Part shown: positions 1 through 64,000 of the stretch, piece by piece
How the letters are laid out: every line of letters begins with the position of its first letter
Numbering within the stretch: the first letter of the stretch is position 1
Origin: Candidatus Buchananbacteria bacterium
GTDB taxonomy: Bacteria; Patescibacteriota; Patescibacteriia; CAIXNZ01
Direction of reading: 5' to 3'
Length of the DNA stretch: 64,000 bases
Assembly (NCBI GenBank): GCA_014729025.1
Contig: WJKP01000045.1
Span: 20,015 to 84,014, forward strand
The notes under the pieces: model-generated
What the model saw: the letters and a program-made list of their open reading frames with translations, nothing else
What the model was told of the DNA's origin: nothing
The model's database searches: none
Translations under genes and position numbers: made by a program

Positions 1-2525
1 AGTATTTGATTTTGAATAACGCGTTTTAATGGACGAGCGCCAAATTGAGGATCAAAACCTTTTTCCGCCAAATATTTTTCCAATTCTTTGGTAAAATTAA
101 GTTTCATTTTCTTTTCAGCCAAACGTTCTTTAACCAAATGTAATTGCAAATCAATTATTTTAGTAATGTCTTTTTTGGATAACGGATGGAAAATAATTAT
201 TTCATCCAAACGATTCAAAAATTCCGGTTTAAAATGATTTTTCAACGCTTCATATACATTATCTTTTATTTCAGCTTCATCAACATTGGTTTTGGGACCG
301 GTTTTATCTTCAAAACCCAAAGCAACTTCTTTTAATAACTGGTTTCCCAGATTAGAAGTCATAATAATAATCGTATTTTTAAAATTAACCGAACGACCCT
401 TGGCATCAGTTAAATGACCGTCATCTAGTAATTGCAATAAAATATTAAAAACTTGCGGATGAGCTTTTTCTATCTCATCAAAAAGCACCACAGAATAAGG
501 TCGGCGACGCACTTGTTCGGTTAATTGTCCGCCTTCTTCATAACCAACATAACCAGGAGGAGAACCAATAAATTTGGAAACAGAATGCTTTTCCATATAT
601 TCTGACATATCAACCCGAATCATAGCCGATTCATCATTAAACATAAATTCAGCCAAAGCTTTGGCTAACTCCGTTTTACCGACACCGGTCGGCCCTAAGA
701 AAATAAAAGAACCAATTGGTCTATCTTCTTCAGCCACACCTGCTCTAGAACGACGTAACGCATTAGCAATTGATTTAATCGCTTCATCCTGGCCCACAAC
801 GCGTTTTCCTAATTCTTCTTCGGCTTTAACTAATTTTTCAGATTCGGTTTCTAGCATCTTGGAAACGGGAATACCGGTCCAGCGGGAAACAACACCAGCA
901 ATATCTTCTTCTGTCACTTCTTCTTTTAAAATCTTTTGCTCTTTTTGAATATTGGCTAATTTCTTCTCTAAATCCTTTATTTTCTTTTCAATTGTCGGGA
1001 TTTTGCCATACCGAATTTCAGCCACTTTTTCTAATTCAGCTTTTCTTTCCAAAATATCGGCTTCTTGTTTTAATGAATCAATTTGTTTTTTGGCTTCACG
1101 AATCTGCGTAATTATTTCTTTTTCATTTTTCCAATGCAGTTCAAGTTGCTTAGCCTCTTCCTGCAAATCATTTAATTCTTTATTTAATGATTTTAAATGT
1201 TCTTTTGATTCTTTTTCAGTTTCTTTACTTAAAGCGGCTTTTTCAATTTCTAATTGTTTAATTTTACGTTTAATTTTATCCAATTCTTCTGGCATTGAAT
1301 CAATTTCCATACGCAGGGAAGAGGTGGCTTCGTCAATTAAATCAACGGCTTTATCAGGTAAAAACCTGTCAGTAATATATCTTTGTGATAATTCAGCTGC
1401 TGCCAAAATCGCTGAATCAGTAATTCTGACACCATGATGAACTTCATATTTTTCTTTAATACCCCTTAAAATCGCAATCGTGTCTTCAGTACTTGGCTCC
1501 AAAACCATAACAGGTTGAAAACGTCTTTCCAACGCCGGGTCTTTTTCAATATATTTTTGATATTCTTTTAAAGTTGTCGCGCCAATCGCATGCAAGTTAC
1601 CCCTTGCCAAAGCCGGTTTTAACATATTGGACGCATCCATTGAACCTTCAATTGCACCAGCGCCAACTACAGTATGTAATTCATCAATAAATAAAATGAT
1701 CTGGCCGTCAGAATTCTCGACCTCTTTTAAAACCGCTTTTAAACGATCCTCAAATTCACCACGAAACTTAGTCCCAGCCAAAAGTGAACCAATATCCAAA
1801 GCTATAACTTCTTTATTTTTTAAAGTTTCCGGCACATCACCAGCCACAATACGTTGAGCCAAACCTTCAACTATAGCTGTCTTACCAACCCCGGCTTCAC
1901 CGATTAAAACCGGATTATTCTTGGTTCGGCGTGATAAAACTTGCATTACCCGGCGAATCTCATCATCACGACCAATCACCGGATCTAATTTTTCTTGTCG
2001 GGCTTGTTCAGTCAAATTTTGGGCATATTTTTCCAAAACCTGAAATTTTGATTCCGGCTCTGGATCAGTTACTCTAGCTGAACCCCTTAATTCTTTTAAA
2101 ATTTTTAAAACTTGTTCATGTGAAATATCAAAAGAATCCAGCAAATTTTTAACCCTGGACTTGGTATTTAACATTGATAAAAAAATATGCTCAGTTGAAA
2201 TATATTCATCTTGTAAATCTTTGGCTTCTTTTTCCGCACCAGCCAATAACTTAGCCAAATCTTCTGTTAAAAACATTTGCGCATAATTTAATTCAACCTT
2301 ACTTTTGGCCAATCCTTCAATTTGCTGAGCAATCTGATTTTTTAATTCAGCTATTTCAATCTCTAATTTCTTCAAAATAGTTAAAACCAGACTATCTTCC
2401 TGCAAAAGCAAAGCGGCCATCAAATGAAGACCATCGACTTGCTGATTTTGTGAATCAGCCGCAAGTTGCTGAGCCTGACGCAAAGCTTCTTGAGATTTTG
2501 TAGTAAATTTATTTATATTAAACAT
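1..2525 (-). CDS. clpB: ATP-dependent chaperone ClpB (AAA+ disaggregase). The C-terminal ~20 aa lie beyond the window edge.
   Basis: Minus-strand translation starts [26 protein letters not shown] (Clp N domain). Two AAA+ modules are present. A long coiled-coil M-domain ([29 protein letters not shown]...) is typical of ClpB rather than ClpA/C. The ATG is at 2523-2525 (cat on the + strand). The + strand ORFs 574-1857 are antisense artefacts. Confidence 0.9.
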
Positions 2526-2630
2526 AATTAAATAAAAATAATTATTATTGAAATTAGAATACCAGTTAAGCAAATAATCACTTATTTATGTAAAAAAATT
2601 TATTTAACTAGCCTTCAAACAACGACTAAT

Positions 2631-2657
2631 TTAGCACTCACCATCAAAGAGTGCTAA
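2631..2657. promoter_or_regulatory. CIRCE operator (HrcA binding site), a perfect TTAGCACTC-N9-GAGTGCTAA inverted repeat about 105 bp upstream of the clpB start
   Basis: The sequence ttagcactc accatcaaa gagtgctaa matches the CIRCE consensus exactly, with 9-bp arms and a 9-nt spacer. Confidence 0.8.
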
Positions 2658-2695
2658 ATTAATTATATTAAACAAAAAAAAGAATGTCAAGTATT

Positions 2696-2796
2696 AAAAA
2701 AAACGCCCTTGTCCTCAAATGTCATTCTAAACTTAATGAAAGATCTGTAAATTCGCAGATTCTTTGTTTTGCTCGGAATAACAAGGGGCGTTTTTA
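2696..2796 (-). terminator. Intrinsic terminator of the radical SAM gene with an unusually long (67-nt) interior that contains its own hairpin
   Basis: The arms aaaaacgcccttgt (2698-2712) and acaaggggcgttttt (2781-2795) are inverted repeats. On the minus strand the 3' arm is followed by U9. The inner hairpin atctg-taaattcg-cagat lies at 2743-2760. The element abuts the stop codon at 2794-2796. Confidence 0.5.
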
Positions 2797-3816
2797 TTTT
2801 AAAATTAATTCAATCTGCTCACCACATTCAGGGCACTTACTTTTTTTATCAAAACTATCAATATCATAACCGGTTCGTCTAATTATTAATTCACCGCATT
2901 TGGGACAATATGTATTTTCATGAACATCAGAAACAATATTACCGCCATAAACATATTTCAAACCAGCCTCTTTACCTAATTTATAAGCCTTATAAATCAA
3001 TTTTTCTTTGGTAGAATCTTGATCCTGCATTTTATACTGCGGAAAAAAACGAGAAACGTGCCAAGGAGTTTCCGGTCCCAAGTAATTTTTAATAAATTTG
3101 GCAATAGCTAATATCTCTTTATCAGAATCATTTAAGCCTGGGATTATCAGGGTAGTGACCTCCAGCCAAATTTTTTTTCTATTTAAAAATTTCAAATTTT
3201 CTAAAATTGGCTGCAGCTTTGCCCCACAAATTTTTAAATAGGTTTCATTATTAAAAAATTTCAAATCAATATTAATGGCATCAAGATAAGGAAGTATTTT
3301 AGAACAAGCTTTTTGAGTTATATAACCATTAGAAACCCAAACATTTTTCAAACCATGTTTTTTAGCCAATTTCATGCAATCAAGGGCAAATTCGGCATAA
3401 ATTGTTGGTTCTGTATAAGTATAAGCTATTGACTCACAGCCGGCTACTTTAGCTTTGGCAATAATTTCTTTAATTTCCATTTGCTTGCCAGGCAATGAAT
3501 TCTCATCTTTTAATCGCTCATTGATAGGATATTGAGAAATATCAGCGTTTTGACAATGCTGACAACGAAAATTACAGCCTACCGTGGCAATTGAATAGCT
3601 TAAACTGCCGGGCATAAAATGAAATAATGGTTTTTTTTCAATCGGATCAATATTTTCAGCAATCACTTTACCATAAACTAAAGAATAAAGCCGGCCATTA
3701 ATATTTTTTCGCACACCACAAAGCCCCGCTTTCCCTTTATCAATTAAACAATAATGGTTGCAAAGCTGACATTGAATTTTATTATTTTTTGATTGCCAAA
3801 ATCGCGCTAATTTCAT
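2794..3816 (-). CDS. AmmeMemoRadiSam-system radical SAM enzyme (AmrS-like) with N- and C-terminal zinc-ribbon motifs
   Basis: The N-terminus carries CQLCNHYCLIDKGKAGLCGVRKN. The radical SAM Cx3Cx2C motif is in GCNFRCQHCQNADIS, and PIEKKPLFHFMPGS is typical of the AmrS family. The C-terminus carries CPKCGELI...CPECGEQ. Confidence 0.8.
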   Translation of the reverse strand: MKLARFWQSKNNKIQCQLCNHYCLIDKGKAGLCGVRKNINGRLYSLVYGKVIAENIDPIEKKPLFHFMPGSLSYSIATVGCNFRCQHCQNADISQYPINERLKDENSLPGKQMEIKEIIAKAKVAGCESIAYTYTEPTIYAEFALDCMKLAKKHGLKNVWVSNGYITQKACSKILPYLDAINIDLKFFNNETYLKICGAKLQPILENLKFLNRKKIWLEVTTLIIPGLNDSDKEILAIAKFIKNYLGPETPWHVSRFFPQYKMQDQDSTKEKLIYKAYKLGKEAGLKYVYGGNIVSDVHENTYCPKCGELIIRRTGYDIDSFDKKSKCPECGEQIELILK

Positions 3817-3829
3817 ATACTTTCATTAT

Positions 3830-4387
3830 ATGACAAAACGCTTGTTTTTAGCAATAAATATACCGCCAGTAATAAAAAATCAGCTAACTGAACTTATTTT
3901 AAAATTACAAAAAAATAATAAAAATAAACCAATTAAGTGGGTTGCTCCTAAAAATCTTCATTTAACTTTACATTTTTTAGGTTCAGTCCCAGAACAAAAA
4001 ATCCCAGCCATTAATCGAGCAATAGAACCGATTGTAGCAAAATTTCCAATTTTAAACTTTGCCCTTTCCAACTCCATCAATTCTTTTCCTGACCTTAATA
4101 ATCCAAAAGTGATTTTTCTGGAAATTAAAGAATTAAACGACGGACAAACAATTAAATTACAGAAAAAAATAGGCGAGAGTTTAGCGCAATTAGGCTTTAA
4201 AATAGATAAAAGGCCGTTTCATTTACATTTAACTTTGGGTCGTGTCAAATTTAAAACTACTGTTCAAATACCTAATCTTCAATATCCAAACTCAAATTTT
4301 CAAATAGATTCAATTGATCTTATGGAAAGTCAAATAACTCTGCAAGGACCAATTTATTCTATAATTAAACAATATAATTTAGTATAA
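3830..4387 (+). CDS. thpR: RNA 2',3'-cyclic phosphodiesterase / 2'-5' RNA ligase family (2H phosphoesterase)
   Basis: Two H-x-T/S-x motifs (HLTLHFLG and HLHLTLGR) sit in a ~185-aa protein. Its start lies 13 bp from the divergent radical SAM start. Confidence 0.7.
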   Translation: MTKRLFLAINIPPVIKNQLTELILKLQKNNKNKPIKWVAPKNLHLTLHFLGSVPEQKIPAINRAIEPIVAKFPILNFALSNSINSFPDLNNPKVIFLEIKELNDGQTIKLQKKIGESLAQLGFKIDKRPFHLHLTLGRVKFKTTVQIPNLQYPNSNFQIDSIDLMESQITLQGPIYSIIKQYNLV

Positions 4388-4394
4388 TTAAATT

Positions 4395-5813
4395 ATGAGA
4401 AAAATATTACTTTGCTTAATTATAAGTTTAATCTTGCCGGCACAGGCAATTGCCCAAGAAACAACCAATGATAATATGATCACCAGACCAATGATACGCA
4501 TTTTAAATTCTGAAAATTTTACCTTAGAATATGAATTTTATCCATTTTCAGAAGACTCAACAGCCCAAGGCGCTAATATTGCTACTGCTGACTTAAATAA
4601 TGACGGTTACAAAGAAATAATAGTAGCCACTGGCCGAAATGAAAAACCTTGGGTAAAAATATTTAATCATCTTGGTAAATTTCAATATCAATTTTTAGCC
4701 TATGCCGAGACTTTTCAAAAAGGCTTTAAGATAATCACTGCTGATTTATATAATGATGGTTCGCCTGAAATAATTACTGCGCCTAATGAAGGCGGTGGGC
4801 CACAAATCAGAATTTTTGATAATCTTGGTTTTGCTTATTTTAGTTTTTTTGCTTTTGATGAAAGCCTAAGGGGTGGCGCCAATGTTTCAGTCGGTGATGT
4901 CAATGGGGACAGCCAACCAGAAATAATAGTTGGTGCTGGTTATGACCAAGAACCAATCATTAAAATCTTTGATAATTACAGCAATTTTATAAAAGCCTTT
5001 TATACTTATGACGATAGTTTTAAAGGTGGTATTTCGGTTTTAGCGGCTGATTTAAATAAGGACAAAACCGCTGAAATAATTACTGCGCCTTATATTGAAA
5101 AAGAACCAATGATCAGAATTTTTGATTATGACGGTAATTTAATTAATCAATTCATTGCTTATCCTCAAGGCTTTTGGGGCGGAGTTAACTTAGCCAAAAG
5201 TGATGTTGATCGGGACGGTTATTTAGAAATTTTAACCGGCGCCGGTTATAGTGGGGGGGCTCATTTAAGATTTTTTAATAAAGAGGGCATTCCTAAAATT
5301 AACCCAACTTTATTTATTTTTGATAATTTTAAAGGCGGTATTTCCATTGCTGACGGTGACATTAATAATGACGGCCAAACAGAAATATTAGCCGCGACAC
5401 AAATAATTTCACCAATTGATAAATATGATTCTTACAAATCTATTGAAATTGATATTAATCAGCAAAAATTATTTACTTATTTTAAAGGCCAGCCAGTCAA
5501 AGAATTTTGGGTATCAACAGGCACCTGGAAATTCCCAACACCCTTGGGTGAATATAAAATTTATGCCAAGGTTCCCAGTACAAATATGACCGGTTATTAT
5601 GGTTTTAATCATCCTGATAACTATGAACTGGCTAATGTACCGCATGTTATGCCTTTTTATAAAAATTATGCTATCCATGGTGCTTACTGGCATTGGAATT
5701 TTGGTACCAGAGTCAGCCATGGCTGTGTTAATTTAAAATTACCAGATGCAGAATGGTTATATAATTGGTCTCATATTGGCACACCTGTAAAAATTCATTA
5801 TTCAGCTCAATGA
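4395..5813 (+). CDS. Secreted FG-GAP/VCBS-like repeat protein with a C-terminal L,D-transpeptidase (YkuD) domain
   Basis: A signal peptide MRKILLCLIISLILPAQA is present. About 6 repeats of the form AD(L/V)N(N/G)DG..EII.A are visible. The C-terminus carries ...GTRVSHGCVNLKLPDAEWLYNW, the YkuD catalytic His/Cys. Confidence 0.7.
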   Translation: MRKILLCLIISLILPAQAIAQETTNDNMITRPMIRILNSENFTLEYEFYPFSEDSTAQGANIATADLNNDGYKEIIVATGRNEKPWVKIFNHLGKFQYQFLAYAETFQKGFKIITADLYNDGSPEIITAPNEGGGPQIRIFDNLGFAYFSFFAFDESLRGGANVSVGDVNGDSQPEIIVGAGYDQEPIIKIFDNYSNFIKAFYTYDDSFKGGISVLAADLNKDKTAEIITAPYIEKEPMIRIFDYDGNLINQFIAYPQGFWGGVNLAKSDVDRDGYLEILTGAGYSGGAHLRFFNKEGIPKINPTLFIFDNFKGGISIADGDINNDGQTEILAATQIISPIDKYDSYKSIEIDINQQKLFTYFKGQPVKEFWVSTGTWKFPTPLGEYKIYAKVPSTNMTGYYGFNHPDNYELANVPHVMPFYKNYAIHGAYWHWNFGTRVSHGCVNLKLPDAEWLYNWSHIGTPVKIHYSAQ

Positions 5814-6994
5814 AAAAAATCTATATTTTAGGCACAAAAATTAATGACTTATCCCTGAATGAAGTTATTAATCAAATCAAACATCATTTAAATAATAATG
5901 GGGAAAAAGGCTATATTGTTACGCCAAATCCTGAAATTTGTTTAATTGGCTATAAAAACAAAAAATTCCGCAGGATTTTAAAAGATTCTTTTATTTCCAT
6001 ACCTGATGGTTTTGGTTTAAAATTAGCTGCGCCTTTATGGGGTAATTTTTTAAACAACAGAACTACTGGTATTGATTTAACTAAGCAACTGTTAAAATTT
6101 GCTGGAAAAAATAATTATTCAGTTCTTTTACTGGGTGGCAAACAAAAAATTGGCCTAAAAGCCTTGAAAAATATAAACAAAAAACATCCCAATCTAACCA
6201 TTCAATATATTGATGGCGGTAATTTTAATCAAAAAGGTGAATCTGACAAGCTTAATTTAATTTCACAAATAAATGATCTAGCTCCTGATATTATTCTGGT
6301 TAACCTGGGCGCGCCAAAACAAGAATTTTTCATGGCTAAAAATATTGATAAATTAAATACAAAATTAATGCTAGGAGTAGGGGGGAGTATTGACTTTATT
6401 GCCGGAGAAATTAAAAGAGCGCCGCAAATTTGGCGTAAAATTGGTTTGGAATGGTTATGGCGTTTAATCCAAGAACCCAGGCGCTGGCCAAGGATAATAA
6501 ATGCTGTTATAATATTCCCATTAGCTTGTATTTATTTCAGAATTCACAGTCAATTATTTTACAGAAAAAATGTGGCTGGTTTTATTATTAATGATGATAA
6601 AAAAATATTAGTTGCAAAACACGCTAATAATAATTACTGGCAATTGCCACAAGGTGGGGCTAAAAACTCAAAATCGAAACAAGAATTACAAAAAGCTATT
6701 TTAAGAGAAATGAAACAAGAACTTGGTACTGATAAATTTAAAGTAATTAAAATGTTAAAAAATTGTTATAAATATAAGTGGCCCAAAACTGATAAAGATT
6801 TTGATCATTTTAAAGGCCAAAAACAAACCTTATTTTTATTAAAATTTACAGGCAATAACAATGATATAAAACTGGACCCTCGTGAACATAATCAGTGGCA
6901 ATGGGTTAATAAAAATAAAATATTAAATTTAGTGCCCGATTTTAAAAAAAACTTAATTAAAATTGGGCTCAAAAATTTTAAAAATTATCTATAA
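5810..6994 (+). CDS. WecB/TagA/CpsF-family glycosyltransferase (GT26) fused to a C-terminal NUDIX hydrolase domain
   Basis: The N-terminal MKKIYILGTKINDLSLNEVINQI...ITPNPEI...DGFGL resembles UDP-ManNAc(A) transferases. The C-terminus carries a Nudix box GGAKNSKSKQELQKAILREMKQELG. The ATGA overlap with the upstream stop suggests the start is at 5810. Confidence 0.6.
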   Translation: MKKIYILGTKINDLSLNEVINQIKHHLNNNGEKGYIVTPNPEICLIGYKNKKFRRILKDSFISIPDGFGLKLAAPLWGNFLNNRTTGIDLTKQLLKFAGKNNYSVLLLGGKQKIGLKALKNINKKHPNLTIQYIDGGNFNQKGESDKLNLISQINDLAPDIILVNLGAPKQEFFMAKNIDKLNTKLMLGVGGSIDFIAGEIKRAPQIWRKIGLEWLWRLIQEPRRWPRIINAVIIFPLACIYFRIHSQLFYRKNVAGFIINDDKKILVAKHANNNYWQLPQGGAKNSKSKQELQKAILREMKQELGTDKFKVIKMLKNCYKYKWPKTDKDFDHFKGQKQTLFLLKFTGNNNDIKLDPREHNQWQWVNKNKILNLVPDFKKNLIKIGLKNFKNYL

Positions 6995-6997
6995 AAT

Positions 6998-7348
6998 ATG
7001 CCAAATTTAGAAAAATTAGAAAATTCAAATAAATATAAGCCTAATTTTAACAATTTACAAGAAATAGCCGAAGCTGATGAAGCACAAAAATTATCTGATA
7101 AGGAATTACTTTTAGAAATAGCCAAACAAAAATATATAAAAGGTCAGGGAACCATTGAATTAATGAAAAAATTAAAAGATTCTCCTGCTGATACTCAAAA
7201 ACGGCTCAAAGAATTTATTAGTATTGTTGCCTTAACTGACTTACCCGAAGAAGAAATTATGACAGCCTTAGAAAATAAAAACAATAAAGACGAAATATTA
7301 GAATCAATTAATTTAATTGAAAAATTCAAGAAAAAAATAAATCATTAA
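6998..7348 (+). CDS. hypothetical acidic protein
   Basis: It is a 116-aa ORF tightly packed between the GT-NUDIX gene and gltX. No motif is recognised. Confidence 0.45.
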   Translation: MPNLEKLENSNKYKPNFNNLQEIAEADEAQKLSDKELLLEIAKQKYIKGQGTIELMKKLKDSPADTQKRLKEFISIVALTDLPEEEIMTALENKNNKDEILESINLIEKFKKKINH

Positions 7349-7350
7349 TT

Positions 7351-8859
7351 ATGAATGAAATTAAAACCAGATTTGCTCCCAGCCCAACCGGATTTTTGCA
7401 TGTTGGGGGACTTAGAACAGCTTTGTATAATTTTTTATTTGCCCAAAAAAACAAAGGTGAATTTTTACTTAGAATTGAAGATACTGATCAGACTCGTTTA
7501 GTACCTGGCTCTGACCAGCAAATAATTGACTTATTAGATAAATTTAAATTAAAAAGAGATAACAATAAAATTATTTACCAATCTCAAAGATTGGATATTT
7601 ATAAGCAATACGCCGAACAACTAGTTGATTCGGGCAATGCTTATTATTGTTTTTGTCAAGAATCAAGCTTGAACAAAATCCGTGAACAACAAAAAAAAGA
7701 CAAACAACCACCGGGTTATTGGGGGCCTTATCGCCAATGTCATAAATTATCAATTGAAGAAGTTAAAAAAAGAATTGCTAATAACGAATCCTATGTTATC
7801 AGATTTAAAATGCTACCTAATAATAACGAGCTAAAACAAAAAGATGCACCGTCCCAATGGACTGATAAAATTCACGGTAATATTGCTGTTAGCATGGAGC
7901 ACCAAGATGATTTTGTCATGATTAAAAGTGATAGCTATCCAACTTATAATTTTGCCAATGTAATTGATGACTATAAAATGGGAATCACCCATGTCATCAG
8001 AGGTGAAGAATTCTTATCCAGCACAATCAAACATATCAAACTTTACAAAGCTCTTGACTGGCAATTACCAACCTTTGCTCATTTGCCATTATTATTAAAC
8101 CCGGATAAATCAAAATTAAGCAAAAGACAAAATGATGTCGCAGTGGAAGAATATTTAAAACAAGGTTATTTACCAGCCACTTTAATTAATTTTATTGCTT
8201 TATTGGGCTGGAATCCTGGTTCTGGCAGCACTGAGGAATTTTTTAATTTGCCAGAATTAATCAACGATGATTTTAATTTTAGTCAAGGCCAAATTAAAAA
8301 TTTGATTAATGAATTTTCTTTAGACAAAATCAATAAATCAGGCGCCGTCTTTGATCTTGAAAAATTAGACTGGCTTAATGGCTGGTATATTCGTAATTTA
8401 AAGTTCAATAAATTAGTTGATTTATGTAAACCTTACTTATCTCAAATAAAAAACCGGGGATTATTGGAAAAGATTATTCACATTGAACGTGAACGAATCA
8501 AAAAAATATCTGATATTAGCCAAAATATTGACTTCTTTTATAAAGAAAAAATTGATTATAAACCAGAATTATTAATCTGGAAAAAATCAAATAAAAAAGA
8601 AACATTGGAAAATCTGGTAAGGCTAGAGGATTTTTTAATAACTTTAAAAAATCAAGATTTTGATAAAATTGAAAATTTGGAAACTAAAATAACCGATTGG
8701 ATCAAAAAAAATAATTACGGGGTAGGGGACATACTTTGGCCAATGAGAGTTGCTTTATCAGGCCAGCAAAATTCACCAAATCCTTTTGAAATTGCCTGGG
8801 TTTTTGGTAAGAAAAAAACAATTCAAAGGCTTAATAAAGCTCAAAATAAACTAAAGTAA
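7351..8859 (+). CDS. gltX: Glutamyl-tRNA synthetase
   Basis: The HIGH region is RFAPSPTGFLHVGGLRTALYN and the KMSKS-type motif is KLSKR. Length is 502 aa. Confidence 0.9.
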   Translation: MNEIKTRFAPSPTGFLHVGGLRTALYNFLFAQKNKGEFLLRIEDTDQTRLVPGSDQQIIDLLDKFKLKRDNNKIIYQSQRLDIYKQYAEQLVDSGNAYYCFCQESSLNKIREQQKKDKQPPGYWGPYRQCHKLSIEEVKKRIANNESYVIRFKMLPNNNELKQKDAPSQWTDKIHGNIAVSMEHQDDFVMIKSDSYPTYNFANVIDDYKMGITHVIRGEEFLSSTIKHIKLYKALDWQLPTFAHLPLLLNPDKSKLSKRQNDVAVEEYLKQGYLPATLINFIALLGWNPGSGSTEEFFNLPELINDDFNFSQGQIKNLINEFSLDKINKSGAVFDLEKLDWLNGWYIRNLKFNKLVDLCKPYLSQIKNRGLLEKIIHIERERIKKISDISQNIDFFYKEKIDYKPELLIWKKSNKKETLENLVRLEDFLITLKNQDFDKIENLETKITDWIKKNNYGVGDILWPMRVALSGQQNSPNPFEIAWVFGKKKTIQRLNKAQNKLK

Positions 8860-8876
8860 TATTTAAGTATTCCACA

Positions 8877-8904
8877 AAAGACAGCTTTTTTAAAAAGCTG
8901 TCTT
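8877..8904 (+). terminator. Intrinsic terminator downstream of gltX
   Basis: A perfect palindrome aaagacagcttttt/aaaaagctgtcttt is followed by a T-rich tract. A tataat -10 box at 8920-8925 precedes the next gene. Confidence 0.6.
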
Positions 8905-8936
8905 TTATCTTAAAAATATGTTATAATATAAGTAAG

Positions 8937-10172
8937 ATGAAAAAAACAAAAAAATTAATTTTTCTGTTAATTTTATGCTTATTGATTTTAAGCTGCAATT
9001 TTAGCGTTGCCTCAGAAACAAATTATGATTTATATTCTGATGATTCAGAAATTCAAGATCTGAATCAAAAAATCAAAAATAATCAAAATAAAATAGAAAA
9101 TTTAAAAAAAGCTACTGAAGAATATGCGCAAAAAATTGAAGAATACAGAGATAAGGCTGCTTCTTTAAAAAATCAAATTTCTTTACTGGATAATCAAATC
9201 TTAAAATTAGAATTGGATATAAAAACAACACAATTGCAAATAGATAAAATAAAACTGGAAATAGAATCAATGGAATTTCAAATTGATAAAGAAGAAAAAG
9301 ATATTGAACTGCAAAAAAATAATTTAATTGAATATATTAAATTAATAGATCAAACTGATCAAAAATCATATTTAGAAATTTTAATTCTTAATAATTCGTT
9401 TGCTGAATTTTTCAACCAATTAAATTATTTGGAGGAAATTCAAAATAATATTAAAAATTCTGTTGATCGGCTTAAATTATTAAAGGAGGCGATTGAAGTT
9501 CAAAGAGCTGATAAAGTAACTCGTCAAGAAGAATTAGAAGAGCTAAAACAAGAGCAGGAGGCACAAGAAGAAAAATTAAAACAAGAAAACAAAGCTAAAG
9601 AAATTTTACTTCTAGAAACAAAATCTTCAGAAATTCAATTTGAAAGACTTTTGGTTGAAACCAGGCAAAGGCAAGAAGCTATTGGTACTGACATTGTTGA
9701 CATTAAACATAAAATTGAAGACCGGATAGAAAGACTAAGAAGTGGTAGTACCTCACCAAAAACAACTTTGCTTAGCTGGCCAATTCCTGCCCCTCATACT
9801 GTAACGGCTTATTTTCATGACCCTGATTATCCTTATCGTTATATTTTTGAACATCCGGCTATTGATTTAAGAGCCAGTCAAGGCACAGCCATTACAGCCC
9901 CGGCACCTGGCTATGTCGCTAGAATTAAAGATGCAGGCTATGGCTATAGTTATATAATTTTGATTCATGATAATAATATTTCTACAGTCTATGGTCATGT
10001 CAGTGCCATGTATGTTACTGAAGACACTTTTGTTGACACAGGTGATGTTATTGGTTTAACAGGCGGAATGCCCGGTACGCTAGGCGCTGGTAATTTGTCA
10101 ACCGGACCTCATTTGCATTTTGAAGTTAGATTAAACGGTATTCCTGTAAATCCTTTGGAATATTTGCCTTAA
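8937..10172 (+). CDS. Secreted coiled-coil M23 (LytM/EnvC-like) metalloendopeptidase
   Basis: A signal peptide is followed by a long heptad coiled coil (QDLNQKIKNNQNKIENLKK...). The C-terminal M23 motifs are HPAIDL (HxxxD) and GPHLHFEVR (HxH). Confidence 0.8.
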   Translation: MKKTKKLIFLLILCLLILSCNFSVASETNYDLYSDDSEIQDLNQKIKNNQNKIENLKKATEEYAQKIEEYRDKAASLKNQISLLDNQILKLELDIKTTQLQIDKIKLEIESMEFQIDKEEKDIELQKNNLIEYIKLIDQTDQKSYLEILILNNSFAEFFNQLNYLEEIQNNIKNSVDRLKLLKEAIEVQRADKVTRQEELEELKQEQEAQEEKLKQENKAKEILLLETKSSEIQFERLLVETRQRQEAIGTDIVDIKHKIEDRIERLRSGSTSPKTTLLSWPIPAPHTVTAYFHDPDYPYRYIFEHPAIDLRASQGTAITAPAPGYVARIKDAGYGYSYIILIHDNNISTVYGHVSAMYVTEDTFVDTGDVIGLTGGMPGTLGAGNLSTGPHLHFEVRLNGIPVNPLEYLP

Positions 10173-10194
10173 TTATAAAAATATAAAAAAAATA

Positions 10195-11235
10195 ATGAAA
10201 TCTAAAAATTTTATTAATAATAAAATTTTTCTTATTACTGGTATTATATTGCTAAGCTATATTTTTTTATTTACCTCAAATTTAAAAGCAGCTTCCCCCA
10301 CAAAACAGGCTGAATTAACCCTACAAGTTCCTTTACTTGGTTATACGAAAGCTTCGGGTATAGCAGAATATATAGGTAAAATATATGAAGCATCACTTTA
10401 TATTATAGTACCGATTGTTATTGTTATAATAATATTTGCTGGTATTAAATGGATTTTTGCTGGGGGAGATGTATCTAAAATAAAAGAAGCTAAAAAATAT
10501 ATTACCAGTGCTTTTATTGGTTTAACTATAGCCCTTTTAAGTTATGTTATTTTATCATTTATTGGTATAACTGAATTAGGGACACCTGAAATTAAGCATA
10601 TTGAAGAAATAGAATCACCTGATATTTTTAGCGCTCCACCAACTGGGTTTAATGTTAGCGCACCAGGTGTTATTCCTGGCGATATTTATTGTCCTAAATC
10701 AGGAGGTGCTGCATCCATGGAAAAAATAGCCAAATCAGCAGTTGGTAGGGTTACTTATAGAATGGGAGGGAAAATCTGGAACGGACCGCCTTATACTGCT
10801 GATAGTAAGGATTGCGGAGTCGCTCCTTGTAAATCTTTTTGTCCAACAGGAACTGTTTGCCTTGACTGTTCTGGCTTTGTGAGTTTTGTATATAAATGTG
10901 GTGGTTTAAAAGGCCCCCCTTCATATACTGGCTCGATGTTTGGTTGTAATTGCAGTAAAAGTGAAAAAATTAATAATGTTGGACCCAACTCAATAAACGG
11001 TAAAACATTAGTCCCTGGTGATTTTGTTGGTTATCCTTCTGGCTGTAAACACGGAGTCGGCCATGTTTACATTTATGTTGGCGGTGGAACCATATTTGAA
11101 AGCCATGGCGGTGGCGGAACTTCAAACCCCAATAGTGGCAGACATCCTGGTAAAGCTATTTTAGGCACACCTTTTAATTCTCACCGCTGGGTAGGCGCTG
11201 GCAAACCTAAATGCGTGGTTAGAATTAATCCTTAA
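10195..11235 (+). CDS. Secreted protein with a VirB2/TrbC-pilin-like N-terminal two-helix module fused to a Cys-rich NlpC/P60 peptidase domain (paralog 1 of 3)
   Basis: The N-terminal module is LQVPLLGYTKASGIAEYIGKIYEASLYIIVPIVIVIIIFAGIKWIFAGG...FIGLTIALLSYVILSFIGI. The C-terminus carries the NlpC/P60 catalytic Cys in CLDCSGFVSFVYKCGG and His in GHVYIYVGGGTIFESHGG. Confidence 0.7.
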   Translation: MKSKNFINNKIFLITGIILLSYIFLFTSNLKAASPTKQAELTLQVPLLGYTKASGIAEYIGKIYEASLYIIVPIVIVIIIFAGIKWIFAGGDVSKIKEAKKYITSAFIGLTIALLSYVILSFIGITELGTPEIKHIEEIESPDIFSAPPTGFNVSAPGVIPGDIYCPKSGGAASMEKIAKSAVGRVTYRMGGKIWNGPPYTADSKDCGVAPCKSFCPTGTVCLDCSGFVSFVYKCGGLKGPPSYTGSMFGCNCSKSEKINNVGPNSINGKTLVPGDFVGYPSGCKHGVGHVYIYVGGGTIFESHGGGGTSNPNSGRHPGKAILGTPFNSHRWVGAGKPKCVVRINP

Positions 11236-11241
11236 ATTAAT

Positions 11242-12195
11242 ATGAAATTTAAAAAAATAAAATTAACAATATTTTTTTCTGTTATTTTTTTATCCGTTAA
11301 ACCATTAGTTGGGTTAGCCACAACAGCAGAAACAGCTAAGTTAAAATTGCAAGTACCTTTATTAGATTACACGGAAGCAAGCAACATAGCCGAATACATC
11401 GGTAATATTTATACCGCAGTTTTATATATTATTGTTCCAATTATAATTGTTGTAATAATTTTTTCTGGTATTTTATGGGTTATAGCAGGTGGCAATCAAG
11501 AATTAATCAATAAAGCTAAAAGTCGAATTTTACATGGATTTATTGGTTTAGGTATTGCTTTATTTAGTTATGTTTTACTTTCTTTTGTTGGAATAAAAGA
11601 AATAACAACACCGGGTATCGCTAAAATTGATCCGGTAAAAGGACAATACATAATTATCGATGGAGAAGTTTTATCTGTTGATGAAGCTATGTCAAAACTT
11701 CCACCAGAAAGAAGGGGGAAAATGAGTGCTTTTGATGCTGCCAGCTGTCCCAAAGGACAAACAACATTTGAGGTCTTCTTCACAAATTATTATTTTCCAC
11801 AATATGGAGAATCTTATGGCAATAACGACTTTTTTTGTAATGTTGGCATGCAGTGCAGCTGCCCCAAAGGCAAAGATACAAGTAGACAATGTAATTATGG
11901 GAAACGATATAATCCCTGTGCTTATTTCCCGAAGGGAACGCCTTATTGTAATGCAACCGCCTCTGGCAGACCTCCCAAGGCGAATTATACGGTAGCTGCT
12001 GATGATTCCTGTTTTAAATATGGTTGCAAATTTACTATTCAAGGAAGCGCTTCTAATACATACGAAATTATGGATACTGGTAGTTGGATAAAAAACAGAC
12101 ACATGGATTTATTTGTTGGTACTAGAAGTAATATTAATAAAATCCATGGCGTATATACTATTAATTTATTAAACCCTTCAGCCTGCTTTAAATAA
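11242..12195 (+). CDS. Secreted protein with a pilin-like N-terminal module fused to a Cys-rich 3D (MltA/YuiC-like, DPBB) domain (paralog 2 of 3)
   Basis: The N-terminal module is LQVPLLDYTEASNIAEYIGNIYTAVLYIIVPIIIVVIIFSGILWVIAGG...FIGLGIALFSYVLLSFVGI. The C-terminal ...YEIMDTGSWIKNRHMDLFVGT resembles the conserved-Asp 3D domain. Confidence 0.6.
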   Translation: MKFKKIKLTIFFSVIFLSVKPLVGLATTAETAKLKLQVPLLDYTEASNIAEYIGNIYTAVLYIIVPIIIVVIIFSGILWVIAGGNQELINKAKSRILHGFIGLGIALFSYVLLSFVGIKEITTPGIAKIDPVKGQYIIIDGEVLSVDEAMSKLPPERRGKMSAFDAASCPKGQTTFEVFFTNYYFPQYGESYGNNDFFCNVGMQCSCPKGKDTSRQCNYGKRYNPCAYFPKGTPYCNATASGRPPKANYTVAADDSCFKYGCKFTIQGSASNTYEIMDTGSWIKNRHMDLFVGTRSNINKIHGVYTINLLNPSACFK

Positions 12196-12211
12196 AATTT
12201 TACGACACATC

Positions 12212-13357
12212 ATGAAAAACCATAAAAAAACAAAATATTTATTAATTATTTTTATTGTAATTTTTTTATTTTGTTTAGCTACAAACACTGTAAATGCTCA
12301 ACAGACTTGTGAACAAAAATATCCGGGTGGGGATGGCGTCTGTCGTGATACTTGTAAAGATTGGGAATCTGAAGATAGTGCTTCTGGACTTTGTTCTGAT
12401 GCAAATGAAACATGCTGTCACGAATTTGCTGAAACAGCCAGCTTACAACTACAAATACCGATTTTGCAATACACTGAATCTTCAAATGTTTATGAATATG
12501 CCGGTAATATTTATACTGCTGCTTTATATATTATAGTACCAATCGCAATTGTAGTTATTATTATATCCGGTATAATTTGGGCGTCTTCAGGCGGTAATGC
12601 CGAACAAATGCAATCCGCTAAAAATATGATTTTAAGGGCTTTTATTGCTCTTGGTATTGCACTTTTAAGTTATACGATTTTATCCGTTGTAGGTATTACC
12701 TCTATCGGCGGCGGGGCAGGGGTAACCTATCTAGAACCAACATCTGAAGAATACGGAATTTTAGAATTTGAAAACTCAGTTGGCATGTCAACAGGAGTCA
12801 CCGGTGCTAATTATCCCAGTATTGGGGGCAAATGTTTTCCAGTTGCCGCTAATAGTTTTAAAAAAATTAGCTGGAATTGGGGAAATAGAAGAAGTGATGG
12901 AAAAAGATGTCATGCCGGAATCGATATTTATACCAAAAGTCCTGGCCATGTTATTGCTATTGCTGAAGGGGTTATAACTGGAATCTCTAAAAATTTTTAT
13001 ACTTGCAAATCCGGCTGGACAGGCCCTGGCAAAGTAGGTAAAATTATGATTAACCACGGCATCCATACAATAAATTATGCTGAAATAGATGTTGATAAAT
13101 TTGCTGGTGGTATACGAATCGGTAAAACTGTAAAAGCCGGAGAATTTCTGGGTGTTGCCGGACATTGCGGTATGTTGCATTTTGAATTATATAAAGGTAA
13201 AACAAGCAACAGCACCCCCTGGTACCCACCTTCAGGTAAAAGGGTAGGAGGAGCAGCAAATTATTGCCGCGCCCATTATCTTTCTTCTAAGCCAGCGAAT
13301 CTACTTGATCCCTCAAAAACAATACAAGCTTTACAAAGTAATATGTGTGGTAAATAA
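12212..13357 (+). CDS. Secreted protein with a Cys-rich leader, a pilin-like module and a divergent M23 peptidase domain (paralog 3 of 3)
   Basis: The module LQIPILQYTESSNVYEYAGNIYTAALYIIVPIAIVVIIISGIIWASSGG...FIALGIALLSYTILSVVGI is present. The M23-like motifs are CHAGIDIY (HxxxD) and GHCGMLHFELY. The N-terminus has 6 Cys in 40 aa. Confidence 0.65.
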   Translation: MKNHKKTKYLLIIFIVIFLFCLATNTVNAQQTCEQKYPGGDGVCRDTCKDWESEDSASGLCSDANETCCHEFAETASLQLQIPILQYTESSNVYEYAGNIYTAALYIIVPIAIVVIIISGIIWASSGGNAEQMQSAKNMILRAFIALGIALLSYTILSVVGITSIGGGAGVTYLEPTSEEYGILEFENSVGMSTGVTGANYPSIGGKCFPVAANSFKKISWNWGNRRSDGKRCHAGIDIYTKSPGHVIAIAEGVITGISKNFYTCKSGWTGPGKVGKIMINHGIHTINYAEIDVDKFAGGIRIGKTVKAGEFLGVAGHCGMLHFELYKGKTSNSTPWYPPSGKRVGGAANYCRAHYLSSKPANLLDPSKTIQALQSNMCGK

Positions 13358-13363
13358 ATTATT

Positions 13364-13744
13364 ATGAACCATTATTCTAATATTGAACAAATCTTTAATC
13401 AAGCCAGTAAATGTTTAAAAGTTACAGGGTTTGCTTTTAAAGTAATGAATAGAAAAGCACCAATTAATACATCTAAAAATTTTTCTGTTGGTTATATTAA
13501 TTTAAAAACAAAAATAATTGCTTTGGATATTTATACCCCCAAAAGAAGACAACCTAAAAGCATTAATTCAATTTTACGTATAATTGCCCACGAAATAGCA
13601 CATTATCAAAAAAAGCCTTATAAACAATATTTTAAAGGACGCTGGATAACCAGAAGCCACTATCCAGGCTTTTATAAACAAGTAAATAAGAATATTAAAA
13701 AATTACAAAAAGATAAGGAATTAGGTGAATATTTTAAAAAATAA
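13364..13744 (+). CDS. Short basic HExxH protein of the DUF45/YgjP/SprT-like zincin family
   Basis: IIAHEIAHYQKKPYKQYFKGRWI...HYPGFYKQV resembles the HELxHLxxxNHSxxFW motif of DUF45 metal-dependent hydrolases. It is only 126 aa. Confidence 0.45.
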   Translation: MNHYSNIEQIFNQASKCLKVTGFAFKVMNRKAPINTSKNFSVGYINLKTKIIALDIYTPKRRQPKSINSILRIIAHEIAHYQKKPYKQYFKGRWITRSHYPGFYKQVNKNIKKLQKDKELGEYFKK

Positions 13745-13767
13745 AAATAAAATATAATTAAAATAAA

Positions 13768-13800
13768 AAAGAAGGTATTTGAAAAAACCTCTTTTTTTTT
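13768..13800 (+). terminator. Intrinsic terminator after the HExxH gene
   Basis: An imperfect hairpin aagaaggt-atttgaaaaa-acctctt is followed by T9. Confidence 0.5.
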
Positions 13801-14061
13801 ATTAATAAATTAAAAGGAGAGTGGTTATCTTACGAACAGCATTGCGACGCACAATATATCTTATACGACACAACAAGCGTATATTTACACAAGTGCCTTT
13901 CTTATTAATTTCTAAAAAATAAAAATTTATACATTTTGTAAAATTTTCAAACTTTATTTAAATTTAATAATAATTTCAATTAATTCAAACGGATAAAATC
14001 TATTATATTATATTTAATTAATACTTCCAGATTCAAATATTTAACTCAAATAACCCAAGTA

Positions 14062-14090
14062 TTGACAAATCGTCAAATATATGATATATT
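14062..14090 (+). promoter_or_regulatory. Near-consensus sigma-70 promoter with an extended -10 (TTGACA-N17-tgaTATATT)
   Basis: TTGACA lies at 14062-14067. A 17-nt spacer follows. TG is at 14082-14083 and TATATT at 14085-14090. The promoter sits about 38 nt upstream of the aaaaggaggt SD and the ATG at 14128. Confidence 0.55.
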
Positions 14091-14127
14091 ATAAAATTGC
14101 ATTTAATCTTAAAAGGAGGTAACGGTA

Positions 14128-14274
14128 ATGCCAATACTGAATTGCCCACAATGCGGCGCTCAAATGAATTATTTTGATAATAATTCTAGAGCTCAATGCC
14201 CAATCTGCAAAACCTGGGATTTTGCTTTCAGGTTGCTAAAATGGACAAAACAGACTACACCGGCAACAATGTAA
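14128..14274 (+). CDS. 48-aa zinc-ribbon small protein (CxxC...CxxC), not in the ORF track
   Basis: The product is MPILNCPQCGAQMNYFDNNSRAQCPICKTWDFAFRLLKWTKQTTPATM. A strong SD AAAAGGAGGT is 7 nt upstream. A consensus promoter lies upstream. The ORF is followed by a caccggc/gccggtg-like hairpin and T-run that overlap the ftsQ 3' end. Confidence 0.5.
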   Translation: MPILNCPQCGAQMNYFDNNSRAQCPICKTWDFAFRLLKWTKQTTPATM

Positions 14275-14297
14275 AGTTGTATAAGACCGGTGCTTTT

Positions 14298-15209
14298 TTA
14301 TTTAAATTTATAATAAATACTTTCACCTAATCTCAAATCTATATAATCCAAAGCTGATAAATTTTCTTTTTTTATCTTATCTCTAATTAAGACATTTAAA
14401 CGATTTATTTGGCTATCAACTGAATCAGCCAAATTAAAATGGATTTGCCAATTATTAAGCGTAGTAATTGTTATATATTCAGGAAAATTATTAGGTACTG
14501 ACAGCTCTTTTATTACAAAGGAATCACTTTCTTCCAATTTTGTTAATAAATTAAAAATAAAATTTATATCTTGAGGATTAATAATTTTATCACCTAAATT
14601 AATATCCTGATTTGCCAGATTTTTAATTATCAATAAATTATCATTTTGCTTATTATCATTTTCAGGATCAATTTGGGTTAATTGAAAAATTTTAGGCGTA
14701 ACTAATTTATAATATCTTTTTATAATAATTCCCTGCTGATCAACCAGATAAGTCTGCTGATTAGTCAACCATTTAAACGCAACGTCTTTTTCTTGAATAT
14801 TTATCCTTATAGTATTTGGCAAGATTTTCTCAATAACTATATTATCCAAAATTACAACTTTATTTATATTTGATGCCAAGGCTGACTTACTAAATAAAAA
14901 AATATTATTATTTTTAAAAAATAATAATTTATTTTTAGCTAAATAATTATTAGTAATATCTAAAACATCCTCAGTAGATATTATTTCATTACCAGTAACC
15001 TCAACGTTAGTAATATTATAAAAATTAGAAAAAATAAAAAAATACAAACAACCGAGAATCCCCAAAATCAATAATAAATTTATTATTCTAAAAAGTTTAA
15101 ATTGAAACACCCCCTTTTTTATTTTTAAAGGATTTTTATAACGCACCTGCCGTTCCACCCTGTATAATTTATTCGCGAATTTATTTTTTCTTTTTTTCTT
15201 AAAAAACAT
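14298..15209 (-). CDS. ftsQ: Cell division protein FtsQ/DivIB-like (POTRA domain)
   Basis: A basic cytoplasmic N-terminus is followed by a single TM (LLILGILGCLYFFIFSNF) and a POTRA-like ITNVEVTGNEIISTEDVLDI. The gene lies in a dcw-like context. Confidence 0.65.
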   Translation of the reverse strand: MFFKKKRKNKFANKLYRVERQVRYKNPLKIKKGVFQFKLFRIINLLLILGILGCLYFFIFSNFYNITNVEVTGNEIISTEDVLDITNNYLAKNKLLFFKNNNIFLFSKSALASNINKVVILDNIVIEKILPNTIRINIQEKDVAFKWLTNQQTYLVDQQGIIIKRYYKLVTPKIFQLTQIDPENDNKQNDNLLIIKNLANQDINLGDKIINPQDINFIFNLLTKLEESDSFVIKELSVPNNFPEYITITTLNNWQIHFNLADSVDSQINRLNVLIRDKIKKENLSALDYIDLRLGESIYYKFK

Positions 15210-15215
15210 TATAAT

Positions 15216-15950
15216 TTATATTTTCTTATAATAATTTGAAGCAAATCTTGATATTAAATAGCTCCAAACAGCATGAACACCAAACTTATTCAAATTAGCT
15301 TGCCCCTCTTCCCCATTAACATTGAATTTAAATTTTTGACCATTTTCAATTTGCTGCAAGTTATAAGCTCTTATTAATGACTTATCTGATAAACCAAATT
15401 TATAAATTTTATTCTTTGGTAATTCCAACTCAGATAATAATAAGTCTTCATTTAAAATAATGGCACTCCCCCTCACCCAAAAACCAATCAATCCCTTGAC
15501 AGATTCTTGAGATTTTTTGCTAAAATTAGCATCAAAATCACTAAAGATGACGATATTAGGCTGTTTAAACTTAAATAAATATCTAATATCTTTTAGGTTA
15601 TTAATTGTCACCTCCAAAACCAAAATTTCCTTAATGTCATTGCTTTTTATTTTCTTGAATAATAATTTATTAAATCCGTTAAAAAATAATTTAAGCCATT
15701 TAAAAACAGAAGAAAAACCAGCTTGTAAATTTAAAATGGACAAAGGCACGCCAATTTCAGAATTATATCCCTTTAAATTGCCTCTTACTTTATATTTATT
15801 ATCAGCTAAATCCTTAACTATTTCTTCTTTTATATTACTGCGATTAATTTGACCAAAAACTAAAATTATCTCCGGTTTAAATTTTTTAATATAAAATTGG
15901 GCCTGCCAGCTCAATATAAAAACAGCCATTTTCCTGAAAATTTTTTTCAT
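15216..15950 (-). CDS. Truncated MurF-like Mur ligase paralog with a degenerate P-loop (N-terminal and central domain only). It may be a pseudoenzyme or a relic.
   Basis: Against E. coli MurF, SWQAQF matches QWRAQF. IILVFGQINRSNIKEEIV sits in place of VIAITGSNGKTTTKEM, so GxxGKT is lost. GNLKGYNSEIGVPLSILNL matches GNLNNDIGVPMTLLRL. The C-terminal domain is absent (244 aa against ~450). Confidence 0.55.
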   Translation of the reverse strand: MKKIFRKMAVFILSWQAQFYIKKFKPEIILVFGQINRSNIKEEIVKDLADNKYKVRGNLKGYNSEIGVPLSILNLQAGFSSVFKWLKLFFNGFNKLLFKKIKSNDIKEILVLEVTINNLKDIRYLFKFKQPNIVIFSDFDANFSKKSQESVKGLIGFWVRGSAIILNEDLLLSELELPKNKIYKFGLSDKSLIRAYNLQQIENGQKFKFNVNGEEGQANLNKFGVHAVWSYLISRFASNYYKKI

Positions 15951-15962
15951 GATTAAATTATT

Positions 15963-17264
15963 TTATTTTTTAGTAATTTTCTGCTGATTTGCTAAATACG
16001 GTCTTAAAACTTCTGGTATTGTTATACTACTATCTTTATTTTGATAATTTTCCCAAAGAGCTATTAAAATACGAGGCGAAGCCAAGGCAGTATTATTTAA
16101 AGTATAAGCGTACTTAGTCTCGCCTTTTTGATCCTTATATCTAAGATTTAAGCGGCGAGCTTGCCAATCAGTTAAAAAAGAATCGGAATGAGTTTCCGAA
16201 TAAGCCCGGCGAGAAGGCATCCAAGTTTCAAGATCATACATTTTATATTTACCTGCTCCCATATCACCAGTACAAATTGAAACAACCTGATAAGGTAATT
16301 TAAAATCCTGTAAAATTTCTTCGGCAATTTCACGTAAATTTTCCAAAAATTTTAAACCTTCTTTAATATCAGCCTGACAAATAATTACCTGCTCAACTTT
16401 CCAAAATTCATGCAACCTATAAATACCCCGGGTATCTTTCCCATAACTACCAACTTCACTTCTATAGCAAGGAGAAAAAGCGCAATATTTTAAAGGTAAT
16501 TCTTTTTTATCCAAAATTTCATTGGCATGATAAGCAAGCAAGGCCGGCTCAGAAGTTCCGGCCAAAAATAATGACTCTTTGACTTTTTCACCTGTTTCCA
16601 ATTTACCAGGATTGCCAATCTGATAAACTTCTTCTTTGCCTTCCGGAAAATGCCCTGAACCGATTAAAGCCATTTCTCTGACTAAAGTTGGAGGGATAAA
16701 AGGCGTAAAACCTTTAGCAATTAATTTATTAAAAACATACATTAAAACAGCTAGATGCATTCTGGCACCATCATTTTTCAAATAATAACCACGAAAACCA
16801 GATGCTTTTACTCCTCTATCAATATCCAAAATATTCAAGTCTTTACCTAACTGCAAGTGATCTTTAATCTTAAAATTAAACTCAGGTAATTCACCTTTTT
16901 TATCAATAACTTTATTAACAGATTCATCAGACCCAACCGGTGTATCTTCTGAAATAAGATTGGGTACTTTTAGCATCATTTCGTCAAATTGGGCTTTAAC
17001 TTTATCAAAATCATTTTCTAGAGCCATTAATTTATCTTTTAAGACTTTTCCTTCATTGATTAATTTATTAGTTCTTTTTTGGGGATCTTTGAGTAATTCA
17101 GCATTAGCATTTCTTTTCTGGCGTAAATCATCAATTTTTTGAATTAATTCCCGTCTTTTATCATCTAATTTTAATAATTTTTCATAATCTAATTCAATGC
17201 CTTTATTTTTAGTTACTTGTTTTAATTCTTGTAAATTGTCTCTTATAAAATTTATATCTAACAT
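15963..17264 (-). CDS. serS: Seryl-tRNA synthetase
   Basis: An N-terminal coiled-coil arm MLDINFIRDNLQELKQ... is followed by a class II core (FRGYYLKNDGARMHLAV..., GSGHFPEGKEEVYQ, CFSPCYRSEVGSYGKDTRGIYRLHEF). Confidence 0.9.
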   Translation of the reverse strand: MLDINFIRDNLQELKQVTKNKGIELDYEKLLKLDDKRRELIQKIDDLRQKRNANAELLKDPQKRTNKLINEGKVLKDKLMALENDFDKVKAQFDEMMLKVPNLISEDTPVGSDESVNKVIDKKGELPEFNFKIKDHLQLGKDLNILDIDRGVKASGFRGYYLKNDGARMHLAVLMYVFNKLIAKGFTPFIPPTLVREMALIGSGHFPEGKEEVYQIGNPGKLETGEKVKESLFLAGTSEPALLAYHANEILDKKELPLKYCAFSPCYRSEVGSYGKDTRGIYRLHEFWKVEQVIICQADIKEGLKFLENLREIAEEILQDFKLPYQVVSICTGDMGAGKYKMYDLETWMPSRRAYSETHSDSFLTDWQARRLNLRYKDQKGETKYAYTLNNTALASPRILIALWENYQNKDSSITIPEVLRPYLANQQKITKK

Positions 17265-17489
17265 ATATTTTAATGGTTAATATTGAGTAGTCTATTATAA
17301 ATAAAAATTTTCAGCTAAAATCCGAGCAAATTTTACTGTAAATAACAAAATAATCAAATTGTTTTAAGCTTAACTGCATAACTAAATTCTAGCAAAAATT
17401 GACATTGTAATCAAGATTTTATAAGATTTAAATATCAATAGCACATTAACAATCGCGAAAATAAATCAAAACCCAAAAAGGAGGAGAAC

Positions 17490-19073
17490 ATGTGTGGTAT
17501 CGGAGGTGAAGTCTTAAAAAATAAACAAAAAAAACTTATTGCTCTAAGAGCAAGGAATGCTGGTATTGCCATTAACTATCGAGGCAATGAATCTGCTGGC
17601 ATTACCATAACCGATGGGATTAACTTACGAACTCAAAAAGGCTATGGTGAATTTATTGAAGCTATTCCTTTAACCTGGGCTGAACTAAAAAAAGGATTGG
17701 CCGCAATTTTCCAAAACCGATATTCAACTACTGGTAGCGGTGTTAACCAGACCGAAAGAACCAGGCAAAAACCAATCAATCCCTTGATTGAATTTGAGGA
17801 TATGGAAGATTTGCCGGGCCTAGCCAACTGTCAACCTTTTTATTTAGACTCTGAAAAACTACGAATCAATATTGCTTTAGTGCAAAATGGCAACCTGACT
17901 AACCTTTCAGAAATAAAAACTTTTCTCGATAAACACGGGATTAATGAGTTTCTAACAGAAACTGACACTGAACTCATTGTTCGGTTAATTGTTTATTTTC
18001 TAGAAAATCCCCCCCATAACAAAGCAAAAGGCAAGCATCGTATTGTTACGGCAATAAAAACAACTATGCAAAAAATAAAAGGCGCTTATTCCTGCCTTTT
18101 GTTGACCAATGAAGGTATTTTTGCTTTTCGCGATCCTCATGGTATTCGCCCCTTAAAAATTGCTGAAACACCCGACAGTTTTATTTTTGCGTCAGAACCA
18201 GTTGCCTGGCACGGACGTGAAGCGACTTATCTGGGAAATGTCAGCCCAGGACAAATAATAGAGGCCCGAATTGGTTCAAAAACGCTTAAAACTCATCAGG
18301 GCGTAAAAAAAAGCAAAAGAGCTTTTTGTATATTTGAAGATATATACTTACAGGCTGGCTATAACGAAAAAGTTGCTGTAATTCGAAAAAAATTCGGAGA
18401 AAGACTTTTTGATTTACATGCCAAACCAGGCATTGTTATTCCGATAATGAATTCCGGTGAAATAGCCGCTTTAGGGTATCACTCTTCTCAGAGTTTAAAA
18501 TTCCCTGGCAAATCATTCTACTGGCCAGCGCTTTACAAAAATCCTCATGTGGGCCGAACTTTCTTAGAACCAGACGAAGAAGATCGCATCAAAAAGAATA
18601 AAAAGAAATACTTCACTTTATTCAAAGCTCTAAAAAAGGAGCTATATTTCCTGGCTAAGATGCAAAAGGAAATTTGGCTTATCTTTATTGATGATTCACT
18701 GGTTAGATCAAATGTTTCAAGGACGCTTATTAAAATAGTCAGACAATGCCTAAAAGAGCTTTATCCTGATATTTATGCCAAAATCAAGATTGCCTGGCTA
18801 CTTAGCTCGCCCCCCTATACACATCCTTGTTTTTATGGAGTTGATACTTATAATGTAAATGATCTTATTGCTGCTAAATTTGACAGTAATATTAAAAAAA
18901 TACGACAAAGTATCAATGCTTCTTACTTGGGCTACCTACCAATTGAAGATACATTAACTATCGCTGCAGAAGTACACGGGCTTAAATCAATAGATTTTTG
19001 TTGTGCCTGTTTTACTGGCAAATATCCAGTAAAAATAGATCCTCAACAAACTAAAATGTGTCTGGTTATTTAA
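17490..19073 (+). CDS. purF: Class-II (Ntn) glutamine amidotransferase with a C-terminal PRTase domain, amidophosphoribosyltransferase-like
   Basis: The protein starts MCGIGGEV (catalytic Cys2). NGNLTN, CQPFY and RDPHGIRPL blocks are present. The PRTase motif is IWLIFIDDSLVRSNVSRT. The SD is aaaaaggagga. Confidence 0.7.
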   Translation: MCGIGGEVLKNKQKKLIALRARNAGIAINYRGNESAGITITDGINLRTQKGYGEFIEAIPLTWAELKKGLAAIFQNRYSTTGSGVNQTERTRQKPINPLIEFEDMEDLPGLANCQPFYLDSEKLRINIALVQNGNLTNLSEIKTFLDKHGINEFLTETDTELIVRLIVYFLENPPHNKAKGKHRIVTAIKTTMQKIKGAYSCLLLTNEGIFAFRDPHGIRPLKIAETPDSFIFASEPVAWHGREATYLGNVSPGQIIEARIGSKTLKTHQGVKKSKRAFCIFEDIYLQAGYNEKVAVIRKKFGERLFDLHAKPGIVIPIMNSGEIAALGYHSSQSLKFPGKSFYWPALYKNPHVGRTFLEPDEEDRIKKNKKKYFTLFKALKKELYFLAKMQKEIWLIFIDDSLVRSNVSRTLIKIVRQCLKELYPDIYAKIKIAWLLSSPPYTHPCFYGVDTYNVNDLIAAKFDSNIKKIRQSINASYLGYLPIEDTLTIAAEVHGLKSIDFCCACFTGKYPVKIDPQQTKMCLVI

Positions 19074-19078
19074 AAATT

Positions 19079-19112
19079 AAAGGGAGATCCGAATGGATCT
19101 CCCTTTTTTATT
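19079..19112. terminator. Bidirectional intrinsic terminator between the purF-like gene and lysS
   Basis: The 10-bp perfect stem agggagatcc/ggatctccct has a gaat loop and is flanked by A-run and T-run. Confidence 0.75.
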
Positions 19113-19124
19113 TTTATTTAAATT

Positions 19125-20564
19125 TTATTTTTCAGATTTCATTAATGGAAATAACTGGCATTCACGAGCTGTTTTATCTTCTAAAAATGAAAACAAGCGT
19201 TCTGAAAAACCAAAACCAGCTGTTGGCGGCATACCGTATTCCAAAGCTTCCACAAAATTCTGATCGTGCATTTGAGCTTCCAAATCACCTAATTCACGCA
19301 TTTTAGACTGTTCTTCAAATCTTTCAGCCTGATCTATGGGATCATTTAATTCTGAATACCCGTTCCCCATTTCAGAACCAGCTAAAATAATTTGAAATCT
19401 TTGAACTTTATTGGGATCTTTTGGATCTCTTTTAGCTAATGGTGAAACTTCAACCGGATGATTAATTAAAAAAACAGGACCAACAATGGTTTTTCTAACT
19501 TGTTTCCATAAAATATCAATCAAACGGGCTTTTGATAAATTATTATCAAAATCAACTTTTAATTCTTTTAATTTTTTAATTAAAGCTTCTTTGGTTGACT
19601 TGGTTACATCAATCTCAAATTCTTTCTGAATAATCTTCACGTAATCAATTTCCTGCCAAGGCTGATCAAAATCCACAGTAAAACCATTAATCTCAAACTG
19701 TAATTTGTTATAAACTTGCTTTAATATATATTTATACATTTTTTCAACCAATTGCATCATCTGTTTATAATCAGCATAAGCCCAATAACATTCCATTTGG
19801 GTATAATCTTGTAAATGTTCCCGGCTAATCCCCTCATTACGAAATTGTCGGCCAATTTCAAAGGTTTTTTCAAAACCAGCCACCATTAATCTTTTTTGCC
19901 ATAATTCCCCCATAGAAATACGCAAATATAAATCAATGTCTAAAACTTTATGATGAGTAATAAAAGGCTCAGCGTCAGCTCCGCCAGGCGTAGTTTCCAA
20001 AACCGGAGTTTCAACTTCTAAAAATTCGTTTTTTAATAAAAAATCACGACAAGACTGCCAAAATTTGGCTTTGCGATAAAATAATTCTTTTAATTCTGGA
20101 TTGGCAATAAAATCCAAATAGCGCTTTCTCAACTTTAATTCTTCATCTGTTAAACCATGCCATTTTTCCGGTAAAGGCCGCAAAGCTTTGGCTAATAATT
20201 GATAATTTTTTATTTTAATTGAAATTTCACCTTTATGAGTTTTAAAAACTTCACCTTCAATCCCAATAAAATCGCCCATATCAATATTTTTTACAAACCA
20301 TTTATAATCTTCTTTACCAACTGTATCAACTTGCAAAGCAATTTGCATTTTTTGAGTCTCATCCATTAAATGACCAAAACAAAGCTTGCCCATATCCCTA
20401 ATTGTCATAAGCCGTCCAGCAGTTTTAACTTTAGTACCTAGCTCAGAATTATAAGCTTGTTTTAAACTATTTTGTTTATCAAAATTAGACGGATAAGTCT
20501 TAATTCCTTCCGCTTTAATTTTGGCTAATTTATTTAAACGATTTTGTTTCTCGTCCTGAGCCAT
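19125..20564 (-). CDS. lysS: Lysyl-tRNA synthetase (class II)
   Basis: MAQDEKQNRLNKLAKIKAEGIKTYPSNFDK is followed by an OB anticodon-binding domain and a class II core (FLEVETPVLETTPGGADAEPF, GSEMGNGYSELNDP). Confidence 0.9.
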   Translation of the reverse strand: MAQDEKQNRLNKLAKIKAEGIKTYPSNFDKQNSLKQAYNSELGTKVKTAGRLMTIRDMGKLCFGHLMDETQKMQIALQVDTVGKEDYKWFVKNIDMGDFIGIEGEVFKTHKGEISIKIKNYQLLAKALRPLPEKWHGLTDEELKLRKRYLDFIANPELKELFYRKAKFWQSCRDFLLKNEFLEVETPVLETTPGGADAEPFITHHKVLDIDLYLRISMGELWQKRLMVAGFEKTFEIGRQFRNEGISREHLQDYTQMECYWAYADYKQMMQLVEKMYKYILKQVYNKLQFEINGFTVDFDQPWQEIDYVKIIQKEFEIDVTKSTKEALIKKLKELKVDFDNNLSKARLIDILWKQVRKTIVGPVFLINHPVEVSPLAKRDPKDPNKVQRFQIILAGSEMGNGYSELNDPIDQAERFEEQSKMRELGDLEAQMHDQNFVEALEYGMPPTAGFGFSERLFSFLEDKTARECQLFPLMKSEK

Positions 20565-20653
20565 AATTTTTATTTATTATTGATTAACTAGCTATTTTAA
20601 AGCAATTAGCTTGCAATAACTATATTCTACCTTTAATTAGGCCAAAAGGTCAA

Positions 20654-20692
20654 ACCCCCGTATTTACTAAAATACGGGGTTTGACTAATAAA
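20654..20692 (-). terminator. Intrinsic terminator downstream of greA
   Basis: The stem caaacccccgtattt/aaatacggggtttg has a short loop and a T-run on the minus strand. Confidence 0.55.
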
Positions 20693-20707
20693 CTATCATT
20701 CAATATT

Positions 20708-21169
20708 TTAATCAATTGATAAAATTTTATATTTTATTATCCCTGAAGGAGTTTCAACTTCAACAACATCATTTTTTTTATGACCAATAAAAGCCTTGCC
20801 AATCGGTGACTCATTCGAAATTAATCCCTGCAAAGGATCTGATTCTGACGGTCCAACAATAGTAAATTCTTTTTCTTTGCCATCATAACTAGTCTTAATA
20901 GTATCACCAATACTAATAGTACTTTTATCACCATTATTATTAATAACTATTGATTTTTTTATTATTTCTTCTAATTCCCTAATTCTTGCTTCATTTAATC
21001 CCTGATCATCTTTAGCCTCATGATATTCGGCGTTTTCTGATAAATCACCCAATTTAATCGCTTCTTCTATTCGCTGACGAATTTCATTTCTTTTTTCATT
21101 TTTACGATATTCCAATTCTTTTTTTAATTTTTCCAGGCCTTCTTTTGTTAAATATTCTTCTTCTGGCAT
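20708..21169 (-). CDS. greA: Transcription elongation factor GreA
   Basis: LTKEGLEKLKKELEYRKNEKRNEIRQRIEEAIKLGDLSENAEYHEAKDDQGLNEARIRELEEII matches the Gre coiled-coil domain. An FKBP-like C-terminus follows. Confidence 0.85.
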   Translation of the reverse strand: MPEEEYLTKEGLEKLKKELEYRKNEKRNEIRQRIEEAIKLGDLSENAEYHEAKDDQGLNEARIRELEEIIKKSIVINNNGDKSTISIGDTIKTSYDGKEKEFTIVGPSESDPLQGLISNESPIGKAFIGHKKNDVVEVETPSGIIKYKILSID

Positions 21170-21277
21170 AAATTAATTTTTATTTTTTAAACAATATTAT
21201 AAAAATAACAAAACAAAAAAAAATCGTCAAGCCTTTATCCACATAGATACTAATTTATCAATCTGATAAAATCTTGT

Positions 21278-21562
21278 CTATTCTAATTGCCGATCTTCTA
21301 AAATAATTATATCAGTAAGTGCAATAATTTTATGATATTGATTAGCAGGAATTCTAATTTTTACCGAGGATTTAATTTTTTGTTCATCCTCGCCAATGAT
21401 TATTTTAATTTCACCTTTTAACAAATATAAAATTTCAGGATCAATATGTTTATGATCTGCGCTTATTGTCCCCTTTCTTCTTTCAATAAAATTCAATTTA
21501 TCACAATCATACATTATACCTCTTGCATCATCTTTTAATACTTTTATCTTTTTAAAATCCAT
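21278..21562 (-). CDS. Small cupin-domain protein
   Basis: It is 94 aa. ADHKHIDPEILYLLKGEIKIIIGEDEQ is a cupin-like beta motif. Confidence 0.45.
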   Translation of the reverse strand: MDFKKIKVLKDDARGIMYDCDKLNFIERRKGTISADHKHIDPEILYLLKGEIKIIIGEDEQKIKSSVKIRIPANQYHKIIALTDIIILEDRQLE

Positions 21563-21574
21563 AATTGTAAATTA

Positions 21575-23503
21575 TTAGTCGTTTTGTAAATAATCATTAA
21601 AATACCAATTTAAAACTTCATAAGCAATTGGCACACTAACCTGACTACCTTCACCTCCTTCTTCAACTAAAACAGTAATCACCACTTCTGGATTATCATA
21701 AGGAGCAAAACCTGTAAACCAGGCGTGATTATTTTTATCTTTACGCCATTGAGCAGTACCAGTTTTTCCAGATACGGAAAAATTTAAATTATTTAAATAT
21801 TGGGCACTGCCATTTGTTACGGTTTGACGCATTGCTTGCTTAATAATATTTAAATTATCCTGATTAATAAAACCGTCTCTTAAAATTTTAGGGCTAATTT
21901 TTCTTGATTCATTTTGATTGGAAAATACTTCTTTAACCAAATGGGGTTGATACAATGTACCTCCATTAGCAAAAACAGAAGTAAAATTAGCGACTTGTAA
22001 AGGAGTCACCAATAAATCACCCTGTCCTATAGCAATGTGATAAGTATCACCAATATACCATTCTTCATCTTTTACTTTAATTTTCCAATCAGGATCAGGT
22101 ACCAAACCATGTTCTTCTCCAATTAAATCTATACCAGTTTCTTGCCCTAAGCCAAATAAATTATAATATTTTTTTAAACCCTCAACGCCTAAACCTTGAA
22201 AATCCTCGTAACCGCCGCCAATAATATAAAAATAAGTATTAACTGACCAAGCAATAGCTTTATAAACATTAGTTAAACCGTGCCCACCAGTTGCCCAATC
22301 AGGAAAAAACCAACGATCATATAACCAAAGTCCGCCAGAACTCATAAAACTAGTTCTGTCAGTAATAATCCCTTGATCTAAAGCACCAGCTGCTACAACC
22401 GGTTTAATTGTTGAACCTGAGGGATATTCCCCTTTTATTGTCCGATTAAATAAAGGCTGATCCTCATTTTCTATTAATTGTTTATAATCTTGACTAGATA
22501 TCCCTTTAGCAAACAAATTATTATCAAAATCAGGTAAACTAACCAATGCCAGTATTTCCCCATTTTGTGGATTCAACATGACCAAACTGGCTCTTTTTTT
22601 ATTCAATCTAGTCAAATAGCTGTTTAATATTTCCCTAACTTTTTGCTGAACATTTTTATCAATACTCAAAATTAAATTTTCACCACTTTGCGGCTCTTCA
22701 TAGTAAAGCACTTTTTTTTCTTGCCCCATAACATCGACTTCTACGCGTTTTTTGCCATATTCACCTCTTAAAACATCTTCATAAGCTAATTCCAAGCCGG
22801 TCTTGCCAATATAATCATTTAATAAATAATCGCTATTATATTTTTCCAATTCTATTTTTGTGATTTTACCCAAATAACCCAAAATATGAGAAAAATCAAT
22901 CGCATTATTGTATTCCCTTTGATTCCTCGTCTCTATATATAAACCCGGAATTTGTTGAGCTTTAATTTTTAATAAAAGTGCGTCTTGATAATCAATATTT
23001 TCTCTGATTGTTAAAAAATATTTAAAATTCCTAGGATACTCGTTAAGTAATTCGGCTATTTTATTTTTATCCTGATTAATTACTTGACAGATTAATTCAA
23101 TTTGCTCAGCCCGTTTTCCCGTATTTAAACTTAAATCCTTAGGTAAAATTAAAGCGTCAAAAATTGGCACATTTTTAACTAATGGCTGTTTATTTTTATC
23201 GTAAATTAAACCCCTTGCCGCTAAAACTGGTTTTTCCACGGTTCTATTTATCTCTGCTAATTGCACATAATGCTCACCTTTAACTACCTGTAATTGAAAT
23301 GTCCTGACAAATAACAAGCTTAAACCTAAAAAAATCAAAATCAAAAATATATTTATCTTTTTTTCAGATAAATGCTTGCCCAAAAATTCATCATTATTTT
23401 TATAGCTATCAGCGGTTTCCGTATTAAATTCATCATTATAAAAAAAATCTTCTTCAATTTCTTGGGATTTTTTATATTTTCTTTTAATAAAAAGTGATTT
23501 CAT
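21575..23503 (-). CDS. mrdA: Penicillin-binding protein 2 (elongasome transpeptidase)
   Basis: An N-terminal TM and a PBP dimer domain are followed by transpeptidase motifs SGSTIKP (SxxK), SVN and SGKTGTAQ (KTG). The gene is adjacent to mreBCD. Confidence 0.85.
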   Translation of the reverse strand: MKSLFIKRKYKKSQEIEEDFFYNDEFNTETADSYKNNDEFLGKHLSEKKINIFLILIFLGLSLLFVRTFQLQVVKGEHYVQLAEINRTVEKPVLAARGLIYDKNKQPLVKNVPIFDALILPKDLSLNTGKRAEQIELICQVINQDKNKIAELLNEYPRNFKYFLTIRENIDYQDALLLKIKAQQIPGLYIETRNQREYNNAIDFSHILGYLGKITKIELEKYNSDYLLNDYIGKTGLELAYEDVLRGEYGKKRVEVDVMGQEKKVLYYEEPQSGENLILSIDKNVQQKVREILNSYLTRLNKKRASLVMLNPQNGEILALVSLPDFDNNLFAKGISSQDYKQLIENEDQPLFNRTIKGEYPSGSTIKPVVAAGALDQGIITDRTSFMSSGGLWLYDRWFFPDWATGGHGLTNVYKAIAWSVNTYFYIIGGGYEDFQGLGVEGLKKYYNLFGLGQETGIDLIGEEHGLVPDPDWKIKVKDEEWYIGDTYHIAIGQGDLLVTPLQVANFTSVFANGGTLYQPHLVKEVFSNQNESRKISPKILRDGFINQDNLNIIKQAMRQTVTNGSAQYLNNLNFSVSGKTGTAQWRKDKNNHAWFTGFAPYDNPEVVITVLVEEGGEGSQVSVPIAYEVLNWYFNDYLQND

Positions 23504-24024
23504 GTCTTTATTAAAAAAGCTAAATTTAATCTTTTATACGTAATTTTGGCAATAATAAAAATTAAAGCCATTAAACTTAAATTTAATATTATTTGTTTTA
23601 CAAAAGAATCGAGCAAAAGTCTATCCATTGTTATATAAATATTAGATAAATTAAATAAATAAAACAAAAATGAAAATAAAACAATAAATATAAAATAAAA
23701 TAAAGTGGATAAAGAAATCAGTATCAAGCTAGTATTAAAAGATAAATTAATAAAAATATTTTTATATAAAAAATTAACCAATAATAAAACTAATAAAAAA
23801 ATTACAATAAAACTACCGATTGGCAGAAATGAATAAACACTTAAAAAAAGTCCGATGAAAATTGCAAAAATAAAACCCAAATTAAATCCCCAAATTATTG
23901 TAACAAAAATTAAAAAAACCAATAATAAATTCAAATCACTCAAAACCCCAAAAGCGCTCAAAACACTTTGCTGAATCAAAACCAAAAAGAAGGATAAAAA
24001 TAAATAATATAAATATTTAATCAT
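23500..24024 (-). CDS. mreD: Rod shape-determining protein MreD-like polytopic membrane protein
   Basis: It is a 174-aa highly hydrophobic protein directly downstream of mreC, with a 4-bp overlap with the PBP2 gene. Confidence 0.5.
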   Translation of the reverse strand: MIKYLYYLFLSFFLVLIQQSVLSAFGVLSDLNLLLVFLIFVTIIWGFNLGFIFAIFIGLFLSVYSFLPIGSFIVIFLLVLLLVNFLYKNIFINLSFNTSLILISLSTLFYFIFIVLFSFLFYLFNLSNIYITMDRLLLDSFVKQIILNLSLMALIFIIAKITYKRLNLAFLIKT

Positions 24025-24835
24025 TACTAAAAAATTTAGGAATTATAACACTTAAAAAAGTTATTTCTTCATAATCAACCAAAGGGCTAATTGTCACTGA
24101 TTTAAACAAATCATTTTCATGACTAATTATCCTATTTACTTTACCCAAAATTAAACCTCTGGGAATATTTTTTTCTAAACCAGAAGTAATTATTAAATCA
24201 TCTTGTTTAATTTCTAAATCTTGCGGTATTAAATCTACTTTAATGCTTAAACCAAATTCACCTTGAGCTAAACCAGTTGTTTTATTAGTGTCAATTTTAC
24301 TAATTGCCAATTGACTTAAATTATCAGTAACAAGTAAAACAGTAGAGAGATTATCCCTTACTGAAATTGTTTTACCAATAATTATACCATTATCAACAAC
24401 TACCGGGTAACCTTCTTTAATCCCTTGCTGACTGCCTTTATTAATTAACAAGGTATTATCTTTATCCATATCTCTACCGATCACCTTAGCTGTTAAATAA
24501 TCAAAGTCATTTTCTTGAAAATAATTCAAAAGCTCTTTTAATTTCTCATTTTCTAACTTATAAGCCTTTAATTGACTATTTTCATAAATTAGCTGATTCA
24601 ATTCACTTTGTAACTGCTCATTTTCACTTTTAAAAGCCTGGGCTTCTTGGTAATTAATAAAGGAAAATCTTAATTTGGTTAAAAAAGTGTAGGTTTCATG
24701 CTGCAAATCAGTTAAAACTCTTAAAGTATAATATTCTGGTTTAACCAAAACGCCTAAGTAATGTAAAAAAATAAGCAGTACAATAACTGCTAAAATATAA
24801 ATTTTTATTTTACGATTTTTTCTTTTCTCAATCAT
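24017..24835 (-). CDS. mreC: Rod shape-determining protein MreC
   Basis: An N-terminal TM and a coiled coil (QLQSELNQLIYENSQLKAYKLENEKLKELL) are followed by a beta-rich periplasmic domain (GYPVVVDNGIIIGKTISV). Confidence 0.75.
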   Translation of the reverse strand: MIEKRKNRKIKIYILAVIVLLIFLHYLGVLVKPEYYTLRVLTDLQHETYTFLTKLRFSFINYQEAQAFKSENEQLQSELNQLIYENSQLKAYKLENEKLKELLNYFQENDFDYLTAKVIGRDMDKDNTLLINKGSQQGIKEGYPVVVDNGIIIGKTISVRDNLSTVLLVTDNLSQLAISKIDTNKTTGLAQGEFGLSIKVDLIPQDLEIKQDDLIITSGLEKNIPRGLILGKVNRIISHENDLFKSVTISPLVDYEEITFLSVIIPKFFSND

Positions 24836-24842
24836 ACATTAA

Positions 24843-25895
24843 TTATAACTCATCTTCCTGCGATGCCGACGAAGTAATTTTCTTTAATAAATCCAAATCA
24901 TCCAATAAATAACCCGTCCCCCTAACTACTGCGGTTAAAGGATCATCAGCAACATATACAGGAATTTGTGTAGCCCTAGATATAGCCTTATCTAAACCTT
25001 TTAATAGCGCCCCACCGCCAGTTAAAAGAATTCCTCGTTCATAAATATCAGCCACCAATTCCGGCGGAGTAATTTCCAAAGTCGCTTTAATATTGTCAGT
25101 TATTGATCTGATTGATTTTACTAATGCTTCCCTAATTTGCTCGTCACTGACAATAATTTCTTTGGGTAATCCGGATACCAAATCTCTACCACGCATTTGA
25201 GTTTCTAATGGCTGTTTTAATTCAACAGCTGAACCGACTTTCATTTTAATATTCTCAGCAACTCTTTCACCTAAAAGTAAATTAAATTTATTTCTAGCAT
25301 ATTGAATAATATTTTTATTCATCTCGTCACCGGCTATTTTAATGGTTTTCCAAGTAACAATGCCGCCTAGAGAGATGACTGAAATCTCTGTTGTACCACC
25401 GCCAATATCAACCACCATGTTCCCCAAAGCATCCTCTATTGGCAAACGACAACCAATGGCAGCTGCCATAGACTCTTCTACCAAATAAACTTCCCTGGCA
25501 CCGGCTGAAATCGCTGCATCTTCCACGGCTTTTTTTTCAACTTCAGTAACATCCAAGGGAATACCAATCACAACTCTGGGGCGCGGTAATAAATAAAAAC
25601 CTTCTCTATGAGTTTTATCAATAAAATATTTTAACATTTTTTCCGTAACTTCAAAATCAGAAATAACACCATCAACCAACGGCCTAATAGCTGTAATATG
25701 CCCCGGTGTTTTACCAATCATTTTTCTAGCTTCATCACCAACAGCTAAAATCTGATCATTTCTTATATTGATTGCCACAACTGAAGGTTCATTAATTACA
25801 ATTCCCTTATCTTTAACATAAACCAAAGTATTAGCCGTACCTAAATCAATACCAATATCTTGTGAAAATCTGCCTAATATGCGATCAAATATCAT
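24843..25895 (-). CDS. mreB: Rod shape-determining actin homolog MreB
   Basis: DIGIDLGTANTLVYVKDKGIVINEPSVVA, VVDIGGGTTEISVISLGG and PVYVADDPLTAVVRGTG are present. Confidence 0.9.
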   Translation of the reverse strand: MIFDRILGRFSQDIGIDLGTANTLVYVKDKGIVINEPSVVAINIRNDQILAVGDEARKMIGKTPGHITAIRPLVDGVISDFEVTEKMLKYFIDKTHREGFYLLPRPRVVIGIPLDVTEVEKKAVEDAAISAGAREVYLVEESMAAAIGCRLPIEDALGNMVVDIGGGTTEISVISLGGIVTWKTIKIAGDEMNKNIIQYARNKFNLLLGERVAENIKMKVGSAVELKQPLETQMRGRDLVSGLPKEIIVSDEQIREALVKSIRSITDNIKATLEITPPELVADIYERGILLTGGGALLKGLDKAISRATQIPVYVADDPLTAVVRGTGYLLDDLDLLKKITSSASQEDEL

Positions 25896-25902
25896 AAATT
25901 TA

Positions 25903-27159
25903 TTATTTTAAATTATCATTTAAATATTTAACGACTTTCTCAAATTTTATTAATTCAATATTATCATTGGAACGTTTCTTTAATTCAACACTTGCTTGCT
26001 TCAGTGTTTTATCACTAATTACTAATCGAACTGGCAAACCTATCAAATCAGCATCATTTAATTTAATTCCTGGAGATTCCAAGCGATCATCAAATAAAAC
26101 CTCATAACCTGATTGAGTTAATTCATTATAAATATCTTCAGATTTTTTAATAAGCCGCTTATTATCTGATAATGCCAGCAAATGAACTTGATAAGGTGCC
26201 ACACTGACTGGCCAAATAATGCCTTTTGCATCATTATTTACTTCCACCAATGTCCCCATGATTCGACTTAAACCAATGCCATAACAACCCATAACAATAT
26301 CTTTTTTCTGACCATTTTCATCTATATAATTAAAGGCAAAATCCTTAGAAAAACGATTGCCTAACTTAAAGATATTACCAGTTTCAATAGCCTTTGCTTC
26401 TTTAAATTTATCCTTAGATGCCTTACATTCTTCACATTCTTTTATTTCGGTTATTATTTCCTTATTATAAGCCAAATTACAATTTTCGCAAATATAAATA
26501 ATATCTTCACCATTATCAGCTAAGGTCTGGAATTCATGAGAATATTTGGTAAAAACGCCGCCTGAAGCAAAAGTCCAATAAGTTAAATCTTTTAAACCTA
26601 ATCTTTTGAAAATTTTAAAATAAGATAATTTGACTTTTTGATAATAGTTGTTTAAATCGGCTTCATCCTTATGAAACGAATACAAATCTTTCATTAAAAA
26701 TTCCCGGCCACGCAACAAACCAGATTTTGCTCTTGGTTCATTACGAAATTTATCCTGGATCTGATAAATATATTTCGGTAAATCTTTATAAGAAAAAATA
26801 TTTTTTTTAACTAAAGGGGTAACAACTTCTTCATGGGTAGCACCCAAAGCATATTCTTTATTATCATGCCCCTGCAATTTAAATAAAGCGTCAAACCCTT
26901 CCCAACGATTAGTTTTTTCCCAATTTTGCTTAGGAGTTAAAGCCGGCATTAAAATTTCCTGCCCACCAATCTCGTTCATTTCTTGTCTGATTATATTCTC
27001 AATTTTAGCCAAAACTTTAAGCCCTAAGGGTAAATAAGTATAAACTCCGGTAGTTAATTTATCAATAAAACCAGCTCGGATTAATAATACTGCATTTAAG
27101 CTTTTTTCATCCCCTTCTATTTGTTTTTTTGTTTTAGTTAATAAAAAAGATTGTCTCAT
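25903..27159 (-). CDS. proS: Prolyl-tRNA synthetase (compact form without editing domain, Cys-cluster insertion)
   Basis: The N-terminus is LIRAGFIDKLTTGVYTYLPLGLKVLAKIENIIRQEMNEIGGQEILMPAL. A class II core is present. The Zn-ribbon-like insertion is CENCNLAYNKEIITEIKECEECK. Confidence 0.7.
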   Translation of the reverse strand: MRQSFLLTKTKKQIEGDEKSLNAVLLIRAGFIDKLTTGVYTYLPLGLKVLAKIENIIRQEMNEIGGQEILMPALTPKQNWEKTNRWEGFDALFKLQGHDNKEYALGATHEEVVTPLVKKNIFSYKDLPKYIYQIQDKFRNEPRAKSGLLRGREFLMKDLYSFHKDEADLNNYYQKVKLSYFKIFKRLGLKDLTYWTFASGGVFTKYSHEFQTLADNGEDIIYICENCNLAYNKEIITEIKECEECKASKDKFKEAKAIETGNIFKLGNRFSKDFAFNYIDENGQKKDIVMGCYGIGLSRIMGTLVEVNNDAKGIIWPVSVAPYQVHLLALSDNKRLIKKSEDIYNELTQSGYEVLFDDRLESPGIKLNDADLIGLPVRLVISDKTLKQASVELKKRSNDNIELIKFEKVVKYLNDNLK

Positions 27160-27593
27160 ATTTTTAAACTTGGTTTAGTTTTATAGCTCATAAAAAATAA
27201 TTCCAATAAAGTAAAGGCTAAAATTAATAAAATAATATTTTTCCAAGCCAATAAATCAAGGCTTTTTAAATGCAAGCTGATAATAATTAATAAAGAAAAC
27301 CAAATCGCCTGGCGAAAAGAGATAATAACTTTTTTTAAAACTAATTTTTCTTTAGTAAAAATTAGCCTAACAAAAAGACCAAAAACAGAAAAACTGCCAA
27401 TTAATGTTAAAAATAAGCTTAAATAAAAAAATAATAATGCCCAAATTCCACCGGCAAATGGATCAAAAAAATAAACTACAGCTAAAAAAGCTAACAAACA
27501 AGCAATTGTAGCTAATAACATTAAAAAAATATAACTACGCAAAGACATACTTAATAATATTAAGTCTTTAAAAATATATCTTAACTTTAGCAA
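27156..27593 (-). CDS. hypothetical polytopic membrane protein
   Basis: It is 145 aa with four hydrophobic helices. The ATGA overlap with proS suggests co-translation. Confidence 0.4.
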   Translation of the reverse strand: MLKLRYIFKDLILLSMSLRSYIFLMLLATIACLLAFLAVVYFFDPFAGGIWALLFFYLSLFLTLIGSFSVFGLFVRLIFTKEKLVLKKVIISFRQAIWFSLLIIISLHLKSLDLLAWKNIILLILAFTLLELFFMSYKTKPSLKI

Positions 27594-27618
27594 ATTTTAT
27601 AAATTTTAGCAACTGCTA

Positions 27619-27909
27619 TTAAACAGTAAATTTAATATCTTTCAGTAATTCTTCTTCAAATTTATGATTTATTTTTTCAATTATGTTTTGCTTATAAAAA
27701 ACGAATTCTTGAACAATAACACTACTCAAACAAGCTACTATTAAAATTTTATTTTTAATATAGAGGGGTTTTACTTTTTGAGAAATATTTCCCCCTAAAT
27801 CATCCTGTATTAATTTTTCAAATTCTTTAATTACTAAAGCTGTTTTGACATTTTTATCAAACCCTGATTCTTTTAAGCGTCTATTTAATAAATTTTTTAT
27901 ATGCTGCAT
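27619..27909 (-). CDS. hypothetical small protein
   Basis: It is a 96-aa ORF directly downstream of the helicase-nuclease gene. Confidence 0.4.
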   Translation of the reverse strand: MQHIKNLLNRRLKESGFDKNVKTALVIKEFEKLIQDDLGGNISQKVKPLYIKNKILIVACLSSVIVQEFVFYKQNIIEKINHKFEEELLKDIKFTV

Positions 27910-27915
27910 ATCAAC

Positions 27916-30897
27916 TTAAATTTTAAATTCACAAATATTTCTAAAATCACAAAATTTGCATTTATGAAATTCCGGATTGGCAGCAAACTTACTAGTTTTA
28001 ATTTGCTCAACAGTAGTAATAAAACGATCTTCTAGCTTTGCTAAATCTTTATCATTGCCAATAAAAGATAAACGGCTATTATTATCCAAATAATAAAAGG
28101 TTAATTTACTGACCGGATAACCAACGGTTATTTCAGGAATTTTTTGACAGGCATATTGGTATAATAAAAGCTGTTCCTTTTGCTCAAATGTCAATTTTTC
28201 TTTGGGATTACCTGTTTTATAATCAATTAATTCAACGGTTTTATCAGGCAAGACATCAATCCTATCTATAAAACCTTTGAAAGAATACAGCTCGTTTTTT
28301 GACCCCATTTTAAAATTAAAACCCTTTTCCAAAGCTATAACTGATAATTCCTGACCTTTATTTTCTTCATAAAATAATTTTAAAAAATCCAGTCCCTTTT
28401 TTAAGTATTTGGCTTTGTCAGTCTTGTTATCAAACCAATCATCTTGCCAACTTTCAGAAAAAATCTCTTTTAATTCTTCAAAACTAACTAGCTGCCCAAT
28501 TTTTTTAGTTGCAGAATCTTTGACTGCCGCAAATAAATCCGACTGTTTATTTTTTTGTCTAGATATAGCCAATTCAAGAAATTTCTGCAAAGTAGCATGC
28601 ATTGTTTTACCATAAGAAAAAACCGCTTTGCCTTTGATAGGGATACGATAAATATGGGCAAGCTTATACTGATATGGACATGTCTGAAACGCTGCTATTT
28701 GTGAATAAGAAAACTGAGATGGTAGCACATATTTATTATTTTCTTTTTTATTGCTTGTTGATTCAGGCACATTGACCGCTTTTAAATTGTCTGCTACAGC
28801 TTCAGCTTTTTCATCTAATTTAAAACCTTTGTTAGTTTCAGTTAATTCGACTAAAAATTTGGATATTTTTTTAACTCTAGCACCGCCATAATCATTTGCC
28901 GAAGTCAGATACAATCCCTCTTTGGCTCGAGTCATGGCAACATAAAATAAGCGGCGTTCTTCCTGAAGATGAAAATCCCCTTCCGGTAAAATATCCTTTA
29001 CTAATTCTTCCGGTATTTCAATTGGTTCGCCCCTTTTATTTGTAGGAAAACGCTGATCAACTAAGTTGGGAATAAAAACATATTTGAATTCCAAACCTTT
29101 AGCTGAATGAACCGTCATGATTTTAATCACATCAGGCCCAAGTTCAATATCAAATTTCAAAGATCCGCTTTCACCTGATTCTAATTCTAAATCCAATTCA
29201 GCCAAAAAATCTTGTAATGAAGGATCGGTTGCGCCTTCTTCAAAAACTTTTATCCTATCATAAAATTGATTTAAATATTCAGCATTTTGCTTAGCAATAG
29301 CCTCATCAGCTTGAACAATTTTTTGCAAATATTGAGAATCATTCATAAAAGTTAATAGAATTTCTCCGGCTGTTTTATTTCTGGTTAAATTAGTATGTTT
29401 TTCAATTAATGATAACAAACGATTTATTTCCGAAACAGTTTCAGATGATAAACCTTTTATGGAACCAGCTTGTTTTAAAGCTTCATATAGAGAAATTGTT
29501 TTCTTCTTAGCCCAATAACAAAGCTTAGTCACATCTTCATCAGATAAATTAATTATCGGCGAACGTAAAATACGAAATACGGCAGAACTTTCATGATAAT
29601 CATCAAGCAGTTTAAAATAATTTAAAATATCCAGAATAATGGGTTTGGAATATAATCCGCGCAAAGCGACGAATTGGTAAGGTAAATTGGTCTTACGCAA
29701 AAAATTAGTAAAAGTAGTAGCACTATCATTAGCTCTAACTAAAATCGCAAAATCTGACCAGGCTGCATTTTTATCTTGCTTTTTTATTTCCAAAATTTTC
29801 TCAATCACTCCCCTGACCTCGTCATCTAAAGTCTGAAAATGTAGATGCTTAATTTGCGCCTTTTTTTTCAAATTAGATTTTAATTGTTTTTTTATCTTAG
29901 AATTTTTTTGAGCTTCCAAGCGATTAGGGTCATTTAATTTGATAAAATTATATGACAAATCCAGAATCTCTTGACAGGAGCGATAATTATTGATCAGAAC
30001 AATCTGAGTTGCTTTAGGATAATCCTTGCTAAATTGCAAAATATTAGAAACTGAAGCTCCACGAAATTTATAAATTGACTGGTCATCATCAGCAACAACG
30101 GTTAAATTACCTTTATCACCAGCTAAAAGCTTAACCAAGTTATATTGGGCATAATTAGTATCCTGAAATTCATCAACTAAAATATATTTAAACTGTTTTT
30201 GATATTTTTGCAAAATAGCCGGCCGTTCTTTAAATAACCATAAAGTATAATTAATTAAATCACCAAAATCCAAAGAATTATTATCCAACAGCAACTGCTG
30301 ATAAATATGATAAGCATTGGCAATTTCTTTTAAACGTTTAGCTTCATCCTGGACTACCTGATCACTGTTTTTATTGTCCATATCAAGCTCTAATTTTTCC
30401 GCATAAGCCAAATAATCTTGAGGATAAATCTCCTCATCTTTACAGCGTGAAAAATGGTTCAGTAAGGCATGGATAAACTTGGTCGGATTTCCCAAAGGCT
30501 TATAATAATCAAGTTCAAATTTATGCAAATTCTGTCTAACTAAAAGCCACTGGCTGGTCTGGTTAAGTAGTTTAAAATCATTAGACAAACCAATATCCAA
30601 GGCATGTTGCTCCAGTATTGTTTGGCAAAACGAATGGAAAGTGGATATCCATAAGTCAATATAACCATAAGGTAATAACTTATCCACTCTTTCCTGCATT
30701 TCTCCGGCTGCTTTTTCAGTAAAAGTCAAAGCTAAGATAGCATCAGTTTTAACACCTTTATCCAAAATCAAATGGGCAATCCGCCTGGTAATAACCATTG
30801 TTTTACCAGTACCCGCGCCTGCAATAATCAAAAGTGGGCCATCTCCAAAGGTAATGGCTTTCTTTTGTTCGGAATTAAATTTTATTTTTTCTTCCAT
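27916..30897 (-). CDS. UvrD/PcrA-family ATP-dependent DNA helicase fused to a C-terminal PD-(D/E)xK nuclease with a Cas4/AddB-like Cys cluster
   Basis: Helicase motif I is AGAGTGKTMVITRRIAHLI. Motif II is VDEFQDTNYAQY and motif VI is VAMTRAKEGL. The C-terminal nuclease motif is IDRIDVLPDKTVELIDYKTG. The Cys cluster is CPYQY...CKFCDFRNIC. Confidence 0.8.
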   Translation of the reverse strand: MEEKIKFNSEQKKAITFGDGPLLIIAGAGTGKTMVITRRIAHLILDKGVKTDAILALTFTEKAAGEMQERVDKLLPYGYIDLWISTFHSFCQTILEQHALDIGLSNDFKLLNQTSQWLLVRQNLHKFELDYYKPLGNPTKFIHALLNHFSRCKDEEIYPQDYLAYAEKLELDMDNKNSDQVVQDEAKRLKEIANAYHIYQQLLLDNNSLDFGDLINYTLWLFKERPAILQKYQKQFKYILVDEFQDTNYAQYNLVKLLAGDKGNLTVVADDDQSIYKFRGASVSNILQFSKDYPKATQIVLINNYRSCQEILDLSYNFIKLNDPNRLEAQKNSKIKKQLKSNLKKKAQIKHLHFQTLDDEVRGVIEKILEIKKQDKNAAWSDFAILVRANDSATTFTNFLRKTNLPYQFVALRGLYSKPIILDILNYFKLLDDYHESSAVFRILRSPIINLSDEDVTKLCYWAKKKTISLYEALKQAGSIKGLSSETVSEINRLLSLIEKHTNLTRNKTAGEILLTFMNDSQYLQKIVQADEAIAKQNAEYLNQFYDRIKVFEEGATDPSLQDFLAELDLELESGESGSLKFDIELGPDVIKIMTVHSAKGLEFKYVFIPNLVDQRFPTNKRGEPIEIPEELVKDILPEGDFHLQEERRLFYVAMTRAKEGLYLTSANDYGGARVKKISKFLVELTETNKGFKLDEKAEAVADNLKAVNVPESTSNKKENNKYVLPSQFSYSQIAAFQTCPYQYKLAHIYRIPIKGKAVFSYGKTMHATLQKFLELAISRQKNKQSDLFAAVKDSATKKIGQLVSFEELKEIFSESWQDDWFDNKTDKAKYLKKGLDFLKLFYEENKGQELSVIALEKGFNFKMGSKNELYSFKGFIDRIDVLPDKTVELIDYKTGNPKEKLTFEQKEQLLLYQYACQKIPEITVGYPVSKLTFYYLDNNSRLSFIGNDKDLAKLEDRFITTVEQIKTSKFAANPEFHKCKFCDFRNICEFKI

Positions 30898-31012
30898 GTA
30901 ATATATTTTAACTTAAATTATGAAAAATTAAAACTCTTGACAAAATAACAATTTTAATGCTCAAATATCCAAGAAACATGGCTATAGGCCAGAGCCTACT
31001 AATTTTTTAAAA

Positions 31013-31040
31013 AAAGACCGCCCAAAGCGGTCTTTTAAAT
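31013..31040. terminator. Bidirectional intrinsic terminator
   Basis: The stem aaaagaccgc-ccaaa-gcggtctttt is flanked by A and T runs. Confidence 0.6.
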
Positions 31041-31193
31041 TTTATATTAATTGCAGATTCATCAGCAAAATAACATGAATAATAAAAGAAATCAACAAGG
31101 GCAACCAAAAACGTTTACCAAATCCAATAAAAATAAGCCGAATGATTTATTTTTACTAACTGGATTCATCTCCCCCCCCTTTTTAGTTAATTA

Positions 31194-31703
31194 TTATTCA
31201 AAAACAAACTGATTATCGACTTTTAAACTATTTTCAAAAACGTGCAAATCATCTTCATGATCAGCATTTTTTTCTTCATCAAAAAACAAAACATTGGTAT
31301 GACCACCAACAAAACTATAATTATTCCATTCTGGATACATTTTATCTAAATTATTTTCTTCAATCACATAATCTCGATTATTCCAGCTAAATATAACCTG
31401 ATTATCTTTTTTAAATTCAATTATCGTACTTTGAGCATCAACTCCCATTAATTCAAACTCAAAATCTTTGGGTAAATAAAAAGTATAGGTCTTTTGACTT
31501 TGAATATCCGGATCAGTTCGCCCCAACTCTAAACTATAAAATTCCCAATCAGAAAAATTATCAGCATCACTTAAATCGTTATTCAAATTTTCATTAAATA
31601 AATCTGGTACAGGTTCCGGCCTAATTGATTCGGGGCTGGCAACAAAATTACAGCCACCCAATAAAACCAATAGGCTTAAAATTAAAAAATTGAATTTTTG
31701 CAT
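31194..31703 (-). CDS. hypothetical lipoprotein
   Basis: The signal and lipobox are LLVLLGGCNF. An acidic mature domain follows. Confidence 0.5.
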   Translation of the reverse strand: MQKFNFLILSLLVLLGGCNFVASPESIRPEPVPDLFNENLNNDLSDADNFSDWEFYSLELGRTDPDIQSQKTYTFYLPKDFEFELMGVDAQSTIIEFKKDNQVIFSWNNRDYVIEENNLDKMYPEWNNYSFVGGHTNVLFFDEEKNADHEDDLHVFENSLKVDNQFVFE

Positions 31704-31707
31704 AATT

Positions 31708-32775
31708 TTATTTATAAACTTTTAATTGTTTAGCGAGTTCATTACTAAATGATTTTATGGGATTATTTAAAATTTCTTTTTTTATTTTATTCAAATAAAT
31801 TTGATAAACACTTTTTTTCATGGGACTGCCGACCAATTCCATAAAGCCCAGGCCTTTAACTTTTTTATTCTTTATTTTTCCTTGAACTTCAATCCCTCCT
31901 TCCCAATAATTAATTGTACCAAAAATCATTTCTTGTTGTCTATTAAAAGATTTGACCTCCAAATTTATCTGCCAATCAGGCAAATAAATCTCATAATTTA
32001 AATAATAATCAGACCCGGTCTCTTTACTATGATATTTATTTCCTTTGGCTTTTAAAATTAAATCATCAGTAAATTCAACTTTACCATTTTCATCAATTAA
32101 ACTGGCGTGAAAAGTTTTTACCTCATCACCATACACAAAACAAAGCATATCAATCCCATTATTTAACTGAATAGAAAACCAGGTCCATTTATCACCACGC
32201 ATTAAAGGCCCTTGAGCCCATTGATGATCCATCCAGGAAAGCCCCTCAACTTCTAGCCATTTATTTTTAACCTTAATTATGCCTTTAGTTTTCAAATTAG
32301 TCAAAGAATAATAATAAGTTGTTTTCATGCCTAAATCCAAAAAACCGGTTTTATTCAAAAGTAAAGGCTGCTTGCTCGCTTCTAAATTTAAATCAATAAA
32401 ATCATTAACTATATGATAATTAAATTGACTAGTTTCTTCAATTAAACAAGCGTTATCATATTGAGCCCAAAGTAAAGGTTTTGTAAAGCTATTATGGTTG
32501 ACCCAGCAAACAGGATTAATTTTATATTGGAACTTATTGGCCTTATTGTCAGTCAATAAATGATGGGAAAAATATAAAGTTTTTAAAGGAATATTACTTA
32601 AAAAAGGAATCTTAACTTTTTTAGGTTTTGCGGCAAATAATGTATTCATATAAGAAAATAAACGGCCAGATTTACTTTTCAAATTACCATTAAAATACCA
32701 CCATTCAATCACATGATTATGTTTTTGTTCATCTTGCGGAAATTTAATTGGCTTATATTTTTCCCTGTATTTCAT
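31708..32775 (-). CDS. AttH/CrtC-like (hydroxyneurosporene synthase family) lipocalin-fold protein
   Basis: The N-terminus HNHVIEWWYFNGNLKSKSGRLFSYMNTLF matches the CrtC/AttH EWWY block. Confidence 0.45.
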   Translation of the reverse strand: MKYREKYKPIKFPQDEQKHNHVIEWWYFNGNLKSKSGRLFSYMNTLFAAKPKKVKIPFLSNIPLKTLYFSHHLLTDNKANKFQYKINPVCWVNHNSFTKPLLWAQYDNACLIEETSQFNYHIVNDFIDLNLEASKQPLLLNKTGFLDLGMKTTYYYSLTNLKTKGIIKVKNKWLEVEGLSWMDHQWAQGPLMRGDKWTWFSIQLNNGIDMLCFVYGDEVKTFHASLIDENGKVEFTDDLILKAKGNKYHSKETGSDYYLNYEIYLPDWQINLEVKSFNRQQEMIFGTINYWEGGIEVQGKIKNKKVKGLGFMELVGSPMKKSVYQIYLNKIKKEILNNPIKSFSNELAKQLKVYK

Positions 32776-33551
32776 ATTTTTTTAATCCAATTTTTAAAAA
32801 TTTGTTTTATTTCAGCCAAATATTCTTGATCGTAAAAAGTATGAGCAGCACCTTTGATAATATATAATGCCTTCGGGCCAGGCAGTTTTTCATAAAGCAT
32901 TTGCTGATGAGTAAAAGGCGTAGAAGTATCATGCTCACCAACTATTAATAATACTGGTAATTTCAATTCATCAGCTTTAGTTAAGATATCATATTTCAAA
33001 TTATCTTCCATATGCGACCAAGGCAATCTTTTTATAAGTCCGGGCTTGGAAAAACTTTCATATTCATACCAGCCTGTTTTTTGCCAAGCTTTTACATGTT
33101 CTTCACCTAAAAACATTTTATAAGCTTCCAGCCTTAACTTGCCGGAAACTACTGTTGAAATGGGAGCAACAGCTTTAACTTGTTCGGGGAAATTTAAAGT
33201 ATATAATAAAATCGCGATACCTCCCAAACTATGACCGACCAATACAAAGGGTTCGATATACCAATCTTGTTTTTTAGCCCAAGCAATAACATCTTCTAAA
33301 TCCTGATAATGTTTTGTTACACTAGCTTCTTCAAATTGGCCTTCACTTTCATTAAAAGAGTTAGTAGCATCAAAGCGTAAAACAGTATAACCTGATTCTT
33401 TAAATGCCTCGGCAAATGTTGCTATATGTCCCTGTTCTTTAAATCCGCCCAAACCATGTAAAATAATGGCCAAACCTTTTGCCTGATCAGCTTTTTCTAT
33501 CAAAACTGAGATATTCAAATCATAACTATTTTTAATTATTTTTTTTATCAT
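32772..33551 (-). CDS. alpha/beta hydrolase (esterase/lipase family)
   Basis: The nucleophile elbow is VGHSLGG, and the distal motifs are HDTSTP and GAAHTF. Confidence 0.7.
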   Translation of the reverse strand: MIKKIIKNSYDLNISVLIEKADQAKGLAIILHGLGGFKEQGHIATFAEAFKESGYTVLRFDATNSFNESEGQFEEASVTKHYQDLEDVIAWAKKQDWYIEPFVLVGHSLGGIAILLYTLNFPEQVKAVAPISTVVSGKLRLEAYKMFLGEEHVKAWQKTGWYEYESFSKPGLIKRLPWSHMEDNLKYDILTKADELKLPVLLIVGEHDTSTPFTHQQMLYEKLPGPKALYIIKGAAHTFYDQEYLAEIKQIFKNWIKKI

Positions 33552-33665
33552 ATTAATTTAATTTTAGCTTAAAATTCATAATAAGTAAATAAAAACAATC
33601 TATTGACAAAAATTAAAATTTATTATACAATAAAATAAGTAATAAAGTAAAAAAGGAGAAAAACA

Positions 33666-33896
33666 ATGAGCTCAAACTATCAAACAGTCAAAGACTTTTT
33701 TCAGGAAAGGTTTCCTGAGGCTAATGAAGATATTTTAAAGTTGGTCGCCAATCAACGTCTTAAAGGCTTGGGTATTAATACCGAACTGACAAAAATCGAG
33801 GAACAAACAGCTCAAAAACTGATTGACTTTTTTAAAACTCTTTCTCCTGAAGAATTACAAGAATTGACATTCAATGCCATGAGTAACACTATTTGA
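33666..33896 (+). CDS. hypothetical small acidic protein
   Basis: It is 76 aa. A strong SD aaaaaggagaaaaacaATG precedes it. An agcgatat/atatcgct hairpin follows the stop. Confidence 0.4.
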   Translation: MSSNYQTVKDFFQERFPEANEDILKLVANQRLKGLGINTELTKIEEQTAQKLIDFFKTLSPEELQELTFNAMSNTI

Positions 33897-33961
33897 GCAC
33901 AAGCGATATGATCCAATGATTATATCGCTTTATTTATTTAAAATTATTTTATTATAAAAAT

Positions 33962-34990
33962 ATGAACAAAGCAGAACAAGAACTAATTCAACCCGAGCAA
34001 GACAAAACACCTGAACAACAAATCGAAGAATTAAAACAAAAAAATAAAGAATTAAAAGATCGTTTAAAAGAAGCCATTACCGATCCGGTTACTGGCTTGG
34101 AAAGGCGTGCCGGTTTATTTCAAGATATAAACCAAGAAATCACAGAAATGATGGGAGAAAAAGGATTGAAAAAATTAGAGGAATTAACAGATAATGAATT
34201 AATAGAATTTATTGATCAATTACTTAATAATGAAACAATAAAAAAACAACCACTAAACATTGCCATTTGTGATGTTGCTTATTTATCTTTGGCCAATAAA
34301 AGCGGTTTGCAAGGTGGCGATCAGCTTTTAGGCAGGATCGGTGATGCGGCTCGAGCAGTTGGGTCGCCAAAAGTGACCTTACCGGAAGATTTAAATGAAT
34401 CAGAAAAAAAGCCGATTGTTAAATTCTTCAGACATGGCGGAGATGAATTAACCGCTATTGTCAGGGAATGGCCGCAAGAAGCAGAACAAAAATTACAAAA
34501 ATTTGCTCAACAAGTCTCAAAAATAAAAAATATTAAAGATTTTGAAGAAGCAAATCTTTCTACTCATATAGATTATGGCCTGGCCCATATTACCGAAGCT
34601 TTAACAGCTTTTAAAAAAATAATGGAAACAAAAGAAGGTCCTAAAGATATTCCCCCATCGGCTCGCTTAAAAAATCTGGAAAATATTTGGCTGGAAATTG
34701 CGGAATTAAAAGCAACCATTGAAAAAACTAAAATCAGGCTAAAACTTTTAGCCGAATTAAAAACAAAACAACCAGAACTTTATGATAAAGTCATTGCTTA
34801 TCTACGTAAAGGGGCTCATAATATTACTGAAAAAAAATTAAACGAATTAATCGAACAAGCCGATCAAAAATTTTCCGGAGAAAAATGGGATGATATTACT
34901 TCTGAATTTATTATTCAAGAATTAAAAAATGAAAAAGCATTGGATGAACAATCACAAATAAACCTTGAAACTATTTTAAAATCCGAATAA
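33962..34990 (+). CDS. Coiled-coil protein with a degenerate GGDEF-like (nucleotidyl cyclase palm) domain carrying GGDEL
   Basis: IAICDVAYLSLANKSGLQGGDQLLGRIGDAARAV...KFFRHGGDELTAIVRE aligns to the GGDEF blocks lDiDhFKxiNDtyGHxaGDxvL...RxGGDEF. No RxxD I-site is present. Coiled coils flank the domain. Confidence 0.5.
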   Translation: MNKAEQELIQPEQDKTPEQQIEELKQKNKELKDRLKEAITDPVTGLERRAGLFQDINQEITEMMGEKGLKKLEELTDNELIEFIDQLLNNETIKKQPLNIAICDVAYLSLANKSGLQGGDQLLGRIGDAARAVGSPKVTLPEDLNESEKKPIVKFFRHGGDELTAIVREWPQEAEQKLQKFAQQVSKIKNIKDFEEANLSTHIDYGLAHITEALTAFKKIMETKEGPKDIPPSARLKNLENIWLEIAELKATIEKTKIRLKLLAELKTKQPELYDKVIAYLRKGAHNITEKKLNELIEQADQKFSGEKWDDITSEFIIQELKNEKALDEQSQINLETILKSE

Positions 34991-35046
34991 AAACAATAAA
35001 AAAACAATAATTTTATTATCACGAATTATTGTTTTTTTATTGTTTT

Positions 35047-36069
35047 TTAGTGATTATATTTATTTGCTAATTGACCACAAGCTGCATCAATCTCTTTACC
35101 AAAACGATGCCTTTCAGTGACATTAATTTTATTACGCCCCAAAATATGCTTAAATAAGGCAACATTTTTGGGACTAGATGGTTGAAATTTATTGTTTAGA
35201 AAATCACCCTTATTATATAAAATTAAATTAAGTAAATAAAGTTTTGACGGTAAATATTTTAACAATTCTACCAATTGATTAGCCGCTTGTTCACTATCAT
35301 TAAAATCTTTTAACATAATATACTCAATCATTACCCGCCGATTGGTTTCCTTGATATAATCTTTTACTACCGTTAAAACCTGATTTAACGAATATTTTTT
35401 ATTTAAAGGTATAAGTTTATCACGTAATTTATTATTAGGCGCATGTAAGGAAATAGCCAAATTAATCTGTAAATTTTCTTTGCTTAATTTATAAATATCT
35501 TCAGGTAAACCGATTGTTGAAATTGAAATATGCCGGGCACCGATATTAAAATAATCTTTATTATTTAAAATTTTTATAGCCTCGATAACATTATCATAAT
35601 TTAAAAATGGTTCCCCCATTCCCATAAAAACGACATTTGTCACCTTTTTATTTTCTTTTTTTAATAATCTGGCAAAAAACAAAACCTGAGTAATTATCTC
35701 ATCTATTTCTAAATTACGTTTATAGCCTACCTGACCAGTTGAACAAAACAAGCACCCCAAAGGACACCCTACCTGTGAAGAAACACAAACAGTATTGCGG
35801 CCGTCATTATGACGCATTAAAACTGTTTCAATTTTCTTATCATCAATTAAAGTAATTAAAGCCTTAATAGTTTTTTTATCATCAGACCTAATAATTTTAG
35901 CTTCTAACTCTAAGGGTATTTTTTGATTCAATTCAACTCGAAGTTTTTGTGGTAAATTAAAAGCTTTTTGCCAATCATCAATTAAATCATGCCAAATTAC
36001 TTGCTGGCATTGCTTAAAACGATAAGCAGGCTCGTTCTTTAATGAATTTTTTAATAATTTCAGATTCAT
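35047..36069 (-). CDS. rlmN: 23S rRNA (A2503 C2) methyltransferase RlmN (radical SAM)
   Basis: CVSSQVGCPLGCLFCSTG, MGMGEPFLNYDNV and GKEIDAACGQL are present. Confidence 0.85.
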   Translation of the reverse strand: MNLKLLKNSLKNEPAYRFKQCQQVIWHDLIDDWQKAFNLPQKLRVELNQKIPLELEAKIIRSDDKKTIKALITLIDDKKIETVLMRHNDGRNTVCVSSQVGCPLGCLFCSTGQVGYKRNLEIDEIITQVLFFARLLKKENKKVTNVVFMGMGEPFLNYDNVIEAIKILNNKDYFNIGARHISISTIGLPEDIYKLSKENLQINLAISLHAPNNKLRDKLIPLNKKYSLNQVLTVVKDYIKETNRRVMIEYIMLKDFNDSEQAANQLVELLKYLPSKLYLLNLILYNKGDFLNNKFQPSSPKNVALFKHILGRNKINVTERHRFGKEIDAACGQLANKYNH

Positions 36070-36144
36070 AAAATAATTTTAACTTAAAAATAAAAAAAAT
36101 ATCCAAGTGGACATTTTAACTAACAGCTTCAAACTGATAATCAA

Positions 36145-36282
36145 CTAAAATTTTAAATATTTCTTTACCCTTTGATTTTCCTTTAAATCCTCTGGTGATC
36201 TGTAAATGCAAACAATAAGCAAAAATATTGTAATATTCAGCGCTACCAACGGGAATTTCATAAAACTGTCACCGGTATTCAA
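36145..36282 (-). CDS. Possible 45-aa hydrophobic micropeptide with a TTG start
   Basis: The minus strand reads AAGGAGGttttatTTG aat acc... and encodes (M)NTGDSFMKFPLVALNITIFLLIVCIYRSPEDLKENQRVKKYLKF. A perfect SD lies 6 nt from the TTG. TTGACA-N17-TAAGGT lies upstream. It is not in the ORF track. Confidence 0.3.
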   Translation of the reverse strand: MNTGDSFMKFPLVALNITIFLLIVCIYRSPEDLKENQRVKKYLKF

Positions 36283-36364
36283 ATAAAACCTCCTTTGAAT
36301 GCTATTTTGATTTAAACCTTAGCATATTAATTTCTATTTGTCAAGCCAAAAATTAAATTGTTAT

Positions 36365-36805
36365 TTATAATTTATTAATCTTTTTCCAGCGGATAACTGC
36401 CTTAGTTCTGGCTAATTCTTTAGCTAAACTGGCATTAATATTGGCAAAACGTTCCTTATCAGAAGTTCGTAAATTTTTCAAACTCTGTTCAGCTGTTTTT
36501 CTGGCGGCTTCAGCTTTAGCCAAATCGATTTCTTCGGCGCGTTCAGCCGTATCAGCTAAAAGCACGACCTTATTTCTAAATACCTCAATAAACCCACCGG
36601 AAACCGACATTATTTTATGTTCATTATTTTCATTAACTAATTCAATAACACCTGGCTTTAAAATCCCAACCAAAGGCATATGTTTTGGTAAAACAGTAAT
36701 AAAACCTTCCTCAGTCGGCACCGTGACTTTTTTAATCATTTCCTTTAAAGCAATTTTTTCTGGAGTTACTATTTCAAATTTAATTATTTCTTTTGATTTA
36801 TACAT
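36365..36805 (-). CDS. atpC: F1 ATP synthase epsilon subunit
   Basis: It has a beta-sandwich N-terminus (FEIVTPEKIALKEMIKKVTVPTEEGFITVLPKHMPLVGILKPGVIEL) and a helical C-terminus, and it follows atpD. Confidence 0.85.
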   Translation of the reverse strand: MYKSKEIIKFEIVTPEKIALKEMIKKVTVPTEEGFITVLPKHMPLVGILKPGVIELVNENNEHKIMSVSGGFIEVFRNKVVLLADTAERAEEIDLAKAEAARKTAEQSLKNLRTSDKERFANINASLAKELARTKAVIRWKKINKL

Positions 36806-36816
36806 ATAATTATTAT

Positions 36817-39184
<2,368 letters not shown>

Positions 39185-39189
39185 TATTT

Positions 39190-40713
39190 TTAATTAATTA
39201 AATAATCTAAGGTATCTTTAAAATTATTAATAACTGTTTTTAAATTATTTTCATCTTCTTCTGTTAATTCACCGGTTTGCTCAATATTATTTAAAATCGA
39301 CTGACCATTGTCTCTGACAAATTCAAGCAAACTATTTTCAAATTCTGAAACTTTTTCCACTGGCACATCATCTATTAGGCCAGAAATCAAAGCAAAGAAA
39401 ATAACAACCTGTTCAGCCACTGGTACCGGTTCATACTGATCCTGCTTTAAGATCTCTATTAATCTTTTACCTCTTTCCAATTTAGTCTGAGTTTCTTTAT
39501 CCAAATCAGAACCAAATTGGGCAAAAGCTGCCAATTCACGATATTGAGCAGCCTCCAGGCGCATTTTACCGGCAACTTTTTTCATAGCTTTAATTTGAGC
39601 TGCCGAACCGACACGTGAGACTGATAATCCGGCATTAATTGCCGGCCGAACTCCTTGATAAAATAAATCGGGCTCCAAATAAATCTGGCCGTCAGTAATC
39701 GAAATAACATTAGTTGGAATATAAGCCGAGACATCACCGGCCTGAGTTTCAATAATCGGTAAAGCAGTAATTGAACCGCCACCATTTTTTTCATTTAATC
39801 TACAAGCCCTTTCCAATAATCTTGAATGCAAATAAAAAACATCTCCGGGATAAGCCTCACGCCCGGGCGGACGTTTTAACAGTAATGAAATTTCACGATA
39901 AGCTACCGCATGTTTTGATAAATCATCATAAATTATTAAAACATCCTCGCCTTTATCAAGAAAATATTCAGCCATAGCACAGCCGGCATAAGGTGCAATA
40001 TAAAGCATTGACGATGGATCAGACGCACCAGCCAGAATCACGGTTGTATAATCCATGGCTTTAGTTTCTTTTAATTTGGCTACAATATTTGCTATTTTTG
40101 ATTCCTTTTGTCCAATAGCCACATAAATACATTTCATGTTTTGACCTTTTTGATTAATAATCGCATCAATAGCAATTGCGGTCTTACCTATTTGTCGGTC
40201 ACCAATAATCAATTCCCTTTGACCACGGCCAATGGGAATCATGGCATCAACGGCTTTAATACCGGTTTGCACCGGCTGATCAACAGGCTGTCGCGCAATC
40301 ACGCCAGGTGCTATTTTTTCTATTGGATAATAATTTTTAGTTTTAATTGCTTTCCCACTATCCAAAACTTTACCCAAAGGATCCAAAACTCGTCCGACAA
40401 CTTCTTCGCCAACCGGAACTTCTAAAATTCTTTGCAAAGCAATTACTTCATCACCTTCTTTGATTTTTTCATAATTACCAAAAATAATAGCGCCGACACT
40501 ATCCTCTTCCAAATTTAAAACTACACCAAAAATAGACTCGGTCTCAGTTTTAAATTCCAACATTTCTGACATCACTACTTGTGATAAGCCTGAAATTTTA
40601 GCAATACCGTCACCAACTTCAATAACCTTGCCAAAATTCTTTTCTGTAGACTCATTTTTAAAATCTTGTATCTGCTCCTTTAATTGAGTAATGATATAAT
40701 CTTTATTTGTCAT
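39190..40713 (-). CDS. atpA: F1 ATP synthase alpha subunit
   Basis: The P-loop is [37 protein letters not shown] is present. Confidence 0.95.
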
Positions 40714-40731
40714 AATATTCTATGAATTATT

Positions 40732-41130
40732 TTAATTAATTAATTTGGTTTTTAATTTTCTTAAACGATTTTTCAAACTATAATCTATTAAATTATCATT
40801 ATAACGCAATAAAAACCCGCCTTTTAATTTTTTATCAACCTCAGCAGAAAATTCTATTTCACCATCAACCAATTTTTCTAAATATTTTTTTAATAATGTC
40901 TCAGTCTGTTCATCAAGCTTATAAGCGCTTATTATTTTTGTACTCGTTATATTTTTTCGTTTATTCCAAAGCTTATCAAAAAAATAAATTATTTTATCCA
41001 GCTGAGAAATTTGATTATGTTCAAGCAATAATTTAGCAAAATTATTAATCATCTTTTGCCAATCTGATTGTGGAGCCTGTTCAAGACTCTCGAATAAAAC
41101 TTGGGCGTATTGCTGCGGTTTGATTTTCAT
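40732..41130 (-). CDS. atpH: F1 ATP synthase delta (OSCP) subunit, short form
   Basis: The C-terminus GGFLLRYNDNLIDYSLKNRLRKL matches the OSCP signature. It is 132 aa, against ~180 typically. Confidence 0.7.
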   Translation of the reverse strand: MKIKPQQYAQVLFESLEQAPQSDWQKMINNFAKLLLEHNQISQLDKIIYFFDKLWNKRKNITSTKIISAYKLDEQTETLLKKYLEKLVDGEIEFSAEVDKKLKGGFLLRYNDNLIDYSLKNRLRKLKTKLIN

Positions 41131-41131
41131 A

Positions 41132-41629
41132 TTATTTTTTTAAATTTGTTACTATTTCTTCAATAATCTTCTTATCTTCGGATTTATCCACCTTTTTATC
41201 AATTATTTTTTCCAAGGCAATTACAATCAATTTACTAACATCTTTTTTTACTTCATTAACCAACTCGGCTTTTTCCTGTTTGATTTTAGTTTTTTCTTCA
41301 TTAATAATTACTGAAATATCTTGTTTGGCTTTAGCGATTAATTCTTTTCTTTTTTCTTCAGCCTGATTTTTGGCATTTTCAACTATTGCTAAAGCTTCTT
41401 TTTTGGCATCTTTAATTATTTTTTTTTCTTTTTCACTCAATTCTTCTAATTTAGCTTGAGCTTTTTCGGCATTGATTACGCCCTCTTCGATCTTTTTACG
41501 TCTATCATCCAAAAACCTCAAAATTGGTTTATAGCCGAATTTATATAAAATAAAAACCAAAACAGCAAAATTAATCAATTGCGCTATTAAAATTTTATAA
41601 TTCAAACCTAATGATTCAATTAATTCCAT
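41132..41629 (-). CDS. atpF: Fo ATP synthase subunit b
   Basis: An N-terminal TM is followed by a long charged helix (KIEEGVINAEKAQAKLEELSEKEKKII...). Confidence 0.75.
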   Translation of the reverse strand: MELIESLGLNYKILIAQLINFAVLVFILYKFGYKPILRFLDDRRKKIEEGVINAEKAQAKLEELSEKEKKIIKDAKKEALAIVENAKNQAEEKRKELIAKAKQDISVIINEEKTKIKQEKAELVNEVKKDVSKLIVIALEKIIDKKVDKSEDKKIIEEIVTNLKK

Positions 41630-41692
41630 ATTAAATAATTAAAATTTAAATTAATCCAGCCCTTTAATTAAGAGCTGAACAATATCTAATTT

Positions 41693-41920
41693 TTAACCGA
41701 ATAAAATAATTAGAGCAACAACCAATGAATAAATAGCGGTTGATTCGGCAATAGCCATGGTAACAAAAATCAAAGGAGTAATTTTATCAGCGGCTTCAGG
41801 ATTTCGGCCAATTGCTGATAAGGCGTTACCAGCAATAATCCCTTCGCCGATACCTGAACCAATCGCACCAAGTCCAATTGCTAAACCAGCAGCTAATAAT
41901 TTAAAAATTTCTGGATCCAT
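41693..41920 (-). CDS. atpE: Fo ATP synthase subunit c
   Basis: It is a two-helix hairpin with the conserved carboxylate in AIAESTAIYSLVVALIILF. GxGxGxG packing is seen in LGAIGSGIGEGIIAG. Confidence 0.85.
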   Translation of the reverse strand: MDPEIFKLLAAGLAIGLGAIGSGIGEGIIAGNALSAIGRNPEAADKITPLIFVTMAIAESTAIYSLVVALIILFG

Positions 41921-41999
41921 AAATTTAATGTTAATTATTTATTAGTTAATTTGTTTATTAGTCTGACCAATTTACCAATAAATAAATCAACCAACAAAC

Positions 42000-42758
42000 C
42001 TATATTGAATGCTGTTCAACAACTTCATCACGATCTATTTCAGCAGCTAAACTGATAAAAACCAAAGTCAAAACAGAAAAAACAAAAGCCTGAACAACAG
42101 CTGTTAAAATTCCCAAAAATATAAACGGTAACGGTATAAAAAAGGGAGCTAAAAATAACATTACAGCCCCCAAGACTTCACTGGCAAAAATATTGCCAAA
42201 TAAACGGAATGATAAAGAAATTATTTTAGCGATCTCACTAATAATATCCATTAAGCCCAAAATGAAATTTAACGGACTGGAAAAATTAATAAATTTCTTT
42301 AAATAACCAAATGGCCCATGAACAATAATAGCCACAACATGCATAGTAATAATAGTTATCATGGTCATTACAAAAACCATACCATAATCAGACATAACCG
42401 CTCGAAAAACCGGTACAATACCTTCGGATTTATGCAGATTAACAGCTGCTTGCCCCGGAATATAAATAACCAGATTAGCCACCAAAGTAAAAATAAACAT
42501 TGTCATTACCAAAGGAAAAATTTTCCTGGCTTTTTCTTCTGTACCGATTATTGATTTTACAAAATCATAACCCTTTTCAATTAAAAGTTCGAAAACGCTC
42601 TGAATTTTACCAGGGATCAATTTTTTACGTTTATTTAAAATTAAAGTAAAAATAATCAAAAAAAGACTTATAACAAAAGTCCATAGTAAAGTATTGGTGA
42701 TCGGAAATCCAGCTATCTCAAATATGGTTTCTGGGGCTAATGATATATTAAGCTTCAT
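42000..42758 (-). CDS. atpB: Fo ATP synthase subunit a
   Basis: A polytopic membrane protein carries the conserved LSFRLFGNIFASE block, which includes the essential Arg. Confidence 0.85.
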   Translation of the reverse strand: MKLNISLAPETIFEIAGFPITNTLLWTFVISLFLIIFTLILNKRKKLIPGKIQSVFELLIEKGYDFVKSIIGTEEKARKIFPLVMTMFIFTLVANLVIYIPGQAAVNLHKSEGIVPVFRAVMSDYGMVFVMTMITIITMHVVAIIVHGPFGYLKKFINFSSPLNFILGLMDIISEIAKIISLSFRLFGNIFASEVLGAVMLFLAPFFIPLPFIFLGILTAVVQAFVFSVLTLVFISLAAEIDRDEVVEQHSI

Positions 42759-43023
42759 TGTCTTTAATATCCTTTCGATTATTTTTAAATTCTTTTTTTA
42801 CTACTTGATTTAAATTTTTTATTTTTTTATATAAAAATATATTAGTAAAGATAAAAGCGATTAATACACCAATAATCAAAATAATTGGTTGGGTATTTAA
42901 ATATTTATCCAATAAATAACCGATTCCGCCAAAAAAAATTAAAGGACCTAAAATTAAAGCACCGGTATACAGGCTTAAATTTAACATTAATTTTTTTATA
43001 TTGGAAACAATATCTTCTGGCAT
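42748..43023 (-). CDS. AtpI/AtpZ-like small membrane protein heading the atp operon
   Basis: It is a 91-aa two-TM protein immediately upstream of, and overlapping, atpB. Confidence 0.4.
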   Translation of the reverse strand: MPEDIVSNIKKLMLNLSLYTGALILGPLIFFGGIGYLLDKYLNTQPIILIIGVLIAFIFTNIFLYKKIKNLNQVVKKEFKNNRKDIKDNEA

Positions 43024-43149
43024 ACTTTTAAAAGTAAAAAGAAAAAAACTCGAATCGAGCTTTTTGGGAAAAAAAATTCATAATCACCAATATAGTACAT
43101 CTTTTTTTTAAAAAAGTCAAGCTGTTTTTAAAATTTAACTGTGCATAAT

Positions 43150-43770
43150 TCAAATTAATTGCCGCTGACTGATTGGTTTATATGATTTTCTATGGATTGG
43201 ACAAATATCATATTTGCTTAGCATTTGCTGATGCAATTTGGTACCATACCCTTTATGTAAATCAAAACCATACTTAGGGTATTTTTGGGCTAATTTTAGC
43301 ATAATATCATCTCTAGCCACCTTGGCTAAAATCGAAGCGGACGCAATAGAAAAAACCAAATTATCACCTTTGACAATTGTTTCCCAGGGAATTCTTATTT
43401 TATATTTAGTTACGCTGGCTTTATCAATTAATAAATATTGTGGTCGAATACTCAAACCATTAATCACCTTGTCTATAACTAAAGCATTAGCCTTACCAAC
43501 TCCAATTTCATCAATTACAGTATTATCAATTACCACAACCGTACAGGATAAAGCTTTATATTTAATTTCCTCAACTAACTTTTTTCTTTTAAAAGCTGAT
43601 ATCTTCTTAGAATCTTTTAACCCTTTGATCATTTTTCTGCGCTCAAAAATAACACCCGCTGCCACAATTGGCCCAGCCCAAGCTCCCCGACCAACTTCAT
43701 CTATCCCGGCTACATATTGATAGCCTCGTTGCCATAAACCAGATTCCCTTTTCCAGTCAGGATTTTTCAT
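43150..43770 (-). CDS. rnhB: Ribonuclease HII
   Basis: GIDEVGRGAWAGPIVAAGVI (DEVGRG catalytic motif) is present. Confidence 0.85.
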   Translation of the reverse strand: MKNPDWKRESGLWQRGYQYVAGIDEVGRGAWAGPIVAAGVIFERRKMIKGLKDSKKISAFKRKKLVEEIKYKALSCTVVVIDNTVIDEIGVGKANALVIDKVINGLSIRPQYLLIDKASVTKYKIRIPWETIVKGDNLVFSIASASILAKVARDDIMLKLAQKYPKYGFDLHKGYGTKLHQQMLSKYDICPIHRKSYKPISQRQLI

Positions 43771-44660
43771 TATTGTAAATTAAATAATTTAACAGCATTA
43801 TTAAAGGTTTGTTTTTCAATCTCTGTAAAAGTTAATTCTTTTAAATCCGCTATTTTTTGGGCAATATAACGAACAAAATAAGGTTCATTTTTCTGACCGC
43901 GATAAGGCTCAGGTGCCAAAAAAGGCGCATCTGTTTCAATTAAAATTTTATCCAAAGGAGTCTCTTTGGCAATTTCTTGCAATTCTTGGGCATTTTTAAA
44001 AGTAACAATACCAGTAAATCCGACATAAAAACCTAAATTTAAAAATTTTCGAGCCTGAGTTTTATTACCACCATAGCAATGAATAACGCCCTTATGATAA
44101 TCTTCTTTTTCTAAAATATCCAAAATTAAATCATAAGCGCCATAAGGGTCGCTTTCCTCTCCTCGACAATGCAAAACCAATGGCAAATCAAGTCTTTTGG
44201 CTAATTGAATAAATTGTTTAAAAACATTTATCTGTATTTCTTTAATCTTATCCATTGTATATTCTTCATCCGCCATGCGAAAGAAATCTAAACCAGTCTC
44301 CCCTATGCCCACAACCGTATCACTTGATTGCGCTAAATTTAAATATTTATCATAATCTCCGCCAAGGGCGGATCCGCCTCTGGCGGAAAATTTTTCCTTA
44401 GGGGTGAAAAAACTGTGCTCTTCCCCACCAAAACTGGCTTTTTCAGTTACATCTTTAACCAAATGTATAGGATGACAACCAATCACAGCCCAAATTCCTT
44501 TGCCAAATTTTTTTGCAATATCAATTGTTTTTTGACTGGTTTCATAATTTGACCCAACATTAATTATCCAGGTTTTATTATCAAAAGAACGCTGAACTAC
44601 ATCATTAAGTTCAGCGGCATATTCATGAAAATTTATATGAGCATGAGAATCAATTAACAT
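43770..44660 (-). CDS. tatD: TatD-family metal-dependent DNase/hydrolase
   Basis: MLIDSHAHINF, VVGIGETGLDF, LPLVLHCR and IETDAPFLAP are present. Confidence 0.85.
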   Translation of the reverse strand: MLIDSHAHINFHEYAAELNDVVQRSFDNKTWIINVGSNYETSQKTIDIAKKFGKGIWAVIGCHPIHLVKDVTEKASFGGEEHSFFTPKEKFSARGGSALGGDYDKYLNLAQSSDTVVGIGETGLDFFRMADEEYTMDKIKEIQINVFKQFIQLAKRLDLPLVLHCRGEESDPYGAYDLILDILEKEDYHKGVIHCYGGNKTQARKFLNLGFYVGFTGIVTFKNAQELQEIAKETPLDKILIETDAPFLAPEPYRGQKNEPYFVRYIAQKIADLKELTFTEIEKQTFNNAVKLFNLQ

Positions 44661-44718
44661 AAATTAAGTAATATAAAATAAAAATCACATTAAACTTTAT
44701 AAACTTTTAAACTTATCA

Positions 44719-45228
44719 CTAAATTACCGATTGTAATTGGCGTAAAAGTTCCGGCAGCATCCATTGCAAGATACTGGAAGTTTTTAAAAACCAAGGAGCC
44801 AATTTAGACGCCTGCAAAACAGCAGTGAACCATTCAGAGACCGGAAAACGTGAAATCATAAATAAAGCTAAACCAATCACCAAAATTCCTTCAAAAAAGC
44901 CCAAAACCGCACCTAAAATCCGATTAATTGTTTTTAAAAAAGGTATAATACTCAAAAATCTAAAAATACGATCTAAAATATAAAAAGCAAACCCGATTAA
45001 CCGATTAACAATAATAAAAATAAAAATAAAAGCAAAAATTTTCATTAAATTAGGATGACCGAAAATTTGAGTTAACCAGACACCAAGCTCGTCATACCAT
45101 AAACCGGCAAAAAAAGCACCGGCAAAAGTCCCAACTATTGCACCTAAAGTATGGATCAAGCCAAACCATAAACCGAATAAAATAAAGCCACCTAAAATTA
45201 TTAATAAAATTACGTCAAAAATAGTCAT
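44719..45228 (-). CDS. cvpA: CvpA-family membrane protein
   Basis: It is a four-TM, 169-aa protein with an N-terminal MTIFDVILLIILGGFILFGLWFGLIHTLGAIVG typical of colicin V production protein family members. Confidence 0.5.
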   Translation of the reverse strand: MTIFDVILLIILGGFILFGLWFGLIHTLGAIVGTFAGAFFAGLWYDELGVWLTQIFGHPNLMKIFAFIFIFIIVNRLIGFAFYILDRIFRFLSIIPFLKTINRILGAVLGFFEGILVIGLALFMISRFPVSEWFTAVLQASKLAPWFLKTSSILQWMLPELLRQLQSVI

Positions 45229-45246
45229 AAATTAGTAATTAATTTA

Positions 45247-46806
45247 TTATTGTTTATTATTTAAACGCGGAAATAAAGGCTTGTCTTTTTTTATTTTTTG
45301 GCCCAAAGGTAAAGTAGCCCATTTTCTCAAATCAAGGATTGATTTTTTAAATTCTTTTGCCGGTGAAAAACCTAATTGTTTTAAAATCTTTTCGCTGGCA
45401 GCGGGCATAAATGGCCGAATCATGATAGCGGTCTGACGCAAAGTTTCCAAAAGATTATACATGACATCAGCTAAAATATCTTTATCCATTTCTACTAATT
45501 CCCAAGGCCGTTCTTTTTCAATATAAGCATTTGATTTTCTAATATTTTCCCAGGCAACTGCCAAAGCCTGATCAAATTGAAAACTTGTCATATAATGATC
45601 ATATCTCTCCCAATCGGTTTTTAAATCAAATTCAAAAAATTTATCAGAATCTCCGCCAGAGGCGGAAACATTAAATTTTGGGACTTTGCCATAAAAATAT
45701 TTTTCAGTCATGGATAAGGTGCGAGAAAGCAAATTCCCCAAATCATTGGCCAAATCAGAATTATATTTTTTTTCAAATCTTTCATAAGTAAAATCACTAT
45801 CTTCAAATGTAGGCAAACCACTTGCAATAAAATAACGAACAGTATCAGTACCGTATTTATGCACTACTTCCATTGGGTTAATTACATTGCCTAAACTTTT
45901 ACTCATTTTTTGACCGCCTGAATTAATAAAACCAAAAATCAAAACCTGTTTGGAATTGGGCAAACCGGCTGACATTAACATAGCCTGCCACATGGCAGTT
46001 TGCTGACGCAAATTATCTTTACCAGCCACCTGAATCCCCGGCCAAAATTTTTCAAATGTTTTATTATCTTTAGGCCAGCCTAAACATGAAATATAATTAA
46101 CCAAAGCATCAAACCAAACATACATAACATGTTCTTCATCATCAGGCACAGGCACGCCCCAGGGCATTTTATCTTTTAAACGCGAGATGGAAAAATCTTG
46201 CAAACCGGCTGAAACAAAATTTTTAATCTCATGTAAACGATGCTGAGGTATGACAAAATTTTGATTTTTTTCATAAAAATCCAAAAGTTTTTGCTGATAT
46301 TTAGACCAGGCAAAAAAATAATTCTCCTCATCAATTAATTCTAATTCCTGATTAGGATGGATCGAACAACGGCCGTTTTCCAACTCCGAATCACTTTTTT
46401 CCATTTCACAACCAACACAATACTTAACCTGATAATTTTTCTTATAAATATCGCCGTTTTCCTTGCATAAACGCCAAAATTCCTGAGCAGCTTTAATATG
46501 CTTAGGATCGGTAGTACGAATAAAACTATTAAAACTTAAATTTAAAGCGTCATCAAGCAATTGAAACTTGGCCGCATATTCATCAACATATTTTTGCACA
46601 TCTTTGCCAGCTTCCTGCGCCTGCCGATAAATTTTTAGACCATGTTCATCCGTTCCGGTATTAAAAAAAACTTCTTTACCAATCATGCGCTGATAACGCG
46701 CAATAATATCAGCTCTAACAATTTCAGCGGCAAAACCAATATGCGGATCCGCATTAACATAAGGCAAGGTAGTTGTAATATAAAAAGTTTCTTTTTTAGC
46801 AGACAT
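45247..46806 (-). CDS. metG: Methionyl-tRNA synthetase
   Basis: The HIGH-type motif is PYVNADPHIGFAAE and the KMSKS motif is KMSKSLGNVI. The Zn knuckle is CVGCEMEKSDSELENGRCSIH. Confidence 0.9.
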   Translation of the reverse strand: MSAKKETFYITTTLPYVNADPHIGFAAEIVRADIIARYQRMIGKEVFFNTGTDEHGLKIYRQAQEAGKDVQKYVDEYAAKFQLLDDALNLSFNSFIRTTDPKHIKAAQEFWRLCKENGDIYKKNYQVKYCVGCEMEKSDSELENGRCSIHPNQELELIDEENYFFAWSKYQQKLLDFYEKNQNFVIPQHRLHEIKNFVSAGLQDFSISRLKDKMPWGVPVPDDEEHVMYVWFDALVNYISCLGWPKDNKTFEKFWPGIQVAGKDNLRQQTAMWQAMLMSAGLPNSKQVLIFGFINSGGQKMSKSLGNVINPMEVVHKYGTDTVRYFIASGLPTFEDSDFTYERFEKKYNSDLANDLGNLLSRTLSMTEKYFYGKVPKFNVSASGGDSDKFFEFDLKTDWERYDHYMTSFQFDQALAVAWENIRKSNAYIEKERPWELVEMDKDILADVMYNLLETLRQTAIMIRPFMPAASEKILKQLGFSPAKEFKKSILDLRKWATLPLGQKIKKDKPLFPRLNNKQ

Positions 46807-46807
46807 G

Positions 46808-47428
46808 TTATATTATATTATTTTTAATTAAATTATCCTTAATTACCTGAAACATGATTTCATGACCTTGTTCATCAGGGTGAATACCATCAACCAAATT
46901 ATCTGTAGCAACTTTATCATATAAATCAATAAATAAAATATTTCTTGACTGACAAAAATCCTTAATTATTTTATTATACTGTAATATATTTTGATTATTA
47001 TAAAAAATATTAGGTTTCCAAGGTATGGGAGAAACCATGGGCTGATTAACGGTTGTTAAACCAATAAATATTATTTTATCAGAATATTCAGAGGCTTGAT
47101 TAAATAATTTTTCCAAATTATCTTTAAAAACCTCAATTTCTGTCCTTTGTTTATTTTCTTTTTCTAAAAAAGCAGAATCATTGGTGCCTGTTGCAAAAAT
47201 AACAATATTTTCCTCATCTTCATCAACTCTATATTTTATATCTGTCTCAAAACGGTCTAAAACCATAGAACTGGTATCACCAGGAATACCAAAATTATAA
47301 ACAAAATAATCTTGTAATTCATGATTTTTTTCAAGATAACTACGTAATCTCTGAACCCAACCGCCTTTGGTAATGTCCCAGGCTCCATAAGTTATGCTAC
47401 CGCCAAAAATTAAAATATTTTTTGTCAT
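46808..47428 (-). CDS. SGNH/GDSL-type hydrolase
   Basis: Block I is ILIFGGSITYGAWD, block III is GTNDS and block V is DGIHPDEQGH. Confidence 0.6.
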   Translation of the reverse strand: MTKNILIFGGSITYGAWDITKGGWVQRLRSYLEKNHELQDYFVYNFGIPGDTSSMVLDRFETDIKYRVDEDEENIVIFATGTNDSAFLEKENKQRTEIEVFKDNLEKLFNQASEYSDKIIFIGLTTVNQPMVSPIPWKPNIFYNNQNILQYNKIIKDFCQSRNILFIDLYDKVATDNLVDGIHPDEQGHEIMFQVIKDNLIKNNII

Positions 47429-47433
47429 AAAAT

Positions 47434-48120
47434 TTAATTTATTATAACTACAAATTCACCTTTTATGGTATCATTATTTAATTGTTTTAAAACCTCATCA
47501 ATTGTGCCCCGATAAACGGTTTCAAATTTTTTAGTTAATTCACGGCAAATTACCACTTGCTTAGTTAAACCTAATTCTTGTAATTTATTTAAAGTTTTTA
47601 AAATCCTATGAGTTGATTCATAAAAAACAGAAGTAAACTTATTATTGATTATTTCTTGTAAAATCTTTTCTTTACCTTTTTTATGCGGCAAAAAGCCATA
47701 AAAAATAAATTTATCAGTTGGTAAGCCGGAAATTGATAAAGCAGAAACAACAGCTGAGGGACCGGGAATTGTTATAATTTCCACACTATTTTTCAATACT
47801 CCAATCACCTGCTCTATTAACTTATTACCCGGGTCAGAAATACCCGGAGTTCCGGCATCTGATACCAAAGCGAAATCATTCCCCTTTTTTAATAAATCAA
47901 TTATCTTATTAACTTTGGTAATTTTAGAATGTTGAAAATAACTTAAAGTTGCTGTTTTAATCTCATATTTATTTAATAAAACTTTTGTCACCCTGGTATC
48001 TTCGCATAAAACAAAATCAACCTCCTTTAAAATTCGCAGGGCTCTTAAAGTAATATCCTCCAAATTACCGATTGGTGTAGCAACTATATATAATTTACTC
48101 ATTTGCCCTAATTTTAACAA
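47434..48120 (-). CDS. rsmI: 16S rRNA (C1402 2'-O) methyltransferase RsmI
   Basis: LYIVATPIGNLEDITLRALRILKEVDFVLCEDTRVTKVLL is present (tetrapyrrole-methylase fold). Confidence 0.85.
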   Translation of the reverse strand: MLKLGQMSKLYIVATPIGNLEDITLRALRILKEVDFVLCEDTRVTKVLLNKYEIKTATLSYFQHSKITKVNKIIDLLKKGNDFALVSDAGTPGISDPGNKLIEQVIGVLKNSVEIITIPGPSAVVSALSISGLPTDKFIFYGFLPHKKGKEKILQEIINNKFTSVFYESTHRILKTLNKLQELGLTKQVVICRELTKKFETVYRGTIDEVLKQLNNDTIKGEFVVIIN

Positions 48121-48173
48121 AAATAAGCAGTTTTGTCGAATAAAAAAACACGCCCTTTTACGGGCAGTGTTTT

Positions 48174-48278
48174 TTATTCATCATCTAAATCAGCTGTAGT
48201 TGGCTCATAAAATTCATAATCTTGTTCGCAAGTACATTTATCAATATCATTATCACAAATAGGACATTTTTCCATCAT
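48174..48278 (-). CDS. Possible 34-aa Cys-rich acidic micropeptide (MMEKCPICDNDIDKCTCEQDYEFYEPTTADLDDE). It could instead be the body of an sRNA.
   Basis: The ORF lies between a consensus promoter and a terminator-like hairpin (aaaacacgccc...gggcagtgtttttt at 48141-48172). No SD is present. Confidence 0.25.
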   Translation of the reverse strand: MMEKCPICDNDIDKCTCEQDYEFYEPTTADLDDE

Positions 48279-48321
48279 CTTTTTTTGTCTTAATTTTTAT
48301 TTTAAAATAAATATATTCAAG

Positions 48322-48351
48322 ATTATAAAATATGCATAAAATACTTGTCAA
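48322..48351 (-). promoter_or_regulatory. Consensus sigma-70 promoter (TTGACA-N18-TATAAT) on the minus strand
   Basis: On the minus strand, ttgaca is at 48346-48351 and tataat at 48322-48327. The promoter drives a ~180-nt unit that ends at the 48141-48172 hairpin. Confidence 0.5.
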
Positions 48352-48443
48352 GTTTTTAAAAGCACTTATCCACAAATTTAAATGGCTCCTGCCAAAATTG
48401 ACAGAAGCCATTGTCCCTTTCACCCTTGATGGGCGCTCCCTCA

Positions 48444-48917
48444 CTATTTATTTTTAATATATTTTTTAAATTTTTGCAATTTTTCCTTTTGTGGTTTCTC
48501 AATATGAATTTCGTTCCTTTTTTTCTTAATTTTTCTATTGGCTTCAGAAAAAGACAGGCCTTGATATATAAAATGGGCAGCTAAAATCGTTGGGGCACGG
48601 CCATGACCGTTTTTACAATGCAAATAAATTTTAACTTTTTGGTCAAGCAAAGCTTCTATTGTTTTAACACCCACCCAAAGTTGTTTTAAAGTCGGTGCGG
48701 TATGATCTTTAACCGGCAGCCATAAAAAACAATCAACACCAATTGGTTGATCAATCCTTTCATCTTCAATTGAAATATCAGCTTTAATACCTTTATTTAA
48801 AAGTTCTTGTTTAAAATGCCTTTGACAACAAGCATTTGTCCCCAAATATATCAAAGGAGTAATTTTATTATATTCAAATTTAACATGGTCTTTTTTCTTG
48901 TCTTTAGATTTTGCCAT
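48444..48917 (-). CDS. Dual-specificity (Cys-based) protein phosphatase
   Basis: The CX5R P-loop is HCKNGHGRAPT. A general-acid Asp is upstream in VKDHTAP. Confidence 0.7.
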   Translation of the reverse strand: MAKSKDKKKDHVKFEYNKITPLIYLGTNACCQRHFKQELLNKGIKADISIEDERIDQPIGVDCFLWLPVKDHTAPTLKQLWVGVKTIEALLDQKVKIYLHCKNGHGRAPTILAAHFIYQGLSFSEANRKIKKKRNEIHIEKPQKEKLQKFKKYIKNK

Positions 48918-49884
48918 AAATATTTATATCAATTTTAGACAATTGTTTTTGCAACGGTAATTTTTCCAATAAACCATGTTTTGCTCCCATAGCCTGAATT
49001 ACACCACTAGAATTTAAAATTGCCAAACGCAAAGCATAATCCCAGTCAGATTTTAAAATTATACCGGCACAAAACCCGGATCCAAAAGCATCACCAGCTC
49101 CAGTAGTGTTAAGTACTTCTGCTTTTAAAACATCAGCCTTATAAATTAAAATGTCATCAGATAAATAAGCGCCTTTTGAACCGTCAGTAATTACCAAGTA
49201 ATTAGGAGTTAATTTATCTAAAACTTTAAAAATTTTTTTAATATCTTTTTTTCCTGATAATTTGGCTGCTTCGGATTTATTAATATTAAAAATAGTTGTT
49301 TGTTTAATTAAAGGCTCTAATTTAGCTTTGCCATGCTTTAATTCCCCGCTACCCGGATTCCAAGCAATTTTTATTTTATTCTTTTTCGCAAAATTGAATA
49401 TTTTTTTCAATAAACTTAAATTCCCAGCCAAAGAAGTAATATAAAACCATTTAGTTTTTAATTTATCCCATTGAAAATCGGAAGAAGAAAAATTAGCACT
49501 GGCACCGCGATAAACTAAAATCGTGCGGTCACCGCCAGGCGTAATCAAAATTGTTGAATAAGCTGTTTTGTGTTTTTTATCAGCTACTAAATTTGACGGA
49601 TTTATATTATTATCAGCCAAGACTGACATTATTTCCATGCCATAAATATCATGGCCGATTTTTGATACAACCGAAGTATTTAATCCCAAATTAGCAAAAG
49701 TATAAGCTGCATTGGTTGCCCCACCACCAGTGTCAAAATAAATATCACCTAGTTCTATTTTAGCACCATAAGCAAAACATTCACCAACTCCGCCTTTAAA
49801 TTTATCACTTTTAATTATCTTAAAATCTTTGGAAACTAAAAAAACATCTTTGGTGGCTGAACCGATTGTAATTACATCAAACAT
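48904..49884 (-). CDS. PfkB-family carbohydrate/nucleoside kinase (ribokinase-like)
   Basis: The N-terminus is MFDVITIGSATKDVF. The GG dipeptide is TGGGATNAAY and the anion hole is NTTGAGDAFGSGF. The start is set at the internal Met (49884) to avoid overlap with the upstream gene. The ORF-track start 49965 is the alternative. Confidence 0.7.
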   Translation of the reverse strand: MFDVITIGSATKDVFLVSKDFKIIKSDKFKGGVGECFAYGAKIELGDIYFDTGGGATNAAYTFANLGLNTSVVSKIGHDIYGMEIMSVLADNNINPSNLVADKKHKTAYSTILITPGGDRTILVYRGASANFSSSDFQWDKLKTKWFYITSLAGNLSLLKKIFNFAKKNKIKIAWNPGSGELKHGKAKLEPLIKQTTIFNINKSEAAKLSGKKDIKKIFKVLDKLTPNYLVITDGSKGAYLSDDILIYKADVLKAEVLNTTGAGDAFGSGFCAGIILKSDWDYALRLAILNSSGVIQAMGAKHGLLEKLPLQKQLSKIDINIYGKI

Positions 49885-49906
49885 AATTTTATAGTAATTT
49901 AAATCT

Positions 49907-50812
49907 TTATTTAAATACTTTAAATTTTTGCCAGTATTTAATGAAAAATTGATAATTTTTGGCAATTAAATCTATTGTTTCTTTTTTATTGATTTTCTTA
50001 TCACGGTATTTTTTCAAGGATGGGGAAAATATAGTCCGGCCAATGGCAAAACCAAAAATTTCTTCAAAGCCAGCAGCGTTTTTCAACCAATATTTAACAA
50101 CTTTTTTAGGAGCGGCGCGACCTAAAACAATTATTTTAAAATCTTTTTTATTATCCTTTTTTATTTCTTTAATAATCATTGGCCAGTCAGATTTTTTCTC
50201 CATGGCTTCTAATTTCCAAATATCAGGCTCTATGCCAAAAACTCTGATTTCTTTAATTGCTCGCTTGGTTAAATTAGGTCTGGCTTTTTTATCATAATTA
50301 AATTTATCCTTATAAACTTCCAACTGTTTATCGGTTGCCGGAACCAATAATTCAAACAAAAGGCCGATTTTCTTTTTTTGGCAAAAATTATTTATTTTCT
50401 TTAATCTTTTTAATTGCATTAAATTATTCTTTTTATTACTTGGATTATAACGCACCAAAACTTTGGCATAATCAGGTTTAAATTTTAAAATATGCTTGTC
50501 AAAATCTTTACCGTACTCAAAATCAAATACCTTTTGTCCACTTTTTTCCGTAGTTAAAATAGTCACAATATTCATTTTCTTGGCTTTTTTTAAAATTTCC
50601 GAACCAAATTGTTCATCAACCAAGATGCCTAAATATTCTTTAAACGAACTTTTTAAATGTACTTTTAAAAAAGCCTGCCAGATTATTTGTTTTGTATCCT
50701 TAATTTTTTGCACTTGCGCTTTATTAATCGGCTCATCCCAACCAAATAAATTGCTTCTAAAAGTTGAACGATGATCAAATGGTAAAATATAAAGCTGTTT
50801 TGGTTTTTGCAT
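49907..50812 (-). CDS. hypothetical protein (possible TIM-barrel/DUF2090-like partner of the adjacent PfkB kinase)
   Basis: It is 301 aa and basic. ILPFDHRSTF...IIVLGRAAPKK...GFAIGRTIF is present. The call is unverified. Confidence 0.3.
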   Translation of the reverse strand: MQKPKQLYILPFDHRSTFRSNLFGWDEPINKAQVQKIKDTKQIIWQAFLKVHLKSSFKEYLGILVDEQFGSEILKKAKKMNIVTILTTEKSGQKVFDFEYGKDFDKHILKFKPDYAKVLVRYNPSNKKNNLMQLKRLKKINNFCQKKKIGLLFELLVPATDKQLEVYKDKFNYDKKARPNLTKRAIKEIRVFGIEPDIWKLEAMEKKSDWPMIIKEIKKDNKKDFKIIVLGRAAPKKVVKYWLKNAAGFEEIFGFAIGRTIFSPSLKKYRDKKINKKETIDLIAKNYQFFIKYWQKFKVFK

Positions 50813-50814
50813 AA

Positions 50815-51783
50815 TTATTTTAATAATTTATTAACTCGTTTAATAATTTCTTGATAATTAATTTTATATTTATTTAATAATCTATCTGCACTGCCGGACT
50901 CGCCAAAACTGTCAGGCATACCTATTACCTCAAGAGGCACAGGATAATTTTGAGTCAAAACTTCAGCGATAGCGCTACCTAATCCTCCATTAACCTGGTG
51001 TTCTTCAATAGTCACAATTTTATTTGTTTTTTTAGCCGAAGCAATAATTGTTTTTTTGTCAATTGGTTTGATTGTATGACAATTAATTACTTCCGCTTTA
51101 ATTTTATTTTTAGCCAAATTTTCAGCTGCCATCAGCGCTTCATAAACCATAAGACCGCAAGCTATTATTGTCACGTCTTTACCTTTTTTTAAAACTTCAG
51201 CCTGGCCGATTTTAAAAGATTTTTGAGTATCAGTAAAAACCGGTGATTTAGCCCGGCCATAACGAATATAAACGGGGCCTTTAATTTTAGCAGCTGCCCT
51301 AACAGCTTTTTTAGTCTCCAAATAATCACTGGGCGCAATTACCGTCATATTCGGTAAAACTCGCATAATTGCCAGATCTTCCAACGCCTGATGCGTCGCA
51401 CCATCCGGTCCGACATTTAAACCGGCATGCGAACTGACTATTTTAACATTAGCATTATTATAACAAATTGAAACTCGAATTTGTTCCCAATTTCTACCCG
51501 GACTAAAAACCGCAAATGAGCACATAAACGGAATAAAACCGTCCAAAGCCAAACCAGTTGCCACACCAGCCATATTTTGCTCAGCCACGCCAACTTCAAA
51601 AAAACGTTTAGGGTATTTTTTGCCAAAGTCCAAACAGCGGGTTGATTCAGCCAAATCTGCTGAAACCGCAACAATCTTCTTGTTCTTTTTACCTAATTCT
51701 AATAACGCCTCGCCAAACGCATCACGGCAAGCTTTGCTTGAAATTTGAGAATTGAGATTTGATATTTTTTTGTTATTTGTCAT
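50815..51783 (-). CDS. Transketolase, C-terminal (pyrimidine-binding) subunit
   Basis: AFGEALLELGKKNKKIVAVSADL, FEVGVAEQNMAGVATGLALDG and HAGLNVGPDGATHQALEDLAIMRVLPN are present. Confidence 0.85.
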   Translation of the reverse strand: MTNNKKISNLNSQISSKACRDAFGEALLELGKKNKKIVAVSADLAESTRCLDFGKKYPKRFFEVGVAEQNMAGVATGLALDGFIPFMCSFAVFSPGRNWEQIRVSICYNNANVKIVSSHAGLNVGPDGATHQALEDLAIMRVLPNMTVIAPSDYLETKKAVRAAAKIKGPVYIRYGRAKSPVFTDTQKSFKIGQAEVLKKGKDVTIIACGLMVYEALMAAENLAKNKIKAEVINCHTIKPIDKKTIIASAKKTNKIVTIEEHQVNGGLGSAIAEVLTQNYPVPLEVIGMPDSFGESGSADRLLNKYKINYQEIIKRVNKLLK

Positions 51784-51793
51784 TTATTATTTA

Positions 51794-52627
51794 TTATTTC
51801 AAAGCGCCCTGTAACTCTTTCAATGCCCTCTCAGCCTCAATTTCAGAAGGTACTTTGCCGTGCCATTGCCATTTGTTTTCCATAAAACTAACACCTTTCC
51901 CCGGAATGGTATGGGCAATAATAACTTTGGGTTTATTTTTTATTTGCTTAGCTTTTTCTATGGATTTTAAAATTTGCTTCATATCATTACCATCAATTTG
52001 CTGCACATGCCATTTAAAAGCCTGATATTTTTCATATAAATTATTCAAAGGCATAATATTTTTTGTAAATCCGTCAATTTGTATCATGTTACGATCAACA
52101 ATAAAAATTAAATTATCTAATTTATATTTAGCAGCCGCCATAACAGCTTCCCAAGTCTGACCTTCATTATGTTCGCCATCACTGGTTATACAATAAACAA
52201 AATGCTTCTGTTTTTTTAATTTAGCTGCCAAAGCCATGCCAACTGCCACTGAGACACCCTGGCCCAAAGGACCAGAAGAATGCTCTAAAGCCGGGAAATC
52301 ATGATATGAAGGGTGTCCTTGCAAAGGAGAACCTAATTTTCTAAGTGTTTTTAATTTACTAATGGAAAAATAACCACTTCTGGCCATAGCGGCATAACGA
52401 ACAGGCACAACATGACCGTTTGATAAACATAAACGATCCCTTTTTTCCCATTTTGGCTTTTTCGGATCATGATTCAAAATATTAAAATACAAGGCAACAA
52501 AAATATCAGCCAAGCCCAAAGAACCGGCTGAATGGCCTGAACCTGCCTCAGCCAACATTTTTATAATATCTTGTCTAATAATATTAGCCTTTTCTTGTAA
52601 TTGCTTTACTTTATAACTTTTTTTCAT
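51794..52627 (-). CDS. Transketolase, N-terminal (TPP-binding) subunit
   Basis: GSGHSAGSLGLADIFVALYF, DRLCLSNGH and ITSDGEHNEGQTWEA are present. Confidence 0.85.
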   Translation of the reverse strand: MKKSYKVKQLQEKANIIRQDIIKMLAEAGSGHSAGSLGLADIFVALYFNILNHDPKKPKWEKRDRLCLSNGHVVPVRYAAMARSGYFSISKLKTLRKLGSPLQGHPSYHDFPALEHSSGPLGQGVSVAVGMALAAKLKKQKHFVYCITSDGEHNEGQTWEAVMAAAKYKLDNLIFIVDRNMIQIDGFTKNIMPLNNLYEKYQAFKWHVQQIDGNDMKQILKSIEKAKQIKNKPKVIIAHTIPGKGVSFMENKWQWHGKVPSEIEAERALKELQGALK

Positions 52628-52630
52628 AAA

Positions 52631-53071
52631 TTAAGCTGAATCAATCTTATTTTCTTTAGCCCATTTGGGGGTTACATACAAAGAACAATGACATCTACCC
52701 CATATTTCAATTTCACCCATATATAAATAACAAGGACAAATTATTTTTCTATCAGCCTCGGGATTATTGGATAAAACGCGACAGGGACAATAACATTGCT
52801 GGCCTTCTTTTAAATATTTTCCCATAGATTCAGCTAAACCTTTTAAAGTTTCTTCATTGGGATTTAATTTAATTTCATCTTGATATTTTGTTGCATTCAT
52901 CCATTTAACCTGGCGCTGCCAAGTATCTTTAAAAAATTCGAAATTAAGACTGTCAGGACTTATCTGATTAAAACTTTTCTGATTATGACAAAAAGGACAT
53001 TCACAAGGAGCTTTTTTATCACGATAAATATAACCACAAACTGAACATCGATATATTTTTATATCAGTCAT
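52631..53071 (-). CDS. Rubredoxin-domain fused ferredoxin:thioredoxin reductase catalytic-subunit-like (FTR-like) protein
   Basis: The N-terminal rubredoxin knuckles are CSVCGYIY...CPFC. The C-terminus CYCPCR-x14-CPC-x12-CHCSLYV matches the FtrC CPC...CPC...CHC signature. Confidence 0.65.
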   Translation of the reverse strand: MTDIKIYRCSVCGYIYRDKKAPCECPFCHNQKSFNQISPDSLNFEFFKDTWQRQVKWMNATKYQDEIKLNPNEETLKGLAESMGKYLKEGQQCYCPCRVLSNNPEADRKIICPCYLYMGEIEIWGRCHCSLYVTPKWAKENKIDSA

Positions 53072-53079
53072 AATTAAAA

Positions 53080-53292
53080 TTATTCAAACTTATCTTTTTT
53101 AATATGCTCAGCCAATTCATCCTGCAATAAATTGATGTGTTTTTTTAAATCTACTCGCATTTGTTCATAAACACCTTGACAGCCCTTACATTTTATTTTT
53201 TTAGCATCCTTAATATAAAAATTTTCCAAGCGCCATAAATCATCCAAAGAATTATGAAGCATTTTAATTAAATTGTAATTAGCATTTTTCAT
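53080..53292 (-). CDS. hypothetical small protein
   Basis: It is a 70-aa ORF containing CKGCQG, located between rpe and the FTR-like gene. Confidence 0.35.
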   Translation of the reverse strand: MKNANYNLIKMLHNSLDDLWRLENFYIKDAKKIKCKGCQGVYEQMRVDLKKHINLLQDELAEHIKKDKFE

Positions 53293-53301
53293 AATTTTAA
53301 A

Positions 53302-53982
53302 TTAATCTTTAATTTTATTTTTTATTTGATTAACTATTTTTCTTACATTTTCCGCTTCAAAAAACATTGTCCCGGCAGCAATAATATTAACGCCTGATTT
53401 TGCCACCTTAGCAATATTATTCAAATTAACGCCGCCATCAATTTCAATATCCAGTTTGGGATATTTTTGCCTAGCCTGTTTGGCTTTATTTAAAATAGAA
53501 GGTCTTAAAACCTGACCTCCCCAGCCAGGCTTAACGCCTAATAAAAATAATACATCAATTTTCGGGATAAATTTTTCAACTTGATTTAATTTTGTTTCAG
53601 GATTAATAGCCAAACCAACTTTAAATTTTCTTTTTTTTAAATATTTAATTAAATCAAAAATATCCTCATCATTTTTCATTGCTTCATAATGAAAAATGAT
53701 TTTTTTAACTTTTTTAAAATTCTGCCATTTTTTGATTAATTTTAAAGGCTCAGCAACCATTAAATGCAATTCATAATTCAAATACGTTCTGATTGTTTTG
53801 ATTTTAGACAAATCATAAAAAGTCTTATTTTTGACAAACTTATTGTCCATGCAATCAATCTGCACCAATTTAAAATAAGGTGCAACTAAATTAAGCTTTT
53901 CTTTAAATTCTGAAAACGAGTGAGTTAAAAGCGTAGGTACTAATTTTATATTTTTATTATTTTCTTTACTCATATATACCAT
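53302..53982 (-). CDS. rpe: Ribulose-phosphate 3-epimerase
   Basis: LVQIDCMDNKFVKN (metal-binding Asp), a GGVNLNNI-type C-terminus and the (beta/alpha)8 length are present. Confidence 0.8.
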   Translation of the reverse strand: MVYMSKENNKNIKLVPTLLTHSFSEFKEKLNLVAPYFKLVQIDCMDNKFVKNKTFYDLSKIKTIRTYLNYELHLMVAEPLKLIKKWQNFKKVKKIIFHYEAMKNDEDIFDLIKYLKKRKFKVGLAINPETKLNQVEKFIPKIDVLFLLGVKPGWGGQVLRPSILNKAKQARQKYPKLDIEIDGGVNLNNIAKVAKSGVNIIAAGTMFFEAENVRKIVNQIKNKIKD

Positions 53983-54003
53983 TATTTTCAGGCGAAAGGC
54001 TAA

Positions 54004-54465
54004 TCAGCCTCTGGCTGAAAATTCTTTATTCTCAATTTTTTTTATTTTATTAATCCTTCTGATTCTGCGGGGCTTGGCGTCAAATTTGGCATTTAAAAAA
54101 GTATCAACTATTTTTTTAGCTTTATCAAAAGGCAGCCCCCAGCCTGGCAAACACATAATATTAGCGTCATTATGTCTTCGTATTTCTTTGGCTTCTTGCT
54201 CATTTTTAACTGACACAGCCCGAACACCTTTGACCTTATTGGCAATGATACACATGCCATAAGAGGTGCCGCAAATTAAAATTCCTTTAGAATTTTTATC
54301 TTTAGCCACAGCTTGAGCGACTTTATATCCATATTGCGGATAATCATCATCTTTTTCGTATTTTAAATTGCCTTTATCTTCATAAGGCTGATTGATTTTA
54401 TACAAATATTTTTTTATTTGCTCTTTTAAATCAAATCCGGCATGATCTGCGCCTAAATAAATCAT
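54004..54465 (-). CDS. rpiB: Ribose-5-phosphate isomerase B
   Basis: MIYLGADHAGFDLKEQIKKYL and ILICGTSYGMCIIANKVKGVRAV are present. The active-site Cys is in GTSYGMC. Confidence 0.85.
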   Translation of the reverse strand: MIYLGADHAGFDLKEQIKKYLYKINQPYEDKGNLKYEKDDDYPQYGYKVAQAVAKDKNSKGILICGTSYGMCIIANKVKGVRAVSVKNEQEAKEIRRHNDANIMCLPGWGLPFDKAKKIVDTFLNAKFDAKPRRIRRINKIKKIENKEFSARG

Positions 54466-54504
54466 AAATTTTACTAATTACTACTAATATGCAAACATTA
54501 AAAA

Positions 54505-56526
54505 TTATAATTCAATTATATCACCTTCTTTAACATTATTATTATTTTCCTCTGCTGAAGCCAGTAAATTAGCCGCTGGCAATTTTTCTTTTGTCGAGCC
54601 TTTTTCTGCTTTTTCTGCTTTTTCTTGAACTTGTTGTGAAGATTCTTTTTTCTCCGGAGCTAACACTTTTTCTTGTTCTACAGATTCTTTTTCTGCTTCA
54701 ACCGGTTGTGTTTTTTTAATTTCCTTTTGTATTTCTGGTCTTGAAATTTCTTGTTTGGTTGGCTGTACTGGCTTAGTTTCTTTTATTGTCTTTTGCTTGG
54801 CTAATCCTATGGGCTTATCTTCTTTAATTGGTTGGATTTTTTGAGGTTCAGACTGTTTTGCTGATTCCGATTTTTTTTCTTCAGGTGATTTACCTTTAAA
54901 ATCAACGGTTTTTTGCGAAATCTGTGATAAAGAAACAGCTTCTTGTTGTTGTTGCGTTTTTTCTTTACTCACTTCATCAGGTTTAACACCTATTTCTCCG
55001 CGGCGAGCTTTTTTAAGGCATTCTTTACAAAAAACTGGACGCACATTATCTGGCTTAAAAGGTACTTCAATTTCTTTTTTACAGCCAGAACAAACAGCTG
55101 GCCAGCCCTTATCTTTCTTTTTTTCATTTGATGTGGTTTCCGCCTCTCCTTGTTTTAATTTTTGCTCATTTGACTGTTGAGAAATCAGCTTACCTTTTCC
55201 TTCAACTTCCTTTTTGTCTTCAGTTATTACACCACTCCATCTTTTTATTTTATCTTCAACTACATTTTTGGGTTTAGCGTATCTTTCCCTGGAAACATTA
55301 ATAACTTTTTGTTCGTTACCCAAAGAATCACTATAAACCGGGGGTAACCCTCTAGCTGAAAATGGTTCAGAGGCTATCCCGTCAATCATTAATTTTAAAT
55401 AGATATGAAACTTTGGCAAAGCGACCAGATCTTCCTGAGTTAAATAAGGCATAAACTCTTTTTCTAAAAATTCAGCATCAGCTGCACCGACCCGAAAACA
55501 CATTAAAGTGCCGACATTACCAAAAACTGCCGGTCTAACTACCTCGCCTAATTGTTCTATATATTGATGAGCAATAATTAAATTCAAGCGATACTTACGA
55601 GCCTCTGATAAAATATCAGCAAAAGAATCGGTCGCAAAATTCTGAAATTCATCAACATATAAATAAAAATCTTTCCGATTATCTTCTGGAATATCAACCC
55701 GGCTCATAGCTGCCAACTGAATTTTTGTAACCATCATGGCACCAAGTAAAGCAGAAGCGTCTTCACCAATTCTCCCCTTGGAAAGATTTAGAATTAAAAT
55801 TTTATTTTCATCCATTACTTTTCTTAAATCAACTGCTGATTTAACCTGACCGACTACATTACGAATTAATGAAGTTGATAAAAACTGCCCCACCTTGTTT
55901 TGAATCGGTGAAACAACTTCTTGTAAAACTCTTTCATTCCATCTGGGAAATTCATCAACCCAAAAAGAACGAACTACCGGATCAGTAATTTTAGCTACTA
56001 CTTTTTTACGATATTCTTTATCAACCAACATACGGTTAATTCCCAATAAAGTACTATCTGGATATTCCAAAAGAGCCAAAATCGCATTTCTTAAAATATA
56101 TTCCAAACGAGGTCCCCAAGAATCAGCCCATAACTTTTTAAATACACCAATTAAACCAGAAGCAACCAAATGACGATGCTCAGAAGAAACTTTTTCCAAA
56201 ACATTAAATGAAATGGGATAATGCAAATCAGACGGATTAAAATAAATAACATCATTAATACGACTGCTTGGTATCCAGCTCAACATCTTTTCGGCAGTAT
56301 CACCATGAGGATCAACATAACAAACCCCTTTACCGGCAATAATATCCGAATAAACCATATTTTCAATCAAAGTTGTTTTCCCCATACCGGTTTTACCAAT
56401 AATATAAACGTGACGACGCCGATCATCTTCTTTAATCCCAAAAATCCGCTCTCTGTTTCTAAAAGTTGTTACAGCAAAAGGTGTGATTCCGCTTTCCACT
56501 GCTTTTTTAATTTGTTCTGTTACCAT
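54505..56526 (-). CDS. VirD4/TraG/TrwB-like type IV coupling-protein ATPase domain protein. It has no N-terminal TM, a C-terminal Zn ribbon and a K/E-rich tail.
   Basis: Walker A is HVYIIGKTGMGKTTL and Walker B is FYLYVDEFQNF. RKYRLNLIIAHQYIEQL and an all-alpha-domain-like AVFGNVGTLMCFRVGAADAEFLEKEF are present. The C-terminal zinc ribbon is CSGCKKEIEVPFKPDNVRPVFCKECLKK. Confidence 0.55.
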   Translation of the reverse strand: MVTEQIKKAVESGITPFAVTTFRNRERIFGIKEDDRRRHVYIIGKTGMGKTTLIENMVYSDIIAGKGVCYVDPHGDTAEKMLSWIPSSRINDVIYFNPSDLHYPISFNVLEKVSSEHRHLVASGLIGVFKKLWADSWGPRLEYILRNAILALLEYPDSTLLGINRMLVDKEYRKKVVAKITDPVVRSFWVDEFPRWNERVLQEVVSPIQNKVGQFLSTSLIRNVVGQVKSAVDLRKVMDENKILILNLSKGRIGEDASALLGAMMVTKIQLAAMSRVDIPEDNRKDFYLYVDEFQNFATDSFADILSEARKYRLNLIIAHQYIEQLGEVVRPAVFGNVGTLMCFRVGAADAEFLEKEFMPYLTQEDLVALPKFHIYLKLMIDGIASEPFSARGLPPVYSDSLGNEQKVINVSRERYAKPKNVVEDKIKRWSGVITEDKKEVEGKGKLISQQSNEQKLKQGEAETTSNEKKKDKGWPAVCSGCKKEIEVPFKPDNVRPVFCKECLKKARRGEIGVKPDEVSKEKTQQQQEAVSLSQISQKTVDFKGKSPEEKKSESAKQSEPQKIQPIKEDKPIGLAKQKTIKETKPVQPTKQEISRPEIQKEIKKTQPVEAEKESVEQEKVLAPEKKESSQQVQEKAEKAEKGSTKEKLPAANLLASAEENNNNVKEGDIIEL

Positions 56527-56538
56527 ATTTAAATAAAA

Positions 56539-58221
56539 TTAATCAATAAATGGAATATTACCAGGAATAGCTCCTGTCGATTTATCTGATTCAGAATCCT
56601 CTTTTTCTTCTTTTAGTTTTGTAGATTCTGTTTCTTTTTTGGTTTCCTTTGCTTTTTGGGGTTCAGCTTCTTGTTTTTTTATTTCTGCTAATTTTTCTTT
56701 TTCTTCTTTAGCTATTTCTGCCAATCTATCTTCTCTGACCGGCCGTGTCTTTTTAAATTTATCTTTATCTTTGGCAAATTGCATTTCAAAATCATCACTA
56801 TCATAATCAAAAGTCGGCTCAAATTGTTTTTCTTCTTCAGGTGTTTCTTGGTGAGCTTGTTCTGCCCTATCTTCAACCGGTTTTAATGGGGCTTCTTGAA
56901 CGGGTAACCCAACCGGCGCTGCTGCTTTGGTAAATTCTGTTTTCTTTAATAAAGGCGCTTTAACATACATACTTGGGAAATGCCACAAAGAAGCTAATTC
57001 TTCACTACATAATGGTTTAGCTGGTACACCAACAACTGTATCGCGGTTAATATAAGCTCGAATAAATTGATTTTTACGCCATTTTTTACGAGCTTGAATT
57101 AAAATATATTGAGGTGAATTAGTGCCAGTTTCTTTTAACATCGGCCTTAAACCATTAGTATTGACATCTGTCCATTGCTTTATAGAACCAATCATCGCAT
57201 TAACACCCAATGTTTTATTCATTTTATCTTTTTCTGCTACATAAAGATAACGTATCTTAGTATTAAAAGCCCATTTGGCTGTTTTTCTTTCAATACCATC
57301 AACTATTTCTTTTTGAGCTGAAGTTAAATTCATTATACTGGGCTGTTTTTCATCTACTTTAGCCTCTTCACCGCCCCCTAAATTCACCCCAGCTAATTGA
57401 TCTGTAAATTCATTTATAAAATCAGCTGGAAATTTAAACAGACTTCCAAAAAATCCTTGTTTTGGCTTTGATTTAATACCTATAACTTTATTTACCTCTT
57501 CTTTACCTTGTTTAATGCCCCAATCAACCGCCAAAGGAGTTAAAATATATTGAACCCAAATTTGCTCGCCTGGACCTATAGAACTCATTGTTTCTAATAA
57601 TGCTGCCATAGGATCAACAAAAGTTTCAGAAAAACGGTGCTCAAATTTTTGCCATGATTTTAAAGGAATCAACGGATTAGCTGAAAGTGTAAATTCTACA
57701 CCCCAAATATCATGTGTATCATTGGGATAATCTTTAGGAACAGAATTAACATAATCTTCAACCTCAGTAATTTCCGCATCAGGAAATTGAGAATAAACAG
57801 CCGCCTCAACCAAATTACGCCAATCACCTGGACAACGAATTAGAAACTGAATATTGCCTTCAATACTAACCAACTCAACTGATAATGAACGCATGAACTC
57901 ACCTTCAATATATGTCCCCCATTTAGTAAAAGTTGTATGAGCGCCTTGTAAGTGATCAAAAAAGTTTTCCATCGCCTGAATACTTTGCTCATTTCTTTTA
58001 GGGACATCTATAGCCAAAATTACCGGACCAGGCTGTTTACTAGCCCATTTTCCGCCAATATATAAACGATATTCAGGATATATTAAATAACGCAAAACAA
58101 TATAAACAAATAAAACCCAGAGCCAATACTTAAATAACAGGATATATAATATCCCAAAAGTTGATTGACCTTCAAACTGGGCTAAAAATTGATAAAAATA
58201 AGTTAAATCTATTTCAATCAT
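56539..58221 (-). CDS. hypothetical membrane-anchored protein, probable partner of the downstream coupling ATPase
   Basis: The N-terminal TM is ILYILLFKYWLWVLFVYIVL. A ~400-aa globular domain and a K/E-rich tail follow. Only 12 nt separate it from the ATPase gene. Confidence 0.45.
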   Translation of the reverse strand: MIEIDLTYFYQFLAQFEGQSTFGILYILLFKYWLWVLFVYIVLRYLIYPEYRLYIGGKWASKQPGPVILAIDVPKRNEQSIQAMENFFDHLQGAHTTFTKWGTYIEGEFMRSLSVELVSIEGNIQFLIRCPGDWRNLVEAAVYSQFPDAEITEVEDYVNSVPKDYPNDTHDIWGVEFTLSANPLIPLKSWQKFEHRFSETFVDPMAALLETMSSIGPGEQIWVQYILTPLAVDWGIKQGKEEVNKVIGIKSKPKQGFFGSLFKFPADFINEFTDQLAGVNLGGGEEAKVDEKQPSIMNLTSAQKEIVDGIERKTAKWAFNTKIRYLYVAEKDKMNKTLGVNAMIGSIKQWTDVNTNGLRPMLKETGTNSPQYILIQARKKWRKNQFIRAYINRDTVVGVPAKPLCSEELASLWHFPSMYVKAPLLKKTEFTKAAAPVGLPVQEAPLKPVEDRAEQAHQETPEEEKQFEPTFDYDSDDFEMQFAKDKDKFKKTRPVREDRLAEIAKEEKEKLAEIKKQEAEPQKAKETKKETESTKLKEEKEDSESDKSTGAIPGNIPFID

Positions 58222-58324
58222 AATTATTATATATTATACTAAATTTTAATTGTTTTTACTAGTTTAAAAATAACAAAAAACCTCTTTAGGAGGTTTTTTG
58301 TTAAATTGTGTATTTGATTTATTA

Positions 58325-59395
58325 TTATATTAATTCATAACGTCCATTTTCTAGTCTTTTAAACTTATCTTTGTTCATTAAGACCAAAGTAATGGTTGTT
58401 TTTTGCACTAACCGCTGTTTTAAAACTTCTTCAGCTAATTCTTTTTTGGACATCGGGCCATTATTCTTTAAGATGTTTTCAATAATATCAGCAACCGTAC
58501 CTTCTTGATAACCCCATTCACGTAAAGCATAAATACCACGGCCAACCAGTACATATTTATCATCTAAAATTAATTCGTTATGAACTGTTGCCGGATGAGC
58601 TTTTTTTCTATCAAAATTAGCCTGATTAATCAATTCAGCCAATTCTTCGAAATGTAACGGACGATTTTCTCTTAACATTACCAAATAAGCTTTATCAGTC
58701 ATTCTTTTGGGTTTAATAGTATTCCAGTGATAAACACCCCATTGACCTAAAATATTTCTATTTAAATCTTGTCTAATACTTAATAAAGCTTCTAAAATTG
58801 CCAAATCTTCGGCTTGTCTTTCTTTTATATAATCGTAATATTTATGTGATTGAAATTGAGACGATAAATCCTCTAAATGTAATGGCTTACCATGATTTTC
58901 AATTAATTCTTTCAAAGCCGAAGCAATAGCTACTGCCTGGTCCAAATCAACATCTTGCAAGGCAAAAACTACATGGTGATCATTTAAATCAACGACTCTT
59001 TTAATATTACCGGCAAAAATATTAGCCAAAATAAAATTCAAAGCTTTTTCTTCTACTTCAAGCTGTTCTTGTAATAATTTTTCCTGTAAATGCCATTCTG
59101 CCATAATACCGCCATGTGATTTTAAATAATCTAAAATAATAGATTCCAGATCACGAACCGGTAATTTGGCTCTATCATAATCCATATTTTTAATTTTTTT
59201 CAAACCTTCTCTTTCGATTTGTCGAACACGTTCACGCGTAATATTAAAATCCTTACCAATTTGCTCCAAAGTGTGTTTTGGATAATCTGCTAAGGCATTT
59301 CTTTTTTGCAAGACTTCTTGTTCTCTATCAGATAAATTAGCCAATAAGGCATTAACCAAGTCTGCATAACTAATTGTTTTTATTTTTGCTGTCAT
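58325..59395 (-). CDS. Sigma-70 region-4-like HTH protein with C-terminal HARE-HTH/winged-helix domains (no region 2)
   Basis: The N-terminus LSDREQEVLQKRNALADYPKHTLEQIGKDFNITRERVRQIEREGLKKIK matches sigma region 4.2. The C-terminal HARE-HTH signature is KAHPATVHNELILDDKYVLVGRGIYALREWGY, with a second HARE-like element KDKFKRLENGRYELI. Confidence 0.6.
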   Translation of the reverse strand: MTAKIKTISYADLVNALLANLSDREQEVLQKRNALADYPKHTLEQIGKDFNITRERVRQIEREGLKKIKNMDYDRAKLPVRDLESIILDYLKSHGGIMAEWHLQEKLLQEQLEVEEKALNFILANIFAGNIKRVVDLNDHHVVFALQDVDLDQAVAIASALKELIENHGKPLHLEDLSSQFQSHKYYDYIKERQAEDLAILEALLSIRQDLNRNILGQWGVYHWNTIKPKRMTDKAYLVMLRENRPLHFEELAELINQANFDRKKAHPATVHNELILDDKYVLVGRGIYALREWGYQEGTVADIIENILKNNGPMSKKELAEEVLKQRLVQKTTITLVLMNKDKFKRLENGRYELI

Positions 59396-59570
59396 ATTAT
59401 TTAAATTATAATAATTATTGTTTATATAAAAAATACAAAGTATAAGTTATTTACCTATCTTTAATCTATATCATAGTATAACATATATAAAAAAATATGT
59501 CAAGGTTTTGCTAATAATTGTATTATAACTTATAATTTACATTTTGGCAAGTCTCTTGTCTAATTAATGT

Positions 59571-59599
59571 ATATTAAAATATTTTATTAAAATTGTCAA
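59571..59599 (-). promoter_or_regulatory. Sigma-70-like promoter (TTGACA-N17-TAATAT) on the minus strand, upstream of the HTH gene
   Basis: On the minus strand, ttgaca is at 59594-59599 and taatat at 59571-59576. It lies immediately after the terminator at 59611-59685. Confidence 0.45.
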
Positions 59600-59610
59600 G
59601 AAATTTAAGT

Positions 59611-59960
59611 AAAAAAAATATTCCCGACCACTTTATCTCATTATTATTCGCTTTGGCCTGCGAACTAGAGATTTTCATCGGGAATGCTTAGAATTTTCTT
59701 TTTCTCATCTTGTTTTCCCCCTTTTAGGTTGAATTTGCCAAAAATTGTTAGCGGGGGAAAGATTTTACCCACGAGCTCGTTATAGCCCCCAAGTTCGGCC
59801 ATAACATCATTGGGCAATTCTTCCTGCCATTCGCCAAGCAGTCTATCCCTTTCTGCTTTGCAGGGCTTCTGTAACAATACTAAACGGTCTTAAAATTACA
59901 GGTCGCTTTAGTAGCTGTACGATGATTAAAGTCATCGGTAATTTTAACAGTTTGTCTTGT
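59611..59960 (-). ncRNA. Candidate structured RNA of unknown class. It is a ~45% GC island ending in an intrinsic terminator.
   Basis: The 180-nt core counts 81/180 G+C, against ~30% around it. The stems are tttccccc/gggggaaa (59714-59722/59751-59759) and attcccga/tcgggaat (59620-59627/59678-59685), followed by U9 on the minus strand. No RNase P, tmRNA or SRP consensus blocks were found by eye. Confidence 0.3.
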
Positions 59961-59970
59961 TTATTTAATT

Positions 59971-60990
59971 TTAGCTCTTTTTTAAGCGCCAGTCTAATTT
60001 TTGCCAAACAACCAATAATGGCGCAGCAATAAAAATTGAAGAATAAGCACCCAATAATATACCGGTAACCAAAACTAAAACAAAATCACTAATAGTTGTC
60101 CCGCCAAAGATTAAAATAGCCAGTAAAACCAATTCAGTAGTTAAAGAAGTATTAATTGAACGAGTAATTGTTTCGCGTACACTTTTATCAACAATTTCTT
60201 CAAATTCACCTTCATATTTATGCAAATTCTCCCTGATTCTGTCAAATACAACAATCGTATCATTAACCGAATAACCCAAAATAGTCAATAAAGCAGCTAC
60301 AAATGGCGTATTTACTTCCAAACCCAAATATTTGCCTAAAAATATAAAAATACCTAAAGTAATTAAAATATCATGAAATAAAGTAATAATTGCAATTATA
60401 CCATATTTCCAAGAACTGACCGGATACGAAACTTTACGAAAAGCCCAAGCAATATAAAAAACAATAGCAATCAAAACTAATAAAATTGCCCAAATTGACT
60501 TAGATTTTAATTCCTGTCCAATTGACGGCCCAATTGCTTCAAATCTTTGTTCAATTACTTTATCTTCAGATCCACTAACTGTAACTGCCTCGGCTTCTAA
60601 TTCCATTGTACTATTTTCAGCATCAGTAGTAATTTCAATATTTTCCTCACTTTCTTCAAGATCAGACTTTCTCTGCTCGTCCTTATCTTCTACATTATTT
60701 AATCTATTTAATATCTGCTGATGAGTTTCTTCACTTATTTCTTTAAATCTTAAAATATAACCATTTTCACCTGTTGGCTGTATATTTAATCCTTCTAAAT
60801 TTAAATCAGCCAATGATTGTTTTACTTGCTCAATATCTGGCCCTTGCTCTTTATATTTGACTTCCAATAAACTGCCACCTGTAAAATCAATGCCCAAATT
60901 CAAACCCCAGGCAATCCAAATCAAAATAGAGGTGAGTACGATCACACTCGAAATAGTAAAAAATATTTTTCTTTTATTAATAATCTTCAT
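59971..60990 (-). CDS. secF: Protein translocase subunit SecF (with an acidic insertion)
   Basis: GIDFTGGSLLEV and C-terminal TMs (YSVNDTIVVFDRIREN) are present. An acidic insert DKDEQRKSDLEESEENIEITTDAENSTMELEAEA is present. Confidence 0.85.
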   Translation of the reverse strand: MKIINKRKIFFTISSVIVLTSILIWIAWGLNLGIDFTGGSLLEVKYKEQGPDIEQVKQSLADLNLEGLNIQPTGENGYILRFKEISEETHQQILNRLNNVEDKDEQRKSDLEESEENIEITTDAENSTMELEAEAVTVSGSEDKVIEQRFEAIGPSIGQELKSKSIWAILLVLIAIVFYIAWAFRKVSYPVSSWKYGIIAIITLFHDILITLGIFIFLGKYLGLEVNTPFVAALLTILGYSVNDTIVVFDRIRENLHKYEGEFEEIVDKSVRETITRSINTSLTTELVLLAILIFGGTTISDFVLVLVTGILLGAYSSIFIAAPLLVVWQKLDWRLKKS

Positions 60991-60993
60991 ATT

Positions 60994-63039
60994 TTATTCA
61001 CTTTCTTGTGTCTTTTTATACAAAAATAACCAATTAATTTTATTAATAAAATTCCAGTTGATGACTGATTGTAAAACTGTCTTAGTTACAAACAATGCTG
61101 AAATCATAGAAATTAAAATACCAATCAATAAAGTTAAAGCAAAACCCTGAATAATACTTGTGCCAAACCAGTATAAAATAACACAAGTAATCAAAGTCGA
61201 GATATTACCGTCACGAATAGACGGCCAGGCGCGCTCAAATCCTTCGCTAAGCGCTGAACCTAGTGGTTTGCCTAACTTTAATTCTTCTTTCATTCTTTCA
61301 AAAATCAAAACATTAGCATCCACTGCCATACCAACTGATAAGATAAAACCAGCTATGCCAGCCAAAGTTAAAGTGACTGGAATTAATTTAAAAATAGCTA
61401 AAATCACTATCCCGTAAATACATAATGAAATAACCGAAATTAAACCGGGTAACCGATAATAAATTATCATAAACAAACCAACTAAAATCAAACCTAAAAT
61501 TGCGGCCTCTAAACTCTTAGTTAAAGATTCTTGCCCCAAACTGGCGCCAACGGTTTGCTGTGAAATAATATCAATTGGTACTGGCAAGGCACCGGCATTG
61601 AGGCGTCTGACTAAAGTTTTGGCCTCTTCTAAGGTAAATTTGCCAGTAATCACCGCTTTACCACCGCTAATTTTTTCATTGACCCTGGGTAAGCTAATAG
61701 GCTCACCATCAAGAAAAATACCAACGACCTGCCCGACATTACGAGCAGTTATTTCCTCAAAAAGTTGTTTTCCTTCATCATTAAACTGCAATTCAACGTT
61801 TGGTTCATTGGTATTAGGATTAAAACTAACCTGTGCGCCGTCTAATTGTTTACCGGAAAGTCCAGTATATTCAAACTGTTCCTGTGGCACAATATCTGAT
61901 TTTTTTTGTTTTTTAATTAAAACTCTGTAAACTTGAAAAGTTCTTTCTTGTTTTTCATCTACTTTATGAATCAAATGAAAACCAAATTGTGTTTCAACAA
62001 TATCAGAAATTTGACCATTTTCTAAATTAAACGCAACTTCTTCAAATTCAGGCACCATTTGTCCTTTACTAAAAAAGCCCAAATTACCACCACTAGTATC
62101 AGCGCCTGGTTCGGTTGAATTTTCTTTGGCTAATTCAGTAAAATTTTCAGGTGTAGCCTTTTCTTTTAATTCCTCAATCTTGCCTCTGGCATCTTCTTTG
62201 GAAATATCTTGTTCGCAACGAGTCGCGCCTTCATAACAGATTAAAATATGACTGGCTTGGACCTGTTTTTCTGTGCCGTTTTCACCACGTTTTAAAATAT
62301 TATAACCCTCACTATTTTCAAAAATCTGCCCATAAATATCACCTGGGGCAATTTGTTTAATTGGCGTTAAAAATTCGCTTTTAGGTCCGCTTTCACTAAT
62401 AAAACCTAAATCACCACCATCTTCTTTAGTTGCCAAATCTTCTGATTTTTCTTTGGCAATTTTCGAAAACTGATCAGGATTATTTTTAACTTCTTGTAAA
62501 ATTTCTTCAGCTTTTTGTTCTGCTTGTTGATTATATTCTTCTAATTGTTGCTGCTGGTCTTCGCTTAATTCAACTTCACTACTGGCTTGTTCTTTAAATT
62601 CCAATAAAGGTGTTTCACCGATCATTTTTATTGCTTCATTGACATCTTTAATGCCGGCTAATTCAACAATTACCCTATACTGTTTACCTACTTTAGTTGT
62701 CTGAACCAAGGGCTCGGACACGCCAAACGCATTAACTCTTCGTTCAATCACATCGCGAACACCTTCAACTGCATCGGCTTGATCTTTAGTCGGCACCTTA
62801 GAAACATCAGCATTATAAACCAAATGCGTGCCACCCTGTAAATCCAAGCCTAAAACAAACGATAAATCAGGATAATGAGGCAAATCAAATGGTAATTTAT
62901 TATTAGCCCAATCAACTGAATTATTCCAAATTTTGGGATAATCTAAAAAGCCTGCCAGAATTGCCACTAGCAAGATTAAAACTATATATAATCTAATTTT
63001 ATTGCGCTGACTAATTGTTACGCTTGATTTTCTTTTCAT
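60994..63039 (-). CDS. secD: Protein translocase subunit SecD carrying one canonical and one degenerate parvulin (PpiC-type PPIase) domain in the periplasmic head
   Basis: The N-terminus has GLDLQGGTHLVY and the TM core has VDANVLIFERMKEE. The inserted canonical parvulin is ASHILI...SGGNLGFFSKGQMVPEFEEVAF...TQFGFHLIHKV. A preceding degenerate copy is SEDLATKEDGGDLGFISESG...YNILKRGE. Confidence 0.85.
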   Translation of the reverse strand: MKRKSSVTISQRNKIRLYIVLILLVAILAGFLDYPKIWNNSVDWANNKLPFDLPHYPDLSFVLGLDLQGGTHLVYNADVSKVPTKDQADAVEGVRDVIERRVNAFGVSEPLVQTTKVGKQYRVIVELAGIKDVNEAIKMIGETPLLEFKEQASSEVELSEDQQQQLEEYNQQAEQKAEEILQEVKNNPDQFSKIAKEKSEDLATKEDGGDLGFISESGPKSEFLTPIKQIAPGDIYGQIFENSEGYNILKRGENGTEKQVQASHILICYEGATRCEQDISKEDARGKIEELKEKATPENFTELAKENSTEPGADTSGGNLGFFSKGQMVPEFEEVAFNLENGQISDIVETQFGFHLIHKVDEKQERTFQVYRVLIKKQKKSDIVPQEQFEYTGLSGKQLDGAQVSFNPNTNEPNVELQFNDEGKQLFEEITARNVGQVVGIFLDGEPISLPRVNEKISGGKAVITGKFTLEEAKTLVRRLNAGALPVPIDIISQQTVGASLGQESLTKSLEAAILGLILVGLFMIIYYRLPGLISVISLCIYGIVILAIFKLIPVTLTLAGIAGFILSVGMAVDANVLIFERMKEELKLGKPLGSALSEGFERAWPSIRDGNISTLITCVILYWFGTSIIQGFALTLLIGILISMISALFVTKTVLQSVINWNFINKINWLFLYKKTQESE

Positions 63040-63254
63040 AATAATAAAAAATAACCTAGATAAAAAGTCTAAATTATAAATCCAGTATAATATAAATTTT
63101 ATTGTAAAGCAAGTCTAAAATTAAATCAATATTGACAAAATAACTAAAAATTGTTATGGTTTAATATCTAAGAAATTTGCCCTTTTTACAATATAAAAAT
63201 TGTTAATAAAACTAATTTACCAGGGATAAACAAAAAACACAAGGGAGGATTTGC

Positions 63255-63656
63255 ATGAAAAAACTAATCTTGACAGTAATTGTTTTTTGCTTGATTTTCG
63301 CAAGCAACTTAGGCTGCGGTGATCCAATGGAAGAAATGAATGATTTTTTATCTTCTAATGAAGAGTATACTGAAATCTGTGGTTTAAGCATGGTTTTTCA
63401 CCGGGAATGGTATGAACCACAGCACGAATATGCTTGGCGGTCAGTAGACGTCAAAAATCTACGTGACCAAAAAGTTTATTTACTGCTAACTGACAAGTCT
63501 GGTGGTATTATTCTGGAAAAATACATTTCCCGTCTTAATGAAAGGACCTATGAGGTTTATATCCAAGACGGTGAAGATGTAATCGTTGAAGTCCAATATT
63601 TAGTTGATTTCCACTGGGAAACTTGCGGAGAAACCGGGACGGTTTTAGAGCTTTAG
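63255..63656 (+). CDS. hypothetical lipoprotein
   Basis: The SD is aagggagga. The signal and lipobox are IFASNLGCGD. Length is 133 aa. Confidence 0.5.
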   Translation: MKKLILTVIVFCLIFASNLGCGDPMEEMNDFLSSNEEYTEICGLSMVFHREWYEPQHEYAWRSVDVKNLRDQKVYLLLTDKSGGIILEKYISRLNERTYEVYIQDGEDVIVEVQYLVDFHWETCGETGTVLEL

Positions 63657-63667
63657 GAGGTATTATA

Positions 63668-64000
63668 ATGAAAAAGATAAACCTACTCTTTACACTCTTA
63701 ATCATACTGACTGCTTGTGGTCCGCAAGAAGTTGAGAGAGAATCACCGACTCATCCAAAAGGCACAGTTGAATTTGCCGGTATTGAATTTCAATTCAATT
63801 TTTACCTTAATGAAATCAAAATGACAAACCACAACAATGACCCGGTTAAGGTAAAAATGATCAATCTCACTACCAATGCTACTTTGATCAATGATCTAAT
63901 CACTTGGCCTGGTAATACGCAGGTCAGACGTGATCTTAGCTTTGGGCAAGGCGAAGAGATTGAAATTCAAATCTGGCAAGGCTATTCATCAGTTTGGGAC
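63668..64000 (+). CDS. hypothetical lipoprotein (3' end beyond the window)
   Basis: The SD is ggagg. MKKINLLFTLLIILTACGPQE carries the lipobox. The ORF runs off the window end. Confidence 0.45.
   Translation, partial: MKKINLLFTLLIILTACGPQEVERESPTHPKGTVEFAGIEFQFNFYLNEIKMTNHNNDPVKVKMINLTTNATLINDLITWPGNTQVRRDLSFGQGEEIEIQIWQGYSSVWD

Follow-up and report, generated by a model that had tools for sequence, protein, structure and literature searches.

A role in -35 recognition has reportedly been established for several region 4 residues of E. coli sigma70 (R562, T583, R584, E585, R586, R588 and Q589), in work of Gardella and of Siegele in 1989 and of Campbell et al. in 2002. In isolation, sigma region 4 binds -35 DNA weakly. 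The helix-turn-helix (HTH) domains of LuxR/GerE regulators form a related class, tri- or tetra-helical and evolutionarily near sigma region 4, and the HARE-HTH domain is said to have been defined in a 2012 paper by Aravind and Iyer. The delta subunit of RNA polymerase (RpoE of the Bacillota) docks by its N-terminal domain between the beta-prime shelf and jaw, while its polyanionic C-terminal region carries the nucleic-acid-displacing activity (PMC7749165). The HARE-HTH domain of another protein, ASXL1, pulls down with 6mA-containing DNA (PMC6591016). In BREX, Dnd and HerA-FtsK "capture" systems, too, sigma-related HTH domains, alpha-CTD-like domains and winged-HTH (wHTH) arrays repeatedly serve to bind DNA (PMC12839542, PMC10853773).

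The ultra-small Patescibacteria (CPR) account for much of bacterial diversity, and transcription control in them is almost unknown, with very few regulators. We have analyzed a stretch of 64,000 nucleotides from Candidatus Buchananbacteria (the window), in which the original prediction had described a sigma region 4 that lacks region 2 and is joined to domains of the HARE-HTH type. Pfam, NCBIfam, a PDB profile search and an AlphaFold2 model all confirmed that combination. The protein belongs to a family, here called r4-HARE, in which pieces of the transcription machinery occur in an arrangement not seen in studied bacteria, and which is CPR-enriched and essential in the one species tested.

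Domain architecture of the r4-HARE protein

The coding sequence, a member of the CPR r4-HARE family, runs from an ATG start on the minus strand and spans exactly 58325..59395 in the ORF list, encoding 356 aa with sigma region 4 and four winged-helix domains (assigned from the ORF list, PF04545 plus PF05066 and the AlphaFold2 model). The peptides QIGKDFNITRERVRQIEREGLKKIK and VGRGIYALREWGY are both found in this ORF, and the protein is 100% identical to a hypothetical protein of a Ca. Buchananbacteria MAG. The two Pfam searches proposed with the original prediction each gave a match above the gathering score: Sigma70_r4 (PF04545) at aa 17-69 (E 3e-16, 59.1 bits vs a gathering score of 24.1), and HARE-HTH (PF05066) in three stretches, the best of them at aa 232-294 (E 1.2e-13, 51.7 bits vs 25.9). 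One HARE-HTH and a second HARE-like element had been expected; the HARE-HTH is there, as the third of four winged-helix domains that the AlphaFold2 model (pLDDT 92.1, pTM 0.79) places at aa 80-146, 151-221, 232-291 and 301-355.

The sigma module (aa 1-72; 59180..59395, minus strand) is an HTH of the region 4.1-4.2 type, with a recognition helix, T53-R-E-R-V-R-Q59, that corresponds to T583-Q589 of E. coli sigma70. The N-terminal 70 aa had been called region 4.2; they are sigma region 4, but span 4.1 as well as 4.2. Across 136 diverse family members no change is seen at E55, R56, R58 or Q59, and conservation reaches 90% or more at T53, R54, I60 and R32. The conserved residues align with T583, R584, E585, R586, R588, Q589 and R562 of E. 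coli sigma70, and the -35 contacts among these (R584, E585, R586, R588 and Q589) are invariant or nearly invariant in the family. Sigma positions that follow the recognition helix (K593, K597, R599 and L607) are not kept. When a family profile was run against all PDB sequences, sigma region 4 was the only thing matched, with region 4 of T. maritima RpoD at the top (1tty, E 5e-18). The best Foldseek matches of the model were sigma-A-region 4/beta-flap-tip chimeras, and PDB 3n97, with alpha-CTD and sigma region 4 on neighbouring promoter DNA, was among both the PDB profile and the Foldseek matches. A recent duplication of the region 4 of CPR SigA was considered as the origin of the module and is unsupported, the identity being 47-49% to CPR SigA vs 47-53% to SigA of other phyla.

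A cryptic region 2 or 3 was looked for by Pfam at E <= 1, NCBIfam, the PDB profile search and the predicted structure, and its absence holds; Sigma70_r2 and Sigma70_r3 had zero Pfam matches even at that threshold. The NCBIfam RpoD and RpoS models align solely via their region 4 part (aa 10-72 of the protein), and the sigma superfamily model TIGR02937 scores 32.6 bits, below its cut-off of 42.9. Because sigma region 2 is absent, the protein should be incapable of DNA melting or -10 binding. The possibility of a LuxR/GerE-type HTH was also pursued: neither GerE nor Response_reg had any Pfam match at E <= 1, and the HTH is of the primary-sigma type. No anti-sigma family was matched in Pfam or NCBIfam. 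Since region 2/3 is absent and the HTH is of the primary-sigma type, both proposed refutations fail, and "atypical transcription-related factor" is a fair label for the protein.

The four winged-helix domains differ in charge and conservation. The first (wH1, aa 80-146; 58958..59158, minus strand) is acidic and poorly conserved, with the secondary structure H-E-H-H-E-E in the model, a family median charge of -3 and weak profile similarity to the second and fourth. The second (wH2, aa 151-221; 58733..58945, minus strand), recognized from the AlphaFold2 model, profile similarity and family conservation, is likewise acidic and poorly conserved. The third (wH3, aa 232-294; 58514..58702, minus strand) is the Pfam HARE-HTH match, basic and similar to the N-terminal domain of delta, and the fourth (wH4, aa 301-355; 58331..58495, minus strand), assigned from the model and sub-threshold winged-helix Pfam matches, is conserved and basic. 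Conservation is highest in the whole protein for wH3 (0.69), followed by wH4 (0.55), the sigma module (0.48) and wH1 and wH2 (0.32 each); family-wide, the sigma module, wH3 and wH4 are basic and wH1 and wH2 are acidic. In the HARE-HTH signature, a helix plus a G-R-G-x-Y-x-L wing, residues H272, N273, L275, G285, G287, Y289 and L291 are invariant. The delta equivalog model TIGR04567 gives 40.2 bits, just under its cut-off of 42, in an internal match (aa 230-295), and a delta-type acidic tail is absent, the C-terminus being a folded basic winged-helix domain. No structural analogue of the whole winged-helix array was found among the matches, which are generic and single-domain; weak fold matches of the model include cullins, Dcc1, ESCRT-II and histone H1/H5.

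Distribution, relatives and essentiality

Sequence searches indicate that the fusion of sigma region 4 to a winged-helix array is the fixed architecture of a Patescibacteria-wide family with thousands of sequence clusters. The array alone, used as query, recovered 1241 representatives at 50% identity, 427 of them with E <= 1e-30. When the 150 best were checked with an HMM made independently from 61 bona fide sigma factors, 135 proved to have sigma-4 at the N-terminus; the remaining 15, of 143-296 aa, are fragments. In a second search 7987 of 8000 scored candidates had E <= 1e-20. The best 120 homologues of the whole window protein showed 95-100% query coverage and, nearly all, both PF04545 and PF05066. 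Membership was defined by full-length homology, with the domain order kept and a length of about 340-400 aa, and the window protein has all of these features. Among GTDB species representatives, all 14 full-length matches are Patescibacteria, spanning Saccharibacteria, Peregrinibacteria, Kaiser-, Falkow-, Paceibacterota and Parcubacteria, and phage records gave no r4-HARE match. Judging from these searches, the family appears confined to Patescibacteria, save for a small divergent sister clade. A full-length SigA with its own region 4 is encoded in eight CPR loci. Some family members are longer: in five the two domains are unchanged and only the linkers extended, and one is fused to SecF, in all likelihood by read-through of the gene next to it.

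Family members are annotated as "RpoS", "RpoD" or "sigma-70 family sigma factor", and several (JGI) as "RNA polymerase delta subunit". Such widespread mis-annotation inflates the counts of sigma factors, and of "stress sigma" factors, in CPR genomes. Literature searches on the r4-HARE architecture, DUF8128, CPR sigma and delta factors and Saccharibacteria "RpoS" turned up no study of the family among the searchable papers, and the mentions of "rpoS" in CPR papers are irrelevant to it.

Proteins of the non-CPR sister clade carry one to three RNA_pol_A_CTD domains ahead of a sigma-4 plus four-winged-helix module. This module aligns along its full extent to aa 9-355 of the query (23% identity, E 1e-16) and keeps the recognition helix as SRER[VI]RQ; the extra N-terminal alpha-CTD part sets these proteins apart from the CPR family, as does their rarity (7 clusters in the homologue search). 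The clade comprises the "rpoD" copy on the Abditibacteriota plasmid pIAD-21, in which alpha-CTD was not detected, and metagenomic relatives. The sister-clade genes lie near Eco57I/MmeI-type N6-adenine methyltransferases and DUF4007, with two of four loci on plasmid-like DNA and one of four without an adjoining methyltransferase. PADLOC, applied to the r4-HARE protein of the window, matched only the sigma-4 part of MzaA (34.4 bits) and, weakly, PDC-S25, with no full-length match.

Evidence on essentiality comes from Ca. Southlakia epibionticum, in which Wang et al. (2023) flagged SEML1_0294 ("RpoS") as a core family (= 1) and as Patescibacteria-enriched (= 1) in their Tables S1/S2 (PMC10633639). 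In that protein PF04545 lies at 27-72 and PF05066 at 225-283, and it was parsed as a tri-helical plus three winged domains (PMC10633639). We count it as a same-architecture gene by architecture, length and synteny rather than by sequence alignment: the position of the Pfam pair is the same, the lengths are 349 vs 356 aa, and a TrwB-like neighbour lies downstream. Its Tn-seq call was ES/ES/ES, class I essential, like those of RpoD and DnaG, with 24 insertions in the input DNA and 1, 1 and 2 at T0-T2 (PMC10633639). SEML1_0294 appears in the tables of that paper, without discussion in its text; RpoD and SEML1_0294 are the only sigma factors named in Table S1 (PMC10633639). The VirD4-like gene downstream, SEML1_0293, encodes a TrwB-like protein of 921 aa that was flagged as core and CPR-enriched and called NE/NE/NE, non-essential (PMC10633639). 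The neighbour in S. epibionticum is apparently a single protein, with the ATPase at residues 361-795, as against two genes in the window, which suggests a fusion of the DUF8128-like and VirD4-like genes described below.

Transcription unit and neighbouring genes

A consensus promoter had been predicted upstream of the gene, and it is genuine; an orthologous locus preserves a tandem series of two, perhaps three, promoter-like sites. Site P1 (59475..59503, minus strand) consists of TTGACA, a 17-nt spacer and a TG-extended TATACT, agreeing with the consensus at 11/12 positions scanned, and neither hexamer varies in the orthologous upstream regions of loci L004 and L005, though the proteins are only ~65% identical. 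Site P2 (59522..59550, minus strand), also found by the consensus scan, has TTGCCA, a 17-nt spacer and TATAAT, of which TTGCC and TATAAT are kept in the same two loci. A third -35-like hexamer, TTGACA with a weak -10 (59571..59599, minus strand), keeps its TTGACA in L004 and L005 but not the -10, and could be a distal promoter or a binding site. In the window as a whole TTGACA occurs 42 times vs 31.7 +/- 6.2 expected, a marginal enrichment; 5 of 100 shuffles gave at least that many. Upstream of the gene, the candidate structured RNA has a fold z-score of -2.6, and the same stretch also has a small ORF. Rfam gave nothing at the gathering threshold in the whole window, the candidate RNA being without a match, and at E <= 1 in 58150-60100 it gave chance-level matches on the terminator alone; no tRNA or tmRNA was found.

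Directly after the stop codon, a bidirectional intrinsic terminator hairpin (58271..58303, assigned to neither strand) parts the r4-HARE gene from the DUF8128-like gene. An equivalent hairpin with a U-run is found in L001, L002, L004, L011, L012 and L019, which brings to seven the loci where the stop codon is succeeded by a terminator. With conserved tandem promoters and a terminator of its own, the gene is monocistronic.

The gene beyond the terminator encodes a DUF8128-like membrane protein of 560 aa (56539..58221, minus strand), which has no Pfam match of its own and a homologue in L002 with PF26449. It is followed by a gene for a VirD4/TrwB/HerA-like ATPase of 673 aa with a CxxC-x17-CxxC zinc finger (54505..56526, minus strand), and both are possibly functionally linked to r4-HARE. 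The DUF8128-like gene is directly downstream in 16 of 17 assessable loci (the window and 15 more), a linkage that spans ABY1-type lineages to Saccharibacteria at protein identities of 31-100%, and the ATPase gene comes next after it, in synteny, in 10 loci. The ATPase of the window matches TrwB_AAD_bind, TraG-D_C ("TraM recognition site"), HerA and PADLOC mad8. SecDF upstream and RpiB/Rpe downstream of the r4-HARE gene are also syntenic, and because these are unrelated, the gene order is partly just conserved. Repression of the DUF8128-like promoter via a -35 hexamer was considered and rejected; the promoters in question have a conserved AGGTATAAT -10 and no TTGACA. Within the window no second sigma-4 or HARE gene is present.

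Candidate functions and comparison with known systems

The explanation that we tentatively prefer, at somewhat short of an even chance, is that the r4-HARE protein is an essential DNA-binding factor that works on its own and recognizes hexamers of the -35 type. The sigma-4 HTH would bind TTGACA-like hexamers in trans, unheld by the beta-flap of RNA polymerase, and the basic, conserved wH3-wH4 pair would add contacts to flanking DNA or, like delta, to the beta-prime subunit of RNA polymerase. The acidic, variable wH1-wH2 stretch would be a spacer, and may shield the hydrophobic surface that in sigma lies under the beta-flap. By binding at promoter regions the protein would serve CPR bacteria as a general transcription factor of the housekeeping kind, either activating transcription by recruitment of RNA polymerase or repressing it by occlusion of the -35 element. 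DNA reading is favoured because the -35 residues are kept, the C-terminal sigma positions are not conserved and the sister clade adds alpha-CTD. Sequence specificity in trans is an assumption, since sigma-4 alone binds such DNA weakly, and another shared partner could be the cause of the recognition-helix conservation. The deep CPR adjacency argues for a link to the DUF8128-like/VirD4-like machinery, of which the DNA-reading explanation makes no use; the methyltransferase neighbourhood of the sister clade is a defence-like context and counts against it, as does the merely marginal enrichment of TTGACA in the window, and a regulator that is essential while the effector beside it is not would suit a role like that of an antitoxin or immunity protein as well. 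It is doubtful, if conceivable, that Patescibacteria possess an essential basal factor, of a kind absent from model bacteria, in which a free-standing sigma-4 reads -35 hexamers in trans and a delta-like winged helix contacts RNA polymerase. If this is true, CPR promoter recognition would be split between SigA and a second, non-sigma protein, and the alpha-CTD relatives found next to methyltransferases would descend from the same promoter-reading module by way of mobile elements, or be its ancestors.

The gene neighbourhood suggests a different role, in which the array of sigma-4 and winged helices picks out or retains DNA for, or restrains, a DUF8128-like plus VirD4/HerA-like translocase. We consider this possible, though on balance improbable. 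The pairing would be analogous to that of relaxosome accessory proteins with coupling proteins, or of multi-wHTH "scanning" modules with the HerA/FtsK translocases of defence systems. It may then be, with similarly limited confidence, that essentiality reflects the toxicity of an unrestrained translocase. An essential gene beside a non-essential effector fits such an immunity-like regulator, but the neighbour is dispensable whereas the r4-HARE gene is class I essential like RpoD and DnaG. The DUF8128-like gene adjoins in 16 of 17 loci and the VirD4-like gene in 10, and the TrwB-like neighbour in S. epibionticum is also core and CPR-enriched; SecDF and RpiB/Rpe, however, are syntenic as well, and r4-HARE is a separate transcription unit, with a strong terminator in between in seven loci and conserved promoters of its own, while the promoters of the DUF8128-like gene are without a TTGACA -35 hexamer. 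The kinship of the ATPase to TrwB_AAD_bind, TraG-D_C, HerA and mad8, the Eco57I/MmeI-type methyltransferases and DUF4007 that adjoin the non-CPR relatives, and the similar DNA-binding parts used by the surveyed BREX, Dnd and HerA-FtsK systems (PMC12839542, PMC10853773) all speak for the role in translocation. On the other hand, a family that is conserved, phylum-wide and single-copy in the window does not resemble patchy, fast-evolving defence genes.

Binding to RNA polymerase itself, as an accessory subunit with wH3 on the beta-prime shelf/jaw and sigma-4 on the beta-flap tip in competition with SigA region 4, seems unlikely, and equally so a resulting role as placeholder, recycling factor or anti-sigma-like factor; the original idea of a beta-flap-binding anti-sigma-like or accessory protein is not favoured. 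The N-terminal domain of delta binds RNA polymerase and not DNA (PMC7749165), several family members bear the JGI name "RNA polymerase delta subunit", and essentiality is on a par with RpoD, but the acidic tail that is the working part of delta (PMC7749165) is absent. The beta-flap tip is the natural ligand of sigma-4, and the top Foldseek matches contain it; flap binding alone, however, gives no reason for invariant base-contacting residues, the equivalents of K593, K597, R599 and L607 are not conserved, and the sister clade adds alpha-CTD, a DNA reader. Judged by the general geometry of RNA polymerase, the confident, compact model (pTM 0.79) also seems not to be large enough to span from the beta-prime jaw to the beta-flap. 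A non-transcriptional DNA-binding protein, organizing or silencing the chromosome or acting in replication or segregation, is more improbable again. Five putative nucleic-acid-binding modules, three of them basic, an essential gene, and tandem winged-helix arrays of a kind common in DNA-handling proteins, with weak fold matches to cullins, Dcc1, ESCRT-II and histone H1/H5, would suit it, but these matches are generic and single-domain, with no analogue of the whole array, and the exact base contacts of primary sigma point to promoter-type hexamers rather than to general DNA binding. It is scarcely credible that the protein is a normal sigma factor that was truncated or mis-called, or a conventional regulator of the LuxR/GerE type. 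The automatic names "RpoS", "RpoD" and "sigma-70 family sigma factor" are contradicted by the lack of region 2/3 in Pfam, NCBIfam, the PDB profile search and the structure, by a sigma-4 that is N-terminal rather than C-terminal, by the TIGR02937 score of 32.6 vs 42.9 and by the separate, complete SigA of CPR genomes; the start codon of the ORF is common to the closest homologues, and there is neither a GerE match nor a receiver domain. A split, two-subunit sigma was rejected because eight CPR loci and S. epibionticum have a complete SigA/RpoD with its own region 4.

If sigma-independent reading of promoter hexamers is true, the r4-HARE protein would represent a kind of general transcription factor new to bacteria. 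The gene is an obvious target for the genetic tools now usable in Saccharibacteria.

The gene product is neither a sigma factor nor a delta subunit. With region 4 of primary sigma factors (RpoD/SigA) it shares both 4.1 and 4.2, at 36-50% identity to SigA region 4 domains, but its module stands at the N-terminus, with none of regions 1.2, 2 and 3 ahead of it. The best matches are all primary sigma factors, and the protein has no receiver or ligand-binding domain, in contrast to LuxR/GerE regulators. The likeness to delta lies in wH3, a HARE-HTH that superposes on S. aureus delta; here, however, that domain sits inside a five-domain protein, without the polyanionic C-terminal region. In defence systems, the "scanning" modules (BrxA/DUF4007; PglW, with three wHTH domains and a domain like alpha-CTD; and the sigma-HTH in BrxL and DndH variants) are similar in that a helical domain of the sigma or alpha-CTD type is followed by several winged helices and in being encoded beside ATPases of the HerA/FtsK/VirD4 class (PMC12839542, PMC10853773). 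That likeness is one of domain order; unlike defence components, the CPR family is conserved, is represented once in the window and has an essential member in S. epibionticum.

Domain architecture and -35-reading residues

The r4-HARE gene (window 58325..59395, minus strand) encodes 356 aa from an ATG start codon whose position is common to the closest homologues. The original prediction of a sigma-70 region 4 (sigma-4) fused to HARE-HTH domains without a region 2 was confirmed, far beyond chance, by Pfam, NCBIfam and a PDB profile search. Both Pfam domains lie above their gathering scores: Sigma70_r4 (PF04545) at aa 17-69 (E 3e-16, 59.1 bits versus 24.1), and HARE-HTH (PF05066) in three stretches, the best at aa 232-294 (E 1.2e-13, 51.7 bits versus 25.9). 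Pfam gave no match to region 2, region 3 or GerE even at E <= 1, the RpoD, RpoS and SigA models of NCBIfam matched solely via their region 4 (aa 10-72), and the NCBIfam sigma70 superfamily model scored below its cut-off (32.6 versus 42.9). When a profile of 35 family members was compared with all PDB sequences, the sole matches were region 4 of sigma factors, the top one from T. maritima RpoD (E 5e-18); the structures matched by sigma-4 include the ternary complex 3n97. A hidden region 2 or 3 was thus found by none of these searches, and a LuxR/GerE-type helix-turn-helix was found neither by Pfam nor in the PDB. The reading as an ordinary sigma factor or LuxR-type regulator is refuted, with next to no probability left to it.

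A confident AlphaFold2 model built from the family alignment (pLDDT 92.1, pTM 0.79) has a helical sigma-4 module at aa 1-70 and, after it, a series of four winged helices of canonical H-E-H-H-E-E order: wH1 (aa 80-146), wH2 (aa 151-221), wH3 (aa 232-291, the HARE-HTH match) and wH4 (aa 301-355). The HARE-HTH domain originally proposed therefore stands, but in place of that domain plus a second HARE-like element the model has four winged helices. Their mutual similarity is weak (probability 58-77% in four of six pairs by profile-profile comparison), as fits a tandem array whose units have diverged. In an alignment of 136 diverse members, conservation falls from wH3 (0.69) through wH4 (0.55) and sigma-4 (0.48) to wH1/wH2 (0.32), and by median charge sigma-4 (+4), wH3 (+5) and wH4 (+5) are basic and wH1 (-3) and wH2 (-2) acidic.

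Within sigma-4, E55, R56, R58 and Q59 are invariant in the 136-sequence alignment, as are L43 and G47, and conservation reaches 90% or more at T53, R54, I60, R32, T42 and L21. When sigma70 of E. coli and 61 bona fide sigma factors are added to the alignment, the conserved residues equate with sigma70 T583, R584, E585, R586, R588 and Q589, plus R562 and T572-G577; R584, E585, R588 and Q589 are well-known readers of the -35 hexamer. Residues K593, K597, R599 and L607, which follow the recognition helix and are nearly invariant in sigma factors, are unconserved in the r4-HARE family. The -35-reading positions vary among alternative sigma factors, which argues that their retention here is not demanded by folding.

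A CPR family and its relatives outside the CPR

The protein matches a hypothetical protein of one Ca. Buchananbacteria MAG at 100% identity, and clearly belongs to a family that is large, uniform and spread across the CPR (Patescibacteria), annotated by automatic means and functionally undescribed. Its top 120 homologues, from Buchanan-, Uhr-, Falkow- and Parcubacteria, are 354-390 aa long, nearly all annotated with PF04545 and PF05066, and carry names such as 'sigma factor-like helix-turn-helix DNA-binding protein', 'HARE-type protein' and 'RNA polymerase delta subunit'. A winged-helix-only query (aa 76-356), searched against 1.84 billion representatives, gave 1241 matches at E <= 1e-3 (427 at E <= 1e-30). 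The best 150 of the 1241 are nearly all 340-400 aa long, with the match beginning at about residue 75-110, and an independent HMM from true sigma factors found an N-terminal sigma-4 in 135 of them; the other 15 are fragments of 143-296 aa, and therefore the fusion is the fixed architecture of the family. In a second homologue search, from a distant member, 7987 of 8000 candidates lay at E <= 1e-20. Among the matches listed in GTDB species representatives, all 14 full-length ones are Patescibacteria (Saccharibacteria, Peregrinibacteria, Kaiserbacteria, Falkowbacteria, Paceibacterota and Parcubacteria), and the remainder of those listed are ordinary sigma factors matched by region 4 alone. No r4-HARE match occurred in the 50,697 phage records searched, and literature searches found no study treating the sigma-4 plus HARE-HTH architecture. 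One 659-aa metagenomic representative (P0203) has SecD_SecF_C at 107-294 before Sigma70_r4 (334-381) and HARE-HTH (532-596); this SecF fusion most likely arose by read-through or by a gene-calling error at the neighbouring secF, and if real would tether the protein to the membrane.

Outside the CPR, the winged-helix array matched one plasmid record, the 'rpoD' gene of the Abditibacteriota plasmid pIAD-21, whose alignment to the query spans aa 9-355 at 23% identity (E 1e-16), with 210 additional N-terminal residues. Its relatives in this sister clade are few (7 clusters); in them, one to three RNA polymerase alpha-CTDs (PF03118) precede Sigma70_r4 and then HARE-HTH, and the recognition helix SRER[VI]RQ is retained. 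In RNA polymerase, neighbouring stretches of upstream promoter DNA are read by two modules, alpha-CTD and sigma-4 (PDB 3n97), and their fusion in the sister clade would support DNA reading by the r4-HARE sigma-4. At the sister-clade loci (L086 26-1732, AP024153.1; L087 8001-10883; L088 8001-10781; L089 8001-9701), the next gene in three of four contexts encodes an Eco57I/MmeI-type N6-adenine methyltransferase of 930-1119 aa, followed in two of those three by DUF4007; the fourth context has neither. Some relatives of the family thus lie in surroundings that resemble restriction-modification or defence loci. The arrangement has the look of a module for restriction-modification, or one related to BREX, that is so far undescribed, with a DNA reader seemingly assembled from the promoter-binding domains of RNA polymerase. 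Published surveys count HTH domains of sigma type, alpha-CTD-like domains and multi-wHTH domains among the DNA-binding parts of BREX, Dnd and HerA-FtsK systems (PMC12839542, PMC10853773).

Gene neighbourhood and expression unit

The gene order in the window is SecD, SecF, r4-HARE, a 560-aa membrane protein, a 673-aa ATPase, RpiB and Rpe. The ATPase is VirD4/TrwB/HerA-like and bears a CxxC-x17-CxxC zinc finger; DUF8128 is present in the membrane protein's homologue in comparison locus L002. In a survey of 18 distinct loci, a DUF8128-like gene lies directly downstream of r4-HARE in 16 of the 17 assessable for it, the VirD4-like ATPase comes next in 10, and SecDF is upstream in 9. The DUF8128-like adjacency is kept in Saccharibacteria, Kaiserbacteria and Paceibacterota, where SecDF no longer adjoins; because it outlasts the SecDF adjacency, it argues for some functional link between the two genes, with part of the gene order simply conserved.

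The DUF8128-like and VirD4-like genes (window 54505-58221, minus strand) are a conserved CPR pair, and the ATPase has a long K/E-rich tail and a PADLOC mad8 match (E 1.6e-19). Promoters of the DUF8128-like gene (L002 11170-11230, L004 11130-11165, L019 ~1555-1570, window 58222-58260) have a conserved AGGTATAAT -10 region in common, which in the window reads TAGTATAAT, and no TTGACA -35 hexamer is recognisable in these four. In SecD (window 60994-63039, minus strand), the first P1 segment is separated from the P1 head by two peptidyl-prolyl isomerase domains of the parvulin/PpiC type, a fusion conserved in the related CPR loci L001, L002 and L004.

Three promoter-like sites precede the r4-HARE gene on the minus strand: TTGACA, 17 nt, TG-TATACT (59503..59475); TTGCCA, 17 nt, TATAAT (59550..59522); and TTGACA, 17 nt, TAATAT (59599..59571). 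The orthologous regions ahead of the gene in L004 and L005, whose proteins are ~65% identical, keep every -35-like hexamer and the first two -10 elements unchanged, and their DNA around the sites has diverged; the consensus promoter originally predicted here is thus real. The hexamers follow one another at intervals of 47-49 bp (window 59475-59599, minus strand; L004 9760-10000), and the gene that they precede encodes a protein with a -35-reading domain; they may serve as tandem promoters, in autoregulation, or in both roles. After the stop codon, a terminator hairpin of 14-15 bp with U-runs on both strands occupies 58271-58303, with equivalent terminators behind the gene in L001, L002, L004, L011, L012 and L019. 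With its own promoters and terminator, the gene is monocistronic and probably strongly transcribed.

Between secF and r4-HARE lies a GC-richer stretch (59615-59900, minus strand) with an RNA fold z-score of -2.6 and no Rfam match, ending with a hairpin and U-run (~59625-59690). It contains a 70-aa TTG-start ORF (59665-59877); L004 has a small gene of 107 aa in the corresponding place, to which this ORF is weakly similar (E 0.002 across 20 aa). The stretch is a candidate small protein, gene remnant or small RNA.

Essentiality and possible role

SEML1_0294 of Ca. Southlakia epibionticum, which we equate with the r4-HARE family by architecture, length and synteny, is annotated 'RNA polymerase sigma factor RpoS' (1050 bp) in the Tn-seq study of Wang et al. 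2023 (PMC10633639), whose main text nowhere discusses it. In Table S1 of that study it is marked core family (1) and Patescibacteria-enriched (1), and it scores as essential at each of the three time points, with 24 insertions in input DNA versus 1, 1 and 2 at T0-T2; RpoD and DnaG share its essentiality class. The downstream SEML1_0293, a 921-aa TrwB-like protein, is core, enriched and non-essential (PMC10633639), and this single protein appears to be the counterpart of the DUF8128-like/VirD4-like pair.

As to function, where every statement is one that we infer, we tentatively favor a stand-alone DNA-binding factor. The sigma-4 helix-turn-helix would read TTGACA-like hexamers, wH3-wH4 would make extra DNA contacts or a delta-like contact with RNA polymerase, and the protein would act as a general transcription factor. 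There is precedent for DNA contact in the ASXL1 HARE-HTH, which binds 6mA DNA (PMC6591016), and for polymerase contact in the delta N-terminal domain on the beta-prime shelf/jaw (PMC7749165). Synteny and the defence-like relatives would also suit a protein that recognises DNA for the VirD4-like translocase or restrains it, but a terminator separates r4-HARE from the DUF8128-like gene and the r4-HARE counterpart is essential where its neighbour is dispensable; an immunity-like logic could reconcile the latter point, and we regard such a partnership as rather unlikely. The RNA polymerase-docked subunit or anti-sigma-like factor of the original prediction, acting via the beta-flap, seems improbable, and a DNA-binding role outside transcription quite improbable. 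A split sigma factor is rejected: eight CPR loci, fetched via their region 4, encode complete SigA with regions 1.1, 1.2, 2, 3 and 4. The window has no other sigma-4 or HARE gene. CPR SigA N-termini have long, strongly basic, Lys/Ala/Thr-rich, histone H1-like tails of ~60-130 aa before a region 1.1-like segment (L035 4774-6207, L036 4801-6210, L042 4822-6201, L058 563-1882, L060 4849-6210, L070 3645-5030, L081 4714-6201).

The family offers a concrete, genetically tractable entry to CPR transcription, and its description corrects the widespread mis-annotation of members as RpoS, RpoD or delta subunit. Its modules are known, their arrangement is unstudied and their role may be new. The protein resembles sigma factors in sigma-4, but it has no region 2 and falls below the superfamily cut-off. 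It possibly resembles the delta subunit in HARE-HTH, but its score with the NCBIfam delta equivalog model (40.2 bits at aa 230-295) is slightly below the cut-off of 42, and it has no acidic tail. By these defining features the r4-HARE protein belongs to neither family, yet it would work like part of sigma, through sigma-4, and possibly like part of delta, through HARE-HTH.

Follow-up and report, generated by a model that had tools for sequence, protein, structure and literature searches.

A probable recently truncated small-protein gene and its conserved terminator between secF and a sigma-like HTH gene of Candidatus Buchananbacteria

The GC-rich segment between secF and a sigma-like HTH gene in a Candidatus Buchananbacteria MAG is quite probably the remnant of a recently truncated, lineage-restricted small-protein gene, together with a conserved terminator. 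The window, by which we mean the whole 64,000-nt stretch of DNA that was analysed, was taken from this MAG. In the reading that we favour, the slot between the two genes would ancestrally have held a small accessory cassette, and a deletion of ~167 nt and an insertion of 1 nt would have left behind 41 orphaned codons and the terminator module. The sequences compared are MAG or metagenome assemblies throughout, and the lesions described below were called from assemblies. The coordinates of the features are given in Table 1.

Table 1 Positions, in window coordinates, of the features of the segment and of the adjoining promoters
Feature	Coordinates	Strand	Remarks
Hairpin from the original secF terminator	59873..59961	-	Stem kept, 3′ U-run lost
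Junction of the ~167-nt deletion	59883..59884	-	Accurate to a few nt
Remnant of the small-protein gene	59755..59877	-	41 codons homologous to residues ~40-80 of the ~80-aa ORF
Mechanical 70-aa TTG ORF	59665..59877	-	Remnant plus read-through extension; no SD before TTG
tttccccc...gggggaaa inverted repeat	59714..59760	-	Window-specific helix; 3′ arm is the SD of the mini-ORF
Conserved 3′ module	59610..59744	-	TGGCAA box, SD, mini-ORF, long hairpin, U-run
Six-codon mini-ORF	59688..59708	-	ATG AGA AAA AGA AAA TTC TAA (MRKRKF and stop)
Long three-helix hairpin, terminator stem	59620..59685	-	66 nt
U8 run of the terminator	59611..59618	-	U6-U8 kept in all five versions
Three tandem sigma70-type promoters	59475-59599	-	Drive the downstream Sigma70_r4/HARE-HTH gene; context, outside the element

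Results

The preliminary description had placed a segment of ~350 nt 3′ of secF on the minus strand, and it is present at 59611-59960, between the stop codon of secF (59971-60990, minus strand; profile match to SecD_SecF_C, E 1.8e-57) and the Sigma70_r4/HARE-HTH gene that lies downstream of it (58325-59395, minus strand). The consensus promoter that had been noted right after the terminator corresponds to TTGACA-N17-TAATAT at 59599-59571 (minus), the first promoter of the HTH gene, and is joined by two better matches at 59550-59522 and 59503-59475 (TTGCCA-17-TATAAT; TTGACA-17-TATACT with TG). Relatives share these tandem promoters almost to the base, whether or not they carry the cassette. An exact look-up of the SecF product and of the TTG-ORF product of the window found neither on record. 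Loci for comparison were gathered via SecF, via the HTH protein and via a match to the small protein, which together yielded many syntenic secD-secF-HTH loci.

Several properties of the neighboring genes were recorded alongside. In SecD (60994-63039, minus), an inserted PPIase domain of the parvulin type (Rotamase_3/Rotamase, aa 254-362, E 2e-40) separates the SecD_1st domain from the P1-head domain, and the same architecture was recorded for the relatives L029, L030, L031, and L034. At 58271-58303, a perfect 14-15-bp palindromic hairpin with A-runs and T-runs on its flanks is a bidirectional terminator that separates the HTH gene from its neighbor at 56539-58221. The region 3′ of the HTH gene (54505-58221, minus) encodes a 560-aa protein without a Pfam match (DUF8128 in relatives) and a coupling-protein ATPase of the TrwB/TraG-like type whose C-terminus carries a treble-clef zinc finger, and the order HTH gene, 560-aa protein, TrwB/TraG-like ATPase is kept in every relative examined.

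The composition of the segment had been described as a core of ~45% GC against flanks of ~30%, and the measured values agree: the 180-nt core has 44.4% GC against a window mean of 31.6%, placing it in the top 1.4% of 180-nt windows, while the full 350 nt has 39.7% (top 4.8%) and the 150-nt windows of the segment reach up to 0.43-0.47. About 27 other stretches of the 64-kb window also have a GC of at least 0.44, for example 61501-61750 within secD. Intergenic DNA here lies at 0.15-0.25, and 0.44-0.45 is typical for coding stretches. The GC of the segment is exceptional for intergenic DNA only; as coding sequence it is ordinary, and in the reading that we favour it is coding-like because it includes the 41 orphaned codons of a former gene. 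Both of the inverted repeats noted earlier were located, tttccccc/gggggaaa at 59753-59760 and 59714-59721 and attcccga/tcgggaat at 59620-59627 and 59678-59685. The closing hairpin and U-run on the minus strand are also there, with the correction that the run consists of an A and then U8, not U9. The TTG ORF lacks an SD and a domain, as had been stated, with no Pfam or PHROG match; it is not the sole ORF of the segment, as a second TTG ORF of 54 aa (59843-60007) overlaps the end of secF.

The first interpretation to be weighed takes all ~350 nt as a structured ncRNA gene in its own right, whether a new sRNA or a housekeeping RNA that has diverged, as the preliminary description had proposed. 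This is supported by the raised GC within an AT-rich genome, by the presence of its own terminator and by a minus-strand fold that is more stable than shuffles (z -3.98). However, the plus strand too has a more stable fold than its shuffles (z -2.83), since symmetric terminator hairpins fold on both strands. Rfam 15 gave 0 matches at the gathering threshold over the whole window and only noise at E<=10 on 59300-60100 (P31 at 15.4 bits with a gathering threshold of 40, SAM-II at 14.8 bits with a gathering threshold of 44), while ARAGORN found 0 tRNA and 0 tmRNA over the window. The cassettes of three relatives (L003, L031, and L034) gave no Rfam match at E<=1, such that relaxed thresholds produced no relevant match in the window or in its intact relatives.

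The comparison with relatives gave a divided answer on RNA conservation. The terminal hairpin carries compensatory changes, whereas the 5′ and central two-thirds are not conserved as RNA: they differ by large indels among close relatives and are missing from many of them. Conservation and covariation over the full length, as would be expected of a structured ncRNA in general, were not found, with conservation lying in the 3′ ~135 nt only, and the central part has instead a codon-level conservation pattern. Protein-level conservation of the TTG ORF with synonymous drift had been named beforehand as an outcome that would speak against an RNA gene, and it was observed (dN/dS 0.15-0.34, see below). 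The segment also has no upstream promoter, as the cassette promoter is deleted in the window, and one of the two helices that had been singled out is specific to the window, the tttccccc/gggggaaa helix not being predicted in the folds of L001, L031, and L003. Taken together, these results make an independent RNA gene extremely unlikely. Given the perfect 8-bp match of the tttccccc/gggggaaa repeat in the window, a helix that sequesters the SD of the mini-ORF, with the last codons of the small ORF as anti-SD, was also considered and was rejected as a conserved feature, as the other versions do not fold in this way.

Five independent syntenic versions of a cassette were found in Patescibacteria at this position: those of the window, L001, L031, L003, and L034. 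Identical copies were treated together (L031 = L032 = L033; L003 = L025 = L026; L034 = L035), and the hosts are some Buchananbacteria/Falkowbacteria-like Patescibacteria. Reading from secF, the cassette consists of the secF terminator, a promoter (TTGACA-N17-TATAAT-like), the SD AAAGGAGGTG, an ORF of ~80 aa, a spacer of ~40 nt, a second SD AAAGGAGGAAAA, a six-codon mini-ORF, 2 nt and a 66-nt hairpin with a U-run, directly 3′ of which lie the promoters of the HTH gene. The full cassette, with a TTGACA-N17-TATxxT promoter, the AAAGGAGGTG SD and an intact ORF, is held by L003 and L034. In most relatives, the secF-HTH spacer is 210-330 nt long and contains a single plain terminator hairpin besides the tandem promoters already described, and the cassette is missing in relatives whose HTH protein is 87, 81, 75, and 72% identical to that of the window.

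The distribution is patchy, with the cassette missing in L027-L030, L002, and L004 (HTH protein 87-72% identical) and intact in L003 and L034 (70-72%), which implies that the cassette was lost several times independently or else was transferred long ago. L036, which comes next to L003 among the relatives, is uninformative, as its contig breaks off in Illumina adapter sequence 352 nt ahead of the HTH gene. Positions 1-70 of this ENA contig (NODE_3402) begin with an Illumina Nextera adapter (AATGATACGGCGACCACCGAGATCTACAC...CTGTCTCTTATACACATCT-type), a contamination of the public assembly. A scan with a DNA pattern for the hairpin core returned 0 matches among viral contigs and, among metagenome contigs, L025 and L026 only, both identical to L003; this pattern is too strict for L034, which has one A fewer, and L031 was not returned from that collection.

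The small ORF is intact, at 80 aa, in L003 (4165-4407) and L034 (1919-2161), in each case with a start codon, an SD and a promoter. On a protein-guided codon alignment, its dN/dS is 0.20 between L003 and L034, 0.22 between L003 and L031, and 0.34 between L034 and L031, and the window remnant compared with L031 gives 0.15 over 40 shared codons (binomial p 6e-4 against neutrality). Neutrality is rejected for the small ORF at p 4e-5 to 3e-3, the flanking genes having a dN/dS of 0.06-0.23, and the N-terminal half of the protein is the better conserved one (N-half dN/dS 0.15). This pattern of substitution indicates that the small ORF is a real protein gene under purifying selection. The value of 0.15 between the remnant and L031 further suggests that most of their divergence arose under protein-level constraint, and either the lesions are recent or there may be residual expression.

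The protein encoded by this gene has few recorded relatives. An exhaustive HMMER search of 1.84 billion cluster representatives (50% identity) recovered the L003 and L031 clusters only, apart from three weak matches to multi-repeat eukaryote-like proteins (ankyrin-like and similar), which were judged spurious. A word-indexed protein search with the L003 ORF found only itself, and searches of Pfam and PHROGs with the small protein gave nothing significant. The AlphaFold2 model of the protein is all-helical, with five helices and a pLDDT of 70, and Foldseek against the PDB returned a best E of 1.5 for it, giving no fold assignment. These searches and the model indicate that the ~80-aa helical protein is an unannotated orphan family restricted to this clade. 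Residues 9-34 of the L003 protein (P0001, L003 4165-4404), LLQKAGFEVKVRSNTEQ, weakly resemble ankyrin-repeat units (LLLKAGADVKVQNETGDTPL), with 8 stretches of a 1429-aa protein (P0124) matched at E 3.7e-5; the likeness, to half a repeat, is probably due to chance.

In the window, the copy of this gene is homologous to P0001 (tblastn 37% identity, E 4.8e-5; pairwise blastp E 1e-8) and is disabled by lesions. The first lesion is the deletion, corresponding to columns 103-269 of alignment A3: L031 and L003 have sequence there, the window has none, and L034 shows the full layout. With these ~167 nt went the U-run that closed the secF terminator, the promoter and SD of the cassette, the ATG, and ~45 codons at the N-terminal end. 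The loss of the U-run can be seen at the first hairpin after secF (A3 columns 14-102; -19 kcal/mol, z -2.5), the stem of which is followed by no U-run in the window alone; L001, L031, and L003 have a hairpin with U6-7 at the same place after secF. The second lesion is a 1-nt insertion (A5 column 16) that takes the ancestral stop (TAA, 59748-59750) out of the reading frame, and the 70-aa TTG ORF exists in the window because of it. The extended frame crosses the second SD and the mini-ORF and stops at a TAG inside the hairpin; in the homologous frame, L001, L031, and L003 have in-frame stops at the position of the ancestral stop.

Different lesions are found in L001 and L031, the two cassette-bearing loci closest to the window. 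In L001, there are two deletions unlike that of the window, one covering the start region and the other removing ~70 nt in the middle of the gene with a frameshift. In L031 (3851-3853, also L032 and L033, in three JGI samples), a TGA stands at a Trp codon that is conserved in the window, L003, and L034. The L031 frame stays open past this TGA; a recently acquired nonsense codon and a leaky UGA decoded as Trp are both conceivable. Since the window, L001, and L031 carry different lesions, the comparison of these loci indicates that the small gene has been lost repeatedly, in line with most relatives lacking it altogether.

The frame that remains in the window might in principle still be translated from the TTG (59665-59877) into a truncated but functional C-terminal fragment, a reading with which the 70 open codons and the dN/dS of 0.15 against L031 over the 40 shared codons agree. 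Against it, the TTG has no SD and the only source of transcription is read-through from secF, the better-conserved N-terminal half is missing, the last 29 codons lie in a frame that is interrupted by stops in L001, L031, and L003, and the other disabling lesions in sister lineages argue that the gene is dispensable in the clade. We therefore consider a functional fragment highly unlikely. It is scarcely credible that the truncation arose in assembly or binning and that the organism carries an intact cassette, even though the data come entirely from MAGs: a clean internal deletion of 167 nt in a well-assembled 89-kb contig would be an atypical assembly error, and L001 and L031, from other studies, carry independent lesions of the same gene, that of L031 being identical in three samples.

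3′ of the small gene, the cassette contains the mini-ORF, which is preceded in the window by a strong SD (GGGGG, 59717-59721) and ends 2 nt ahead of the hairpin. The mini-ORF is found in 5/5 versions, as MRKRKF, MRQRKF, MKKRKF, or MRKKKF, that is, M[RK][KQ][RK]KF and a stop, with an SD-ATG spacing of 6-8 nt and the stop always 2 nt before the stem (5/5). The SD and mini-ORF lie at 59688-59721 (minus) in the window and at approximately 1801-1835 in L001, 3957-3992 in L031, 4435-4469 in L003, and 2181-2215 in L034. All five copies also have an invariant TGGCAA box, ~12 nt 5′ of the SD, and the arrangement of SD and mini-ORF with a strong hairpin occurs a single time in the 64-kb window. The hairpin itself, with 19 pairs, has 98.9% of cells paired over the 5 sequences, compared with 32-54% in slid-register controls, and two of its pairs show double compensatory changes (CUC/GAG, CCU/AGG, CCC/GGG). 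The hairpin and U-run with which the segment had been said to end are thus a real conserved RNA structure.

The degree of constraint was judged against identity at four-fold sites as the neutral benchmark, which is 57-73% between the window and L001 and 46-49% between the window and L003. The 5′ hairpin region is 83% identical between the window and L001 and is not alignable between the window and L003. In the central part, the window and L001 are 45% identical with indels over the first half and 72% over the second, which indicates evolution at about the neutral rate, the first half lying at or below the four-fold level. The 3′ module (59605-59745) is ~85% identical in every pairing of window, L001, and L003 (85-90% for the 3′ ~135 nt taken together with the hairpin), even in lineages in which the ORF is broken, and the hairpin proper reaches 89.7%, loops included, between the window and L003. 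The synonymous sites of the adjacent small ORF are saturated (pS 0.64-0.87), so recent transfer does not explain the conservation of the module. These identities point to constraint on the 3′ module at the nucleotide level. A covariance model of the module (R1), run over the window and 31 loci (249 kb), scored only the five copies, at 141-161 bits, and neither this search nor the pattern scans of viral and metagenome contigs found copies in other contexts; the module is therefore not a repeat or mobile element.

This conservation allows a further reading, compatible with the pseudogene account of the rest of the segment, in which the 3′ module is a translation-sensing attenuator or the source of a 3′UTR-derived sRNA. 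As an attenuator, a ribosome loaded at the strong SD would translate the mini-ORF, stop 2 nt before the stem and cover the 5′ arm of the hairpin; termination would then be suppressed, and transcription of the cassette or of secDF would read into the sigma-like HTH gene. Ribosome footprints are such that a ribosome terminating at the stop of the mini-ORF would cover the 5′ arm of the stem. The layout of SD, ATG, six codons and stop 2 nt before the stem is invariant (5/5), the SD-ATG spacer varies over 6-8 nt as expected for a working RBS, the window-L003 identity of the hairpin, loops included (89.7%), exceeds the 46-49% at four-fold sites, the module is still constrained (85%) where the ORF is broken, and the arrangement is unique in the 64-kb window. 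It also appears, by analogy, to resemble the ampC attenuator of E. coli, in which a terminator is joined to an RBS and a start-stop. However, no conserved alternative antiterminator helix was found in four folds, and transcription of the HTH gene can start at three conserved promoters past the terminator, such that read-through is not required. Nor is the module placed in a 5′ leader, since it precedes the HTH promoters, and relatives without the cassette use a plain terminator. With n=5 sequences, constraint on the mini-ORF peptide and constraint on the nucleotides are inseparable. On balance, we regard the attenuator or sRNA reading as possible but unlikely.

Discussion

The evidence is best accounted for by gene truncation at a site where the neighboring operon would have been left with the terminator of the lost gene. 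In this account, secDF transcripts would run through the ~250-nt remnant as a long 3′UTR and would end at the cassette hairpin and U8 (59611-59685), 12 nt upstream of the first HTH promoter. The remnant would have no function of its own, and the terminator module would be selected as the secDF terminator, placed shortly before the next gene's promoters. Judged from the lost U-run and the retained hairpin, the cassette hairpin probably now ends the secDF transcript, and the segment is probably a de facto long secDF 3′UTR made of a dead gene. A long secDF 3′UTR had been among the possibilities named in the preliminary description, and it is likely what the segment now is, secF's own terminator having lost its U-run; what does not hold is that it is a structured element under selection as such.

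A GC-rich, hairpin-rich intergenic patch in an AT-rich genome is a classic signal of ncRNA. Here, the signal would be a false lead, produced by a dying protein gene between two terminators. The locus would also capture a stage in the loss of a gene from a reduced Patescibacteria genome, with the gene intact in two lineages, interrupted by a nonsense codon in one, carrying different internal deletions in two, and absent in the remaining relatives, and it would show how a neighboring operon takes over the terminator of a dead gene. Two by-products of the analysis are the unannotated ~80-aa helical protein family and an SD/mini-ORF/terminator module that seems constrained beyond the needs of termination.

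This second by-product deserves a separate comment. The loops, bulges and SD/mini-ORF of the module are conserved beyond what a plain terminator would need, and a description of it as a terminator only may understate it. We think it improbable, although the conserved layout is consistent with it, that the ~135-nt 3′ module is a previously undescribed Patescibacteria regulatory RNA device in which translation or ribosome availability is coupled to termination. If it were, the device would tune how much transcription from secDF or the cassette reads on into the sigma-like factor gene, or would release a 3′UTR-derived sRNA, and in the window it would have survived as a functional module after the death of its companion small gene.

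Comparison with known systems

Among known systems, the housekeeping and other large structured RNAs in Rfam (RNase P RNA, tmRNA, SRP RNA, and 6S RNA) resemble the segment in size range and local GC enrichment, but the segment has no covariance-model match and is not conserved as RNA outside the terminator.

The module shares with the ampC attenuator and the pyrBI leader an RBS with a very short ORF that ends at the foot of a terminator hairpin, and with the ampC attenuator also the position of a terminator that closes an upstream operon just upstream of another gene. PMC13228080, citing Grundstrom & Jaurin (1982), states that the ampC attenuator of E. coli doubles as the frd operon terminator. 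Unlike these systems, the module has no conserved antiterminator and no regulatory codons, and the HTH gene has three promoters past the terminator; the likeness to the ampC and pyrBI attenuators is one of layout only.

By sequence, the module has the layout of an intrinsic (Rho-independent) terminator, with a stable, G+C-containing stem-loop kept by compensation, U8 directly after it, and a position ahead of the promoters of the next gene. It differs from such terminators in that its hairpin is unusually long (66 nt, three helices), its internal loops and apical region are near-invariant despite saturated synonymous sites, and an SD-driven six-codon ORF is fixed 2 nt ahead of it.

The remainder of the segment compares most closely with a unitary pseudogene. 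The window copy combines homology to a functional gene with disabling lesions, and what marks an intact gene has gone from it (the promoter, SD, ATG, and ~45 codons), leaving a TTG without an SD. As in unitary pseudogenes, the homologue is intact and under purifying selection in relatives, the promoter, SD, start, and N-terminal half have been lost, and sister lineages show independent lesions or complete loss. Compared with a typical unitary pseudogene, the parent here is an unannotated orphan, with two 50%-identity clusters among 1.84 billion, no Pfam or PHROG family and no fold match, and the low dN/dS against L031 implies that inactivation was very recent.

Follow-up and report, generated by a model that had tools for sequence, protein, structure and literature searches.

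The SecD protein encoded in the window (the whole 64,000-nucleotide stretch of DNA analyzed here) carries an insert that profile and fold matches identify as a genuine pair of parvulin domains within its periplasmic P1 region. The fusion is not rare and defines at least two large SecD families of the Patescibacteria. Judging from the domain content and from known translocon-associated chaperones, the inserted module is probably a foldase or holdase that is tethered to the mobile head of SecD and would act on exported chains as they emerge.

The secD gene and its inserted module

The secD gene (60994..63039, reverse strand) encodes 681 aa from an ATG start codon. No internal stop or frameshift was found by ORF analysis, and the single continuous reading frame of 681 aa that the earlier note had reported was thereby borne out. 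The protein was assigned to the SecD family by its Pfam domains and by TIGR01129 (390 bits, the cutoff being 244.4). The partner subunit SecF (339 aa; 59971..60990, reverse strand; TIGR00966, 292 bits with the cutoff at 160) is encoded in the same operon on the same strand after a gap of about 3-4 nt, and secF likewise adjoins secD in the homologous loci L002 to L006. The unusual acidic insert that had been remarked on in SecF is real (aa 98-144; 60559..60699, reverse strand). It is a low-complexity segment of 47 aa with 36% Asp plus Glu that is limited to the nearest relatives, being present in the window, in L006 and, with a different sequence, in L002, and absent from L003 to L005. An Rfam scan of the window and a promoter and terminator scan around secDF returned nothing informative.

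The framework of the protein is that of SecD, with an N-terminal transmembrane helix, a large P1 region and then a C-terminal helix bundle with the proton-pathway Asp, as seen from AF2 secondary structure and an alignment to 3AQP. The first transmembrane helix (TM1, aa 11-33; 62941..63009, reverse strand) is a hydrophobic stretch, LYIVLILLVAILAGFL, modeled by AF2 as helix H11-33. The N-terminal part of P1 (aa 61-151; 62587..62859, reverse strand) contains the GG motif and SecD_1st (Pfam Sec_GG 62-78 and SecD_1st 92-151), ends in the strand LLEFKE and aligns with residues 33-117 of Thermus thermophilus SecDF. The P1 head subdomain (aa 392-487; 61579..61866, reverse strand) covers positions 19-114 of the 114 in the PF22599 profile (E = 4e-28) and aligns with T. 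thermophilus SecDF from residue 142. The C-terminal transmembrane bundle (aa 489-659; 61063..61575, reverse strand; PF02355) includes Asp574, which corresponds to T. thermophilus D340 in the 3AQP alignment (...AVDANVLIFER...) and is invariant in 61 family sequences. SecD family models scored above their curated cutoffs (in parentheses) at 98 bits for PF22599 (27), 60 bits for PF21760 (27) and 64 bits for PF02355 (20.5). Known SecDF structures were matched with an E-value of 5e-22 by Foldseek and 4e-79 by phmmer, and the SecDF proteins of T. thermophilus and D. radiodurans (3AQP, 5YHF, 5XAN) share with the window protein the GG motif, the P1 N-terminal segment, the P1 head, the five/six-helix C-terminal bundle and the transmembrane Asp.

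The insert of about 225 aa (residues 152-378) follows the N-terminal segment of P1 and precedes the head subdomain. Pfam domains were found in the order Sec_GG, SecD_1st, two Rotamase matches, SecDF_P1_head (392-487) and SecD_SecF_C (489-659), and two stretches, the better one at 254-362, were matched both by Rotamase_3 (E = 1.9e-40) and by Rotamase (E = 2.8e-39). The Pfam search, one of the checks proposed in the earlier note, placed parvulin and SecD domains on one protein. The motifs named there were located as ASHILI (262-267), SGGNLGFFSKGQMVPEFEEVAF and TQFGFHLIHKV (with GFHLIHK at 353-359) and, for the degenerate copy, SEDLATKEDGGDLGFISESG...GYNILKRGE (with GYNILK at 245-250). About 24 aa (118-141) at the beginning of the head are all that T. 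thermophilus SecDF has in place of this parvulin sequence. On that alignment the insert swaps out this short segment and decorates the P1 head without replacing it.

In the AF2 model of the protein, pLDDT was 85-94 across the module, which matched the PrsA-PPIase, Pin1 and SurA folds in Foldseek searches. With a pTM of only 0.42, the model defines poorly where the module sits with respect to the head and SecY, and its orientation toward SecY is presumed. From the topology of SecD, the module would lie on the extracytoplasmic side of the membrane.

Two parvulin copies and their arrangement

The inner copy (aa 259-362; 61954..62265, reverse strand) is a canonical parvulin PPIase domain, with both the parvulin profile and the beta-alpha3-beta-alpha-beta2 fold. 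In isolation it scored 98 bits with Rotamase_3 and 83 bits with Rotamase, and its model superimposed on the PrsA-PPIase of S. aureus (2jzv) with a target-normalized TM-score of 0.83 (rmsd 2.8 Å) and on Pin1 with 0.75-0.77. The earlier description of an unmistakable parvulin in the periplasmic region of SecD was thus well founded. Residues H264, E310, M328, F332 and H355 correspond, on our reading of the alignments, to Pin1 H59, C113, M130, F134 and H157. Both histidines were found in 60 of 60 sequences and E310 in 56 (with Asp in three), and M328 and F332 are also conserved, so that all five occur in at least 56/60; they are retained in fusion clusters of just 36-45% identity. Where Pin1 has Cys113 and PrsA has Asp, most members of the family of the window protein have Glu, an uncommon variant, and other clusters have Asp. 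The near-invariance of these residues down to 36% identity points to selection on the active site itself, and the inner copy most likely works as a prolyl isomerase of the PrsA/SurA-P2 type that is not phospho-specific. Within it, Cys268 and Cys275 may form a disulfide.

The degenerate second copy that had been described ahead of the canonical one is present as an outer parvulin core (aa 152-252; 62284..62586, reverse strand; pLDDT 85-94), consisting of helices, a GGDLGF strand and a GYNILK strand. It alone scored 63 bits with Rotamase (E = 5e-17) over profile positions 9-95 of 97, the N-terminal beta1 strand being missing. The two copies matched each other by BLASTP (E = 2e-7, 30% identity), a similarity far beyond chance. 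A trailing strand after the inner domain (RTFQVYRVLIKKQ, aa 366-378; 61906..61944, reverse strand; family consensus VSRILI) is degenerate and beta1-like, matching ASHILFRKQ of a related single-parvulin SecD family, and is proposed from sequence and model to complete the outer parvulin as its beta1. Adding it to the outer core improved the profile score by a weak 1.7 bits. The catalytic dual-His motif is absent from the outer domain (152-252 plus 366-378). Position 247, the site of the second catalytic His, is Asn247 in the window protein and Asn, Gly, Tyr, Ser, Phe or Glu elsewhere (His in 0/61), and Arg372 takes the place of His on the beta1-like strand in 47/61 sequences. Positions 247 and 372 covary across the family.

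The outer parvulin is probably a circular permutant that hosts the inner domain, nested, between its beta4 and beta1 strands. This reading draws on the single-parvulin sister family, on a natural deletion variant and on AF2 secondary structure. The sister family (about 555 aa) has a single permuted parvulin that is catalytically complete; its beta4 His (H231, 120/120) precedes its beta1 His (H255, 117/120), and its AF2 model contains a beta4-turn-beta1 hairpin. In the variant P0046 exactly the 104-aa inner domain is missing and the outer core and trailing strand are kept adjacent. In the window protein, AF2 strands E245-267 and E353-376 are continuous and the registers are consistent with nesting (264+355 = 247+372). 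The copies would accordingly be nested in three dimensions as well. A Foldseek search with the single-parvulin model returned no canonical parvulin among the top 50 matches, a result that fits a permutation and is not evidence for it. The term "tandem" used in the earlier note therefore stands for the presence of two parvulin copies; their arrangement is probably canonical inside degenerate and not a simple tandem.

Two other arrangements were considered and set aside. The strand LLEFKE (145-150) as the missing outer beta1 gave neither an extension of the profile match nor a gain in score, and it is part of SecD_1st and aligns with T. thermophilus residues 111-117. Two side-by-side permuted units with one His each are disfavored, given that the His pair is kept or lost as a unit, that the AF2 strands are continuous and not hairpins, and that P0046 excises a canonical beta1-to-beta4 unit.

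Distribution of the fusion

All of the best 120 homologues (55-89% identity; independent contigs from NCBI, JGI, ENA and Logan) had the same set of Pfam domains, and those with names were Patescibacteria, Parcubacteria or Buchananbacteria. The survey of related genomes that had been suggested extended the fusion to hundreds of metagenomic SecDs, among which all taxon-labeled cases were Patescibacteria save one, probably from a mislabeled MAG. More than 240 listed homologues from the four data sources, on independent contigs of which some exceed 500 kb, share an identical insertion site. An exhaustive HMMER search in which the insert served as the query added 26 or more fusion clusters at the 50% identity level, including P0204, a fused SecDF with the insert, whereas SecD and SecF are separate chains in the window. 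The insertion point is unchanged in clusters of 36-45% identity. A third SecD family of the Patescibacteria has no insert. In a neighbor-joining tree of the SecD backbone each architecture formed its own clade and divergent double forms were deepest, in a tree without support values in which long-branch effects are likely.

No parvulin sequence was found in non-CPR SecDs by a genome scan with query-specific peptides that covered, non-exhaustively, Ignavibacteria, Planctomycetia, Verrucomicrobia, Pseudomonadota and others. Ignavibacteria SecD has an unrelated Ser/Thr-rich segment of about 140 aa at the same junction. The best non-SecD matches to the insert were three-parvulin proteins of 360-415 aa from Planctomycetota, Eiseniibacteriota and Wallbacteria. 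Such stand-alone multi-parvulin proteins were considered as a source of the insert, but their high scores are summed over domains and do not identify any of them as a donor. No other parvulin is encoded in the 64 kb window. PrsA has been annotated in all CPR classes in a freshwater CPR survey (PMC9166423), and the fusion need not, therefore, replace a stand-alone foldase.

That the fusion is an artefact, whether a chimeric assembly or a secD and a prsA-like gene mis-joined by sequencing error, has a negligible probability. The slightly raised GC content of the insert (0.38 against about 0.31 in the flanks) is all that was found in its favor. Against it, the frame is continuous across the ORF, and SecD sequence lies on both sides of the parvulin module, which an end-to-end mis-join could not give. 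The same insertion site on independent contigs from four sources, and in the divergent clusters, leads us to rule out both forms of error.

Public databases name these fusion proteins plain "SecD". Annotation pipelines do the same, and the feature is thus invisible in current genome annotations. No publication on a SecD-parvulin fusion was found in the searchable literature, in line with the earlier impression that this architecture had not been described. A SecD that hosts an unrecognized circularly permuted parvulin, with a canonical second one nested in its beta4-beta1 hairpin in the clade of the window protein, would follow if the proposed topology is true. The series of forms with no insert, a single permuted parvulin and a nested double, together with the inner-domain deletion, would show clearly how domains become inserted, permuted and degenerate within a conserved machine.

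Possible function and comparison with known translocon-associated foldases

The P1 head of SecDF is thought to grip emerging preproteins and to swing away from SecYEG by means of the proton-motive force. Inserted where the N-terminal segment of P1 meets this mobile head, the two-parvulin module would ride on or beside the head and could meet unfolded chains as they leave the SecY channel. There it would keep them soluble and speed prolyl isomerization, and back-sliding would thereby be disfavored. The contact between translocon and foldase, made non-covalently or via a lipid anchor in other bacteria, would be hard-wired. We infer PPIase activity, action on nascent chains and mechanical coupling to head movement, and the analogy with known non-covalent complexes lends plausibility to a foldase stationed where chains leave the translocon. 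The outer parvulin is most likely a scaffold and/or a peptide-binding holdase, comparable to the inactive P1 parvulin of SurA. Counted against the foldase reading are the related insert-free clade of Patescibacteria and P0046, which keeps the inactive outer domain alone; both indicate that isomerase activity is not indispensable.

The module might instead be a non-catalytic platform for substrate capture, a holdase or "longer arm" for pulling, to which isomerization is irrelevant; we consider this a less likely but serious possibility. It would account for an outer domain that has lost both catalytic histidines and is yet retained everywhere, and for the survival of that domain by itself in P0046. 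It also has precedents, in that the SurA P1 and PpiD parvulins are inactive but functional and the chaperone functions of SurA, PrsA and PpiD are largely independent of PPIase activity. It does not sit well with the near-absolute conservation of H264, H355, Asp/Glu310, M328 and F332 down to 36% identity, nor with the conservation of the equivalent histidines in the single-parvulin family. A structural spacer or an element contacting the envelope (peptidoglycan, S-layer or partners) at a permissive hot spot, with no role in folding, appears improbable. The unrelated insert at the same junction in Ignavibacteria and the insert-free Patescibacteria clade would fit such a spacer, whereas a complete parvulin catalytic constellation preserved over wide divergence, in a fold that is specifically that of translocon-associated chaperones, argues against it. 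The tethered foldase/holdase thus remains the reading that we prefer. A stronger form of it, in which the module is coupled to the proton-driven swing so that each PMF cycle presents the chain to the isomerase site and then pulls it off, is speculative and rather unlikely; if true, it would make SecDF an energy-coupled extracytoplasmic foldase, with the first chaperone cycle in that location to run on something other than binding energy.

So far, cooperation between the P1 head and parvulins is supported in E. coli and Mycoplasma by cross-links, AlphaFold docking and EM at low resolution, to which a natural "Rosetta-stone" fusion would add independent evolutionary evidence for such cooperation at the translocon exit. 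It would also offer a compact single-polypeptide system for studying coupled translocation and folding and the driving of ATP-less extracytoplasmic chaperones, and would add to the view of envelope proteostasis in genome-reduced, probably monoderm Patescibacteria.

The fusion is most likely a covalent version of the non-covalent associations of SurA, PpiD, PrsA and the Mycoplasma Mdp proteins with the Sec translocon. SurA has two parvulins, of which P1 is inactive and the other is active. The SurA structure 1m5y aligned over both copies of the insert (query 168-364 against SurA 170-365). Membership in the SurA family was not indicated (NCBIfam NF008038, 70 bits against a cutoff of 394), as just the two parvulins align (query 169-364); the window protein is without the N- and C-terminal chaperone core of SurA, and in place of a beads-on-a-string order its copies would have a nested, permuted one. 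SurA binds the holotranslocon, and AlphaFold models set its two parvulins on the SecDF P1 head (Troman et al. 2023; PMC9987972), so that the same two partners are joined non-covalently there and covalently here. As a soluble protein, SurA attends to the outer-membrane proteins of diderms; Patescibacteria, by contrast, are believed to have no outer membrane (PMC12102498).

In both sequence and structure, the inner domain comes closest to the PrsA lipoprotein foldases of Firmicutes (PDB 6VJ6, 2JZV, 4WO7; E about 5e-16, with the target-normalized TM-score given above). Both have Phe at the position of Pin1 Ser154 and an acidic residue at that of Cys113, features of a non-phospho-specific site. 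PrsA keeps a parvulin on the outward-facing side of the membrane of a monoderm-type cell, as the window protein would. The window protein is tethered through SecD where PrsA uses a lipid anchor; it has neither a lipobox nor the N/C chaperone domain of PrsA, and PrsA models (NCBIfam NF002827, NF002846 and others) reached 77-89 bits against cutoffs of 343-361 through the parvulin part alone, short of membership. In Mycoplasma pneumoniae, which has a reduced genome and no outer membrane, the PrsA-like parvulin proteins Mdp444/436/489 build a dome directly over SecDF/SecYEG that couples translocation to folding (bioRxiv 10.1101/2025.04.25.650208 and 10.1101/2024.09.05.611430). This dome is a non-covalent cage of very large lipoproteins, as against a module of about 25 kDa within the SecD polypeptide. 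PpiD and YfgM, which bind SecYEG in E. coli (PMC9643414), share the principle of a membrane-tethered parvulin chaperone at the translocon exit, but PpiD is anchored by a transmembrane segment of its own, combines an inactive parvulin with a large chaperone domain, and makes contact with SecY and not with SecD.

The secD gene and its insertion site

The secD gene is one unbroken ORF of 681 aa with an ATG start (window 60994-63039, minus strand), as the earlier note had claimed, and secF (59971-60990, minus strand, 339 aa) begins three bases after it on the same strand. Scores against the NCBIfam models were 390 bits for SecD (cutoff 244) and 292 bits for SecF (cutoff 160). Because these family cutoffs are passed, and given the fold, the conserved Asp574 and the adjacent secF, the window protein is a bona fide SecD. 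Pfam domains were assigned to aa 62-78 (Sec_GG), 92-151 (SecD_1st), 392-487 (SecDF_P1_head, profile positions 19-114 of 114) and 489-659 (SecD_SecF_C). Two Rotamase/Rotamase_3 stretches lie between SecD_1st and the P1 head (best aa 254-362; whole-protein E 2.8e-39 for Rotamase and 1.9e-40 for Rotamase_3), where parvulin domains had been proposed from the sequence alone. Every motif quoted in that proposal was recovered at its place, and the degenerate copy described ahead of the main domain scored 63 bits by itself (Rotamase, E 5e-17). The SecD-parvulin observation is confirmed, far beyond chance.

When aligned to Thermus thermophilus SecDF (3AQP), query residues 61-150 correspond to 33-117 and 376-671 to 142-437, so that ~225 residues stand in place of a ~24-residue segment. 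The insert begins right after the strand LLEFKE, the end of the Pfam 'P1 domain, N-terminal' model, and the P1 head comes after. Since the head itself is kept, the insert decorates it without replacing it, a question that the earlier note had raised. By homology with SecDF structures, we infer that P1, and hence the module site, is extracytoplasmic. SecD ORFs of ~650 aa from Ignavibacteria/Bacteroidota MAGs (L007-L019 of the genome scan) carry an unrelated ~140-aa Ser/Thr/Asp/Lys-rich segment at the same P1 junction, as well as an additional ~120-aa N-terminal extension. The junction thus tolerates insertions, and the boundary between P1 N-terminal segment and head appears to be a hot spot for them in different phyla.

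The unusual acidic insert reported in SecF was likewise located, as a 47-aa low-complexity segment of the periplasmic domain (SecF aa 98-144, window 60559-60699, minus strand; 36% Asp+Glu). It is shared by a 92%-identical relative (L006) and, with other sequence, by a Buchananbacteria locus (L002), is absent in L003-L005, and on this comparison looks lineage-specific. Downstream of secF is a 575-nt AT-rich gap (59396-59970, GC ~0.26) with several promoter-like matches on both strands, one 70-aa TTG ORF and no Rfam match. Just downstream of the secDF operon, a 356-aa ORF (58325-59395, minus strand) combines an N-terminal Sigma-70 region 4 with HARE-HTH, an unusual small regulator. The ORF at 54505-56526 (minus strand) encodes a VirD4/TrwB-like ATPase of the type IV coupling-protein class that bears a treble-clef zinc finger; adjoining it is a 560-aa ORF with a Lys/Glu-rich C-terminal tail and no Pfam match (56539-58221, minus strand); many orphan coupling-protein genes distant from virB4 have been reported in Patescibacteria (PMC12102498). 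At 50815-52627 and 52631-53071 (minus strand), transketolase is encoded as separate N-terminal and C-terminal genes, adjoined by a small protein with rubredoxin-like and ferredoxin-thioredoxin-reductase catalytic-chain domains.

Inner and outer parvulin copies

Residues 259-362 form a complete canonical parvulin, the inner copy. H264 and H355 were present in 60 of 60 aligned relatives, the position of Pin1 Cys113 and the PrsA Asp was acidic (Glu310 in 56, Asp in 3), and M328 and F332 were essentially invariant; all divergent clusters keep the His pair and the Asp/Glu. Among solved structures, the PPIase domains of PrsA come closest (E ~5e-16). The AlphaFold model (pLDDT 85-94 across the module) gave target-normalised TM-scores of 0.83 against the S. 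aureus PrsA PPIase (rmsd 2.8 Å) and 0.75-0.77 against Pin1. Sequence, fold and catalytic constellation all identify the inner insert as a genuine parvulin. C268 and C275 occur together in 117 of 120 close homologues, and of the divergent clusters 8 have the two cysteines and 4 have neither; this presence or absence as a pair suggests a disulfide.

The outer copy (aa 152-252) resembles the inner one (30% identity, E 2e-7) but its match to the Rotamase profile does not start until position 9, so that a beta1 strand is missing. Its second catalytic position is never His (Asn247 in 44 of 61). The earlier note had described the copies as tandem: two parvulin copies are present, but five observations favour nesting over a simple tandem order, and an inner parvulin within a permuted outer one is the likely topology.

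One of these observations is a second large Patescibacteria SecD family of ~555 aa (locus L004 and database homologues P0284-P0403; labelled Patescibacteria or Candidatus Kerfeldbacteria), in which a single parvulin with permuted strand order occupies the same site. Rotamase and SecD Pfam domains were found in all of its best 120 matches. Helices and a GGDLGFF strand are followed by the beta4 strand FGYHII (His in 120/120) and then, ~24 residues further on, by the beta1 strand asHILf (His in 117/120); the catalytic Asp is present in 105/120. By these alignments the domain is a parvulin that has undergone circular permutation and retains its full catalytic set. Its AlphaFold model has beta4 (229-241), a break (242-247) and beta1 (248-259), and pLDDT is mostly about 85-91 across the domain. 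A search for 'parvulin' with 'circular permutation' in the full text of open-access papers and bioRxiv preprints returned no paper.

The strand that trails the inner domain in the window protein, VYRVLIKKQ (family consensus VSRILI), aligns with ASHILFRKQ of the ~555-aa family, with Arg372 at the His position, although it adds only a weak +1.7 bits to the profile score of the outer copy (aa 152-252 plus 366-378). Both His are kept in ASHILI and GFHLIHK and both are lost in GYNILK and VYRVLI, as expected if ASHILI is inner and VYRVLI completes the outer domain. Strands 245-267 and 353-376 are modelled as long and unbroken, not as hairpins, so that antiparallel pairing with H264 facing H355 places N247 opposite R372 (264+355 = 247+372 = 619). 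The two positions covary: R at 372 accompanies N, G or S at 247, and V, I or Y accompanies Y or F. The fifth observation is P0046 (580 aa, NCBI, 83-kb contig), which is 88.8% identical to the double-form homologue P0011 minus exactly 104 residues, in frame, from just ahead of beta1 (VSHILI in P0011) to just past beta4 (GFHLIYKT). It retains the degenerate outer core fused to the trailing strand, without the inner parvulin.

Breadth of the fusion

An assembly mis-join or chimera is scarcely credible as the source of the insert. The module has SecD sequence on either side, an arrangement that could not arise from two genes joined in error, and the same Pfam combination recurs in the best 120 database homologues (55-89% identity; NCBI, JGI, ENA and Logan) on independent contigs, some >500 kb. 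These are ~680 aa long with one exception of 580 aa, and those named by their source carry the label 'protein translocase subunit SecD', assigned to Patescibacteria group, Candidatus Parcubacteria or Candidatus Buchananbacteria. When 1.84 billion cluster representatives were searched exhaustively by HMMER with aa 140-400 as query, the top 150 matches included 26 further clusters (50% identity level) with SecD sequence around parvulins. In eleven fusion clusters the module lies at exactly the same point, with insert identity of only 36-45%. One cluster includes P0204, a 1015-aa single-chain SecD-parvulin-SecF (contigs of the cluster reach 617 kb), so the insert occurs in fused SecDF proteins too.

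Related Patescibacteria SecD backbones (60-66% identical) have no insert (436-506 aa; labelled Portnoybacteria, Falkowbacteria or Patescibacteria), the single permuted parvulin or the double form. Each architecture formed its own clade in a rough neighbour-joining tree (360 backbone columns, no support values), which does not order gain and loss; P0046 lies beside P0011, pointing to recent loss of the inner domain. The genome scan, which covered one genome per GTDB species, relied on peptides specific to the query and was not exhaustive; among the non-CPR SecDs that it retrieved, none had parvulin sequence. The closest relatives (L001 and L006; CAZHFK010000044.1 and CAZHFK010000031.1) come from one MAG with SecD and SecF 92-93% identical. 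It is labelled 'uncultured Gammaproteobacteria bacterium' and, given its gene content and the other relatives, is probably a mislabelled Patescibacteria bin. A Buchananbacteria MAG was 71% identical.

Public databases already contain the fusion sequences under the plain name 'SecD'. In line with the earlier note, neither a SecD-parvulin fusion nor a permuted parvulin was found described in the full text of open-access papers and bioRxiv preprints; an account in a subscription journal is possible.

Proposed function and relation to known translocon chaperones

The module probably serves as a tethered foldase/holdase on chains leaving SecYEG, with predicted real isomerase activity. Besides the P1 head, one polypeptide would combine a catalytically active isomerase of PrsA type with the degenerate outer domain, which may act as a scaffold or holdase, like the inactive P1 domain of SurA. 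Weighing against certainty, the AlphaFold model (pTM 0.42) does not fix the orientation of the module, and the no-insert clade and P0046, which lacks the active domain, indicate that some backgrounds can do without the activity. A capture platform with no catalytic role, against which the conserved catalytic residues of the inner copy speak, is an unlikely reading but one to be taken seriously; a structural or envelope-contact element is very improbable. In the current view (review PMC6028853), the P1 head of SecDF binds the chain as it emerges and swings it away from SecYEG, driven by the proton-motive force. A foldase cycle coupled to that force on the swinging head is doubtful. Stand-alone PrsA annotations have been reported in CPR (PMC9166423), so the fusion does not necessarily stand in for PrsA.

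The natural fusion makes the coupling of translocation and folding directly testable and would be somewhat surprising to a Sec specialist, while leaving current models standing. Other parvulin chaperones meet the translocon non-covalently: PpiD/YfgM sit on SecYEG (PMC9643414), SurA binds the holotranslocon, and in all five AlphaFold models of the complex both of its parvulin domains rest on the P1 head of SecDF (PMC9987972), and Mycoplasma pneumoniae PrsA-like lipoproteins cross-link to SecD in a folding dome over the translocon (bioRxiv 10.1101/2025.04.25.650208, 10.1101/2024.09.05.611430). In the Patescibacteria SecD, by contrast, the contact would be permanent. The window SecD fell far below the cutoffs of the PrsA, SurA and PpiD models, was matched only across its parvulin part, and lacks their defining chaperone domains and anchors. 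It is not an orthologue of PrsA, SurA or PpiD; it would act as they do but is no member of their families.
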